A DNA stretch of 64,000 nt from Vicugna vicugna (lineage: Eukaryota). The stretch covers positions 186,001 to 250,000 of the forward strand of contig MU063738.1 in NCBI GenBank assembly GCA_013265495.1. The letters run 5' to 3'. A model generated the notes under the pieces. It saw nothing but the letters and a program-made list of their open reading frames with translations, was not told the DNA's origin and did not search any database. Below, one piece after another: positions 1 to 64,000 of this stretch (positions are counted from its first letter, which is position 1; each line of letters begins with the position of its first letter). The translations under genes were made by a program, and so were the position numbers.

Positions 1-1879
1 CTCCAAATCTCATGACTCAGCAGACCTAGGACATCCCGTTCCTGCGGCAGCCCTCCCCCAGCTCTGGGCCCCAGACCCAGAAAGTGAAGACAGTCCCACC
101 CGCTCTCTGGACTCTCATTTACCTCTCCCATTTAGGGTCCCCCTTCCCCTTCCTCTATTTCCTCCCCATCTCAGGGCACAGGGTTGTTATTTCTTAACTA
201 AAAAGATAGATGGTTTATCCTTTCTCCTTCCCCCTTTTCATTCCCACATTCCGCAGGTGCCTCCAGGACACCCCTAGCCCATAGAGTGTGTGGGGCTTAC
301 AAAGCCCCCCTCCCCCTGCAGTGTCCTCCCCCATTCGCTGTTGGCTAGAGAAGTAAGCGCGTGCCACTGCTTTCTCCTGTAGCGGCTGAGATAAAGGAGT
401 ACAAGGACAGAGGAGGTGGTGGCCCAGGAGTGGGGCACTGCAGTGGGGAGAGAGGGCTGCCTAGATGGGAGTGGGGGTAGGCTAGACCTGGAGAGCTGGA
501 GCGCTCCCTCCCCTGCCCCCGTCCTGCTGCTGCCTGGAGGGGAGGCTCCCTGGTGTGATAGATTGTCCTCAACCCATCCATCCAGCTCCTGGTAACCAGG
601 GCACCTCATCAGAGGGTGTGACCGTGGGGAGCAGGGCAGCCCTTAATCCCTCCAGGTCATCTCCCCCTGCTTAGGTCCAAGTCCAGCCTCCAGGCTGCTG
701 GAAGCATCTCTGTGGCCACCAGAGAAGCCAAAGAGAAGAGGCAAGCCCAGTGCCCCTAAAGCCCTGCCAGAGGGGCTGGCGGGAGGGGCAGGGCAGCTCT
801 GATGCATTGGGATGTGCCTGGCGTCCTGGTGAGCAGTGGCCTGTGTCAGGGCTCTGGGGCTGAGTCAGCACCAGGGGTCCTGGCTGGGCACACTGTGGCC
901 TGGCCCAGAGAGCCCAGCCCTTCTCCTGTCCATGCCCCTGGGGAATGACAAGTGCTAGCTGGAGCCTCACTCCAGGCTGCTTTTCGTGGGGGACCTTCCT
1001 CTGCCCTGCCCGCCTCTTGGATGGATGCCCCTGGGGGACAGATGCCTAGCTCTTGGACAGGCAACATTTTGCGGGGGGCGGGGTGGATTTTTCAAACACA
1101 GTTTTCATATTTTCAGCTTTGGGGCCTGATTGCTACAGAGCAGGACCAGGGGAGGAGAACAGTGTTGGCATTTGTGAGCGTTGCCCTTTCCCCACAGAAG
1201 AGCTTGCAACTGGCTCCGTCTCAGGACCACTGTTGGTTTTGTCCCTGGGCAAAGCATGTGCTAGTTCAGACCTGGCAGGGGCAGGGAGACCCTTTCTGGA
1301 GCTGAGTCCAGGCTCTCCTGACCTTTCACCCTCAGGCAGCTTCCAGGCAAATGCCAAAGGGCCCCCACATACACACACTACAGAGACCTGGGGAGGGGTG
1401 GCCTTTGGAGGTGACTGCAGGGGCCTCTTGGCTGTCCTCTCCAGGCCAGTATCACCCAGCCCCAGTGGCCCTAGTGGCCCCTTAGTCACTTCCTGGACTT
1501 TGTCCTGTCTCCTGTCTCCTGGGTCTCCTGTCCTCCCCTCAGAGAGCAGAGGGGCAGCAGGTGGGCTAGGAGCTGGGTGTGGGGACAGTGAGGATGCAGG
1601 GGAGGAGGCTGGGGCTCACTGGGCTGGGAGAGTGGCCCGTTGTCCTCTCCCTGTCCCCTCGTGGGCAGTCGGAGGCTGTGACACTGGAATGGGTAGTTGG
1701 CCTTTCCTGACCTAGGTTCTGGCTGAAGCTGGGTTTGCTTTTCTTGAGCCAGACGACGCGGAAGGTCCCGGGTGACAGGGATGCTCTTCCAGAGCTGGAC
1801 TGGCCGCCAGGGGAGTGACAGTGGGTGCTGACTCTGTTGGGGCTGTGAGTAAAGCAGGAAGCAGCAAGCCGTGGAGGCT

Positions 1880-2400
1880 GGGAGCCCCACAGGCCTGGGT
1901 TCAAATCTCTGGGCCACTAATTACAGAGTGTGCGACTTTATTAATTCAGCAAGTGCTTATGGTGAGCACCGGCTTGGTGCAGGCCGTGTTCTAGTCACTG
2001 TGGGTGCCACGGTGAACACGGCAGACAAGATCCCGGCCATTCTGAATTTCGCATCCCAGGGGGCTGAGGCAGGTCACTTGGGTGCTCTGAGCATCAGTTT
2101 CTATGTTGTTCAGCCACTACTTTTTGAGAGTCCACTGTGTGCCAGGAGCTGTGCTTGGCAGCGGAGACTCAGTGGGAACAGAACAGCCCTGGTTCCTGCC
2201 TTCATGGCACGTATGATCTTGTAAGTAACACGACCGAGCAAATAATCACACAACTAATTAATCACAATCGTGACAAGGTTTAGGAAAGCGTGCAGGATGC
2301 TTTTTGAAAGCATGTGATGAGGTGACCTGACAAGGTCTGGTGAGTTTTGTCTGTAAAACAGAGGTGATAATACTTACCTGTAGGGTAGTAAGCACTCAGT
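1880..2400. mobile_element. MIR interrupted by two L2 3'-end fragments
   Basis: MIR head (CCTGGGTTCAAATC) at ~1895; L2 tails (TTTATTAATTCAGCAAGTGC..; ..TGTGCCAGGAGCTGTGCTTGG..) at ~1937-2060 and ~2105-2345; MIR core resumes (CTGTAAAACAGAGGTGATAATACTTACCT) at ~2350. Confidence 0.65.
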
Positions 2401-2619
2401 AAATGGGAACTTTTGCTGTGGCCTGCTGGACAGATACAATTCTAAATTTTCACGTGAGCCATCATCACACAGGCAACAAGATGACATTCCTCCAACACTC
2501 GATCAGAGGAGCTGGGGTCCAGGAAGCCCCCAACCCCACATGGTGACCGATGTGATTTCCTTGGAGGAATGTCAGCTCACAGAAGTCTGTCTCAGGGGCA
2601 AGGTGGTGCCTTTGGCCAG

Positions 2620-2810
2620 GTTGCCTGGGTTCCGTGGGGCTCTGCCACTCACTCTGACTGTGGGCAATTTAGTCAAACTGTGTTTCTCAGTCTCCTCATC
2701 TGTAGGATGAAGATAAGATTCACATCTAGGTTTTCTGTGAGGATTAAATGAATTAATTCCTGGAACCTGTTTGGATGGGCACACAGAGCGTGGTGAGTGC
2801 TGTGTAAGCA
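2620..2810 (+). mobile_element. MIR
   Basis: CTCAGTCTCCTCATCTGTAGGATG..TGTGAGGATTAAATGA core. Confidence 0.75.
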
Positions 2811-3619
2811 CAGACTGGATTCTTTCCTGGGTTCTCAGCTGGAGAGACCACGTCCCCTCCCTGTTCTTAAAAACTCGGGAAGAAGCTGCCTTAACTGCCT
2901 CCAGGGCTGTTCCAGTGCTTCATGCCTCTGACTGTCAGGTCGCTCTTTGTGCCTGCCGAGCCATATCTTGCCCAAGTTTAACTGCTGGGAAGGATTTGTC
3001 CCAGCAAGCCTTCATTTTTATCCTTGGAACTGGTAGTTCACAGTAGTAGCCAGAATGATGAGTAAGTTTGGATCATGAGTCTGGACTTTGGGAAGCACCC
3101 GGCTACCAGCCCTTCCCCCAAAGACATCTGAACTTCAGCAAGGGGCCCAAAGTTACGCACCAAGAAAGACTCCCCAAATGCATGGGCTGCAGCGATGTCC
3201 TGAAAGCTTCCTCTGGATCATTTCCACCAGAGTTCCCCTCACCTGTCTGGCCAGGAGCCCATCTGACTGAACGCCAGGGTCAGGAGGTGGGAAGCTAGTC
3301 CCCTTCCAGACCTTGCTGCTCAGGAAAGTGGGATAGAGGTCTGGGACCATGATCGTGGCCCCTGAGCCCCAGAGGGTTTGGTGCCACCAAGCAGCCCCCA
3401 AGTTGGGGGTCAAGCAAGAGACGAAGGGGAGTCACCCTGCTGCTGTGAACTCAGCAGAGGCTCTTCTTTGCTGCTTTGTCTGGGACCTCAGGACCCCAGC
3501 TCTTACTGCAGGAAGCACTCACTGGTGGGTGTGAGGAAAGGCAGGCCCAGTGCGGCAGGGGGACTGTGGAGCAGGCGCCAACTCCTCCCCTCCGTCACCC
3601 CCACACCGCCCCATGAAGC

Positions 3620-3790
3620 TTTTGCATCGCTCATCGCTGCCATCCTCAGTACAGCCATCACCGCCCCATTTTACAGTGAAGAGGCAAAGGCCCAGAGTAG
3701 TTATGCGACTTGTTCAAAGTCTCACCCCACCGAGGGCAGGCACGCTGGGGGCTTTGCAGGCCACCGTGGCTGACAGGTCAGAACTTTCCT
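3620..3790 (-). mobile_element. MIR
   Basis: CCCCATTTTACAGTGAAGAGGCAAAGGCCCAGAG reverse core. Confidence 0.65.
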
Positions 3791-4096
3791 CCCCAGCCAG
3801 CCTCCCCTGCCTTGCCCTTTCTCACTAGCTCTGCCTTTGGCAGCAAATGAACATGGTCACCGGTGCTCAGGGACAAGGCCATTCATTCCTTGAGTATAAA
3901 CAGGACACTGGTGACAGATCAGGCAGTGATCCCCTGGCAAAATTGAGTTCGCCTCCCTCCGTGGTGCTGGGTTTCCGTGGACTTGCCACAGGGCTTTGGC
4001 AGCCTCAGAGGCACCTGCTCAGAAGCAGGGCAGCATGGTGGGTGCACCAGACCAGGTGAGGGGCCCCGGCCTCAGCAGCCTTGTCTGAGCAGACGC

Positions 4097-4104
4097 TGAC
4101 GTCA
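4097..4104. promoter_or_regulatory. Full palindromic CRE (TGACGTCA)
   Basis: Exact 8-mer; function not shown by sequence. Confidence 0.35.
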
Positions 4105-4185
4105 TCGGCACAGGAGCCTCTGCAGTATCCTCGTTTAGTGATTCCAGGCTTCCTCTGATGCCCACAGCAGCAGGACATGGGCCTG

Positions 4186-4238
4186 TGTGTGTGTGTGTGT
4201 GTGTGTACATGCGTGTGTACATATGTGTACACACGTGT
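4186..4238. repeat. (TG)n / alternating purine-pyrimidine microsatellite
   Basis: TGTGTGTG...TACATGCGTGTGTACATATGTGTACACACGTGT. Confidence 0.9.
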
Positions 4239-7200
4239 GGGGCCGTGGGACCCAATAGAGAAGGGCTCCCGAAAATGTAGAAACCAGGTGGTGTCTAACT
4301 GCTTCTGCTTTGTGTCCAGGCTTGAGAAGCTGGGATTCGCATGGGACTCACAGCCCTGCACCCAGCTGGGCCCTCTCGCCCCTCCCAGTGCAGATGGACT
4401 GAGACCTCCCAAAAGGCCCCAGAGATGAAAGGGAAGCTCAGAATAGCGGCACCTCCTCCCATCAGCCTAGGAGCACCCCCAGGGCAGGCCCTTCTGTGGG
4501 CCCCTAGCCCCAGGTTAGGTCTCTGCAGCGAGGGCTCACCTGTGCCTGGGCTCGGTGGGGCTGGGCCCCCAGGTGCTCCCCAGGCTAGGACAGCATCCCG
4601 CCAGAACCAGGAGCTGGTTCTTCTCAGGCTGGGCCCCGGGGCCCTCCGCAAACAAGCCAGGAAGCCTGAGGCCTCCTCGCTGGCAGTCTGGGGCCAGGGT
4701 GGGACGGTGGCCCAGCAGTGGGTGGGGTCAGGGAGCTCCCCTGAGGCATTTGTGGGGACCAGGTGCCTCTTCGTGGGACAGGGAGTCCTCAGGCCGCCGA
4801 GAGCCCTAGCAGGACTCCCCGTAACTGGGCTGATGCAGTGGCCCTGGAGTTCAGCAATTAAGGAATATTCCAATTATTCACCCATTCCAGGCATCTAATA
4901 GCAGGTGTAGTGTACTGTGGGCCTGGCACTAGGGAGGTGGGAAAGCAGAAATGAACGGAGGAATGGGAGGTGGGCTCTGAGCCTGAGGAGGGGTGGGCCA
5001 GGAGGAACTAACCCTTCCCACCCCCAAGTAGGCAGAGGGACTGAGCTGGTGGGAGGTCGGGTCCCAGGCCTCTGCTTCTCAGCTCAGGGGGGATTAGAGC
5101 GGGGTGCTTGGCAGGGGCTGGGGGAGTAAGGACAGAGGCCGGGGGTGGGGGGCTCTTCTCCCAGCCTCCTGCTCTGCTCTGGAGAGGATGGGGTTATAAC
5201 TGACCGAAGGGTTAGGGTTAGGGAGCTGCCTGGGGCCTGTCTGTGACCCCCTTTCTTCCCTTCCTTTCTCTCTTCACCCCCTTCCTCACGCCCACTCCTG
5301 GGGTCAGTGTCCTCTGTCGCACATGAGGCAGGCCCTGTGTTAGCGCTGGCAGGGTGGGCAGCGTGCTTGGCCTGCGGCCCACTGTGGCCTAGAGCCACTG
5401 TCCGTCTCCTTCCAGAGCAGAAGTGACTTCCCCAAGGCCCACCTGTGCTCTGGGCTCCAGGGACGCTTCCTGAGAACGCCTCTCCCCCTGGCGTTGATTC
5501 TGGTCTGGACTCACCGCCCTGCATTTGGGGCCGTCCTTCTTGCTTTGGAAGGACACTGAGAGAGCAGCTTTTCTCCTGTTTGCAGACAGGAGGCCCTTTG
5601 TGATGTCTGATCTCAACTTCTTCCCCTGCTGCACCTCGACCTTGTGTCCCCGACCCCTTCCCGTGTGGACAGTACCTCGCAGGAGCCCAGGGGACCCGGC
5701 AGGGCAAAGGGGCCTCTGAGGGCCTCACCTCTCTCGTGTGTTTGGAGAAAAGCGAACACACAGTCCTCTGTCTCTGTCCTCCGTGGGGCCACCTGGCTGC
5801 CCACTTCACTGTCCATCATGATCCCTGATTGAGCCAACTGATGTGGCCAAATTTGCAGGCCGGTGACGGGGTCGCACATCAGGTGCAGACCCCTGGATTC
5901 CCAGTTCGCCTCGGAGGGCTGAGGAGTGCAGGGAGGGTAAACAGACCTGGTGGCTGAGGGATCAGGGTCCTGGGACAAAGACCTAGGGCTGGAATCCAGC
6001 CTCCCTCTCTGGGGGCCAAGGAAGCACAGAGTTAACTGACGGAAGGGGACAGGGCTCCCTCTCTCAGTTTGATTCTCCCATGAGGAGGAAAGGCATCACT
6101 TTAATAAGACTGCCCTGGTTCCAAATCAATGCTGGCTTCGCAGAAGGCAAAGAGGGAGGCACAGCTGAGAAATTGGATTAGCTCTTTGATGCTGGGAACC
6201 TTGCTGCTGCTGGGCTGTGCAGGAGGGGCAGGCCCCAGAGGTCTGAGTCTTCCCGGGGACCCGGACCCCGTCCCCAGCTAGGCAGGTCTCCTGATGGGTC
6301 TCCAGGGATCACAGAAAGTGACAGACGCCAGGTCCTCACCACGCAGAGGCTTCCCTGGGGTGTAGACAGTGAGCGTGGGGAGAGGAGGTGAAGGGACGAA
6401 GAGAAGGGGCCCCGGTCCAGGCCCCACAGCTGCATGCTCTCCGGGACACCTCCGAGAACACACGTGCAGACCAGGCCTGCACTGCTCCCATTTCCCTGCA
6501 GGAGTTCCTCACGCTAAGCCCAGAGACTAATCTGAAGATAAGGACCCGGCCCTGGTGGAGAGCATGTGAGGTCCTGGGACGGCAGTCCTTAGAGTGGTGT
6601 ACGGGCCCATGGCCCCCAGAGTCTTCCAGGAGGTCCGCAAGGTCGAACTGGCCTCAAAGAGCCCAGGCTCCTTGCTGTTTCCGCTATGCGCAGTGACGGT
6701 ATGGCAGCCATGGTGGCCAAGACCACTGCGCACCATCGCAGGCGTCAGGGCAGGACATCAGACCATTCCAGCCCCTGTGCTGTCCCCACCACATGCCTGC
6801 TGAATAAATCAATGCTAGTTTCTTTAAATATTTCTTTAATTAGATATTTTATTAAACCTTGACACTTGAGTGCACACCTTCCTAATACTCTCTGTGATAA
6901 AACAGGAAGTTCACATACAGCACTTCGGTCTGAGAGCATTTGATGTTTCACCCCCATTTACAGGTGGAGTCAGTGTCCCCCAAGGACATATCGCAGGTGG
7001 GCAGCAGAATCGGCACCCCATGTGGCTTGTTGGGGAGGGGACCGCTGCCCGGGGACTGCGGACAAGGCCCGGCACAGGCCGGGTCCTCAGGGCTCTACAC
7101 CGGCCGTGCTGCTGGTGTGAGTGCACCGGCCCTGCCCACGCGGCCCTGGGGTGCAGGGAACCCGGGCGCCAGCCCCTCGGGAGTGAAACCTTGCCAAGGG

Positions 7201-8803
7201 GGCCTGCTGCTTCCGTCTGCCTGTTGCCGATGGGACCTGGGGCCCCTGCTAAGCAGGCCTCTCAAGGGCCTGAGAAGTAAGAGTCAGCCCTTGACCCCCG
7301 ACAGTCAGGAGTCCACACAGTCCCTCCTGCTGTGCTGGGGCCACTTACTCTCATTCTGTGCCATCCCTGGTCCAGCCTGCGAGTTGGGGACTGGCGGGTC
7401 CGTGCACACAGTCCAGCAGCTGCAGAGGAGCTGAGAGCCGGAGGCAGTGCTGGACCCTGTGTGCCTGGACAGCCGCCCATGTGATGGAGATTTAGCGCCC
7501 TGACCCCCCAGCTAGGAGGTAACTGTTCCTCCCCCAGGAAGAACAGAGGTCTTGCTGTCTCTCCCGTGGCTTCTGTGGCTCTGGCTCTGAGAGACTGTGG
7601 TCGATTCATCCTGGGGGTGCTCAGGGAGGGCAGGGCGGGGAGGTCTGGAGGACTGTGCAAGAGCCACCTTCAGACGAAGGCAGATGTCTGCATATGCACG
7701 CCTGGCCCCACAGGGAGCCCACGTCCCACTCTTCACGGCCACACGGGGTAAGTGACCATCCTGGCACATGGCTGATTCCTGGCTCAGCCGTTCTGGGCTG
7801 CCCACTGCTGACCGGGACAGGAGAAGACGGGGCCACCTGGATGAGGGGTTGCTGGAGCAGTTTGTCCTTTCCTGGGGGTGGACGTTGAGGCCCTGGGCAC
7901 TGTCCTGTGGGGTCTCCCAGCTACAGCAGGAGTCAGGCCCCTGATCTCTGCTCTCCTAGTGTCCCTGAGCGTCTGGCTCTTCCTTTTTGTACCCAGGAGA
8001 CGATTGAAGGTAGACCCTGGGCTGGGCACCAGTGGGTGGGGGTGAACTCAGCATTGATTGGGAGCTGCTCAGAGGATGTGGGTAGCCCCCCCTAGGGCAG
8101 GCTGGAACCCCTAGGCCTCTCAGTTCTGGGGCACAGGGCTCTGGCCCTTAATAAACTAGACAGGTCCCACAGGGGCCCGTCCCAGGGCCCACCTGCTGTC
8201 GCCCTACTTCCAGAGACCATTTCTTTCTAGTTTGTGGTTTGCAGCACCTCCAGGCACAGAATCAGAGTAGGGAAAAGTCACAATTTCACATAAACATGAG
8301 AGGCCCACCGCCACCCACACACTGCTGGCGGCCTGCCCACGGGCACTGGTTCCTCGCGTGTTCCTTGGAAATTGAGAACAAAATGGAACCTGAGGCCTTG
8401 TCTGCAGGTCGTAGCTCTTCTAGGAGGGGGTTGCTGGGGTGTGGGGGTTGGTGCTCAGAAGCAGGGGCTTGGTGGGACATGGATGAGACAAGGTGTCTGG
8501 TCAGGACCTGGGGCACCAGGACTGCGCGGGAGACACGTGTTGGGGAGGGCTTGGGGTGGGGAGTATAGCCTCTAGGCTCATGAAATCCTCAACAACGTGA
8601 GGGGCTCGTCCAAAGCAGGGTCCTCGTCAGACACGACCTACAGAGTCTGGAACCCTGTCTGTGTCCCGAGCTCTCCAGGGACAAAAGTCATGCCGTTGCC
8701 TCTTCTCTGTCCTCAGTAGTGGAGATGATGGAGAAGCAGGGACCTCTGGCCTCACAGTCTCTCAGCTGTGTGTCGCTGGCCAGGCCCGGGCCACACCCTC
8801 CTC

Positions 8804-8853
8804 CTCACTCACTCACTCAATCACTCACTCACTCACTCACTCACTCATTCACT
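8804..8853. repeat. (TCAC)n tetranucleotide repeat
   Basis: About 12 units of CACT/TCAC, L2-tail-like. Confidence 0.9.
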
Positions 8854-10304
8854 CCTGCAGAAGCATACACGAATGGGCATTCTGCTAGGACAGAGCTGAC
8901 CAGTCCCTGCCCTCAGGGCACTTAAAGGCTGAGGAAGCAAAACAGTCAACAAAAGAGGATCATTTAATTACAATTACGACAGTTGGTGTGCAGTAGAAAG
9001 CACCCAGTGCCGAGGGCTCATGATGGGGTCCTCCAGCGGGTGGGGATGGTGGGGATGCTCCCGGCACTTCTGGGGTGTGGGTGCATCTGTGTAGCCCAAC
9101 CCTGGGGGCGGGGCTCCAGGAAGGGCTCTGAGTTGGGGGTGGGTTCTGGGCTTGGAGGCTGTGCAGTGTTGGCTCTGCCTCCAGTTCCCCATGTGGCCTT
9201 GAGCTGATCATTCCCCTCTTTGTAGCTGCTTCTTCCTCTGTAAAATGAGGAGATTGAACTAGAAAATCCTGCCATCCCTTCTCAGGGTCCCAGAATAGCA
9301 TTGGAGTTTTTCAAGGCCAAACTGTAGATCTTCTGGAGGCTGAGACAGAAAGTCAGGACCAAGGCTAAGAAGGCTCCTGGGCCCTGAGTCCAGTGAGCAG
9401 GTGCCTGGAGAACAGGCCCAGAGCCAAGGGTGTCTCACGCTGAGGAGTGGGTATGCAGATGTGTCCCAGCAAGGCAGGCATCAGGGATGGAGGTGTGAGA
9501 GGAGACGGCAGCTGGCCTCGCCCCAAGGGCGGGAGCAGAGCAACGGTTAGAACAGAAGCACGCAGGGCTTAGGGTAGACATTAGGCAGCACTTTCTTGAT
9601 TGTGGCACCGAAACATCTGGCAGGTGATCAGCGGGGTGAAGAAAGGGTGTCATGTTCGTTCCAGAAAAGCAGAGAAAGAGCTTTTCAGAGGGAGTGTTTG
9701 TGTGAAGGCAGGGGTGGTGGTGACCTTCCAAGGTCCCCCCTCAGACAAGTCCATGCATCTCTCCTCCTTGCCGTGCCACTGATGTCAGCGCCGTCTGGAC
9801 GTCTGTGAGAGAGAGCTGTCAGGTCCTCTTGGAAATGAGTTTCTGAGCATAAACTATCCCCAGTCCGCATCTCCTGATGACATGTGTGGCTAACTGTGCC
9901 GCTGTCACACTCGGTCAAATCGAGCGCAATTACCCCTTTGCTCTCTTGTCCTGCTGTAATAGGAGTACGGCCTCTGAGAAGTGTGTTAGTTGCTGGTGAC
10001 GTGATTGCTGGGGAGGCTGGGGTTGGCGGTTAAGGGAGGCCAGGGTGTTTCATGTTTCAGACCCAGAAACAAGGGCAGGAGACGGGCTTTTCCTCAGGGG
10101 ACCTTGGGGCAGTGCTGTCTCTGGAAATGAGTGGGGATCAGATGCCCTCTTGAGGGGCCTTCATGTCCTTGGACTTTTTTGTTGTTACCTTGGCGACGGG
10201 TTCTCTGTGTGTGTATGTGGGGGGGGGGTGTCTACTGAAACCCCACAGCCCACTTCCACTACAGGAGACACTCCACATCTTTAAAAATGATTCACAGTGT
10301 CAGA

Positions 10305-10435
10305 AAGGCAATAGTCTTAACCTAAAACACGAAAGATTTCAGGCAGATGCAAGAGGAGTTTCCGGACAGTACATGTGGTTAGACGTTGTGACAGATGACC
10401 AAGCAGGTGGTGAGACCTCCTTCCAAGACAAGTCA
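10305..10435 (+). mobile_element. L3/CR1 fragment
   Basis: GATTTCAGGCAGATGCAAGAGGAGTTTCCGGACAGTACATGTGGTTAGAC...ACCAAGCAGGTGGTGAGACCTCCTTCC resembles the CR1 3' region. Confidence 0.55.
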
Positions 10436-11537
10436 GGGCCAGGCTAGGTTTAGGAGAGGGCAGACTGACCACCATGACTGCCTCTGTCCCAGGGTCTGTG
10501 TGGGTGTAGACATGCGAGGAGAGCTGTGTGCAGGTGTCATGCTTCACTGTGTTCGCTAGGTGCATCACAGTGTAGGGAGAGGAGAGGAGGGGCAGGGGAG
10601 AATGCTGTGGGCGTGAGGGGCAGAGCAGGGTGAAAGCAACCCCCATCAGTGCTGTGATGGGGTGTGTGTGTGGACTCAGCCCCAGGAGACTTCAGTTATG
10701 AGAGTCAAACCTGCAGGAGGACATGCAGGTACCCCCACCACCTGGACCGCCCATTTATTTCCAGGATGCTGTACATCTCCTGCTAAAACAGCTCTTTTGT
10801 CTGTGATCCATTCACATATGCTGAATGTTTGCCCTGCAATGAGCAACCATCAGTCAGCCTCAATATTGAAGGGGCAGGAAAGAGCCAGGTCCCTGAAGAG
10901 TACGGCTTCTCAGTTTTTTCAGCTGGGACTGTAGCCTGGGGCTCCGGATACACTCAGCTCTTTCTTTTAAACACAACCCTGATGTTATTCCAAGTGTTCT
11001 CAGGGAATCTCAGGATTTATGCTGGAAATGCATAAACCTAATCTGAGGAGGGATGGGCAACGCGTTAATGTTTTGAACCCCTCCCCCCCCCACCAGCACT
11101 AGACTCTAAGGACCCACAGAAGGGTCACAAGTCATGACTCTGGACCTTGGAGGTGTGGCCTTGAAAGACCCGGATACCCACCCCCTAGCCTCTTGGCAGG
11201 ACCCTTCAAAATCCCCCTGCATCTGCTTAAGTTTCTCCTGTTGTCCACAGAGCCTCCGGACGTCTCGTGGCGTTCCATCCTAGTGACTTCCTTCTTGGAA
11301 AGTTCCCCCTTGGAAACCGTGGGGATGACTATATGAGTCCTGTTGTGTTCTCACTTCCAGCTTTCTGAAAGGACGGTCTCTCAGCATCTTAGATCAGGTG
11401 GCCACACCCAGCTAAGGTGTTGAGCAGCGGTGACGGGGTCGGATGATGCTCTTGGATGTCTGCTGTTCGTCCGTCTCCGTGTGAGAGTGCTGAGGCCCCG
11501 CAGTGCTGAGAAATGCAAACCCCGCGGTGGGCGGGTG

Positions 11538-11558
11538 TTCAGCACCACGGACAGAGCC
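11538..11558 (+). promoter_or_regulatory. RE1/NRSE (REST binding site)
   Basis: TTCAGCACCACGGACAGAGCC, 20/21 match to the canonical TTCAGCACCACGGACAGCGCC with canonical spacing, inside a CpG-rich patch (~11420-11700). Confidence 0.92.
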
Positions 11559-14139
11559 CCGCGCTCCTCTGCAGACGGCGCGCCCGGGCGGAGTCCTGAC
11601 CGCCCGTTCCGAGCGGCCGGCAGGGGTGAGGGGAAAACCCGCGTTGCGACCGTGGTTTCCTCCCTGTACGGGCTGTAAGACCTTGTTCAAGCCGTCTTCT
11701 CTCCCTGGGTCCCACTTTGTACAATAAAACGTGGGAATGGACTCCAAGCGCCTCTACGGTGAGCTGGAGTGTCAGGCCAGGCTGTTAAAAGCAGTCTGAC
11801 ATGCATGGCCTCGGTTGGGGGGCAGTTAGCTTGTAAATGATAGGACTGCGTGACCCTGGGGCCTGGAATCTGGCTCTGGTCTCCCAAAGTCAGTGACCGC
11901 ACCTCTCTCCAGCTCTTTGAACGTCATTATTCCAATACCTCACTGCCCTCTCCACTCAAGCAGAGGCTAGCCTGCGTCTGGGGAGGGGTGGGCTTTTGCG
12001 GTGGGTGGGGTGTTGTCAGCATTAAGTGAGGCTGGAGTAGGCCTCCCTGGAGGGGAGGGGGGTGCATGGAGATTCAAAGTTGTGGGTTGGAGCATGTGTT
12101 AGAGCTGAGCCCCTCACTCATCAGCAGTGGGAGCAGAGGCATGGCAGGGTAGGTTGGGGTGCGACCAGACGCTGGGAAAGTGGCAGAGACTGGCCGCTCT
12201 CCAGAGTTCTGTGTGCTCTGTAGTAGGGTGGCACTGCCTTTCTGGCCTCTTGATTCATCTAAACAATGTCACTACTCTCCTTCTAGAGCTCAGGACACCC
12301 TAGAAATCTCCTTTTGTGTCTCCTTTCCTTCTCTTCCCATCCTTCCCCCAGTTACAGCTCCTCCTTGACCACCATGTATCTTCAAAAACTGATAATCCAT
12401 GCCCTTCAGGGCACTTGGCCGGGCAGAAGGTGTAACTGTCATCCCTGAGTCATCCCAGCTGCCACCTCCTCATGGGATCACTAGGACCCTCCAGGACTTG
12501 ACACTAAAGGGGAAACCCAAGTAACATTCAGGTTGCCTGCTGCCTTCTCTTGGGGGTTTCTCCCCTCAGGCTCCACCCAGGGGTGCCACGTGCCTCCTTG
12601 ATGTCCCTGTTGCCCAGGCTCCCCCTCCCCCAGGTCTGCTCCCCTCCCCTCCTTCCCCCAGCCCCCGCCCCGGGCTGCGGGGGAATGTATTTTGGACAGT
12701 GCTTCTCCTCACTGTTCATAACACCAGGAGGTTCACTGCCTTCCTCACCAGTAGGCAGAACCAGGTCCTGGGAGTAGCATCCGGGTGGGGAGAGATGAGG
12801 CAGACCCTTGGCAGAGGACTACTGTGCACCTGTGGGTACAGAGTTCTTGTGGGTGGGGGAGGAGACCTGGGGGCTTAAACCTCCAGCCCTGGGAGTACCC
12901 ATTGCCCAGGTCCAGTCCTGAAAACCACTGCCAAACGGGGGTAGTTCTGGGGTACAAGGCCAGTTTAGGGGAGCAAGTTGGGCCCCAGTCTCACTGCAGC
13001 GAGCTCCAGACTCTGGTCCTAAAAAGAACTGACCCTCCGCCTCATTTCCTACTGGGCCCAGTGAACATGGATCCATGAGGACTAATTGTAACCCACTCTA
13101 AGGAAGGCGGTCAGCAAGGACTTGGGCTGTGTTGGGTGTGAACCAGTGTCCCATTGGGAACCAGCCCCTGGAAGATACTCAGTAGATGTTTACTGGGCAA
13201 ATGCTGACGGAGGGGACAGTGCACACACGCAATGGGCCTCGTCCGCGGGTGGATGTCGCGGTTGTGTTGTTACAGGGACTCCTGCAGCCCTGCTGGTGGG
13301 GTCCTGAGGGCCCTTCCGCTCTGGCTCTGAGAATCCATGATTCTGTGACCTCTCTTGAGGGGGCCTTCAGGATGGGGCTGGACTGGCAGTGGGCATCTTT
13401 CTTGGGGACACAGAACCTGGTACCTTTCACCCAGCCACCTCTGCTGCCAAGCGTGCCTGTCGACCTTGACAAAGGCAATGGGTCTGTTTCTTGGCTCCTG
13501 GAAACCCTTAATGCGCCCTGGCCTCAGCCTGGCCTGGGCCTCGCTGGCCATCTGTTCAGTGGGGTGATACCCATCTGACTATCGCAGACGCCTTCCAGAA
13601 GTGGGTGCTCGCGGGACCCGGGGTAGGAGGGATGACTGGTTGGTTGCCTTGGGGGGAATGGAGGTAGCGGGGGTGTGAGTTCCAGCTCCAGCTGTTCCTG
13701 TGCTGCGTCCCTGGCTCTGGCCCTGACGCAGATGAATAATTGATGGTGACTAATGGATCGTTGCTCTCGTATGAAATATTCAGCAAGGACCGTGCAGGTT
13801 TGTGTAATCAAATGTTTCATGCTGCCCTGGTGATATGTGTGGGACTCCTGGGTTTCCCTAACTCTCAGAACCGTGGGAGTGGCGGGCACTTCCCCAGAGA
13901 GAGCGTGCTTTGTGCAAGGGGGCTGGTGGGGCAGCCTTCTCAGAGTGAACTTTATGGGGAGAGGGCAGGGCCCATATTCCTCAGTTCTGGGGACTGGACT
14001 TGTCTGCTTTGCAGGCTGTCTGTACTGCCCAGCATTGGGCTGCTGGTGAAACACCTGCAGGGCTGGCAGGAGGCAGCCCGGGGGATGTCTGCGAGGGACT
14101 GGTGGGATGCTGGTGGTGGACAGAGGATGGGGGCACACC

Positions 14140-14260
14140 TCACAATACCCCCTGGGCACTCAAAACAGCCCTGTAGAATGGCCTTATTTTGCAGATGAGG
14201 AAGGACACTCAGAGGGGATAAATGATTTGCCCGAGGTCGTACAGCCGGTGGGTTGTAGAT
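14140..14260 (-). mobile_element. MIR
   Basis: ATTTTGCAGATGAGGAAGGACACTCAGAGGGGATAAATGATTTGCCCGAGGTC. Confidence 0.7.
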
Positions 14261-17200
14261 GATGTCACTGGGACCCCAGGGTAGAATTACTGCCACAGGT
14301 AACCATGTGCTGAGAAGCCTGGCTGGTTCCCGAAAGGATGAGAGGACAGGGGCCTGCACGAGTCCCCCTCCCTTCATTGCCTGTCCCTGCCCCTCCTGAC
14401 CAGCTCTGCAGGGTGGAGGGAGTTGGGGCCCATGTTTAGGGAGGAGGAGAGCCCGGGTTTCACATCAGGGCCCTGGTTCCATGGTGGGGCTGGAGGGGTT
14501 CCCTCACGGAGCCCCGCTCACTCTGTCAGTGTGGGCTTGGCCCCCTTGGAGCTGCTCTGTGAACATTTAACCGTGCAGAGAGTTCCAGACCACAGCCAGA
14601 GTCCGCCTGTCCTGACCCCCTGTGACCTTCCCTCTGTCGCACTGACCCCCATCTCCCATCACCACCAGAGGACGCTGCTTCGGGCATGAGCAGCCGAACT
14701 CACCCCACAGACGTCAGTTCCGAAAGGCCCGAGAGATGGGCCGGTGCCTCTGACCGGCCATTTCCATGTCCCTCAGCTCCTTCCACAGTGAGGAAGTTTT
14801 CCCCAAGCTGCAGGCACCGGGTGTGCATGTCTCCCCTCCAAGGTCTCATGTAACATCGCGGGCAGGGGAGACAGTGAGTACTGCTGGCTTAACAGAGAGG
14901 AAGACTCAATTCGGGATTTGGGCACAGCTGAATCCCTCTGCGGCTGTATCTCATCTCCAGCATGACACATCTGCGCTCACTACTTGGGCCCTGGCCAGGA
15001 GGCCACAGAGGACGTCTGGCAGGATGGCCCCTGCTCCTGCAGCCCTGCGACTGTCCTCCCAGGGCTGGGCAGAGTGTGACAATGCTGGGCGTGAGCAAAA
15101 GCCCTCGTGCACTTTCACCCTCTGATGCCAGGGGTGGCAGAGAAGGGTGCGGGCAGTGAATTTGCCACTTTACAGACGAGGGACCAAGACGGACAGCACC
15201 ATGGGCAGAGTTCACTTGGCCGGTGGGACTGTGGACGCACGTTGGTGTCCCGCCCGCAAGTCCAGGCCTGGGTCTGGGGAGTGATGGTGATCTGGTCCCG
15301 AGCTCTTGCCCACATGGTGCCTCTGTCCTCCCAGCTCTGCTGCAGGAGGGGCGCTGGCTGACACGAGGCTATCCTGCCCCTTCCGTGAACCTGCCCTTGG
15401 GGTCACATTGGCTGGAAAGACAATCTTTCTCCTTATTTCAGCTTTAGTTCAGTGTTCAGTGCAAAGGACTCGGCAGATAGGAAGTCGTGGGGTGGGGGTA
15501 GCCTTTGTCTCAGGTTCCCAAAGGGAAAAGGGAATAGTCGGGAGGAGGCTCTGTTCTCCAAAAAGAAAGCAGACAAGGCTGTTCCCTCCTTGTCACACGC
15601 ACACCTGGCTGTCACCTCCCACGGGCGCTGTCTCTCCAGCATCTGGTTGGGGAGACCCCCTCTCAGGGGCTCTTCTCTGTCTCTGGCAGTTCCTCAGCTG
15701 CCAGCCCAGCTGAAGGCCCACACCACATCCAGCGGGCAGGCATCGGTCTCCTCTCTGCCCCAGGCAGGAGCCCCGTGGAGATGGAGGAGGTGGCGGGGCC
15801 ACCACTCAAATCTGGCACACAGCGGGTCTCAGCTCCCGGTGGTGGGAGTCTGAGGAGCTGAGGAAGCCGGGGACCCTGCTGGAGCACACAGTTGGCCGGG
15901 GCCTTACGAGCCTTACTCAGCAGGTGCTGGGGCAGGAGGTACCCCCGGCACAGCCGCTGCCTCAACCGGCCCGCGGGCCCGAGCACCTCAGCAGAAGGGT
16001 GTGTTGAGACAGATTCATGGGGCACAGCCGGGCAGAGGGAGGCACGGAGCGAAGACTCGGGGGTGAAGGGCTTCAGAGACGAGTGGGGTAGGCTGGGGCC
16101 ATGAGAAGTGGCTGGAGAGGGGCAGGCGGGCCTCGCCAGGAAGGCCACACGTGTGCGTGTGTGTGCGTGTGCACGCGCGTGCAGGCGGACGGGGGTGAGG
16201 GGGGCATTTCGTGCGGGGATCCTCACCCCGGCAGAGAGCTGGGGTCAGGCGGTCGTGGGCGGCGGCCCTGGAGGTGATGGGTGGGCTGGGCCTCTGCCTG
16301 CCCACGCACTGCGGAGTGGAGGGGTGGCTTTCCAGATGACTTGTCGCCTGGCCCCTTGAGGCATCTGGGAGTGGGGAGCTTATGCCGTGGCCCCTCTTTC
16401 TTGGACCTTTGGAGACGCAGCCCAAGGACTCCACCTGCGAGAAGGGAGAGAAATCGTCTGTTTTCCTTGAGACTCCGTCTGTCCAGGGACAGGACAGGAG
16501 GTAGAGGTGATAAGGCGGGAAGGTGACAGGGAGGACTGGGGGCCACGTACCCCTGGGCTGGCCCTCTCTGCATGGCTGTGCCTGGCCGGGCCCCGGGGTC
16601 GCCCGCACTCCCCCGGGGAGCACAGCAGCGGGTGAGACCCCAACGACTCGGACCCTCAGAGACTGCTTGCTGATGCCCTCGTCCCTTCGCCTCACTTGCA
16701 GGGACACACTTCCCACACTGTGAGCCTGTTTCCTTGGGTAATGGACCTGGGGAATTTTGCGTTCATTTTTCCCCTGAGCTGTGACAGGCGGGAGGAAATT
16801 TGCCCCGGAAAATGCTTCAGTGTGGATTGAAACAAAACACTGGGTGTATTTTGCAACAGAGCATTTGAAAGGAGAGGTGCAGGCACCTCACCCAGACGCA
16901 CCGGCTTTTAAGGCATGTTTCCTGGACTTTCCTCTCTCCCACAACACGTTCCTTCCTGTGGGCGGGGGCATGACGAGGTGTTGGGTGAAGCACGTGGGAA
17001 GGGCTACGGGTGGAGGAGAAAGGCTGGCTCCAAAGTATGCTTCAGGCAGAGGCAGCGGAGACCTGAGCCCTGCGATGCCAGGATGGTGGTGACGCAGGGA
17101 CGTGGAAGAAAGCGTGCGGATGGTTAATGCCTGGACCTCTGGTGGCTCTGCTGCACGCAAGCTCCTGTGGGTGAGCATGTGAGCAGCGGGGCCTAGGACG

Positions 17201-17824
17201 GGGGTCTCGGTGGGTGGGATCAGTGTGCCTCACTTCACACCCCCTCCGCTTCTCATGACCAGAGAGCGGGTCTCACCTGCCAGGTGGGTGGGAAATGTTC
17301 TAGTTCACTTCACTTCTTAGGAGGAAAAAATGCTGTTTGTCCCAACAGTTGCTTCCTCGGTGGAGAGGGCCCGAGTTCCCAGAGCCCAGAGGGAGCACTG
17401 CCTCTCTCGCACGCTGTGGGGGGGCCAGGAGCGCCCCCCACCCCTGGTGCCTTCTTGTCATGCTGCTGCCCTCATCCCTCCTGGTCCAGGCGGGGCTCCT
17501 AGTCACTCCCCTGATGCAGCCCCCCCTGCTGCCCACCTTCGGAGCAGGTCCCCACCTCCACCCACCCAAATGCTGTTTCCTGGAGGGTGTCGGGGGGCCG
17601 GGCTGGAGGGAGGGGTTCAGTTGAGATGCCGGGAGCCCGGGAGTAAGCTGGAGGCCTGAGAAACATGAGAGGTTCAGGAGGGGCCAGCGGAGGTCACTCC
17701 CCTCGCCTGAGCCCGGGGCTGTCCCGGGACGAGCGGCCAGGTGCAGTGGCACACTGGGGACCACCCCCTGTGGACAAGCTTGAGCACATGCCAAGCTCTT
17801 CTTAACGATGTTTGGCTGACATGC

Positions 17825-18580
17825 CATGCCAACACAGAAAAGTGCACAGATCACAAGAGTACAGTCGGGTGAATATTCACAGACGGAGCTCGCCCATGGA
17901 GCCTGTGGCCAGACCGAGAGGCAGAGAACCCCAGCCCCGAGGGAGGGGCGATCGGGGCAGCCGGGATGCCTCCGCCTCCCCAGCCACAGCTTCTCGCACC
18001 AGCCGTCAGCCTCTCCCATTCTGAGCTGGACTAGTACGGCCCCAGGGCCCTCCTCTGTGACAGCCTTCGTTCACCCAGAGCCATGTTTGCGATGCTCACC
18101 GTGTCGCTGTGCGTGGCTCCGTTTATTTCTTTGCGTCGCCGTGTCACGCTCTGCTGAGATGACGCCCCTCCGCTTACTGGTCCGTTTCTCCCGTCGCTGA
18201 GCTCTGGGCAGGCTCCGGTTAGTCCTGCTCCTGCTGGGACGGGGTGCGTGTGTTGTGTTTTGTCATCAAGGTTACATTGCACGCTTTCCAGAATGCTCTT
18301 GCCAGTTCCTGCTCCCGCTGGCAGTGACATTTCGTCCCTGTGCTCCGTGTTCTTGTCAACACTTAGTATTTTCTGTCCTTTTGTTTTAGCCATTCTGGTG
18401 AGTGAGTGTGTCTCTCCTTTGATTTCAACATGCATTTCCCTGATGACTGAGACTTTGAGCCCCTTTACATGGACCTGTTGGCCCTTCTGGAAGTCACTGT
18501 TTTCGGCTTCTGCTCACTTCCCACGGGTTGCACCTGTCTTCTCCTTATCCATCTGTGGGTACCTCCCCCATGTCCTTTGA
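17825..18580 (-). mobile_element. Ancient L1M (L1ME-like) 3' fragment
   Basis: ACAGAAAAGTGCACAGATCACAAGAGTACAG... is a typical reverse-complemented L1ME 3' end. The minus-strand ORF 18031-18435 (MHVEIKGETHSLTRMAKTK...) resembles the decayed ORF2 C-terminus MQIKTTMRYHLTPVRMA... Confidence 0.8.
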
Positions 18581-19193
18581 AGGCTGGGCCTGTGCTGCTG
18601 CACATGTGGTTTTCCTCCTAAAACAGGAGGCCAGGGAGGCTTGGGCCCGGGATCTGCTGGTTAATTGACTTTTTCCTGGTTCCCACCCTCCCCTGTTGGA
18701 TCAGGTCCCTGCTCTTCCGGAGAGTAGGCTGGTCTGACCCTGGGTTGAAATGTCACGTAGTAACTGAGGGGACAAGTGGAGGGGGACGCGCCCACACCCA
18801 GCCCCCACCCGCGGCTCCCCCACTCCCGGAACTCCACTCTCAGGAGCCTTTGGGGTTTTCAGATCTACCCGCTCTGGCTCCAGACGACATCCAGCGCCTC
18901 GCCTCTGGGACCCGTGGCCCTTCTTGTCTGTCTGCTTCCTTGCGCGATTGGTTCTGTTCTGTTGTAACACCACTGCTGTGTGTCTTGCTGCTTGACTTTC
19001 TGTGCTGGTGCCCAGTCTCCCTGAGGTGGTGGGGCCTCTGTGTCCCCCCGCACCTGGCGCAGTGTGGGCACCTGCTTGAGCCAGGAATGGGGGGGCAGCC
19101 AGAGGTTGGGTCGCAGGGCAGCCCCCTCTGTCCACCCTCAGTCAGCCAGACGCCCTCCTGTGTGCCCGCTGCGGGCCGGCTCTGTGCTGGCTG

Positions 19194-19369
19194 GAGGGGT
19201 GCCACAGTGACAGGCTCTGGCCCTGCAAGAGGCTGGGCTCAGTGGGGACGCGAATGGGGCCCAAGGAGCCAGGAGGTGGTGCTGAGGGGTGCCACACAGG
19301 CTCTGGCCCTGCAAGAGGCTGGGCTCAGTGGGGCCGTGAATGGGGCCCAAGGAGCCAGGAGGTGGTGCT
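19194..19369. repeat. Tandem duplication, units of 90 and 86 bp
   Basis: Units 19194-19283 and 19284-19369 differ by one 4-bp indel and two substitutions. Confidence 0.95.
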
Positions 19370-21769
19370 GGAGGGAGGGTGGGCTGGGGAGACCTGACTG
19401 GGGCTGCAGCCCGGCCTCATCAGGAGGTGCTGTGACCGCAGGCTCCACAGTTGGCTCGTTGACGGGCGGTTGATGAGGTTGCATCTCAGATGTGACCCTG
19501 CCCAAGGCTCACAGCTGCTCTCGGGAAAGCTCTGCACCACGGACCCCACTTCCCACCTCACAGGGAGGCAATGCTGGGGCGTGGGCAGCTCAGTGCCTCA
19601 CACTTTCCTGCTGGGACGGCCACCAGGGCACATCGGGGGTCAGGTCAGCATCACTGCCCGCAGAACTCCCGGGATGGCCCATCGCACGCCGGCTCTGCCC
19701 TCTGGTCTGCAGCCCTGGCGGCTGAAGGACGTTCAGCGGGGCCTCTGGAGAGTCTACCTAACGTCCTAAGTGGACCCTGCTCTGGGATTCCTCCTGCTAA
19801 ACACGGGGCCACCAGCAGGGAGGCAGGCGTGTGTCTAGCTCCCATCCCAGGGCCCTTCCCTCTGAGCCCCTTCTCACCCCTAGGGCCACTGGGCCTGAGG
19901 GGATTCCGTGGCCTTGGAGTCAGGCTGGTGGCAGGTGGGCCTTGGGGAGGCTTGGAGAGTCAGGGGCGGCAAGGGAAGGTGGGCCCCGATGCTTGGCCGT
20001 GGCTGGGGGCCCTGTGTGTGCATGTGTGTACTGGTGGCCCTGTGTGTGCCTGTGTGTGCGTGTGTGTGAGTGGGGCTGGGAGTCAGTGGGACACTCGTGG
20101 CCGAGGCACCGTCTTGACGGCATGGCTGTGCTGGTGCCACCGGCACCCAGAGGACTTGGCAGAGCTCTCTGTAGGAGGCATGGCTGTGGACTTTGGGCCC
20201 AGGAGCACCGCGAGATGGCCACGTTTGGGAAGAGACCTCCTCTTGCTCCTCAGACCACCCTGCATACCTGGGCCCCCAGCGGGCGCAGAGCTGTGGACGA
20301 TGCCCCTCTCTGTCCACCTGCCCCCTTGGCTGTGTGTTTCCAGGATGTCGCTGGGTGGACGACCCCACATGTCTGACATGGGCCCAGCTGAGACGGAGGT
20401 TCGGGGTTTGGGTAAATACCCCTCGGGTATGTCCCCCGCCTCTAGCCCCCTCGGTTACCACATGACATTTCACCCCCACTGGCCCTGTGTGTCTGAGGGT
20501 GCATCGCTTACATGGGCAGGTCCCAGGGCTGTGTCTCCAGGGGGCGGAGGCTTCAGCGACAGCCGCGCAACGGCCCATGTCAGTCAGAATCCTCTGACTT
20601 TTCGTGTTTGATCTCAGAAGCTTTATGGTGAGCCATCTGTGCTGCGCGCCGAGACTCAAGCTGAGGGCCACGGCCCTGCCCTCAGGGAGCCCTGTCCTGG
20701 CCCAGCACCACTTCAGCACCAGGAGACAAGTTTAGGAGGTGGAGACACTGGTGGTGCTGAGGACCCCACCCGGAGCTGGTACTTAATAAGCGTTTTGAAG
20801 GAGGAGCAAAGGCCCCCTGAGGAGCAGGGGCGTCCTGGGCAGAGGACCAGGCAGACAGAAGCAGGAGGCGTGAGCAGCACCCGGCCAATGGGGCGAGCGA
20901 CATGAAGGGGCTGGGGCTGGCGCTGGCGTTCTGTCCAATGGGGACGTTGGGAAGTCCTCTCTGGCAGAGATGTGGTTCCTGGCTGGAAGGGGAGCGATGT
21001 GGGGGACAAGGAAGGTGGCTGGGAGGTAGATCCAGCATCTGGGGTTTGGGGCCTGAGACTGTTCCTCCCAAACTGCCTCCAGCTCTCCTCTTCTCTCCAC
21101 TTTGACGCTAGTGCCCACCCCTGCCTCGTCACTGAAGCCTCCCTCTTCCTCCAGGCGCCCTCCCTGCCCCAGCCTGGCTGTGCGAGGGGGGCCTGTCCTG
21201 CTCCGGCATGAGGCCGGCCGCCCCTGGCCCCACCCCACACCCCCATCCCGCTCCCCACCCTCCCAGTCCCCAGTCTGTCCCCTGCCCGCCCTGCCTCCTC
21301 CCTCTGAGGTGGGCGCAAGTTTCTCACCTGTGAATTCACACGCACACACGCACACAGGCGCTGCTGTTGCCCGCCACCTGCCCTCAGCCTCCCCTTCCCC
21401 CGCCGCCGGCCTGCCAGCACTCTAACCCAACACCCCTAACTCTAAGTCCGGACTGGCATGCTCATAGAGACAGGCCCCCATGTTAAAAAGATTCTTTTAT
21501 AAAATTAAAACAGCAGAAAAATATAACAAACATCCATTTTCACAGCATTAACTGTTTGTTTTGTCAGTTTTTATTCTAAATTTTAAAAACAGCACAAGTA
21601 ACATCCCACAGCCTCTCCTTTATACAAATACGCGTGTGGATGGAAAACACCGCAGGTTAGGCCACAGTCCCCGGAGTGTCCCTTCCAGCCCTTCTCCAGT
21701 GAGCAGCGTGGAGCTTGGTGCTTTGATCAGTCACAACACAGTGCCTGGTGATACTTGATAAGACGCCGG

Positions 21770-22085
21770 TGACAGGCCAGCCAGTTCAGTGGCTCAGTTG
21801 ACGACAGTCACTACCTTGCTCAGACTGAACCCAGAGCAGGGCAGCCCGGAGGGTCAGCTGGAGCTGTGCTGGCTGGCTGGGGGCTGACCTGTCCCTCTGG
21901 GAGGGATGCTGGTGGGGTCCACGGACAGGTGTTCCAGGGGGCCAGATGGACACGCATCGCATCCTCGTGCCTCACCTCAGCCACGTAGCATCACTTCTGC
22001 ACAGTCTCTCGGCCACAAAACCCACTGGGACTCGAGGGGAGGACACGACGTGAGACGCAGGTGGGAGGTGGTCTGCCACGCGCAC
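21770..22085 (+). mobile_element. MLT1-type (ERVL-MaLR) solo LTR remnant
   Basis: CCACGTAGCATCACTTCTGCACAGTCTCTCGGCCACAAAA..GGACTCGAGGGGAGG resembles the MLT1 3' motif CACATAGCATCACTTCTGCCACATTCTATTGG..GATTCAAGGGGAGG. Confidence 0.65.
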
Positions 22086-25000
22086 GTTGGAACTCACCCA
22101 GACTGTGGCTCATAGCTTGTGCTCCTCTTTCCTTGCTTCCCCCGCTCAGGACCACGAGGTGGATTTGGAGCCGCGCTTGCTTTTCATGCAGGTTGTGGCT
22201 GGCTCAGGTTCAGGCAGCAAGGAAGAGCGACTGGCAGCATCATGGCTTTGACTTCAGCTCAGCCCTTTTTACTGTCAAGTCCAAACGCTGGCCAGCGGAA
22301 AGCTTCTGTTTGGTGAGCGCTGTTGCATCTAAAGAGCCGGGCGTGGTTGTCTGGTGCGAAACCCAGGGTTCCCGCCACCTGCTTGAAGCACCAGTCTCGG
22401 CGAGAAAAGCGAACAGAAGTGTAATCAGCGGGAGGAACTGAGAGCGGCTCTGTGTGCGGGGCTGGAAGGTGGGCAGGGAAGTACCAGGCAGGGTTCCCGC
22501 CCTGGAGGAACCAGCAATCCCGGTGCTCGAGGGGACACAGAAGCTCCGCGGGACAGTGCGAGTGAGGGGGCTGAGTGGCAGTCAGAGCGGTGGGGCCAGC
22601 CGGGCTCTGGGACAGGTGTTCTGGGTCCCCTGGGCCCTGGGGTTCTCGTCCAGTCTGCTGTTCCCCATGCCTCCATGGGCTGCCGGGTCCGTCCGCGTGT
22701 GTGTGTGTGTAATGCAGGAAATGGGACTTGAACTGCGGCTGCATGGGAAGGGGCAGGGGCAGGGGCAGGGGAGGGGGCTTGCCATGGCTGGGCCTTGGCT
22801 AGGACAGTGTGCGTTGCCGTCTGTCTGCAAGGATGGGAGGAGCAGTGGCCCCTGAGGGCTGGCCTTTGGAGTGAGTCCAGCTGGGGGAACCTGGTTCTGC
22901 CAGTCACTAGTGGGGTGACAGGCAAGATGTCTCCGGTTTCCCATCTGTAACAGAGCCCGGCTTGCACTGTCCGACCCAGCCCCCTGGCCAGAGCATCCAG
23001 ACAGAGCCGCGCCCCTAGTGCACGGCGGAGCACAGGGGTGAGCGTGAGTCCTGCTGTAGCCAGGCCAGGTGACAGGCGGCCTGAACCTCAGCCAGGCACT
23101 CTCACCTGGCCCTGCAGGTGCCAGTCAGTGTGTTAGCCTGGCTGGCTGAATGGGGAAGCTGGAGGGGGCCCGGCCAGGAGGCCCGAGAGGAGTCCTGGGT
23201 GTGAGGGTATGTTTCGTCCGGAACCCATGCCTCCTGCTCGGTGCTCAGACTCCAGGGACAGTGGGAGTGGATGGCACATGTGAGGGTAGGAAGTGCCAGG
23301 CGTGGGCTTTCCCACGTCCTTCAGCACCCAGTGGCCACGGTAGCCACGTCCCTGGTCCCACGGCTTGATTTTACGTTTGGTTGTAATTTAGTCGTTGGTG
23401 AGCTCAGCAGGAGCTGGGCTGCCTGCGGGCCCCTTGGCGTTCGGGGTCCGGCAGGCACTCGGGAGGGCTGCGTGGGTGAGTGCCTGGACTTAACTGTGTG
23501 GCAGCACGGGCTCACGCTGACTCATGCGCCTACGTCCCCGGCGTTCACGGCATCTGCTTTTCCCTCGGCACCTGTCACGTGGCTGCACAGTCTCGGGGGC
23601 ACACGCTGTCCAGAGGGCAGTGTGAACGGGTAGGGCCTCTCTGTGCGGCTGGCTCTCCCGCGGGAGGCGGGAGCAGCCTCACGCGGCGGGAAGTGCTCTG
23701 AAGGGAAGGAGCCTGGGTGGGACCCGGGTGCTGGGAGGAATGTCTGGGCCCCCAGGTCCTTGTGCTGCAACCCTCCCTGCCCTGTGACGGGAAGCGGTGA
23801 TGAGGTCGTGAGGGCGGGGCCCTTGTGGTGGGATCAGCGACTTTATAGGGGGACACCAAGAGCCCATGCGCCCAGAGCAGCGTGTGACGGGGAGCCAGCG
23901 GAGGGGCTGGGGGCAGTGGGTGGACCAAGCAGGCACTTGGGGCCTCGGACGTCAGAAGTTGGAGTTGGGGTTTATACTGGGAGCCTGGGGAATTTGAACC
24001 GAGGCGGGATGATGTGGTTCACTGTCTGGAAAGAAATCTCTGGCTGACCGTGACTGTCCGCCCACGGTGGCACAGATGAGGTAGGCGAGCAGAGGTGCAT
24101 GACCGTGGTACGTGCACCGTGAAAGCTCAGGGCCCATGTGTACATGGGGCACGGATGACGTCCCACACAGGCTCTGCATCCAGCCACGTGGACGTACACA
24201 TGCTCAGCAGGTGTGCGGACACCTGTGCCCCCACCTGCCCACCCACCCTCCCAGGACCCCACACCAGCATCACGTCTGTAAACGCAGCCCCCTCGTCCAG
24301 GCGTCTGAGGGCAAATGAGCCCAGAGGTCCATCGGGTCTCATCCTGAGATGCCCGAGGATGATGAGTCCAGGGTTTCAAAGGACGTCCCCATGGTGGGTG
24401 GGGTGCAGGGGGCACCCAGGGCGGCTGCTCTGCTGTCCCTCAGCAGGTCGTCCTGCTGGACAGATGCCCTCAGGACAGACGTGGCTCTGTATCCAGGGTT
24501 CCCTTATCTTGCAGCCTCGGCCCAGGGTCTCCTCATTATCTTGCTGGGTCTTTGGTGATGATCGTTGTGTTCTCTCAAGCCTTTGCTGGCTGTCTGCAGA
24601 GGCGGGTTCATCTTACCTGCCTGGCTTCTCTTCGCCAAGGGGAGGTCTCTCTGTTGTGGCCGGTGCACACTCGGGGCACCGCCAGGACCGTCTTCCGGAG
24701 CTGGGACACATCTGCCCAGGTCCAACTCCGAGGTTCTGGTCCTTATTCTTCCCTAAACCTCCTTCAGATTTTTTTCAAGAGTCAGAGGACGACCATGCAA
24801 CCTCACTGGCCGAGGACCAGGACGGCTGTGGGGAGGCTGTGGGGAGTGAGTGGGGCCCTCGTGTTCTGTCCGACGGCTCCTCCATACCAGCAGTGTCCCG
24901 TGGACATGACCGGTCACTCAGTCTTTGACTCGCCCAGACCAGACCAGCACTACCCACGTGGGTGACGGTGAGGAGGCCTCAGTGCGGTGTGCTTGGATCA

Positions 25001-28000
25001 GAGCTTGTTTGGACCAGCCTCCCTGCCCCTGGGCCTCCCCTCTCCCTGCATGTCTTTTGTCTTATGGCTGTGGCTGTGTGACTTGCTCAGAACTGGGACA
25101 AACAAAGGATGAATTTTAATACAGCGCAGCGACCTGGGGCCATCAGCGTTGCCTTCCCTTCACTCACCTCCTTGACAGCCACCTCCAGACAGGAGACGTG
25201 AGGGGCCGAGGCACCCAGCACGTCCCACTCATGCTGTTCAAACCAGACGTGGCCGTTTGGAGTCAGAACAGCCACCAGCTCCTGGGCATGCAGTCATTAA
25301 TCCTGGCAGGAACTTCATTCATCTTAATTCAGTGGCCAGTGTCGTGCCCCCTCTTCCCTCCTTCTTCTGCACATGAGGTGACTCAGGAAGGCTGTCATTG
25401 CTGGCAGTGGCCAGCTGGGTAATGGGGGCCTCAGGAGCCCCACCCTAGTTTCAGCCAGAAGCTCCTGGTGTCAGGAATCTGGCCATGTGGGCACCTGGTT
25501 CTCCTGCTCTCTGTCCCCTGCTCCCCACCCGCTCTCAGTCCAGGGCACCATGCATCTCAGTCCCTCTCTGCCTGCCCCAGAGCTCCTGTATGCTGGGGTC
25601 GCTCGTGGGACCTCACAAGCTGTGGGGCCACAGTCTCAGCCCTGAAGGCGCCTCTCTGCCCCCGGTTCACAGCACCAGGCGGTTTCTGGGCCTCCCACCC
25701 AGGCACTTTGGGGCCCCTCACTCAGGAGTGCGGGCAGCCAGTGTGTGGGGCGGAGCCTGCAAGCTGCGTGTCCACCAGACCTTCTGACACAGCACCTGGG
25801 ACAAGCTGTCACCCGAGGTGCAGGGCCTCGCTTTGCCTGGTCTGAAGGCCAGGGTTCCGGCCAGGGACCACGTTCCTGTCTTTCTACTCAGCCCTGGCCC
25901 TAAGTCTGTTCAGGGTACGAATGGAACATTATCTGGTGTTTGTTATTGGTCTTTTAGGGAACACCTACAGAGACAAGAGTCTTGGCTAGCTGTGTGACTC
26001 ACAGTATCTGGTCTCATGTTAGCTGGTGTTTTCATGGCTTGTGAGGAACCAGTGCACTCAGTTTATGAACAGACCTTGAGAAACAGCAACAGGTTCCGGA
26101 TTCCTGTGGCCTTGACAAAGCAAGACAGGCACAGCTGTGCCCCATCCCTTCCCACTGGCCTCTTCTTGCTCCAGGAGGCATGGGCACAGGTGCCCAGGTG
26201 CCCTCGAGGTGCCCTCTTCCTCCCTGCGCGCAGAACCCAGACCACGCCTGGCCCCGCACTGCCCTCAGCTCCTCCGTGAGTCCTTTAACCCAGCTCCCTC
26301 TGGAAAATGGGAGAGTTGCCACTCTGGCCTCTCCCGGAGGCCCCGGGGGTGGAGGGCAGCGTCCCGCACCTGGGGCACCTGGTCCTGCAGGCGGGTGTAC
26401 GTGGCAGGGGCGCTGTCCTTGTGGCCTTGTGGCCCTCCCTATGAACCTCGGAACCTGACAGTCACTCTGCAGGGAGCATCTCTAGCCACTGAGTACAGAC
26501 GAGGTGAAGATGCATTTACCAGCTTTTTGCACTTATGTGAGCAACGAACTCTATAAACACCTTCCACTTCACTTCCACACCACGCCTGAGAGTCTTAGAC
26601 CACACTGAAGGGAAGATTTAAAGGCCATGTTCTGCGTCTCAGCCATGGTTCGTGTGCGGGCCTGAGTGTGCAGTGCACGAGCGAGTCAGGAGGCGCGTGA
26701 GCAGGGGTTTGGTTACACGTGGACCCCGGAGCCCCGCGGCTGTTCTGTTCGTGCCAGGTGGTCCACCTCTGTCTGTGTGTGCCCGGGACACGGGGGAGCC
26801 TGCTGCGGGCTCAGTTAACTACCCCGGGGGCTTCCTGAGACACCAGCATGAACTAGAGTGTCAGTGCTTCTCTCTGACCAGGCCCAGAACATGCACACAC
26901 ATGCCCACAGACACCGTGCTGGTCACCTGCCCACCCTCAGACCCACTCCCCACCTGCCCTCCACTCGGCTCCGAAGTCAGGGAACCACAGCTCCCCAGCC
27001 CCCTTGCCAGCTGGGGTCTGGGCAGGCTCAGCCCAAAGGCGGGCACCACTGAGGCTGCAGGCTGAGACCGGCGTATCAGAGGGCAGGAGGAGGCACCTCT
27101 CCCTCTGCCTTGCGAGGCCTCTCTGGCGCCCATGTGTGTCCTCTGTGGCTCAGGTCTGACGGGTGGCCCGCACTCGGGGTCCTCACGACGCCCTCCACCA
27201 GCTGCAGAGTTCGGAGCTTCCTGCTGGCGCCTCCTCCGGGCGGAGCTGCTCCTGTTTGGCCTCCGCCCTGCGTGTGCTTCCTTCTCTTCATAGCACGTTT
27301 GAGAGGGAGGGCGACGCCCGGGGTCCTAAGCCACCCAGGATGCTCTGCGGGCACCAGTCTGCCCCAGTTTCCTGGACAGGAAATTTCTCTGGGTGAAGAG
27401 TGTTACCATTTCCACAAGCAGGCTGGATCTAGATTCTGCTGAGACAGCCAGTCAAGCTGTCAGACCACTGGGGAAATTTAAGTTAAATTAGTCGTCTGGC
27501 ACCCTGAGGACAAGGGGCCGTTTCCTTCCTACCAAGAGCACCTGACAAAACTAACTTATTTTAGTTAGCTCTTTAAGGAAGTAAGTGTGTGTCCCATTTA
27601 TCTGCTTCCTAACTTAGGAATTGTGATCACGGAAGTCTATTGAATAAGCACAACAAATAATAAAAATGTAAATTTTGGACTGAGGACCAATTAATGTGGA
27701 AAACAGAGGGACAGGCTGATGGCGAATGTGTCGGGGGACAGAGCAAACGGGAGAGATGAGCTCAGCGGCGCTGAGCGCAGACAGGGAGAGAAATGCAGAC
27801 ACGTGTCGTTCACGAGGTCAGGCCCTCCTGTGACCTTTCAGGACACCCCGTCTAGACTGTCAGCCTAGTTTAACTTTCCAGCTGTGGGTGGATCTCCAAA
27901 CACGCCGTCCTCTTGGGAGCCTCAGTCCAGCATAGAAACGCAAGTCAGCACGTGCTCCCCTGCCAGCTTCCCTGACAGGAGCCTGCGGTCAGGACGCTGT

Positions 28001-28229
28001 CACCCGCCCTCAGCCCGGGCTGAGGACATCCTCGGACAAGGCACAGCCTAACCGCGCCACGTGGGAGAGGCGGCGATGAGGGGGCCCCTGTCTTCTCCTT
28101 CGTGCAGTTTCGCTTCTTACTTTGCCACATTCATCCCAGGGACAAAGTCATTATCCTCTGAGGAGGAGACCTGGGGGAGGACAGGTGCAGAGGACACAAA
28201 CAACCTGTAGGCTGTTCGAAGTTGAAATT

Positions 28230-28590
28230 TAAGTGTTACGCAGGCACTCCACAAGGGTGTACTACGTTCAGCAACGAAAAGAGTGAAGAGCTGCTACTGG
28301 CACCCACGTGGACGAGTCTCAGAGCAATTATGTTGAGCAGAAGAAGCCAGCCCAGAAGGGTGTGGGCTGTGTCTTTCCGCCTGGATGAGCCTTTCAAAGA
28401 CGTGATGCTGATCCACGGTGGGAAAGCAAACGAGCAGGCCCCCGGGGCCAGGCTGGTGGGGCAGGCGGGGAGACTGGGGAGGTGGGACTGCGCTGCACCA
28501 CCATCTGGGTGGCGGTGGGGTAGGTGCACATGCAACAGAATTCATCAGCTGTATTTGTGCCTCAGTATAAGTGAATTAGGAAACAAAGAC
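28230..28590 (+). mobile_element. Ancient L1M (L1MC/ME-like) 3' end
   Basis: TACTACGTTCAGCAACGAAAAGAGTGAAGAGCTGCTACTGGCACCCACGTGGACGAGTCTCAGAGCAATTATGTTGAGCAGAAGAAGCCAG matches the L1M 3' motif ..TACTCAGCAATAAAAAGGAATGAACTACTG..ATGGATGAATCTC..ATTATGCTGAGTGAAAGAAGCCAG. Confidence 0.8.
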
Positions 28591-28859
28591 GGGGCAGTTT
28601 GGGAAATGGGGGTCCTGGTGCTGTTGTGCGCACCCCGGGCCCCAGGTCGCCCAGAGCTCAGCCGCCTTCCTCTCGGCTGAGCCTGAGCCAGGGTGTGGGG
28701 CCCCTTGGACTCACGTTAGAAAGCACAGCCTGGGACCCCTCCTCCTCCCGCATGAGGGTCTTCGCTCCACGCCCTCCTCCAGCCAAGCCCTCCGTGGGGG
28801 AACAGGTTTGAGGAGAGTTACTCGGGCAGGACGGGTGACCCTGATGCGCCTCAGGCCAC

Positions 28860-29310
28860 CACCTGTGGTCCTCTTAGTGACGCTGCTGAGGACGGAACGT
28901 GTGTCGCAGGTGGTCGGCACAGGCGCCGGGCGGGCTCAGCGGTCGCAGGCAACAAGGAGCTGGACGCGGGGCTGAGGGGACTGCGCCCCTTCCTTCCCAG
29001 GGCGGAGAGGCGGCGGGAGACGCGGAGGCCTTGGGGAGCCTGCCCTTGGGAGCTGCTGTGTGAACGCGCGCTCGTTACTGAATCCTCTCTCGGCTTCAGT
29101 CTGCTGTTGTTTCTGGCTTTGCTGTAATGGAAACGGTAACCCTTCGCAGGGCTGCGGCGAAGGTTCAATCCCACCATACCCAGCAGGTGGGGCGCCTGGT
29201 GTGGCGAGTGCAGTGAAGCTCCCCCCTTCCTCCTGCAGAACGAGGCCCCCCGCTCCGCCCTCGGCATCACCACGGTCCTGGGTCCTGAAGTTTCCCTCCA
29301 CTCCACTAGC
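28860..29310. promoter_or_regulatory. Small CpG-rich element (candidate enhancer or alternative promoter)
   Basis: Local cluster of CpGs (GGCGCCGGGCGGG, GGCGGCGGGAGACGCGG, AACGCGCGCTCG) with no recognisable repeat origin. Confidence 0.45.
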
Positions 29311-32300
29311 CTGAGACTGTGGGGTGTGGGGTGTGGGGTGAGGGTGGGGCCCAAGTCCTAGCCCTTCCCTGGGAGGGCCCTTCATGGGACCAAGGGACAG
29401 AGCTCAGCCCCCCTCCTGACCCGCAGCCACCTCACCTCTGGGGCAACCCTGGGGCCAGGACACAGCCCTCCCCCAGCCTGGCCCCACAGGGGGCCCAGAA
29501 GGTGTAAACCCTGCATCCTGAGGAGGCAGCGAGGCTGCGGGGGCAGGAGGGAAATGCCGGGGTCTGAAGATCCGGGCCGGGTCCCAGCTCTGCCGCACCA
29601 TCTACAGGCGGTGCCCCCCATGCCATGGGCTTGGGCGCCTCCAGTTTGCCCTAAAACTTGGCCCAGACCCGAGGCCCTCTCTGTTCTCGGTGTCCTCACT
29701 GCACGGCACTGTGGCTGTTGTACCGACCCTGCCGGTAATTAGCATGGCCTCGGGGGCTCACAGACTCTCAAGGTGTTTGACAACTGAACGAGTGAAGGGG
29801 TGGGTGACTGGCTGAAGGACATGTACTGCTTCAGGAGGTCCCTGAGCACATCGGCCCCTCTCTGAGCCTGTGACCCCATCTGCCAAATGCAAAACAAGGG
29901 GTCAGGTCCCAAGAATTATTCCAGGGGCCTTGGTGCTGTATCCGCTTGGCAGCAGGGTTGGCCGGAGTGGGCCTGCGCCTCAGTGTGTTCTCTGCACACC
30001 TGCCCCTTGGAGCCGAGACCAGAGCTCAGCCCAGTGATGGAGGCCAGCTCCCCGGCCAGGCAGCTCCAGGAGCATCATCGATGGCCTGACACTGTGTTTA
30101 GGGGAAGTGCCCTCTCCTCACAAGTAATTACGAGGCACAGGATCATGTAAAGGGACAGGGCTGGACCAGAGGAAAAGGAAATGCTTTGTACCTGGCAGTG
30201 ATGGTGAGTGAGCTGGGGAGGACAGCCACGCCACGCCATCCATCTCTCCTCCTGGTGAGTCAGCAGAGCCGCAGGTGGTCCCTTCCTGCTGCCTCCTGCG
30301 CGGTGTGGGGAGGGGGAGGCAGCCTGAGCCTGCCTTTGAGGTTTGGCACTGAGGGTCCCACGGGCACGTGGTCCCTAAGGGCCATCGCTTCCTTGGCCTT
30401 TTTCTGACAAGGAGGGCTTTGCAGGTGTCAACCTTGGCACCAAGTGCCCTGCCTGGTAGAGAGGAGGTGTGCAGAAGTATTGCGTGAGTGAGTGAGTGAG
30501 AGAATGAAGGAACGAGAGACAGAGTCTATGAGTCAATGAGTAAAGAATCACATGGTCCACAAGGGCCAGGGTTTCTGTTTGGCTCGTTGCCGGACGGCCA
30601 GCACATAGAAAGAGTCTGGAATCGAGTAGCTGACTTGAGGGACGTGGGTGTGAAGGGATGAGCCGTGGTGGGAAGAGCAGGCCCTGGGCAGCCAGGAGCC
30701 CGGAGGAAAGCTGCTGGTACGGTCAGGGCGGGGCAGGGTGGGGCTCGTGCAACACGGGCACCTGCGTCCGCACCCACAGGCTCCTAGAACCGGGGACTGG
30801 GGCCGTCTCCGGTCCTCCGCTTCTCAAGCTGTCACGGTCACACGGGTGCCTGAACTGAGCCTACTGGATCAGAATCTGGGGTCGGGCCTGGGATCTGCGC
30901 TTTGTGGACGCTTCCAGGAGGTTTCACTGCACAGGGGATTCTGGCAGCCACTTGGCCGAGGCTTCTGGGTGGCGACGCCTTTCTCACCCACTGTCCTGGA
31001 GGAGCTGCAGCAAAACGAACAGGAGACGTCGCCCTGAGGGCAGACGTGCACTGTGTCACGTAACCCTCCAAACACCCTGTGCTGCTGTTTCTATTCTGGT
31101 GACGGGTGAGAACACCGAGGCTCAGAGAGGTTAGCACACTTGCCCTGGGACACACAGCCAGAAGGTCGTGGAGTCTGACACATCTGGTCTTGTCAGCATT
31201 ACTCTGCCCCTGGGGCTCCCTCCTCCTGATGGGCTGTCCCCCGATGGCTGACCCCCCCTTCTGTCCTTGGAGCCCAGCTCTGTGGAGCAGAGAGCTGTCA
31301 CTTGCACACACAGCCTGTGCCCTGGCGGAAATAGGATGGTAGAGGGCGGTGTCTCCCAGGCAAGGGGCTGGCTTGTTCTCATTCAAAGGCCCACTGCCCC
31401 TGGGCCCCCGGGAGTACCTCCTGCTGGGGCCCAGGAGTCGAGTGGCAGCCAGAGAGGCTCCGGCCTCCTGGCCCTGAGCTCGCGTCCCTCACCCCTGACC
31501 TCCACGCCCGTGGCTGTCACCTGTGTGGCAGATGGCATACTGGCAGCAACTGTCCCTGGGCTCTACCCAGATTGGCTCAGCGGCGTCCTGGCCGCCCCTG
31601 AGCTGGAGCCATCTGTGCCCAGGAGAGCCCGGCCATCGGAGTGGGAGGGCGGACGGACCTCCCAGCCCCTCCCGGCAGCAGGGCCCTCTCCACCTGCCCC
31701 AGGGCTGGGGTGCCGCCCACCTGGCCACAGGCACACGCTGTGCTTCGCCTCGGCCGCCTCCTTCTTTCAGCAAAGGGGCCCCCACCTGCCTGTCCTGGTG
31801 GCAGCTGGAGGAGAGGGGTGGGCACTGACAGGGAGAGGGTGCCCCACTACATGGGCTTCCGTCCAGGCTTATTTTCTTAGCTGATTGGACTTACCACCTT
31901 TTTAATTGAGAAAGCAGAGCTGGCTTGAAAAGGTCCCTTGAAATGAAACCCAAGAGCAGAAGACAGAGACAGTGTGTGCAAAATTAGTGTGTCACGCAGT
32001 GGGCAAGGAGGTCCTTTCCCAGGCCAAGTTCATGGCCCTTCTGAGAATCCTGCAGAGATTTAGAATTTGACACAACAAAGAGGGGCATGGGCCTCCCTCC
32101 CCCCAGCCCCTCTCCACCCCAAAAAGCTCATTCAGAGAGAGACAGAGAGAGAGAGGTGGGGTGGGAGGGGACAGGAAGGAGGCTGATCCTCATCTCTGCC
32201 TCTGCAATGGAGCCCAAATCAGAGGCCTGGGGTCAGAAGTGGAGAAGGGTGCCAGCCCTTGGCTGTATCCCAGGCCTCGGGGCGGGAGGACCGGCCCCTT

Positions 32301-35300
32301 CCTGCTCCTTCCCCCAGGAGCAGGGGCAGGGCTGCCCACTTGCGGGGTGAGAGGTGGCTGCCAGGCCTCTGAATCAGGAGGCCTGACACATCCTCAGGCC
32401 ACCTGGCCACCCCTCTCTGGAAGCGTCTGGCTACCCACTTCCCTGGGAAATGAGGACTTTCAGGAAAAAAGCTGACAGAAGAAATCTGAGCACTGCATTG
32501 CAGCGCCCCTGAGACGGGTGCAGGCTGCCAGGCTGTTGTCTGAGGCGCACAGGCTCCATGTGTCCTCTGCCAGCCTGCACCCGGCCCACCACCCCTCACC
32601 CCGGCCCCAGGACCCAGGCAGGGGAGAGCAGGGGTCTGGGGGTCAGCTCTCTGGACGCTGGCCTCTGCCACCTCCATCAGTGTCCCCGTCATCGAGGGCA
32701 CGTTTAGCTGAAACCTGTGCATTTAGCTAAATCACCATCCTCATTCCTCCTCTTTCTTCCCCGAAAGGGGCTGGGCAACCTCAGCCATTCACCCACTCCC
32801 TCCACCGCCCACTGACCCCATAGAAGCCTCAGAGCTGTGGGGGCCAGAGGTCATTCAGGCCCACCCTCTTATTTGATCACTAGGAACCCAGGGGACCTGA
32901 CCCACCTGGGGTGGGTCAGCGAACCGGGTGGAACGGGTCCTGAGCAGAGGCCCTGAGCCTGTACAGGACGGGCTGGGACCAGCCCAGTGATCCTGGCGGG
33001 TCTGTGGCTTCCCGTCGGCTGATTAACAAAGTCAAAACTTGGCCGGATGAAGGCAGTCAGGGGTAAGCAGCGAGACCTCCGCCCCGAGCTTCCTCTGTGG
33101 GCCGGCCCCAGATCCCTCGGCCCCCACCCTCCAGAAGTGAAGCCCTCCCCCCAGCTGCTGGCCCAGCCCCGCTTCTAGACCTTGTGTAGCACCAGGGAAG
33201 AGGGAGGCCTGCCAGACCCACCCCAGGAGCCAGCACAGGACACTGGTGTGCCTGGTGGGGGGAGGGAGGGTCACGGCCAGCAGGGCTCCAGCCCCGATGT
33301 CTTCCCGGGACCTGCAGGAACCGCCTGTCTCCCCTCCAAGTGCCGCCCAGAGGGAGGCGCAGCCCAGGACGTGGGCTCCAGGCCTGCCTGAGGGGAGAAC
33401 CCCGGGTGCAGAGAGAGGCCCCGCTCCTGGACCTCCTCGAGTGGTTGCTCCAGACTTTGCCTCCTTGTGGCTGCGTCAGGGCTGGCTCTGTGCCAGGCTG
33501 GGCCTGATGTGCCGCTGACCGTAAGAAGCCTGGTCCTGCGACCGTCTGACCTTGGAGTTGGCACTGACTGGCTCTGTTTAGGGTGTGTTGTACCTCTCCG
33601 GACATTTGAAGATGGACACAGACAGACTGGGCCTTGTCCCGAACTCAGCCAGGGTGTGAGAGGCAGTGGAACACCCTGGAACGGAGTGGCTGGACCAGAC
33701 CCAGGCTGCAGGGACGCCCCGGCAGCTGGCCTGTCACCAGCGGAGGAAGCCGCAGGAGACAGATTTTAGTTCAAGATAAGGAAGCCCACTCTAACTCTTA
33801 AGGACGTGCAGACGGTGAGAAGCGGACTGGGACGACTGTGGTGTGTGAGCAGAGGCTGGCCCACGGGACGCGAGTCGGGACTGTCGAGCGGGCGAGGCGG
33901 CTGGGCTGGGGCAGCCGCGCGGAAAAGCAGAGGGAACTCACGCTGATGGCTGTGGCGCTGTGTTGGGCCCTCTGCAAGGCGTGTCTGGCATTTAAGGTGC
34001 TGCGTGCTTGTCAGAGCTTCACCCCAACCTTGCTGAAGGAGTCTTTATTCCCTGCTTTTATAGATGACACAGGAGCCTCAGGGCGGTTGAAGGCCTCTCC
34101 CCAGGGCTGACCACTTAAAGCCGCAGCAGGACCTGAAGCCAGGCCTGTCTGGCTCCAGCTGCCTTGGTCTTCTCACCCACTCTGGACTGTAAGCCTCAGG
34201 CTCTCAGGGTCCTGGGGCAGGCTGCAGGGCCAAGTGACCAGACAGGACTGCACAGCTCCTGCTCTGGGTCTGGAATAAAGAGCAAGATGGCGGAGTGGGG
34301 GAACAGGAGCCCTTGGGACCTGAAGGTCGGAGGACAGGGAGGGTTTTATTTGCCTGGAGTCGTACAGCAGTGGTCAGTCTGGCCTCAGTCTCAGTTACTG
34401 CTGGCTGAGCTAGCGTCATGGCTGCCCATTCCGACTGGGGTATTTGTGCATGCACATGTACGTTCCCCGGGCCCACCTCCCCCATCGGTGCTCCCAGCCC
34501 CTCAGTTCAGTGTTGTGGATGACTCAGGCTGAGTGCCAAGGCCCACTTGCAGGGAGCACTTTTGGGGTGCAGGGAGAGGGCTCCCCAGCCTCTCTTCTGC
34601 CAAGCCCTCTCCCAGGCCGTCTATAGTCCTAGGAAGACTGGAACCTACGCCAGGCTCCAACTGCCAGCCAAGCCCCAGCAGGCCACAGTGGGAAGCCAGG
34701 GTGGGCAGGACACGGTGGGAGCTGCCCTCAGGGCCTCAGAACGGTCCAAGCAGCCCTTTCCTCAGTGCCCCCCCGCCCCTCGTAGTCACCTCCCGCCCTG
34801 TCATCCAGAGCCCCCTCCTCACCGGCACACAACAAGCCACACTCCCTCGTCCCTTCCTGGCCCTTAGTCACCCCTGCTGCTCGGATTGGGAAAATGTGCC
34901 CTATTCTCTCCTGGTCTGGTCCGACGGAGGCCCCAGGGTCACCCCGCCGGCACCATCCTTCCCTGTGCTGTCCTTCCAGCACACCTGCAGCCAGGCCAGT
35001 AGGAGGAAACCAGAGACCCATCTTCTGGTCCTTGCCCTCTGAGCATGTGCCCCTTTCTTCGGAAGAGACGGTGCCAGACGCGAGAGCAAGTCCAGCAGCC
35101 ACCCCAGGACCGTGGCTTCGCTTCTCGGAGCCCCAGGTCCTGCTCTGGGAACAAGGGCAGGACTGTCCTCTGTCACGAGGGCTGAGAGGGACACGTGAAG
35201 ACAGCGTGGACCTGCAGCAGGGCTCCCGCGTCACTGATGACTCCTGGGCACTTGATCAGCTGTAGGTTTAGCGGCAGATGAAAGAAATGATCCCACGATG

Positions 35301-35599
35301 GAAAACAGAAGAGACGCCTTGTGAAACGGGGTGCGTCTCGTCTAGCAGAGCCACTGTCCAGGGGCTCTCCTCCAGGCTTGTCTCGGACTGTCCTCGCCCG
35401 GACAACCAGGCCCCTCGGCCTCAACCCCCTCCTCTCATTGGCTGGCTCACACGTGTGTCTTCAGCCCAGACGCCTCCTCTGAGGCCTGCTTTTACCCACC
35501 TGCACATCCAGCAGCTCCACTCCGATGCTCAGAGGTGACCCACCCCAGGACAGACTCCAGGGTTTTCTGTCCCCGGAAGTGAGGTCCCACCTGGCCAGC

Positions 35600-35900
35600 A
35601 GCTCACAAGTGACTGTTGGCACCCCTCCCCTGCTCCCTCCATGTCCCATCTGATACAAGCTGTCACCCCCTCACATCCCTGGTTCCCTGGTCCAGCTGTT
35701 GTCACCTCTTCCCCGGATTGTGCAGAAGCCATTCACTCGGCCTGGTTAATTTCTGTGCAGCCTTCAAGTCTCAGTTTAGGTGTCCCTTCCTCCAGAAAAC
35801 CATCCTTCGTCTTGCTGAGAAGCCCGTCTGGTGCTCATCCACACCAACCAGCCCTCCTTCGCAGTTCTGATTGCAGCAGACCTGATGTGTGTGTGTTTGG
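35600..35900 (+). mobile_element. L2 fragment
   Basis: CCTTCAAGTCTCAGTTTAGGTGTCCCTTCCTCCAGAAAACC is the L2 motif TTCAAGTCTCAGCTCAAATGTCACCTCCTCCAGGAAGCC. Confidence 0.65.
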
Positions 35901-37659
35901 GTTGTATGATCAGCGTCGGGTCCTTGAGTGGACTGCACACCCCACGAGGGCACCTATAACCCAGCCTCCAGGCCTTCCAGGCCAGGACCAGAGAAAGGGG
36001 CCCACAGAGGAGGCCTGGAAAGGCCCTGGGGGAGTGGCGACCGGGTCACATGACGTGGCGCACCTGGTGCAGCTCCGCCCCCACCCGGCCTCCAGTGCCA
36101 CCTCTGCTCCCCATCCGGAAGCTAAGGCCAGTGCTTGGTGGGCTTGGCATCTCTGCACAGGTCCTGGTCTCTCTGTGACCCCATGTGAGGTGAGGCACCA
36201 CCGAGAGCCCGGAACTGGGCCAGACACCAGGGTGCAGACCCCACCTTGTGGAGCTTATGCTGAAGGGAGTGGGCTGGTGCAGTGCTGAACTCGTGCCCAC
36301 AGCGGCAGAGGGGGCGTCGGGCTGCGAGGGGACCAGGACAGTGACAGTGGGAGTGCGCGGTGGGCTGGGGGCACGGATGGCTGGACAGTTCAGGAGAGCC
36401 GGCGCTGGGGAAGGGGCAGGGAAGCTGTGGGGGGGAGCAGACGGGGCCAGTCTGGGAAGGGCCTTGATGGCCAGAGGGTGGCATTTTGTTTGAGTGCAGC
36501 TGGGTACGGTGACACCCAAGGTCTCATGGTGACGACACGCAGACATCAGGCAGTGCCCGCAGAGAGACAGGGAGACCCACGCCATCGGGGAGGTGCCCAT
36601 CGTCCATGCGCTGAGCCGGGGGACTTACCTGCAGGGCTGGGTTAGGAGGAACTCCAAAGGCTGGGGCGGGTACTGGGAGGTGGCGGGGTGAGCATCACCA
36701 GGCAGCCGGGGTTGTAGGCACCGTGTGTCCTTGGGTTTCTGAAGGGAACCGGCTATGAACGTTCCTTCAGAGGAAGAACTGGGAAGTCAAGCGTTTAGTT
36801 CGTCCACGGCACACCATTAACCCAGCACCGAGATTCCAGGTCTCACTCTGGAGCCGTAGTTTTGCCACGGAAGGGGTGGTTCTCACCCTGGGCAACGCAA
36901 AGAATGGTGGGTGCTGACCCCCACCAGGCAGGCTGACAGAGAGCCTGAGGACCCCCTGCCCCATGGCTGCAGCCAGCTGCCTCCTGGTTTCCCCGGGATC
37001 CTGCTGTCTCATCACAGGTGGGCTCCTGTCACCTTGCACTCAGTCCACTGTCATCAAGGTCACAGAAAGCGGGGAGGCGGTTGATCTGGGACAGTGTCCC
37101 GCCGAAACCAGACAGCAGCCACTGAAGAAGAAGTGGGAGGAGGGGCCATGGGTGGCTGTGTAGGGGTCCCGGGAGGGCAGTGCAGGTGGAGGGTGGACCC
37201 CCATAAGTGCACGGCCCCAGGGTTCCTCCTGAGCCACCACCACACCAAGACACAGGCCCTTCTCCCCAGCAAGCCTGGCTTCTGAACCATGGGCTGAGGC
37301 GCCAATGCTGCAGGGGCGCCTCCACTGCAGGGCTGCAGGGCGAGGGGCAGGAGCCATCTCCCCAGACACACCCCCTCTGACACCCGCTGCCCCTACTCAG
37401 CTGAGGAAGCCACTCTCCCTGCTAACGCCTCGGCTGTGACGGGCACCACTTCACTCTGATTTTCCACTTCTGTAAAATGGGTAGAATATGTGACTAGAAA
37501 CTGACATCTGAAGCCTTTGAGGAAGAGCACAGAGATGGTTCAGGCATTTCACAGCTTCGCAGACCTGAGGTTGAGGGAGGGGCGTGGGAGGCAGTGACTG
37601 ACTCTGGTCCCAGACTGTTGGACTCAAGCTGGTCCCTGCTCACACGACTTAGTGCCCTA

Positions 37660-38090
37660 CAGGCCGGGACCTGAATCCTGGCTCCGGCACTAGTCTGCTG
37701 GGTGAGCTTGAGTAAATCATTTGCAGGTTTGAGCCTCAGTTTTCTCAGCTGTGAGATGACACAAACATGCATTTCATAAGGTAGCTGTAAGGATGAGGTA
37801 GGACCCAGGGGCCACCTGGTTGGGAACGAGGGACCCAGTGTTGACCAGCGAGGCTGTGGCAGAGGGGTGTAGGGTGCAGCCTCAGACCTCAAATCCCGTG
37901 TCTTCCACCCCCGAGCTGTGTGACCCTGGACAGATTACTTTACCTCTCTCTGCCTCAGATTTCTTGTCTGTGAAATGGGAATGAGGCTGATCCTCTCCCT
38001 GGGGTTTTGTAAGTAACTGAATTCACACAAACACTTAGAGTAGTGCCTGGCATGGGGAAAGCACTCAGTGTGTGTCTCCTGTTGTCATCG
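37660..38090 (+). mobile_element. Two adjacent MIRs
   Basis: TGAATCCTGGCTCCGGCACTAG..GAGCCTCAGTTTTCTCAGCTGTGAGATG (37660-37800) and GCTGTGTGACCCTGGACAGATTACTTTACCTCTCTCTGCCTCAGATTTC..GTAGTGCCTGGCATGG (37880-38090). Confidence 0.75.
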
Positions 38091-39699
38091 TCACCACTGT
38101 CACCCACATCTTGGTACCAGAACCTCCTGAGCTCCAAGCACTGGCCTCACCCAGCGTGTGTCCCCAGACCTGGGCCAGCTGACCGGCCAGGGGCCTCGTG
38201 GCAGAGCTGTCTTGGTGCCCCGACTCTCTTTCCAGGAGAGACTGAGACGGCCCCTTGGGTGAGATGCTCAGCTGGAGCAGACCTCCCCACCACGCAGGTG
38301 GTCCTGCCAGCTCCACTTGGTGGCTCAGTTCTGGAGGCGGCCCCTGCGGCTTGCCGGCAGCCCTGTCTCTTCTGGGGGAGCCAGACGAGGAGGGAGCCAG
38401 CATACTCCCCAATCTGAGGGCCCCTCCCTGTGCCCCTCAAGCCCTGTTGCGGGTCTGGCTCACTTGTCTGCTGCATTCTTTCCTTTTGACAATTTCTTTA
38501 TCCAAAACCCCCGTTTAAAGATGGCCAGATGCGTCTGGAGCGCAGGTGTAGATGCAGTTCAGGTTTCCCACAGGACTGCTCTTCAGCCCCCACGTTAACC
38601 CCTCTTCTGAGGGGTCAGCAGGCCCCTCAGTCTTGTGTACGCCGCCCTGCACTCCATGCCCCACCGCACGCAAACTGCTCAGCACGGAGCAGAGCACTCA
38701 GCGAACAAGAGCTGCTTTGCGTCTCCTCTGCAAAGCAGAGATAAAGATGCCAACCCCAACCGACACGCAGGACCCGGACGCTGCTCCCAGCTTTTCACAC
38801 GTTTTTTCACTCATGCAGTCTCTACAATGATCATAGGAGGTGGAAACCATTTTTGTTCCCATTTTACAGGGGAGTCACAGAGAGGTGAGTCCTCCCTCTC
38901 CCCTCACTTGGTTGAGGCTGGGCTGGGGCAGGGTCTCTGACAAGGCTGCCTGGGCCACTCATCCAGGGGGCCAGCCATGGGGGTGTCAGGCCCTGGGCTG
39001 GGGAGGAGGTGGCGGCCTTCATGAAGGCCCAGATCAGTCAGAAGGGAAGACATCGAACACAGCGGAAGCCAACCTAGAGGGACTGAGAAGTTCCCCTCCC
39101 AACCTCCCACCCGACCTGCAGGGTGGGCTTTGAACCAGAGGTCTGGGGCAGCAGGGGGGCTCTGTGGAGGAGACACCCGAGAGTCCAAGAGTTGCTCTCA
39201 TTGGAGGGAGAGGAGTGGACATGAACTTACCTGGAGGCGACTTTTGGGGAGATGCTGGTGCTGGCACCCAGCGGCAAAGAGGGACAAAGCAGAGAACCTG
39301 TGCTGGGCTGGCACCAGAGGCCAGGCCTGGGGCAGGGGGAGGGAAGGAGGGGGAGTCCATTCATCCCAGAGGCTGAGGGGGAAGTTGGGGTTTGCTAAGT
39401 GCGGTGGGGCTGAGGGCAAGGCGAGGAGACGTACTTCGTACCCAAGAGAAGGCCAAGGAGAGGGATGTGTCCATCTGTTTGTTCCTTCCTTTCCGAAAGG
39501 AGCTGACACCGAGCTCCAGGAGAGGCACCGCACCAGTTTCTGCACCGCCGTCAGCCTCACAGGAACTCCGCCTTAAAATTAAAATCCCTGCGCTGTGGGT
39601 GAGAAACCTGGGCTTACAGAGGTCACACAATTAGCCCAAGGTCACACAGCGTGCGGTGGCAGTGCCAGGACTCGAGGACTCTGAGTCTCAGAACCACCA

Positions 39700-40150
39700 A
39701 GATTTACTGTGAGCCTGCTTGGTGTTGGTGGCCAGAGGGCAGAGGGTCCATCCCACCTGGAGCACATGGTCCGGGGTGGGGGGAGATGAGAGCAAGAAAT
39801 GACAGAGGTGACAGTGCTGCAGAGGCGAAGCACGGTGCACAGGCAGGAGGTATCGGGGGACAAGACTGGCAGGATGAGGGGATGGTGGGGTGGTGGTGTG
39901 GGCGAGAGGACAGAGTCCTCCAGTGAGGGGACAGCGTGTGCAGATGTTTTGTGCAGGAACCAGCACAGCCCTTTCAGGACCTGCGAGGCGATCAGTGCAG
40001 TTAGAGCACAGGAGGTGAGCGAGGCAGAGCCAGGTGAAGCTGGAGGCTGGGAGGGGGCCACATCTGGTGACAGAGGAACCTGCAGGGAGGCAGGGTGGGA
40101 GGGCAACGGGGTAGGGGCGGGCGGCAAGCAGCCCCTGGGAAGGAAGGCGC
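39700..40150 (-). mobile_element. L2 fragment
   Basis: Purine-rich reverse L2 3' region (AGATTTACTGTGAGCCTGCTTGGTG..GAGATGAGAGCAAGAAATGACAGAGGTGACAGTGCT). Confidence 0.5.
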
Positions 40151-42394
40151 AGCTACAGTTACGCACCAGTGCATGTGGACGAGGGGAGGGTCAGCCCCTG
40201 GGGTCACGAGACCCAGTGCCACGCCTAACTGGCATCAACAGGAGAACCTGGGAAGCCTTGGGGGCTTTTGGTGCCACACGGAGTGAAAAACTGTCCCTTC
40301 CTTGACTTCCTGCCTCTTGGGACTTTTAAAAGGCTCAAGTGAAATCAAGGCTGTAAGCTGTTGTTACTCGCCCCCCACCCCGGGGGGTCCTCTGGTGCCT
40401 GAGCGGCTCTCAGCTGCCTCTTCTCAAGGCACCACAAGGTTCCCACCTCCCCATCTCGACCCAGGCCCTGCCAGGGCCCAGGTGAGCTGGCCCTTCAGAA
40501 TCCCACCCCTCAGGAGGGGAGGGGCACGCTGGGGGGGGCAGAAGCCTCACACACAGGGACTCTCAGAAGGAGCAGACAGCCCTGCACAAGGGCTTTTTCT
40601 GTAATTAGACCGCTGTACTGGAGGCAGCTCTGAGTAAGGCGTGGGGAGCTTTGATCGTCTTACCAGCAGTCAGGAGGGCCACTTCGACCACCCCCCGGCC
40701 TCCAAGCCACCTCGTATTCCAACCGTTCAGCCACTAGCCTCTCCGGCATGCAGGATGGTGTCCCGGGACCCTGAGCATCAGGAAATTCAAAGTCTGACCT
40801 GAGTCCAGCCTGCTGAACTTTCAGCCCCTTCCTTTTTCCTCCTGGCAAGGGACGCTTTTGTGGGATTCCCTTCTCCAGGGAGAAACAGAAGAGGGACAGC
40901 CAGGTGACAGGGCCCCCTCACTGAGGGTGCCACTGTGGAGGTGTGGGAGGGAACCTCTGCTGAACAGCTGACCTTGTGCCCTTGACCCTCCAGTGCCCCT
41001 TTCCGTCTGAGGAATGCTGAGCATCAGCAGGACTGCCCAGAGGGTCTTGGGCGTCAGTCCTGTCCCCCCGACCCCCTCCTACCCGTGTGCAGCCCTGCCA
41101 GACCCGCGGGTGGCAGACTGGAAACGCCCGCATCAGCCTTTCCTGCGCCGGGTCCTGACGGCTGCCTTCTCCAGACAGGCTCCGGCCGGCCCCGCGGGGG
41201 CGGCGGTGCCGCAGCGCTGCGGGGACCCAGCTCTGGAGACACGCAGTGGCGGCTGGGGTCACAGGGAGGAGGCAGAGGAGAGGGGTTTGCAGGTACCGGG
41301 AATCCCCGGGGTTCCTCGACTCCAGGAGATGAGGAGCCCTGGGAAGCCTGAGTGAGCTCAGCACACGGAATTTGAGGAGTGTCATTTCTCGGGTCGAACC
41401 CCCAACCTGATTCATGATTCTGAGTTTGCAGAGCAGGGGAAAGCAGGGAGCAGCTGCCGGGGGAGGCGGGGAGGCAAGGGGGTGAGGCCAGGCATGCGAG
41501 GGGCAAGGTCAGGATAGGGGGCTGGCCTGACACCAGCATAAGTTCCGCGGGGCTGAACTGGGGTCCTGAGGTCTGGGCGGTGAGTGCTGAGGATCGAGAA
41601 TGGGGTTCAAGTCCTGGCCCTCCCCGAGAGGGAGAGGCGGAATGGTCCCCACGGCAGAAGACCCGCGGCGGGCTCCCATCTGGGAGCCGGTCCGGTCCGG
41701 TGCCCTGGACACTTGCTCCTCCCCCGCAGGGCCCTCCGCCGCTTTGTCTCTTGCCCGAGACGCGGGAGGAGGGCCCGGGGCACCAGCGCCCGACGGGTGC
41801 AGGGCGGCTGCGGTCGGGGCTCTCGGGCCGATGCCCCCCGCCTCCCCCACCCATTTTGTCTCGGTCCTCTTCTTCGCCCTCCCTTTTCTTTTCCTCCTCG
41901 ACTCAGGGAAACCTCCATCCGTATCCCCTGAAGCGAATCGGCTCCCTCCCACCCGCTAGCGGGTTCCCGACCGCGGGGAGGCCCCCGCCCCGCCGTCCTT
42001 CCCAGCCAATCCCGGCGCCCGAGAGGATCGGAAAGCCCGTGGGTGGCGGGTGCAGTGGGAGTGTCGCGGGGGGGGCGCACAGCGGGCGGGGGCGCCTCCG
42101 CAGTCTCCGGGGGCGCGCGGCCGGCCCCGCCCACCCCAAACTTATCCGGGGGCGCGCGGGCCGGACCCCTTCCCTGCCCACGTCTCTGGCACCCGCCTCC
42201 CCGCCCGGTCGCGGCCGCGGCCGCAGCGGCGGCGGCGGCGCACGGGCGGCCCCCGGCGGCTGGCTCGCGGGGGCGGGGGAGGGGGCCTGCGTCGGGCCGG
42301 CGGGGTCGCCCTCCGAGGGCCGGCCCGCGCCGCGTGCAGGCGGATGTGAGGAGCATCTCAATTGGCGGGCGGGGGAGCGGGGCAGGTGTTACTA

Positions 42395-42557
42395 CTGCAG
42401 CGCGCGAGGGAGCCGGCGGGCGGAGCAGAGCCGCAGCGGCCGGGTGGCGGGGAAGGGCGGAGAGGGGCCTGGACTCCCGGACCGCGGCCGGACCGCGGCC
42501 GCCCCGCGCGCCGCCATCGCCACGAGCTCAGGCCCACCGCTCCCGGAGCGTCCCCGG
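42395..42557 (+). other. SYT2: Probable non-coding first exon of SYT2 (start approximate)
   Basis: Lies inside the CpG island downstream of CCAAT/GC boxes, contains no ATG and ends at CGG|GTAAGA (42557/8). The TSS cannot be fixed from sequence alone. Confidence 0.65.
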
Positions 42558-43105
42558 GTAAGAGGAGCCCGGCGGGGCACCTGAGAGCGCGGCCGAGGGT
42601 CGGGGGCGCGGGCGGATGCGGGCGCCCACCTGGGACGCTCGGACTCGGCTCGGCGCTCACCGCGGTAAACCAAGTGTAGGACGGAGCCCGCGGCGGGGAA
42701 CTGGGCTCCGGAAGTCCCTGAGGGTCCCGGGGGAGGTGTCCCGAACGATCCCCTCGTCCTCGCTGAGAGCCGTGGGAAGGGGCGCCGCGGAAGGTGGATA
42801 GGGCGGGTGTGCAGTGAAGAGTGGCTGCGGGCGCGGGACCCCAGCCGCGCCCGCCGCAGTGAGGACGTGGGCAGGCTCGGGAGACCCCGGGCGCAGAGCC
42901 GGGCGCGCCGGGGACCGGGCAGTGCGCGGAGCCCAGTTCCTTTCCGCGCCCCCGGCCCTGCGGCGCCGTCCGGGTCTGGGACGGGCGGCGGCATCTTCCG
43001 CCCCTTCCTCTCCCCGAAACTTTTTCATACTCAGCAAGCGCCGCGTCTCGGTTCGTAGACACAAGGTCCCAAGAATCCTGGCGAGGGATGGAGCTTGGAG
43101 AGGCC

Positions 43106-43132
43106 GGGGAGGGGGTGGGGGAGGGGAAGGGG
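43106..43132 (+). other. Strong G-quadruplex-forming motif at the 3' edge of the CpG island
   Basis: GGGG-A-GGGGG-T-GGGGG-A-GGGG-AA-GGGG: five G4-5 runs with 1-2 nt loops. Confidence 0.7.
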
Positions 43133-45174
43133 CAGCAGGGCAGTGGGTGCGCATGCTCCGCTCGTTTTGCTGTGTGACCTTGTACGAGCTGCTGCACATC
43201 TCTGAACCTCAGGGTGACAGGGTGCGTAGTGCCCCAGCTGGGGCAGGGTGGTGGGTGAGCATCTGCCCGGGCCTGGGCACTGAGGATGCGCCGCCCTAGT
43301 TTGCCCGCCTCTCTGCGGGAGCTGGGGGCTCACTTCCTGGGGAGGCAGGTGGCAGCGTGGAGCTGGTTTCCCAGCGTGCCAGAAGTCAGGAAGCTTCCAT
43401 TCTGACTCCACCTATGACCTTGGACAACTCACTTATCCCTCTGGGCCTCAGTATTTTCACCTGGAACATGGGGGTATCTGCTGCCCCCCCACAGGTGAAG
43501 TGCCCTGGAGGGAAGGGGGTGCAGCTCCATCAGTCCATCCCATCTGTGACCCAGCATCTGGGGGAGCTGGCTCCCTCCCCCCACAGAGGCACTGTTTCCA
43601 TTCTCAGAATCTCCACACCACACACCTGTGCAGGGGACAGAGCCTTCCCTGGAGAAAGGTTCCCAGTGCTGGACAGGAGGCCTGTGGTAAAAGGAAGATG
43701 TCAGGGGCCCCCAAGGTCATGCTTGTCTCTGGACTGATGAGGATGCTCTGAACGTCTGCACATTGTAGCCCCTGGCACCCTGCTGGGCACTGCGGGGGGG
43801 GGGGGGCTTCCCATGGGAGAATAAACTTGACTCCTTCTTGGGGTGATCCTGGCTCCATTCCAGCAGAGATGAACGGTACCATCTCATTGGGCCTCAGGGT
43901 GCTGTGGCAAAGTCCTGGTTTAGGATAGGAGCCCTAGGTTTAATTTTAGGCCTTACCTCCCATTCGTGTGACCTTGTGTGACCTTGGGCAAGCCCCTTTC
44001 TTGCTTCCTTGCCTGTACATGGGAGGGATTGAACTAGGTGACTGCCCAGGAGCCCCCCAGCCTGAAGTCCTGCGGCTGCAGTTCTGGGCTGGTGTCTGAT
44101 AGTGAGACGTGGGCCCAGTGGGGCAGGGGGCCTCGGAAATTCCCCAGAGTGGGGATGACCTGAGACAGGATTCTGTGAGTGGGCAGTGCATCCGCAGGAG
44201 CCCCGGGTGTTACTAGTTATTGGCCGTGTGCCCTTGAGCAAGTCACTTTACATCTTTGAGCTTCAGTTAGTTGTCAGAACAAAATGATAATAGCTGTGGT
44301 GTTTTAGGATGGCTGTGAGGAGTGAATGAGAAGCATGCTTAGTACAGGGTGGAGCCTCCCAGCCCCTAGCTAGCATGAGGCAGCTACTGCTGAGGAGAAG
44401 GGAGACCCTTGCCTCTCTGCCAGCAGGGGGGCAGGAGTGGGCTGGGGAGGGGGGCACACTTCAAGGTGCTCTCCCTGCAGTTTCCAGGGCTCCTGCGGAA
44501 GGGCACGGCAGCACTGCAACCCCCACAGCCTCGCTGCCTCTCTGCCTCTGTCTCTGTCTCTGTCTCATTCTCTCTTGGACCATCAGAGTCATCCTGCAGC
44601 TGAAACTTCATGGGGAAGAAACTGCTGGACTTTCCTCTCATCTCACATCTGTTTTCCTCTGGTTCCCTTGTCCCACTTTCTGCCATACGTCTGGTCCCTT
44701 CTGTGGTTACAGGGTGTGGCTGCATTCCATCCACTCCCCGAGCCTTCCGGAAATAAGCCAACTGCAGCCAAGAGCAAGTGAGGCTGGACCCGGGGAGGGA
44801 ACAGGTAGAGCACCTCTGCACCCAGGACCCCAGGATGCCAGTGTGGGCCATACAGGTGCCCTGGGGGGCTGGGTCGTGGGGTGGTGGGGCCAGGATTGGC
44901 TTACCCTAGACTTGCTGTGCAACCTTAGGCAAGTCACACCCCCTGGGCCCCTGTCTTCCCAACTGCAAAGGAAAAGTTTGGTTTGGATGATTCTCAGGGC
45001 CTCCTGACCCTTCGTGCCGGAGTAGCAAAGAAATGGTCTTGCTGGCTCTGCTTTTGCTGAGGCTGGGAGGGTGTGCAGTGGGTGCGAGGTTCTGAGAGTC
45101 ACGCAGTCGCTGCCCCTCGGTCGCAGTACTGTGACGGCCTGGGGAGAGGGGAGTACATCTCCTCAGAGTGCTGA

Positions 45175-45415
45175 TGGTTAAGAGCAAAGGCTTTGTGGAA
45201 AGACACATCCAGATTCCCACCTTGAGTCTTTCCTTATTAGCTGTGTGAATTTGGGCAAATTACTTAACCTCTCTGAGCCTCAGTTATGTCACCTGTAAAA
45301 TGGGAACAGTGTTGCCTACTTCTTAGGGTTCTGCTGAAGATTACGTGGGAACGATTTATATAAAACCCTGGGATGTGGGGAGTTCTTTGAACTGAGTGCT
45401 GCATGAGAAACGGGC
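45175..45415 (+). mobile_element. Near full-length MIR
   Basis: GGTTAAGAGCAAAGGCTTTG...GCTGTGTGAATTTGGGCAAATTACTTAACCTCTCTGAGCCTCAGTT...CTGTAAAATGGG. Confidence 0.85.
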
Positions 45416-48400
45416 TTTCTGAGGTTCTGTGCGAGCAGGGGCTCAACATAGAGGAAGTGCGGGCACAGAGCCCACCGTCCTGCAGTGTCACCACCACAGG
45501 CTTCTGAGAAAGCCCTGCCTGCCTCGTCCTCTTCTCATTGTGCTCTGCTGCCTGTGGCCTCTGGAGCTGGACGCACTGGGCCTTGTCACAGGCCTTGGGG
45601 GTGAGTCTGCAGAGAGAATCATGGAGCTGACAGCAGGCCCCTAGTGACGAGGGTACAAGGTGGAGCCTGACAGCCTCCATTCAAGGTTAGTCTTGAGAAA
45701 AGGGCTGGAAAATAAGGTCTTGGAGAAAAGGCATCACTGCCCACAGGTTTGTTGAGTGAGTGGAACTACCACATGGGGCACCAGAAGGGGCCTTTGGCAT
45801 CATCTCATCCTGTCTCTGATTCTGGTGATGGGGAAGTTGGGCTCAGAGAGGGAGAGTGCCTTGCCCAGTGTCCCACAGCATGTGGGCATCAGAGATGAGG
45901 CTGCACCTGCCCTGTGGACCCTCAGTCCCGCGCCCTCCCCACTCTCCCCAGTAGCACCAAGTGGTTATTTTTCATCTCTCCTAAAATCAGAGCATGAAGT
46001 GAAGGGCCTTGATTGCAGTGAGAGGACGTGAGGTCATCAGATCTGACATGCCGAGGTTGCAGATGAGGACACTGAGGCCCAAGAGGATGAAAGGGTTGGC
46101 ATAAGGTTGCCCAGAGCCAGAGCCTTGCACGCCAGGCCCGGGCTGTGCCCGAGGTTCCAGCTGCCGCCCTGCTTCTCGGGCCGGACCGGCCACACAGCAG
46201 CAGCACGGCCACAATGCGGGTATGCGGACCCGATGGGAGAAAGGACAGAAGGGCAGAGGTGTTACTTCCAAGACCCAGATTTTCTCTCTGGCTCTGTCAT
46301 TTGGCCTGTCTCTGCCGGCCCCTGCCTGGAGCTGTTCTGTGTCAGCCTGCCTCGCTCAGCGAGAGAGGAGACCATAGCCAGCCCTCTGGCCTCAGTCCCA
46401 TCGGTGACAGGGACGCTGAGTGGAAGAAAGCTGATACTTGCCCAGTGGCAAAGGAAGGGAGATAGTCCGATCTGGGATGAGAATGAGGGGAGTGACTCTG
46501 AGGAGGGAGGGCACCCCGCTGTGTATGGGAGAACTCCCCCGGCCCCCCAGCCTAACCCCCGGTGCATTTCCCTACTGTCTGGGGCTGGCATCGCCCCAGC
46601 TCCCAGCTCACTGGAGAAGGGGACTTCTGTGGGGAGGCCTCAGAGCAGGCTTACCTCCTTATCTACCACGAGCCCGGGGAGGACGTGGAAGAGTCCTTGC
46701 CAGGTCAGGGGAGGCTGTGAATGACTTTTTCTTGCCTTTGTTCTGTTATCTGTCCATTTTCCTTCTCTGCATCCTGGACTTGGGGGGTGGGCAGGGCGAG
46801 AGCCCACAGCCTCTCAGCTGAAATGCAGCTCGAACCTGCGGCAGCTGCTGGCTGCTTTAATGGCTTCTGTGGTAGCAGTGTCCTGACGATTTGACAAAGG
46901 GAGCTTTGGGAGCAGGGGCCTCTTCGGCACTGGGGCGGCAGGACTGGCGGGCGGCAGAGGAAGGATTTCTTGGCGCAGGCATCACACCTCTGGGTGAGTC
47001 CGCCAGGTGGGGGACTGTGGGTGGGTCCACCGAGCCCGGCCTCCAGGGAGCACGTTCAATGTTACCTGCCCCAGAGAGGCCCCGGTGTAATTCTTGGAGG
47101 TCAGGGCAGCTGCCACAGACAGACCCTGGTCCCCTGGCCCACAACTGCTCACAGGGCTGGCCCTTCCTGGAGACCAGACAGCCACGGTGGACAGCCACCG
47201 TGGACCTGGGGCAGCTGGGCCATTGACTGAGGGGGTGGTCCTGACCTGGCCCCCGCCCAGCCAGCCCTGTGGCAACGATCAGCCACCTGGCAGGAGGGTG
47301 TCTCAGAGCCGCTGCTCTCAGGGGTGGTTGGGGCTGCCGGCCCTGGGCCTCCCTTCAGCCTGCTTCCCACTGCTTGGCCAGGCTGGGACTTGAGGGCAGC
47401 CTGAAGCCTGTGCCCCACGGCCCCCACACATGCCCCTGGGGGAGAGCACAGCCCAGCTCCCTGCCCCGTCGTGAGTGGACTCCCCGAGTCTTCCTGGGCC
47501 CTGGCCCATCGCTGGTGGGACCTGGGTGTGTGCTCCTCGCACCTCATCAGGGCTCAGCACTGCAGCCCAGGGGTTAGGAGCGCAATGCCAGGGCCAGGTG
47601 CCTGCAGGGTTTTGGATAAGAAACACTTGGCACCTCGGTTTCCTCACCTTTAAAATGGAAGTAAAATGGTTTGTACGCCATGGGGTTGATATGAGGGTTT
47701 ACTGTAGTGATATTTTTAGGAAGCTTTAAAAATACAAAGAGCTATAAAAATTGAGCTGTTGATAGGGAGTTTCATAAACCTGAAAGAGGCACTTCGTAGG
47801 TAAAGAAACAGCACAGGAGCCGGGAGGGGGGATGGCAAGGATGTGACTGAGTTTGATCAGAACAACTGGAACCCAGTGATTGCAGTGTAAAGCCCTTGCT
47901 CCCCCCACCCAGCTGTCCCCGCAAACTGTGTCTGGACGGAGGCGTCTCACCTGCCTGACGGTCTGCAATGCCGGCCTCCTCCCGCCTCGGCTCTGGTGCG
48001 GAGGCTTCTGGGCCGAGGCTCTGGCCTGTTGAGCTTTCTGCAAACAGCTCCAAACCCAGTGGGCCGCTCCCCTGACAAACGCAGCTGGGTTCTGGGTGGC
48101 TCTGGGCTGAGTCCGCCCTCCCCCAGCGTCTCCTCTTTCTCTCTCGGCCTGGAAGCTGGAGGTGGGATGGCAGGCAGTCCTGTGTCTCCGAGCACGCCCT
48201 ACAGGGGGCAGGAGTGTGTCCGGACATGGCCCATGGTCACACAGGCAGACAGTGGGAGGGTGGGGGCCATCTCCTTCTATCTGGGACACCCGGCTGGTGG
48301 CCCTGGGATGGGACAGGCGCCCTTCCTCCTACCCCGCAGCCGGGCTGTCTGCAGGGCCCTGAGGCGGGAGGGGGAGCCGCTCACACACACACCACCTTTC

Positions 48401-49159
48401 CTTGCCAGGGGAGACCAGACCTGACTGACCGAACTCATGTCCCCTCCCTCGGCTCCGCCTTCCTGGCGGGAGGCGGCACCCGCCGGGCCTGCTGGTGGCA
48501 TGGGTCTGATGATTAGGTCGAGGGCCCCTGCGGGGGGACAGGAGTGACCAGCCCAGATGCCCCAGCCACCTGGCGAGGGGTGCCTGCTGCCCCAGGGCCC
48601 TCTGGCCAGTTGTGTGGGGTGAGTGACAGGTCTGGAGGGGGAGGCCGCTTTACTTCAGTTACTCAGGGCCTCTGAGCCCTCCTCAAAGTCCCTTCCCAAA
48701 TATCATTTTACCAAGAGCCTCGGAGATGAGCTGCTTTGTCAAGGTCGACCCCAAGGTCACTCCGAGGTGAGCACATGCTGAGTCTGCTGCGCTTCATCCG
48801 CCCACCCCCCCAGGTTCCTGAGGACAGTGCTGGGGTTCTCGGCCTGGTGCCTGTCTCCTGTGACCTTGGCCCTGACCTCAGACCCCTCAGGAGTTCGGAG
48901 GACTGAGGCGAGACCCTGGGAGAGCTTCCTGAGTGGCTTAGCAGGAGATGAGACGGAGGCTGCTCCCAAGATACTTGGGAGCTTGGCTGGACCCGGTCTC
49001 TGGAGAAGCGTCAGGAAATGGCCTCAGACTTGGAGTTAATGGCACAGAGTCCAGAGTTCGGCCCCGCAGCCTCCTGGCCGACCTGAGGGCCGCGGCTGGG
49101 TCTTGGGACCATCGCCCTGCTCTCAAGACTGTGGTCGAAGCTCCTTGCTCTACAGGGGC

Positions 49160-49694
49160 ATATGCTATATAGATCTGTTACTTAAGCAGCTTTCCTGAGA
49201 GATCATCTACGTGCCGTACAGTTCAGGCGCGTCAAGGGGTTCGGGGTCTTTAGTATGCTCAGAGTACAACCACTGCCTTGTCTCAATGAGAACATTTTTT
49301 TGGACCCCAAAAAAGAAAAATGAAGCAGCGGTCACTCCCTGTCCTTCCTTTCCGCGAGCTCTGACCAGCGGATAACCTGCCTTCCGAGCCGTCAGTCTCT
49401 CTTCTAGGCATTTCCTGTAAGTAGACCGGACAGTATGTGGCCTTCTGTGATTGGCTTCTTCCACTTACGTAGTATTTTCAAGGCCCACCCTCTGTCGGTC
49501 GTGTGTCTGCACTTCATTCCTTCCCGGGGCTGAGTGGCAGTCGCACGGGGCAGACCACAGCTCGCTGATCCATCCGGCGGTTAACCGGTCGACTTGTGAA
49601 TGCGGCGCTGTGAGCATTCACGTGCGCGCTTTTCAGAAAAAAACCTGTGTGTTTGCTTCTCTTGGCTACATACCTAGGAGTGGGATTGCTGGCT
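49160..49694 (-). mobile_element. Ancient L1MB/MA-like 3' fragment, interrupted by MER2B
   Basis: Hallmarks CAGTATGTGGCCTTCTGTGATTGGCTTCTTCCACTTAC and CTCTTGGCTACATACCTAGGAGTGGGATTGCTGG. Confidence 0.85.
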
Positions 49695-50025
49695 CAGGTG
49701 GTCCTCTGCGTCCACGGGTTCTCCCCTGCATCTGAGGATTCAACTGCCTGTAGACTGAAAATGTCTGAAAAAATTCCAGAAAGTTCTGCAAAGCGAAACT
49801 TGAATTTGCCTCATGCTGGCAACTGTTACCTAGCACTCACCTTGCGTTTGCAGCTGTTTACATAGTGAGCCGCTGTGTGATCTAGACTGACTTCGAGTTT
49901 ACGGGAGGATGGCCGTGGTCGTATGCAGACACTGCACAGTTTCTGGAAGGGACGTGAGCGTCCCCGGGTTTTGGTATCTGAGGGGTCCTGGAACCAGGGC
50001 TCCACGAACACTGCGGACGACTGCA
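49695..50025. mobile_element. MER2B-like Tigger-family MITE
   Basis: AAAATTCCAGAAAGTTCTGCAAAGCGAAACTTGAATTTGCC, ACGGGAGGATG and TTTTGGTATCTGAGGGGTCCTGGAACCA match MER2/MER2B; degenerate terminal inverted repeats; ~330 bp. Confidence 0.85.
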
Positions 50026-51754
50026 CCATGTTTGAGCTGGCTTTTCTCGGCCTGTTCTGAGCACTCTAGGTGGGTTTGCTGTTAAGAATCACAGTGCCTG
50101 TGAGGTAGGTGCTGTCATTCCCGTTTTGTGGAACGAGTAAGCTGAGGCTCAGAGGCATCAAATCACTTGCCCAGGAGCTGGCCTGGAGAGCCAGGACTTG
50201 AACCCCACCGTGCTGGCCTGAGTGCAGTGCCGAGTGGGGTGTTCCCAGCCCACCATAGGTACTCGAGAAACGTCTGTTGCCTCCTGAGGACGTGAGAGAC
50301 CCCTGCATTCTGTGTCCCCATGTGTGATTTTAGGGGCCTCTGTGTTCCCCCAGAATTGAAGGCCCCCCGTGTGGCGCTTGAGAGGCAGAGAGGACCTTCG
50401 ACCCAGTCAGGACATGGGGAGCCCCAGGGATCCCAGCCCTTCTCTGGGCTTTGCTTCCTGTTGCTCAGGGAGGGACCTCCTTCTGGCTCGTACTCCCTGG
50501 AGGGGGCACCCAGGGCCCCAGCAGTGCTGCCCCTGCTCGCTGTGCCGACCAACGAGGGAGGGGGCTGAGTGGGGTGGGGTGGGAGGCGGAAGTGCCACAC
50601 AGACCCCCCGCCCCCCGCCACTCAGAGCCCTGGCCGTGGGCTGAGACTTCCTTGGTAGAAGCCAGGAAAGACCCAGGTCACTCTGCTCTGCACCCTTCCT
50701 TGGTCTCCCTGCTCCTAGCCCTGCTCCCTCAGCCAGCCACCTGCTGGCTTCTGACACGTGGCCCCATGTGCTGGTGGGAGAGCGGGGAGCACGCAGTCGG
50801 TGCCCTGCAGGCCTGTCTGGCGACGCGGAGCATGGCTGCTGCAGCCACTGTGCACCTTCGTCTGCAGGCAGCGTGTCTGCGTCCGGTGCCTCTCCCAGGT
50901 CCCCCTTCCTGGGATCCGCCGGTCAGTGCTACCCCTGCACGCTTGCTGCACTGAGCATGTCACCCACAGGACAGAGCGCCTCGCTCGTGGGTGGGCCAGT
51001 GGCTCCTGCACTTTCCAGAGGAGGAAGTCCAGGGTAGGGACGCGTACCCTGGATGGATAGGAGGGGGTTCTGAGGGCCCAGGGGAGCTCAGGGGGTGTCA
51101 CTGGCTATTCTTCCAGGTGGGGTCGTGTCCCTCTGTCTCACCTCCCCGTCCCCTGCCTGTGGCCACCCTCAGTCTGGTCGTCAGAAAACAGCTCCCCGCT
51201 GCCCCAGCAAGGCGGGCGATGTGACGGCCGTGCAGCCTTCCTCCCCGGGGGTTCAGTCGCCCCGTTCCTGCCCGTGTATGAAGAGCTGGAGTTGCAGTCC
51301 CCAGCTGCCCCTTCTCCTGCACATCTCACTGTTTTTAAGCTCTGGGCTCAACAAGCTGCCTGCTGCCCTGCCACGTCCCCAGCACCCACCTTGTCTCTGG
51401 TGGCCTCCTTCCCACCCGCCAGCACCGCCCGCTGTCCCTCTGCTGGGCCTCTTGGGTTGCCACCTGGACCCAGACTCAGCTCACTGACCCCCAGCCAGCA
51501 GCGCGCCCCCACTCACTGGACGTGGGCCCCTCTGGACTCCAGCCCTCAGGGACTGCCCCCTCCTCACATCCCCTCGTCCTACCCTGACCTCTGTCAGAAA
51601 TCCAGACGTAAGAAAGTTTAAAGGACCAAATCGATAGATAGTGTTTCATAAGAGTTTATTGGGCGGCTGAGGGCAGTCTGTGAACTGGGAGCTCACAGGG
51701 CGCCGCCCCAGGATGGGTTATCGAGAGCCAAGAGGAACAGTTCACCCTTCGTGA

Positions 51755-52217
51755 AGGCTGATCGTCGCCATGAGGGTCATGTGAAGTTTTTGGCTTCCTG
51801 GTGTGAATAAGGTAGGCTGACACCAGGCTGCAGCCTGTTCAGTGTGCAGTACCTCTGAAGAAACATACCTTAATTTAAAAATGCTATTTGCTGGAAAATG
51901 CCGGAACAGTCGCAGTAACATCAGAGACCACTGATCACAGACCGCCACAGCAAAGACAGCGAAGCATGTGATGCAGTGTGTCACGCGTGTGTACGTGCGC
52001 ATTAGGCACTGTATGTGTGTACAGCGCACGTGCAACACAACGCGATGATGAAAGCTGAACTACTGTGAGAATTACCAAAACGTGGCACGGAGACACGAAG
52101 TGCGGAGATGCTGTTGGAGAAAGGTCGCCGAGAGGCTCGCTCGACACGGTTGCCGCCAACCTTGCGTCTGTCGGACGCACGGAGCCTGCGGAGTGCGGTA
52201 GGGCGAGCTGTGCCTGT
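51755..52217 (-). mobile_element. Internally deleted Tigger1 DNA transposon
   Basis: Both termini are recognisable (CATACCTTAATTTAAAAAT; CCACTGATCACAGACCGCCA; GTGAGAATTACCAAAACGTGGCACGGAGACACGAAGTG...TGCCTGT), with a decayed purine-pyrimidine microsatellite at ~51966-52035. Confidence 0.85.
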
Positions 52218-55200
52218 CTCCTGCTGCGTCTGCGAAGATGGCTTACGCTCCCTTTGTGATCCTCAGAAGCATTCACAAAAAGCAACCTAAGTCTTGCTTT
52301 GTTCGTGAAATGAGCTAGATTTAATATTTATGTGGCTTAAACGGTTTTGTCTGCTCGGGGAATTCTCAGTCCGGTCTCTCTTTTGTGTTAAATTTGAACG
52401 CCCCCAGGCCATTCCTGCAGGAATAGTGATGTTACAAAGAAAACGGCTGTGCCCCCACCAACAGGTCCGGTGGACAGGCTGCCCTGGGGGCTGGATGGAG
52501 ACATCGGGGATTCAGAGACTTGCAGGGCCATACGGGGCCTGAAGTTCACCTAGGCCAGCGTGTGTCCCTCTCCAAGTCCTGCCTGCGACACCCCTGCCGG
52601 TGGTCTGGCCTCGGCTCGAGTAGCCCCGACGACGGGGCACTCGTTACTGCACAAAACCCGCATCCCGCCAGGACCTTTGCCCTGAGTCTGTGAGATCAGG
52701 CGTCTGCCTCCAGCCCTCGCCGCTCCTCTGGGGAGAAGCAGAGGTGGCCAGGCTGCCCCGTGAGGAGCCGCAGCTGTGTCTGGGTCGAGTCCAGAGCCGG
52801 GGCCAGTCCGGGTCCGGGCAGTGTGGTGGGACCCTCCTTCCCTGTGACTTGGCTCGAAGAGCAGAGGGAGGTGCTGTTAGGAGAGACCGAGTTAGGCGCC
52901 CGGAGTGCGCGTGACAGAAAGTTGGAGGCATGGAAGCGGCCTGGCTCCGCGCGTGGCCACGGCAAACGCCGCTTCCCAGTTCCCAGTTCCAGGGAGAGGT
53001 CTGACGGGCGCCTGCCCAGGAGTCTGGTGCCACTGTGGTTCAGCCCACCCTGGTGGCCCCATCCGGGGCTCCTGCTGGCTTGGAAGAGCCCTGGACAGGG
53101 AGCCGGCCCCACTCCCCTACTCTGGGACCTCTCAGGGCTCTCGTGTCCCCGGCTGCTGCGGGTGTGCTGTGTGTGGACCCTTGCAGGTGACCTGGGGGCT
53201 GAGCTCTGCAGGGGGACAGCCGTGTGGGGCGGGTGCCCCACCCCTGGGTCAGAGTCACCAGCAGCAACACGGAGGGGATGGTCCTCTGCCCACCCCCTGC
53301 CCCTTCCTCTGGCTGGGCAGAGAGGCTGCAGCCCCATGGTCTCTACTCCCCACCAGGCCAGGGCCCTTCTTGTGCTGGGCAGTGGTGGGTGTGCAGCCAT
53401 GCCTCAGCTCCGCGTGCCTAACCTGGCAGCCTCTTCTCCCTGCGCGCCCCAGCAGGTGGGGCCCCTGGAGCCAGGGGCGGCGTCCTGCTGTGCCCGCTGC
53501 GCCTCCCACGGCGCGGGCTGTGGGCGGTCCAGGCTTGTTCTCTGCTCGTCACCGGGCTGCCCTGCCGGTCTGTCTCCTGCCTGGCGCTGATTCGCCCCTT
53601 CCAAGGTCTCCCCCAACACCGGCTAGTTGCCTCCTCCAGGAAGCTGCCCCCAGGTGGTGCTCCCGGCGAGGTCTTTGTGCCTGTGTCCCACGGTCCCTCA
53701 GCAGGAGAGCCTCTCCTGCTCGGCTGGACCACCTGAGCCGGGGACAGGGGGCACTCCCCACGGCACCTGGCTCCCGAGCTCAGTGGTGCTGCCTCCTGGG
53801 TTTGGAGCCACACGGGGCTCCAAGTAGGGAATTTCCCCTCACCCTCCCCTCCTCCAGCCCGTTGGCGCTCTGAGGACGTGTCTGCCCCTCCTGGTCTGAC
53901 TGCCCACGTCTGCTCTGGCCCTCAGGTCAGGCAGGAGAAAGCCGGCTTCTTCAGGGAAGATGCTGTGTCCCCAGGACTCACACGACCCACTTCAGTTTCC
54001 AGAGACTGCTCGCTGCCAGGGGTGTTGGCGGCAGTGGCATCTCTGAAGGGCGAGTGGCACGTCTTCTCCCCAGGGCCCGCCTGGCAGTGGGAGGAAGGAG
54101 GGCGCTTGGAAACAGAGGCACAGACTGCTTGCTCCTCGCTGACCACCCCCCTCACTGAGGGCGAACTGGTCCCAGCTCTGGGCTCGGCCCCAGTGACACT
54201 TTGCCCCTGGAGGTTGCCGCTCTGTCCATCCCACAGGGAAGGGGAGCTGCATGCGATGTGAGTGAGTGACTTCCACACCTGCTCAGCCTCAGTTTCCTCG
54301 TCTGTAAAGTGGGCACAACAGCACCTTCCTCATGGGGCTGAGTGTGGAGGGAGATGCCTTCACAGGACCCTCCCCTGCACCCACGCCCTTCCTCAGCCCA
54401 GGGTCCCCAGGACGTCCCCCACAATAAACCCGCTGGCTGGGGAAGCCCGGGCTGGGGGCCAGAGGTCAGGGTCCGAGCTCACAGGGAGGCCATGGCTCCT
54501 CCTCTGTGCACTGGAAGAATCCGTGTGCTGTGCATCCACCAGGGCCTGAGTCTGTTCGTCCCCTGGGAGCTGCTGGAAGCTGGGCTGAGTGTCCTTCATC
54601 TGCGGCCCTGCCACAGCAGGGGGCTTGCACAGGACCTGGAGGGAAGTGAGGGTGAGGAACAGGTGAGGGGGTTTTAAACAGTCGGATGTCTAGGGGTTAC
54701 TCTCGAGGTTGGATGGGCGGACGCCTGCTGCCCTCAGTAATCAGGGAAGTGGTCTGCACGCCCTTCCTGACCTCAGGAGGTCTGATCTGCCCCGGACCCC
54801 AGGCCTCCCGTCCAGACCATGACTGCTCGGGTGCTGGGGTGCGTGAACATGGCCTCGATGGGTGTGCCTCCTGCTTCAGGGTCTCCCTCCTGCCCCCTGA
54901 AGGGGTGCTTGGTGGGCAGGATCATGGTTGCCAGAGGGGAGGGGGCAGCGCCCAGTGGACCCCACCTTCTCAGTGACCTGCTGCCCAGACCAGTAGCTGC
55001 ACTGCTCCTGGGGGGCTTCGGGGCCACTGAGCTGAGCCGCTCACCGGCAGCTGTGACCCAGGCAGAGGTGACTGGTCTCTGAGAGGAGTGGGCAGAGTAG
55101 GGTGGGGAGGCAGGGCCTGGACGGGCTGGGCTGAGCCGTGGTCGGCATCTGTTGGCCTGGCTCTGGGTCATGAGATCTGACTGCATGCAGTCTGTGTGAC

Positions 55201-58200
55201 CCAGGAGAACCAAGGACAGGAGATGTGCTTGCACTGGGGACCTCTGCAGCCCATGCACGTGTGGCTGGCCCCCAGCCTGCCCTGGGGCACAGGCACTTGC
55301 CCTGCTGGTGCTCAGAGGCCAACTCGGGACAGGTCAGATTCAGGCATTTCCATCACTGCCCCCTACAAACCAGGCTGCTCACAGGGGTCACGGTTTCGGA
55401 GCCAAGGGGCAGAGCTGCTTTGTGGAGGGTCGGGAAAGGGTCCAGTCTCAGGCCGCCTGGGGTGGCAGAGTCCCCCTCGTCCAAGGGACCTACCAGAGGT
55501 AACAGTGATGCCCGGGGCAGCTGGCGGCCCAAGGCTGGCCCAGCTCCAGGCTTTGTGATTATGAGGTGACCCCTGGATCCCCCAGGACAAGGGCCCCTGG
55601 ATCCCCCAGACTCCGTCCCCAGGGCATCTCGCATTCCCACGGGTGGCAGGCACTGCAGGTGTGTTGCACACTCAGGGGTGGTGTCACACACTTGCCTTTC
55701 TGGTGCCCCTCCCTGGGTCCCTCAGGGTGGCCCTTGCCTGGCTCAGCTGGGCCTGAGATGCGGGGCTGGCCCTTCCCTCCTGCCGCTGACCCCCAGGCCC
55801 TGTACTGATGGGCCTCCCTGGGCCTCCACCTCTGTGTGGCCACCTCCTGTCCCTCTTGTCCCTGTGAGCGCTGACCCTGCAGGGCCACCAGCTGGGCTGG
55901 GGTCCTGCTGTGTGTGGAGTGTGTAAGGGGGTCCTGACACAGAGGGGCCCCCTGCCGCCACTAATCTCCATTCGGGGCCCTGGGGCTGGAACCAGGGATC
56001 TGTGCCTCCAGCCGTCTGCTCAGAGACCCCAGGATACCTGTCACCCTGAAGCCCCCTCCTGCCTCCACATAGACGCACCGCACACACACCACACACATCA
56101 CACACACTCTCACGCTCACATTAAAAGCCCTTGCTCTCGACCCAGACCCCTGCCCCTGGCCACTCCCTCTCTGGGGTTATGCTCAGCAGAGCTCATGTGT
56201 TCACAGCTGTAATGTTTGGTCAGGAAAAAGATTGCCTCAGTTTCTAATGGTTTTGCCCAAAAATGCAGCTGTGCGTCTGGGGGGAAGGGTGGCGGGGCTG
56301 GTGGTCTCTCACGTTCAGAGCAGTGTCCGCACTGGGAGTCACTGCTCCGCCTCAGGTCCCGTCCCACCAGAGCCTCCCGGCCGTGGAGCAGGTCTCGAGC
56401 GGACCTGGCAGACCAGTTGCGCCAACACTCACAGCACAAACTCAGGCCCTGGGCCCCCCGGCACGTCAGGGACTGAGCCCCAGGCCCAGCTGTACAGCCC
56501 GCTCTTCCCATAACCTGCGCTAGGTAGCCTGCGGCTGTGGTCCCCAGCGTCCCTCACCCCCTTGGCCGTCCATTTGGGTCTCTACCTGCCCACCCTGCTC
56601 CCTGACCCTGGGTCCTGGGGGTGCCTGTGGACTGGGAGATGTTGTGGGGTGCCGGGCAGGTGTTCGAGGTGAACTGGGAGAAGGGCTGGGCTCCGCCGTC
56701 CTGGGTCAGGGCTGGCCCTGCTGGGATGCGGCAGGCTTGCTAGGGATGGAGGGGTCCGAGGGGCAGCTCAGTTACTGGTGTGTCCTTTGTCACTTCCCAA
56801 ACAAGAGCTTTGGGCCACGTTGTCTGTGGGTTCCCTCAACCCTTGTCCCCAGAGTTTTATCTGTCTGTGATTTAGGAATCCCATGCCCAGGGTCTGGGTC
56901 CGAGGAGAACAGGTGCTCGGGGCTGCAGGAACCCCAGCCTCGCCTGGAGCGCTCTCCTCTGACCCTCCTTGCTCCGGTGGACAGGACGGGATGTGGGGGC
57001 GGAGGCTTGAGGAGGCTGCGACGCTGGCCTTAGTCACACGGCGGTTAGGGGATAGAGGGGCTGCAGGACGGAGGCCTGGGGTTTGGGGACCTTACTCTGG
57101 ATGCAGGGAAGGTGCACACACGTCATTGCAGCAGGAGAGACCAAAGTGAGACACTGGGGTGGACTTCCCAGGGGTCAGGGGCGGGTGGCCTCCAGGACTA
57201 GTCCCTTTGCTGCTACGTGGTGTGGGGAGATGGCCTCACTCCTGGGACAGGTGCCCACAAGGAACTTACAGAAATGAGCCATTTATTTTCAAAACGAGCT
57301 AGAAAATTGATTCATTAAACTTTATCCTCTGCCTTCCAGGACCAGATGCTGGACTGGGCATGCAAAAAATAAAGACACAAATTTATCTTCACGGGTTGAT
57401 CTCTGTTAGCCACCTGCTCCTGTGGGAGGCATCGTGCTGGCTACCCTGTTTGCTTCTCATAATTTCGGCGAAGATCCAGCATCCAGTTAGGTCTCCACTG
57501 TCTGCGTAGCCAAGGCCGGAGCGGGGCGATCTGCAGAGGCCCCCAGTATCCAGACCGTGGCTCCCTGGTTGGGGGGCAGTCGGTGGGCACGTGGAGGGCT
57601 GTGTGGGCACCTGGCTTCTGGCTGGGGTGGGGGGCGGGGGCTGGAGGCTGAGACCCTGCAGACTTAGGCTGAGTCTTCCTGCTGAGCTGTGGGGACTGGC
57701 TTGTCACTGTCTGAGGGAAACCGGCCTCATCTCCGCAGGGGCAGTGCCAGACCTCCATCCAGCAGGACTCGGTGAGGACAGGTTCCATGGTTAGACCTGC
57801 GGGCTGGCCGTCCCCTCCTGCGGCCTTTGGTGAGGGCGAGGTGGAGGGCGTAGTCCAGGCCCGTGGGGCCTTGAGGCTCATTTTATTTCCAGCAACTGGC
57901 CTTGGACTCTCCATCCTCTGGCCAGTCTTTCTTGGAGCCTCGTTTTGCAAAGTGCGGCCCTGACCACCTGCACCGGCATGGGCAGGCCCCCTTCCCGGAC
58001 TCTGCGGGCTTTGAGGATGGACAGGCAGCCGTGCTGTTGTCTTAACAAGCACCCCGTCAGCTCTTGGCCCCACCTTGTATTTGCTCCCCAGGCCCTCCCT
58101 CACCCCCGCCTGCGACCCTGCTGCCTCCCGGTGCCGTCCACAATTCCCTGCTTGGATGGCTGTGACCCTAGTGAGGAGAACACTGCCCTGGGAACCCTGG

Positions 58201-59086
58201 TTGCTTCCTCATCCTCAGCCCTGCCAGTCGGCAGCTGCCCCAGGCTGCAACCTGTGCCCCCAGGGAGGCTGGGCAGCTCTCAGCCCTTGAGGACTAGGCT
58301 TCTCCTCTGGCCGTTCCGGCCTCTGTCTCTGCTCAGACGCAGGAACTCCGCCCCTGGTGTGGGAAGGAACCCTGGAGACAGGAGGCAGCATGTGCTGTGC
58401 GGCCATGGACAGGTTGCTCCACCTCTCTGGGCCCCCTCTTCCTGCAGGAGTCTTGAGACCTGGTGTTGCATCTTTGGCATCTGTTTCCTTAGCTTCTAGT
58501 GGGAGAGGTGGCCTCTCCAGGGAGGGACTCTGAGGTTTGGCTTTTTGCCAGGGCACACGTGCTGTAGGAAGGTTCTGTGAGCTCACAGCAGCCACCACTG
58601 GGCAAGGTCTGACCATTTAGCTCCACGGAGGGCTGGCCTTGGAGGCACCTGGAGGCAGAGAGGCCTTGGGCTGCGCCTGTCTTCTCACGGTCTTAACTTC
58701 AGCTCCAGAAGAGATGCAGGCTGGGTGACGGTGGTCGAGCCACGTTGGAGGGAGAGTCAGCCTCGCAGATGGGGAGCTCGTCCCGGTGGTTGGGACGGGC
58801 ATCGCCTCAGTCCCAGGGTCCACTCCAGGTCGAGGAAGCCAGGCCCCGTGTACCATTAAAGGTCTAAGGTCCCCAAAGTCAGATGCCACCCCTAAGTGGT
58901 GAGGGACCTCGAGGCCTGCTGGCCCGGCCCACAAGGAGGCCGAGGAGGGTGGGGCAGCATGCACCCTCCCCGGGGGTCCCGCTCGCCCTGGGTGGGCCTG
59001 GAAGGACACTTCTTGTCCTCTGCGACCTGAGGGTCTGTCCTCCCCTCCATTTTCTCCTTCACACAAGCTGGACTGTGAGACACAGC

Positions 59087-59297
59087 CAGGGCGCGGTGGC
59101 AGAGTTTCAGTCTAAGGATCGGAGAGTAAATATTCAGGCTCTGCGGCCGCACAGCCGGGGCGGCAACTGCTCACCTCTGTGGCCGCATGAAAGCAGCCGG
59201 AGAGGATGTGTGCTGGTGTGTGTGCTGTGTTCCAACAATGTTTATTCACCAAGTCGGAGGGTCTGGACTTGGTGAGTGGGTCACAGGTTACCACCTG
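59087..59297 (+). mobile_element. MER58A (hAT-Charlie MITE)
   Basis: AGTAAATATTCAGGCTCTGCGGCC, CAACTGCTCACCTCTG, GAAAGCAGCC and GCTGTGTTCCAACAATGTTTATT in consensus order; ~210 bp. Confidence 0.85.
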
Positions 59298-59369
59298 GGG
59301 GGCACCTGGGCCGCAGGGACAAAGTGGATGCAGCCTCTGCTCCAGGGACGAGATGGTGAGTGGGAAGCG

Positions 59370-59910
59370 CGAGGCCGGGGCGAGGCCAGGCAGGCTTCCC
59401 TGAGGAGGTGTCATCTGAGCTGAGCTGAGAGAGGCATTAACTCAGCGAGGCGGAGGGGGGCACAGCGTATGCAAAGGCCCCAAAGGGGGGCATTAAAAGG
59501 AATAAAAGGTGTGTGTGGCTGGCATGAGAGACCCAGGGGACAGGAGGATGAGATGCCGCTGGACTCAGCAGGGGCTCGATGGTCATGTGTGGGGTGGCTC
59601 CTGTCCCTGGATGGTGTCAGGTGGTGACGTGATCAGATTGCTTCGGGCCCGTGCAGAACTGACAGGGCAGCGCGAGGGCGTCAAGGGGTCGGCAGGACCT
59701 CTGGGCCAGGGTGTGGAGGAGTTCACCCTGGGCCACCGAGGCCGAGAAGGCCGAATCATGTGGAAACCAGAGCGTGGTACCCAAGGGGAAGGCAGGTGCA
59801 GTCGAGTGACCATCACAGGCGGTTCAGTGCGACTCGTGGTCACTGGTGTGTGACCTCACAGAGCTGAGTGTCGGGGTGAGGGGCAGGCCCCTGTGGTTTT
59901 GGTGGCATCT
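59370..59910 (-). mobile_element. L2 fragment
   Basis: AGGCTTCCCTGAGGAGGTGTCATCTGAGCTGAG and GCACAGCGTATGCAAAGGCCC are standard reverse L2 motifs. Confidence 0.7.
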
Positions 59911-61519
59911 TAAACAGGAAAGGTGCAGGGAGGGGAGGGGATGTTGAATTGAGAAAGAACAGGCCAGGGGCCCCGTCAAACAGGGAAGGACCTCTGGGGG
60001 ACAGGAGGGCGGGGAGGGGTCTGTGGTCCCACCTGGGGTGGGAGCGTTGGCAAGGTTCCTCCAGGGCTTCTGGGAGCAGCAGGCAGGGTGTGGGGAGCAC
60101 ATCTGCGGGGAGGGAGGCAGAGGGGCCGCAGGGGGATTAAAGCTTCCGTGCAGCGTTGAGGGCCCGGTCTCAGGGCACTGGGAGCCGTGTCTCAGGCGCT
60201 CGGGCCGCGATAACCGGCACCACGGGCCAGGCGACGTTTCCCTGTGCTCTGGAGGCTGGGCACCGAGGTCGAGGTGCCGGGGTCCCCTCAGCACGGCCCT
60301 CCCCCCGCGACAGACGGGCCCTCGTGGGAAGGAACAAGCTCTCGGCCTCTTCTGAGCGCTAAGCCCACCCGTGGGGGCTCCGCCTCGGGGCCTGGTCACC
60401 CTGGAGGCCTGCTCCGCATACCACCGCTCTGAGCGTGAGATTCGACACGTGAACTGGGGGCACATTCAGTCCGGGCGAGGAGACTTCTCCAGGGCCGGTG
60501 TCTCCCCAGGTGAGTGTCACAGACGCTCAGTGGCCCGTCAGCCACTGGGTCCTCAGGAGCGTGTCCTCACTCTCCCAAGTGAGGTGGAGTTCAGCCCGGC
60601 AAGCACCTCTCCTTTGTGCGTCTGTCACACATCATCTCTGTGCAGGTGTTTGACGTCCACGTTATCATAGGTCCCACAGGGAAGCAACATAGTTCAGCAG
60701 TATTTCCTGGACGATAGAGTAGCTCCCTGTTGTCTTCTCTGCCCGCCTCCTGCACTCTGACCCTGCCTGGTCCAGGTCGGCTCGGGCTGGTCTGTGAACT
60801 GGCCCCTCGTGGCACCCACTTCCCGGCCTCCACTCCCTGCGGACCTCCCGGCCTCCTTGAACAGACCAGCCTCTCCTCCACTGGAAACCTCTGCGGTCCC
60901 TGCTGGGGAGTCAGTCCAAGCCCCTTTCCTTGGACTTCAGGGCCCCTTGGACGCGGGCCCCCAGCTGGTGTCCTGGGCATGGGGGCCCGTCAGCACCGCG
61001 TCCTCGTTGGTTCTTCTTCTTTGGTGACTCGCTCATCCTGGGGCTTGGACGGTTGGCTCCTTGAGAGAAGGTGTGGCCTCCGCTGCACCTGGGTTGCTTG
61101 CAAGGCAGTCCAGGCTCCTCGATTCTGATCCGACCAGGTTACTGAGTGTCTCCTCCGTATCAGACACAGTCAGATTTACTCTGAACTTTCACAGCAGTTT
61201 TGAGAAGTAGGTATTATTTTCTGAGATTTTTATATGAGGGGGTTGAATTTGAGAGAGATTTGTTTGGAGTCCTCTGGCAGCAGTGGGGTCCCTGGGATCA
61301 CAGCAGGAGCTCCCTGCCTGGCTGCCTCTGGTGGTGTGTGTGTCGGGGGGGGCAGGGCATCAGGTGGGGCTGTGGCCTTGGCCGTTGGGGTGGGATAGGC
61401 TGATGGCATCTGCAGGAAGCTTGCGTTCCACTTGGTGGGGAAGGACTGGGCGTGCTCCCCGAGGTCGGGGCAAAGTCAAGAGCCCCTCTCACGACTCCCA
61501 CTGCACGCTGTGCGGGGGT

Positions 61520-62032
61520 CTCGCCAGGGCAGCTGAGGAAGAAAAAGGAACAAAAGGCATCTGGACAGAAAGAAAGGTGTGAAACTCTCTCCCTTTGCCT
61601 GATCTTGTCAATGGAAAGTTGTNNNNNNNNNNNNNNNNNNNNNNNNNNNNNNNNNNNNNNNNNNNNNNNNNNNNNNNNNNNNNNNNNNNNNNNNNNNNNN
61701 NNNNNNNNNNNNNNNNNNNNNNNNNNNNNNNNNNNNNNNNNNNNNNNNNNNNNNNNNNNNNNNNNNNNNNNNNNNNNNNNNNNNNNNNNNNNNNNNNNNN
61801 NNNNNNNNNNNNNNNNNNNNNNNNNNNNNNNNNNNNNNNNNNNNNNNNNNNNNNNNNNNNNNNNNNNNNNNNNNNNNNNNNNGCTCAGCATGTGGCAGGA
61901 CATGGGGTCAATACACAGAAATGGGCTGAATTTGCACCTGTTAGCAATGAACAATCTAAAAACGAAATTAAAGCAATTCTGTTTACAGCAGCATCAAGGA
62001 GAATCAAATATCTAGAAATAAATTTAACAAAA
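61520..62032 (+). mobile_element. Ancient L1 ORF2 (RT region) fragment spanning the gap
   Basis: Left flank resembles L1 ...GAAAAAGAAATAAAAGGCATCCAGATTGG...; right flank translates [48 protein letters not shown], like L1 ORF2 [49 protein letters not shown]. Confidence 0.9.
61623..61882. other. Assembly gap (260 N)
   Basis: Run of N. Confidence 1.
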
Positions 62033-62109
62033 GTGCTGCGGGCAGAGTGTCCGCACGTGTGTCTGTGGTGTTCACCCCACCGCTCCGCCCACAGCGTCCT
62101 CCTGCAGCC

Positions 62110-62278
62110 ATGAGGAGCATCTTCAAGAGGAACCAGGAGCCTGCGGTGGCTCCCGCCACCACCGCCGCGCCTGTCGGGCCCACAGACAACACCACGGAGA
62201 GCGGGGGTGCTGGGAAGACCAAGGACGTGTTTGCCAAGATGGGGGAGCAGTTCTTCAATGACATGAAGCTGATCCCCT
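62110..62278 (+). CDS. SYT2: Synaptotagmin-2, first coding exon (exon 2): luminal N-terminal domain. The exon probably starts at 62095 with a 15-nt 5'UTR part
   Basis: ATG at 62110 (GCC-ATG) gives [56 protein letters not shown], matching the SYT2 N-terminus [11 protein letters not shown]...; N-glycosylation sequon N-T-T kept. Acceptor ACAG|C at 62094/5 with branch-like TTCAC at 62071-75; donor CCT|GTGAGT at 62278/9 (phase 1). Confidence 0.97.
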
Positions 62279-62894
62279 GTGAGTGCCCCTCGCGCCCGGG
62301 GGCCGGGCTGGGGCCCTGTGGGTGGGACGGCTGAGACCCTGCCCGGATTACTGGGGGACCCACTTCGGGGGGTTGGCAGTGTGGTCTGGCAGTAACGAGG
62401 GAAGGAGGGGCTTTATGCCCTGACCACACGCCCAGAGGCAAAATGTTCCTGTAATGTAGGAGACTGTCGGAAGAGAAGATAAAAAGTGACGGGACAGAAA
62501 CCGTCATTCACGTTTCTAGCCACACTCTGAAACCGCTTTATTTCAGACAATAGAACATAAAAGCCCCCTGCTTCCTGGATTTCTGGTCCAGTCCAGGGAG
62601 CCAGCCCGCTGGGAGACGGTGCTTCAGGCCCATCCCCAAAGCCTGCAGGAGCTGAGGGCGCTTGCCTTCCGACCCTCGGCCAGGGCGGACAAGGCCCCAC
62701 CCACCCTGCAAGGGTCCAAGCAGAGCCTGCGGTGCAGGCTGCAGCCACCAGGGCCCTGCGGACAGGAGGGCCCCCCGGGGTGTGGCCTGCACGCCAGCCA
62801 GTCCTAGGTGTGGGGAGCACATGGGTGGGGCCGCGGCCTCGCCCAGGCCTCTGGGGGCTGCGGGCGGCAGCCTGACGCCGTCTCCCGCGGGCAG

Positions 62895-63061
62895 TGCCGC
62901 CCTGGGCGCTCATCGCCGTTGTGGTGCTCGTCGGCCTCCTGCTCCTCACCTGCTGCTTCTGCATCTGCAAGAAGTGTTGCTGCAAGAAGAGGAAGAACAA
63001 GAAGGAGAAGGGCAAGGGCGCCAAGAGCGCCATGAGCATGAAGGACATGCGAGGGGGCCAG
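62895..63061 (+). CDS. SYT2: SYT2 exon 3: transmembrane helix, palmitoylation Cys cluster and polybasic linker
   Basis: Acceptor GCAG|TG at 62894/5 completes the split Leu codon; (L)[55 protein letters not shown]; 167 nt; donor CAG|GTAGGG at 63061/2. Confidence 0.98.
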
Positions 63062-63224
63062 GTAGGGAGCCCGTCCCCTCGCCCGCAGGTCCCTCCCCTC
63101 AGCTCGCAGCGGCCCCGCTTTCCCCAGGGTTCTTTGGGAGACAGTTCCTGCCCGAGGAACCGGCATGGAGGGTGGAAGGAGGGGCCTGTTTCGAGTCGTC
63201 AGCCTTGGAGCGGTGGCCTCCAGT

Positions 63225-63317
63225 GCGCGCATGGGTGTGTGTGAGCACACGTGTGCGTGTGTGCACGTGTGAGCACGCGTGTGGGCACGTGAGAGTGCGT
63301 GTGAGCACACGTGTGCT
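63225..63317. repeat. Degenerate TG/CA-rich tract in SYT2 intron 3
   Basis: 18-nt direct repeat GTGTGAGCACACGTGTGC at 63239 and 63299; four CACGTG. Confidence 0.85.
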
Positions 63318-63499
63318 GGGGCCCCCCAACGGGGCGGGTCTGAGCTGCAGGGTCTCTCACCACTGTCTTCTTCCTTCCTCTCCCATCTGCGGTGCACCCG
63401 GACTGCACTCCTGGTATGTGTTGCCCGGGCTGGGGGAGCAGGGGCCATGATGGTGCTGCCCTGCATCCCTTGACGTTCCCTCCTCCCCCAGCCCCCCAG

Positions 63500-63619
63500 G
63501 ACGATGACGACGCCGAGACGGGCCTGACGGAGGGGGAGGGGGAGGGGGAGGAGGAGAAGGAGCCAGAGAACCTGGGGAAGCTGCAGTTCTCCCTGGACTA
63601 CGACTTCCAGGCCAACCAG
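63500..63619 (+). CDS. SYT2: SYT2 exon 4: acidic linker and start of C2A
   Basis: CAG|GAC at 63499/500; [40 protein letters not shown]; 120 nt; donor CAG|GTGTGT. Confidence 0.98.
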
Positions 63620-63784
63620 GTGTGTGGGGCCGGAGTGGGGGGCTGGGTCTGCAGGGAGGGGCCCGGCAGGCTGCCCACCGCCCTGGCCACAGAAGTGCCT
63701 TCCCAGCTTCGGTTTCTCCAAGCGTCCCTCCGGCACCGCGCGCCCCCACCCCTGGGCTGACCTGGCCACGCTCTCTCCCCACAG

Positions 63785-63952
63785 CTCACAGTCGGCGTCC
63801 TGCAGGCCGCAGAACTGCCTGCCCTGGACATGGGGGGCACCTCAGACCCTTACGTCAAAGTCTTCCTCCTCCCAGACAAGAAGAAGAAATATGAGACCAA
63901 AGTCCATCGGAAGACACTGAACCCTGCCTTCAACGAGACCTTCACCTTCAAG
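63785..63952 (+). CDS. SYT2: SYT2 exon 5: C2A domain (Ca2+-binding loop 1, polylysine strand); gene continues beyond the window
   Basis: ACAG|CTC at 63784/5; [56 protein letters not shown]; 168 nt; ends AAG|GTCCTC. Confidence 0.97.
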
Positions 63953-64000
63953 GTCCTCCCAGCCCTTCCCCTGTCCTGTAGGGCAGCTGAGGCCCTGGCC

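Follow-up and report, generated by a model that had tools for sequence, protein, structure and literature searches.

Divergence of the botulinum neurotoxin-binding helix of synaptotagmin-2 in camelids and other Laurasiatheria

Introduction

The juxtamembrane luminal helix of rodent synaptotagmin-2 (Syt2 residues 44-60) is the receptor for botulinum neurotoxins BoNT/B, /G and /DC (PDB 4KBB, 2NP0), and in crystal structures the interface spans residues 47-58 (bioRxiv 10.1101/2025.08.27.672333). F54, F55 and I58 have been highlighted at this interface, and F47 takes part in a proposed stacking interaction (PMC5495808). The human F54L difference leads to weaker toxin binding (PMC6215321, PMC8553082), and binding is abolished in the triple mutant F54A/F55A/E57K (PMC8553082). 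Knock-in mice bearing this triple mutation in Syt2 have been made and used for in vivo assays, and the equivalent triple mutant of Syt1, itself a further toxin receptor, functions normally in cultured neurons (PMC8553082); together these results show that the toxin-contact residues are not essential.

The DNA analysed here, a stretch of 64,000 bases that we refer to as the window, encodes a SYT2 helix that differs from the rodent receptor at nine positions. A sequence-only reading had taken it for a candidate natural toxin-escape allele, produced either by positive selection from a toxin or pathogen or by relaxed constraint limited to the luminal domain. We asked how the helix came to differ, and whether its differences would be expected to alter toxin binding.

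Results

The window carries the first four coding exons of SYT2

On the forward strand, 62110-63952 comprises the first four SYT2 coding exons, consecutive and with canonical splice sites throughout. Spliced together they encode 208 residues that run in order through a luminal N-terminus (56 residues), a PPW motif, a transmembrane helix, a Cys cluster, a polybasic stretch, an acidic linker and the start of the C2A domain. The end of the window (64000) falls inside C2A, and further SYT2 exons lie outside it. The features are as follows.

62110..62278, + strand: first coding exon, luminal N-terminus, 56 codons plus the first base of a split Leu codon, phase 1
62188..62196, + strand: N-glycosylation sequon N27-T28-T29 (DNTTES), read directly from the sequence
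62221..62277, + strand: juxtamembrane luminal helix K38-P56, equivalent to mouse residues 44-62, from the translation and its alignment to 2np0_B and 4kbb_C
62223..62224, + strand: site of a one-codon deletion (GAG, E44) between K38 and D39, from the codon alignment
62895..63061, + strand: second coding exon, with the PPW motif, transmembrane helix, Cys cluster and polybasic juxtamembrane stretch, aligned with nine other mammals
63500..63619, + strand: third coding exon, acidic linker, 40 aa, protein identical in the compared mammals
63785..63952, + strand: fourth coding exon, start of C2A, 56 aa, protein identical in the compared mammals

In the first exon the ATG is at 62110, the acceptor AG at 62106-62107 and the donor GTGAGT from 62279, and the second is bounded by an acceptor AG at 62893-62894 and a donor GT at 63062-63063; exon phases are the same as in nine other mammals. 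Searched against PDB with phmmer, the first exon matched synaptotagmin-2 (4kbb_C, E=2.8e-11) ahead of synaptotagmin-1 (E=1.8e-4), and the named nearest proteins in the protein database were synaptotagmin-2 without exception. The fourth exon gave 100% matches to many C2-domain proteins in a representative search. The proteins of the third and fourth exons (40 + 56 aa) show no difference from those of rat, sea lion/fur seal, hedgehog, sheep, pangolin and pig, bearing out the earlier statement that 96 downstream residues are unchanged. The luminal sequon, which is N-T-T in the window and N-S-T in other mammals, is present in every mammal aligned. This sequon, the closer relationship to SYT2 than to SYT1, and the order of transmembrane, Cys, polybasic, linker and C2A segments are those of an SYT2 orthologue. 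The gene is best explained as a normal and presumably functional SYT2 of a South American camelid (llama/alpaca group).

Two further features lie upstream. A 260-base run of Ns occupies 61623-61882, inside an L1-like repeat and 228 bases 5′ of the SYT2 ATG; the counterpart of this interval in a second camelid contig is only ~68 bases. The sole CpG-island-like block of the window (42001-44000; G+C 0.69, CpG observed/expected 0.73) lies ~18-20 kb 5′ of the first SYT2 coding exon and could be a SYT2 5′ exon or promoter.

The exon is authentic and its helix is shared by two camelid lineages

So divergent an exon might have been assembled wrongly, mis-called or drawn from a pseudogene copy, and the N run close to the ATG would fit such an artefact. 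However, the 1051 bases from 62050 to 63100 are represented by 100% of sampled 31-mers in three DNA runs and by 90-93% in eleven more, these 14 runs coming from at least seven studies under five organism labels, and RNA runs contain 26-31% of the same words, approximately the exonic share. An independent assembly of another camelid (Logan contig L004, from another run) contains the same exons with intact splice sites. Given also the perfectly conserved downstream exons and the canonical splice sites, an artefact is scarcely credible, and that reading is effectively refuted; assembly error, which had been named as the first thing that would undo the toxin-escape proposal, is not the source of this helix.

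We then considered how widely the helix state is spread among camelids. Alpaca synaptotagmin-2 (XP_031530643.1) has one difference from the window in 112 residues (T25 vs A25) and an identical helix. L004 has five replacements in the first exon and shares 18 of the 19 helix residues, with DNA 94-96% identical (4-6% diverged) over 3.1 kb including introns. Extant camelids comprise two tribes only, and we infer from these comparisons that the window comes from an animal of the llama/alpaca group and that L004 is Camelus, which belongs to the other tribe. Because the helix state occurs in the window, in alpaca and in L004, it is older than the divergence of the two tribes. Of the nine differences, eight would date from before that divergence, with M46V alone appearing younger, on the llama/alpaca branch. 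The word allele does not suit a state common to alpaca and to a second camelid lineage that is 4-6% diverged. Searching proteins with the exon-level ORF recovered no other camelid fragment.

Nine positions differ from the rodent receptor helix

Residues 38-56 (62221-62277, + strand) are in frame with the ATG at 62110 and have EDMFAKLKEKFFNEINKIP as their rodent counterpart. The rodent reference, from PDB chains 4kbb_C and 2np0_B, reads ...ESQEDMFAKLKEKFFNEINK, and the helix in the solved toxin complexes is EDMFAKLKEKFFNEINK(IP). The camelid and rodent segments are orthologous, lie in the same exon and are equally far from the transmembrane helix. Alignment to both chains confirmed nine differences over the 17-19 aligned positions, with F47, F54 and F55 in register as first reported; N56 and P62 are also shared, and Met at positions 50 and 58 maintains the hydrophobic face. 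Set against these identities are the loss of E44 and the replacements M46V, K51G, K53Q, E57D, N59K and K60L. Two neighbouring observations also held: the ESQE of both rodent and human is KTK in the camelid, and the luminal domain is three residues shorter than the human one (exon of 56 aa vs 59 aa). The net charge of the segment goes from -1 in rodents to +1 in camelids.

Codon alignment revised several of the individual changes. What had been called E44K is a one-codon deletion of E44 that retains the laurasiatherian K43 (camelids AAG ACC AAG (gap) GAC, sheep GAG GGC AAG GAG GAC), and the supposed Q>K has no counterpart on the camelid lineage. L50M and I58M, which had been counted as camelid changes, both occur in pig as well, I58M is also found in whales and a bat, and parsimony puts neither on the camelid stem. 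The end of the helix can be aligned in another way, setting camelid M-K-L-I-P against ruminant I-V-K-L-P with two indels; this exchanges three point changes for two events and leaves the distance between helix and membrane the same.

The helix is variable across Laurasiatheria

To place the camelid helix in context, differences from the canonical 19 residues EDMFAKLKEKFFNEINKIP were counted across vertebrates.

Primates, rodents, tree shrew, elephant shrew: 0-1 of 19
Pinnipeds, a bat: 2 of 19
Ruminants: 5 of 19, helix EDMFAMFKERFFNEIVKLP
Pig: 7 of 19, helix EDVFTKMRDRFFNEMNKIP
Pangolin: 8 of 19
Hedgehog: 8 of 19, including F47L
Camelids: 8-9 of 19
Cetaceans: 8-10 of 19, Kogia with F47I
Arctic fox: 10 of 19, including E57Q, helix DDLFTYVQDKFFNQIQSIP
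Coelacanth: 2 differences
Sharks, birds, reptiles: 3-6 differences

Pig, ruminants, cetaceans, pangolin, hedgehog and arctic fox show the same kind and amount of divergence as camelids and likewise keep the FFN core, and cetartiodactyls have in common with camelids L50M and/or I58M, M46V, a shorter N-terminus and high GC3. By these counts the camelid helix falls toward the upper end of a wide laurasiatherian range and is no outlier. Luminal divergence that is common across mammals had been put forward as an outcome that would speak against toxin escape, and within Laurasiatheria (5-10 of 19) this is largely what we found. What sets camelids apart from the other sequences compared is a set of states seen in them only: G51, Q53, D57, K59, L60 and, through the E44 deletion, the residue before D45.

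The variation is unevenly distributed along the helix. In the 24 non-human mammalian sequences tabulated, F54, F55, N56 and P62 are invariant, F47, D45, A48 and E57 rarely vary, and positions 44, 46, 49, 50, 52, 53, 58, 59 and 61 vary freely. E57 is altered in camelids only among these 24 mammals, the arctic fox (E57Q) being the other case. Conservation along the helix is highest at the best-documented toxin contacts, and that the core contact aromatics vary least runs counter to what an escape arms race would predict. At the same time, conservation of the helix from sharks and coelacanth to primates indicates that some constraint exists, which camelids have escaped or which has changed in them.

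At contact residues, some other lineages carry more drastic changes than the camelids. Of all the helices compared, that of the arctic fox (Vulpes lagopus SYT2 fragment, P0266) is the most diverged, with E57Q accompanied by K51Q, and documented toxin contacts are hit directly by F47I in Kogia (P0158) and F47L in Erinaceus (P0255; L007 501-707). We also observed an exon-level ORF with a human-type helix (KLFNEINK, F54L) in many metagenome assemblies (P0265, ENA, 30 member sequences), which is presumably human DNA contamination.

Replacement rates on the camelid stem are raised and fit neutrality

Rates were estimated on a ten-taxon tree of two camelids, pig, sheep, two cetaceans, pangolin, an otariid, hedgehog and rat, the pig DNA coming from a host-contaminated metagenome contig. 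Branch models were fitted with self-written code in which all exon partitions shared one set of branch lengths, on the silent-substitution scale, and a background omega and a camelid-stem omega were estimated separately for each partition. These shared-length models and MG94 took the place of a GY94-F3x4 fit that left branch lengths free in every exon and returned unstable lengths for the stem. The estimates for the luminal exon were as follows.

MG94-F3x4 (best likelihood): stem omega 0.54, background 0.235; LRT 4.2 vs background, 2.4 vs omega = 1
GY94-F3x4: stem omega 0.35-0.37, background 0.16-0.18; stem significantly below 1
Equal codon frequencies: stem omega 1.29, background 0.34; LRT 9.1 vs background, 0.3 vs omega = 1

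Around the helix (23 codons), omega on the stem was 0.88 against a background of 0.37 (LRT 0.06 vs 1, 3.0 vs background). Across models the stem omega is ~2-4x the background and fits neutrality, and in these ten taxa, with estimates sensitive to the codon-frequency model, no model put it significantly above 1. Of the two readings first offered, the one that invoked relaxed constraint agrees with an omega that is raised and indistinguishable from 1, and the one that invoked positive selection by a toxin or pathogen, whose signature would be omega above 1, found no such signature in the codon branch models.

Codon parsimony gives a more lopsided view of the same branch. Counts on the camelid stem were as follows.

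Luminal exon: 16-17 amino-acid-changing, 1-4.7 silent
Transmembrane exon: 5.5-6.5 amino-acid-changing, 2.5-6.5 silent
Next two exons: 0 amino-acid-changing, 1-9 silent

The luminal-exon ratio of changing to silent substitutions is the most lopsided of any branch of the ten-taxon tree, and when silent changes are pooled over the four exons, parsimony yields an omega of ~1-2.5 for this exon on the camelid stem. As support for positive selection, these counts are suggestive only.

Toxin- or pathogen-driven adaptation would hold that K51G, K53Q, E57D, N59K, K60L and the E44 deletion were fixed for lowered use of the helix as a receptor by BoNT/B-, G- or DC-like toxins. The excess of replacements is real and speaks for it, as does the rise in omega over the background (LRT 4.2 with MG94, 9.1 with equal frequencies); the near-neutral omega of the helix, which is nowhere significantly above 1, speaks against it, and so does a divergence that is unexceptional next to related lineages and is equalled in many lineages of very different exposure. 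The same lopsided counts, and the deep conservation of the helix from sharks and coelacanth to primates, also weigh against ordinary divergence, as do the camelid-unique states G51, Q53, D57, K59 and L60 and the place of E57 among the three residues of the binding-abolishing mutant.

The substitution spectrum points to GC-biased fixation

The sequence-only reading had argued that GC-biased gene conversion does not explain the changes, since several run from strong to weak bases or between strong ones. Counted over the first two exons, the amino-acid-changing substitutions on the camelid stem comprise 13-18 from weak to strong (A/T to G/C), 3 from strong to weak, 4 from strong to strong and 2 from weak to weak, which leaves that argument weak at so GC-rich a locus. 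GC3 of SYT2 exons is 0.82-0.92 in cetartiodactyls and 0.68-0.78 in other mammals, with 0.87 at the camelid locus; introns 1 and 2 have 65-67% G+C in the camelid compared with 51-59% in pig, pangolin and otariid, and the whole 64-kb window has ~60%. Spectrum and composition together carry what we take to be the signature of GC-biased gene conversion, and a predominance of weak-to-strong changes is a further point against adaptation to toxin.

The bias would not account for every change. Within the helix, three changes (E57D, N59K and D52E) are strong-to-strong and K60L is in half weak-to-weak, so that four changes are neutral to the bias, and these count against a reading by divergence and biased conversion. 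Polarising intron substitutions on the camelid stem (weak-to-strong 32, strong-to-weak 21) was tried and set aside: the implied divergence of 22% is too high and the alignments are noisy, so that from the introns we rely on G+C content only.

The transmembrane exon is also accelerated

Divergence extends beyond the luminal helix: the second coding exon (62895-63061) has ~9 replacements relative to rat. The camelid changes in it are IAIAVVAG>IAVVVLVG, K>R, N>S, N>S and K>R. The first of these lies at the start of the transmembrane helix (62915-62935), where most mammals have IAIAVVAG, the window has IAVVVLVG and the second camelid has IAVVVVVG, amounting to three or four replacements within the membrane span. 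The other four, in the cytoplasmic polybasic stretch (62985-63055), were gained independently by camelids and by sheep/goat (L001 91633-91797); they fall in KKKKNKK>KKRKNKK and within AKNAMNMKDMK, are all A-to-G, and look like GC-biased fixation at the same sites. Acceleration of an exon that the toxin does not see argues against toxin adaptation as the cause of the luminal changes.

The altered membrane residues could instead point to a change of endogenous function, in which compensatory replacements arose as the helix co-evolved with a partner specific to camelids, in the lumen or the membrane (such as ganglioside composition or glycosylation). Conservation from cartilaginous fish to primates suggests some native role, and a ganglioside-binding site has been proposed in the juxtamembrane domain (bioRxiv 10.1101/2025.08.27.672333, which makes no mention of the earlier-invoked role of K60 in GT1b pre-assembly). 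No partner is known, however, the rate is compatible with neutrality, and both the making of the triple-mutant knock-in mice and the normal function of the Syt1 equivalent (PMC8553082) tell against it; we consider such co-evolution distinctly improbable.

Other lineages show changes of their own in this exon. At the membrane entry, the cetaceans Lipotes, Balaenoptera and Pseudorca carry LPRW in place of LPPW (L002 1498-1662, L011 1670-1834; P0043), and their palmitoylated Cys cluster reads CCW instead of CCC, so that one palmitoylation cysteine is lost; Kogia has PRW, yet retains CCC.

The core toxin contacts are retained in camelids

We next considered what the camelid changes might mean for the toxin interface. 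The core contacts F47, M50, F54, F55 and M58 are in helical register (camelid F41, M44, F48, F49 and M52). Leucine 50 and isoleucine 58 become Met, a conservative change shared with pig, whales and a bat, and E57 becomes Asp, which keeps the charge on a shorter side chain. Camelids also have a glycine at position 51, mid-helix, and a swapped pattern of basic and acidic residues at both ends of the helix.

These features bear on toxin adaptation in both directions. In its favour, several camelid-unique residues (G51, Q53, D57, K59 and L60 are the unique ones) flank or touch the interface, a mid-helix glycine could raise the cost of the induced helix, the segment changes sign in net charge, and E57, altered outside camelids only in the arctic fox, is one of the three residues of the binding-abolishing mutant. 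However, the strongest contacts (F47, F54 and F55) are untouched, the Met residues at 50 and 58 are mild and widespread, and E57D preserves the charge; this is the sole camelid change at a residue with mutational evidence, and that evidence concerns E57K in a triple mutant. Our literature search found no link of camelids to resistance against BoNT/B, /G or /DC. Weighed together with the rates and the substitution spectrum, adaptation to a toxin or pathogen is unlikely. We found no evidence for toxin-driven changes, and toxin escape appears unsupported.

Toxin binding could be somewhat weakened by the glycine, the shorter acidic side chain and the altered C-terminal turn, and nothing in the sequence would argue for its abolition. 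The closest parallel is the F54L of human and chimpanzee SYT2 (PMC5495808, PMC8553082, PMC6215321), likewise a natural variant that is confined to one lineage and located in this SYT2 helix. In that case a single substitution affects a core contact residue and its effect has been measured, whereas the camelid changes leave F54 intact and fall mostly at peripheral or solvent-facing positions. Our literature search found no description of camelid SYT2 as a toxin-receptor variant; the alpaca protein is already in public databases.

Discussion

The camelid case looks like ordinary, near-neutral and GC-biased divergence, and we infer relaxation together with biased conversion as its probable cause: weak constraint and GC-biased fixation acting lineage-wide, tens of millions of years ago, along the stem of the camelids. 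Under this model the luminal segment of SYT2 would be under weak protein-level constraint in Laurasiatheria and would lie in a GC-rich region, probably one of high recombination, in which weak-to-strong changes, amino-acid-changing ones included, would be driven forward by GC-biased fixation. Stem Camelidae fixed E41K, S42T, the loss of E44, K51G, K53Q, E57D, N59K and K60L, with M46V following later on the llama/alpaca branch. The hydrophobic face (F47, M50, F54, F55 and M58) and N56 have been kept, so the helix probably still performs its native role in the vesicle protein.

A broader possibility is that clostridial neurotoxins or some other ligand of the luminal domain selected for the repeated diversification of the helix in camelids, pig, ruminants, cetaceans, pangolin, hedgehog and canids, with the camelid combination (G51, Q53, D57, K59, L60 and E44 loss) measurably lowering neuromuscular sensitivity to BoNT/B, /G and /DC. 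We regard this as quite unlikely.

Were the camelid helix to alter toxin binding, it would be the second natural receptor variant after human F54L, with implications for how species differ in botulism and for the llamas, alpacas and camels used as immunisation hosts for antitoxin nanobodies. More useful than the camelid case itself is the wider pattern. Work focused on human, mouse and rat gives the impression that the toxin-binding SYT2 helix is conserved uniformly throughout mammals. It is not, and in Laurasiatheria 5-10 of its 19 positions vary around a fixed FFN core. Because the helix varies in this way, susceptibility based on the rodent receptor is not transferable to livestock without testing.
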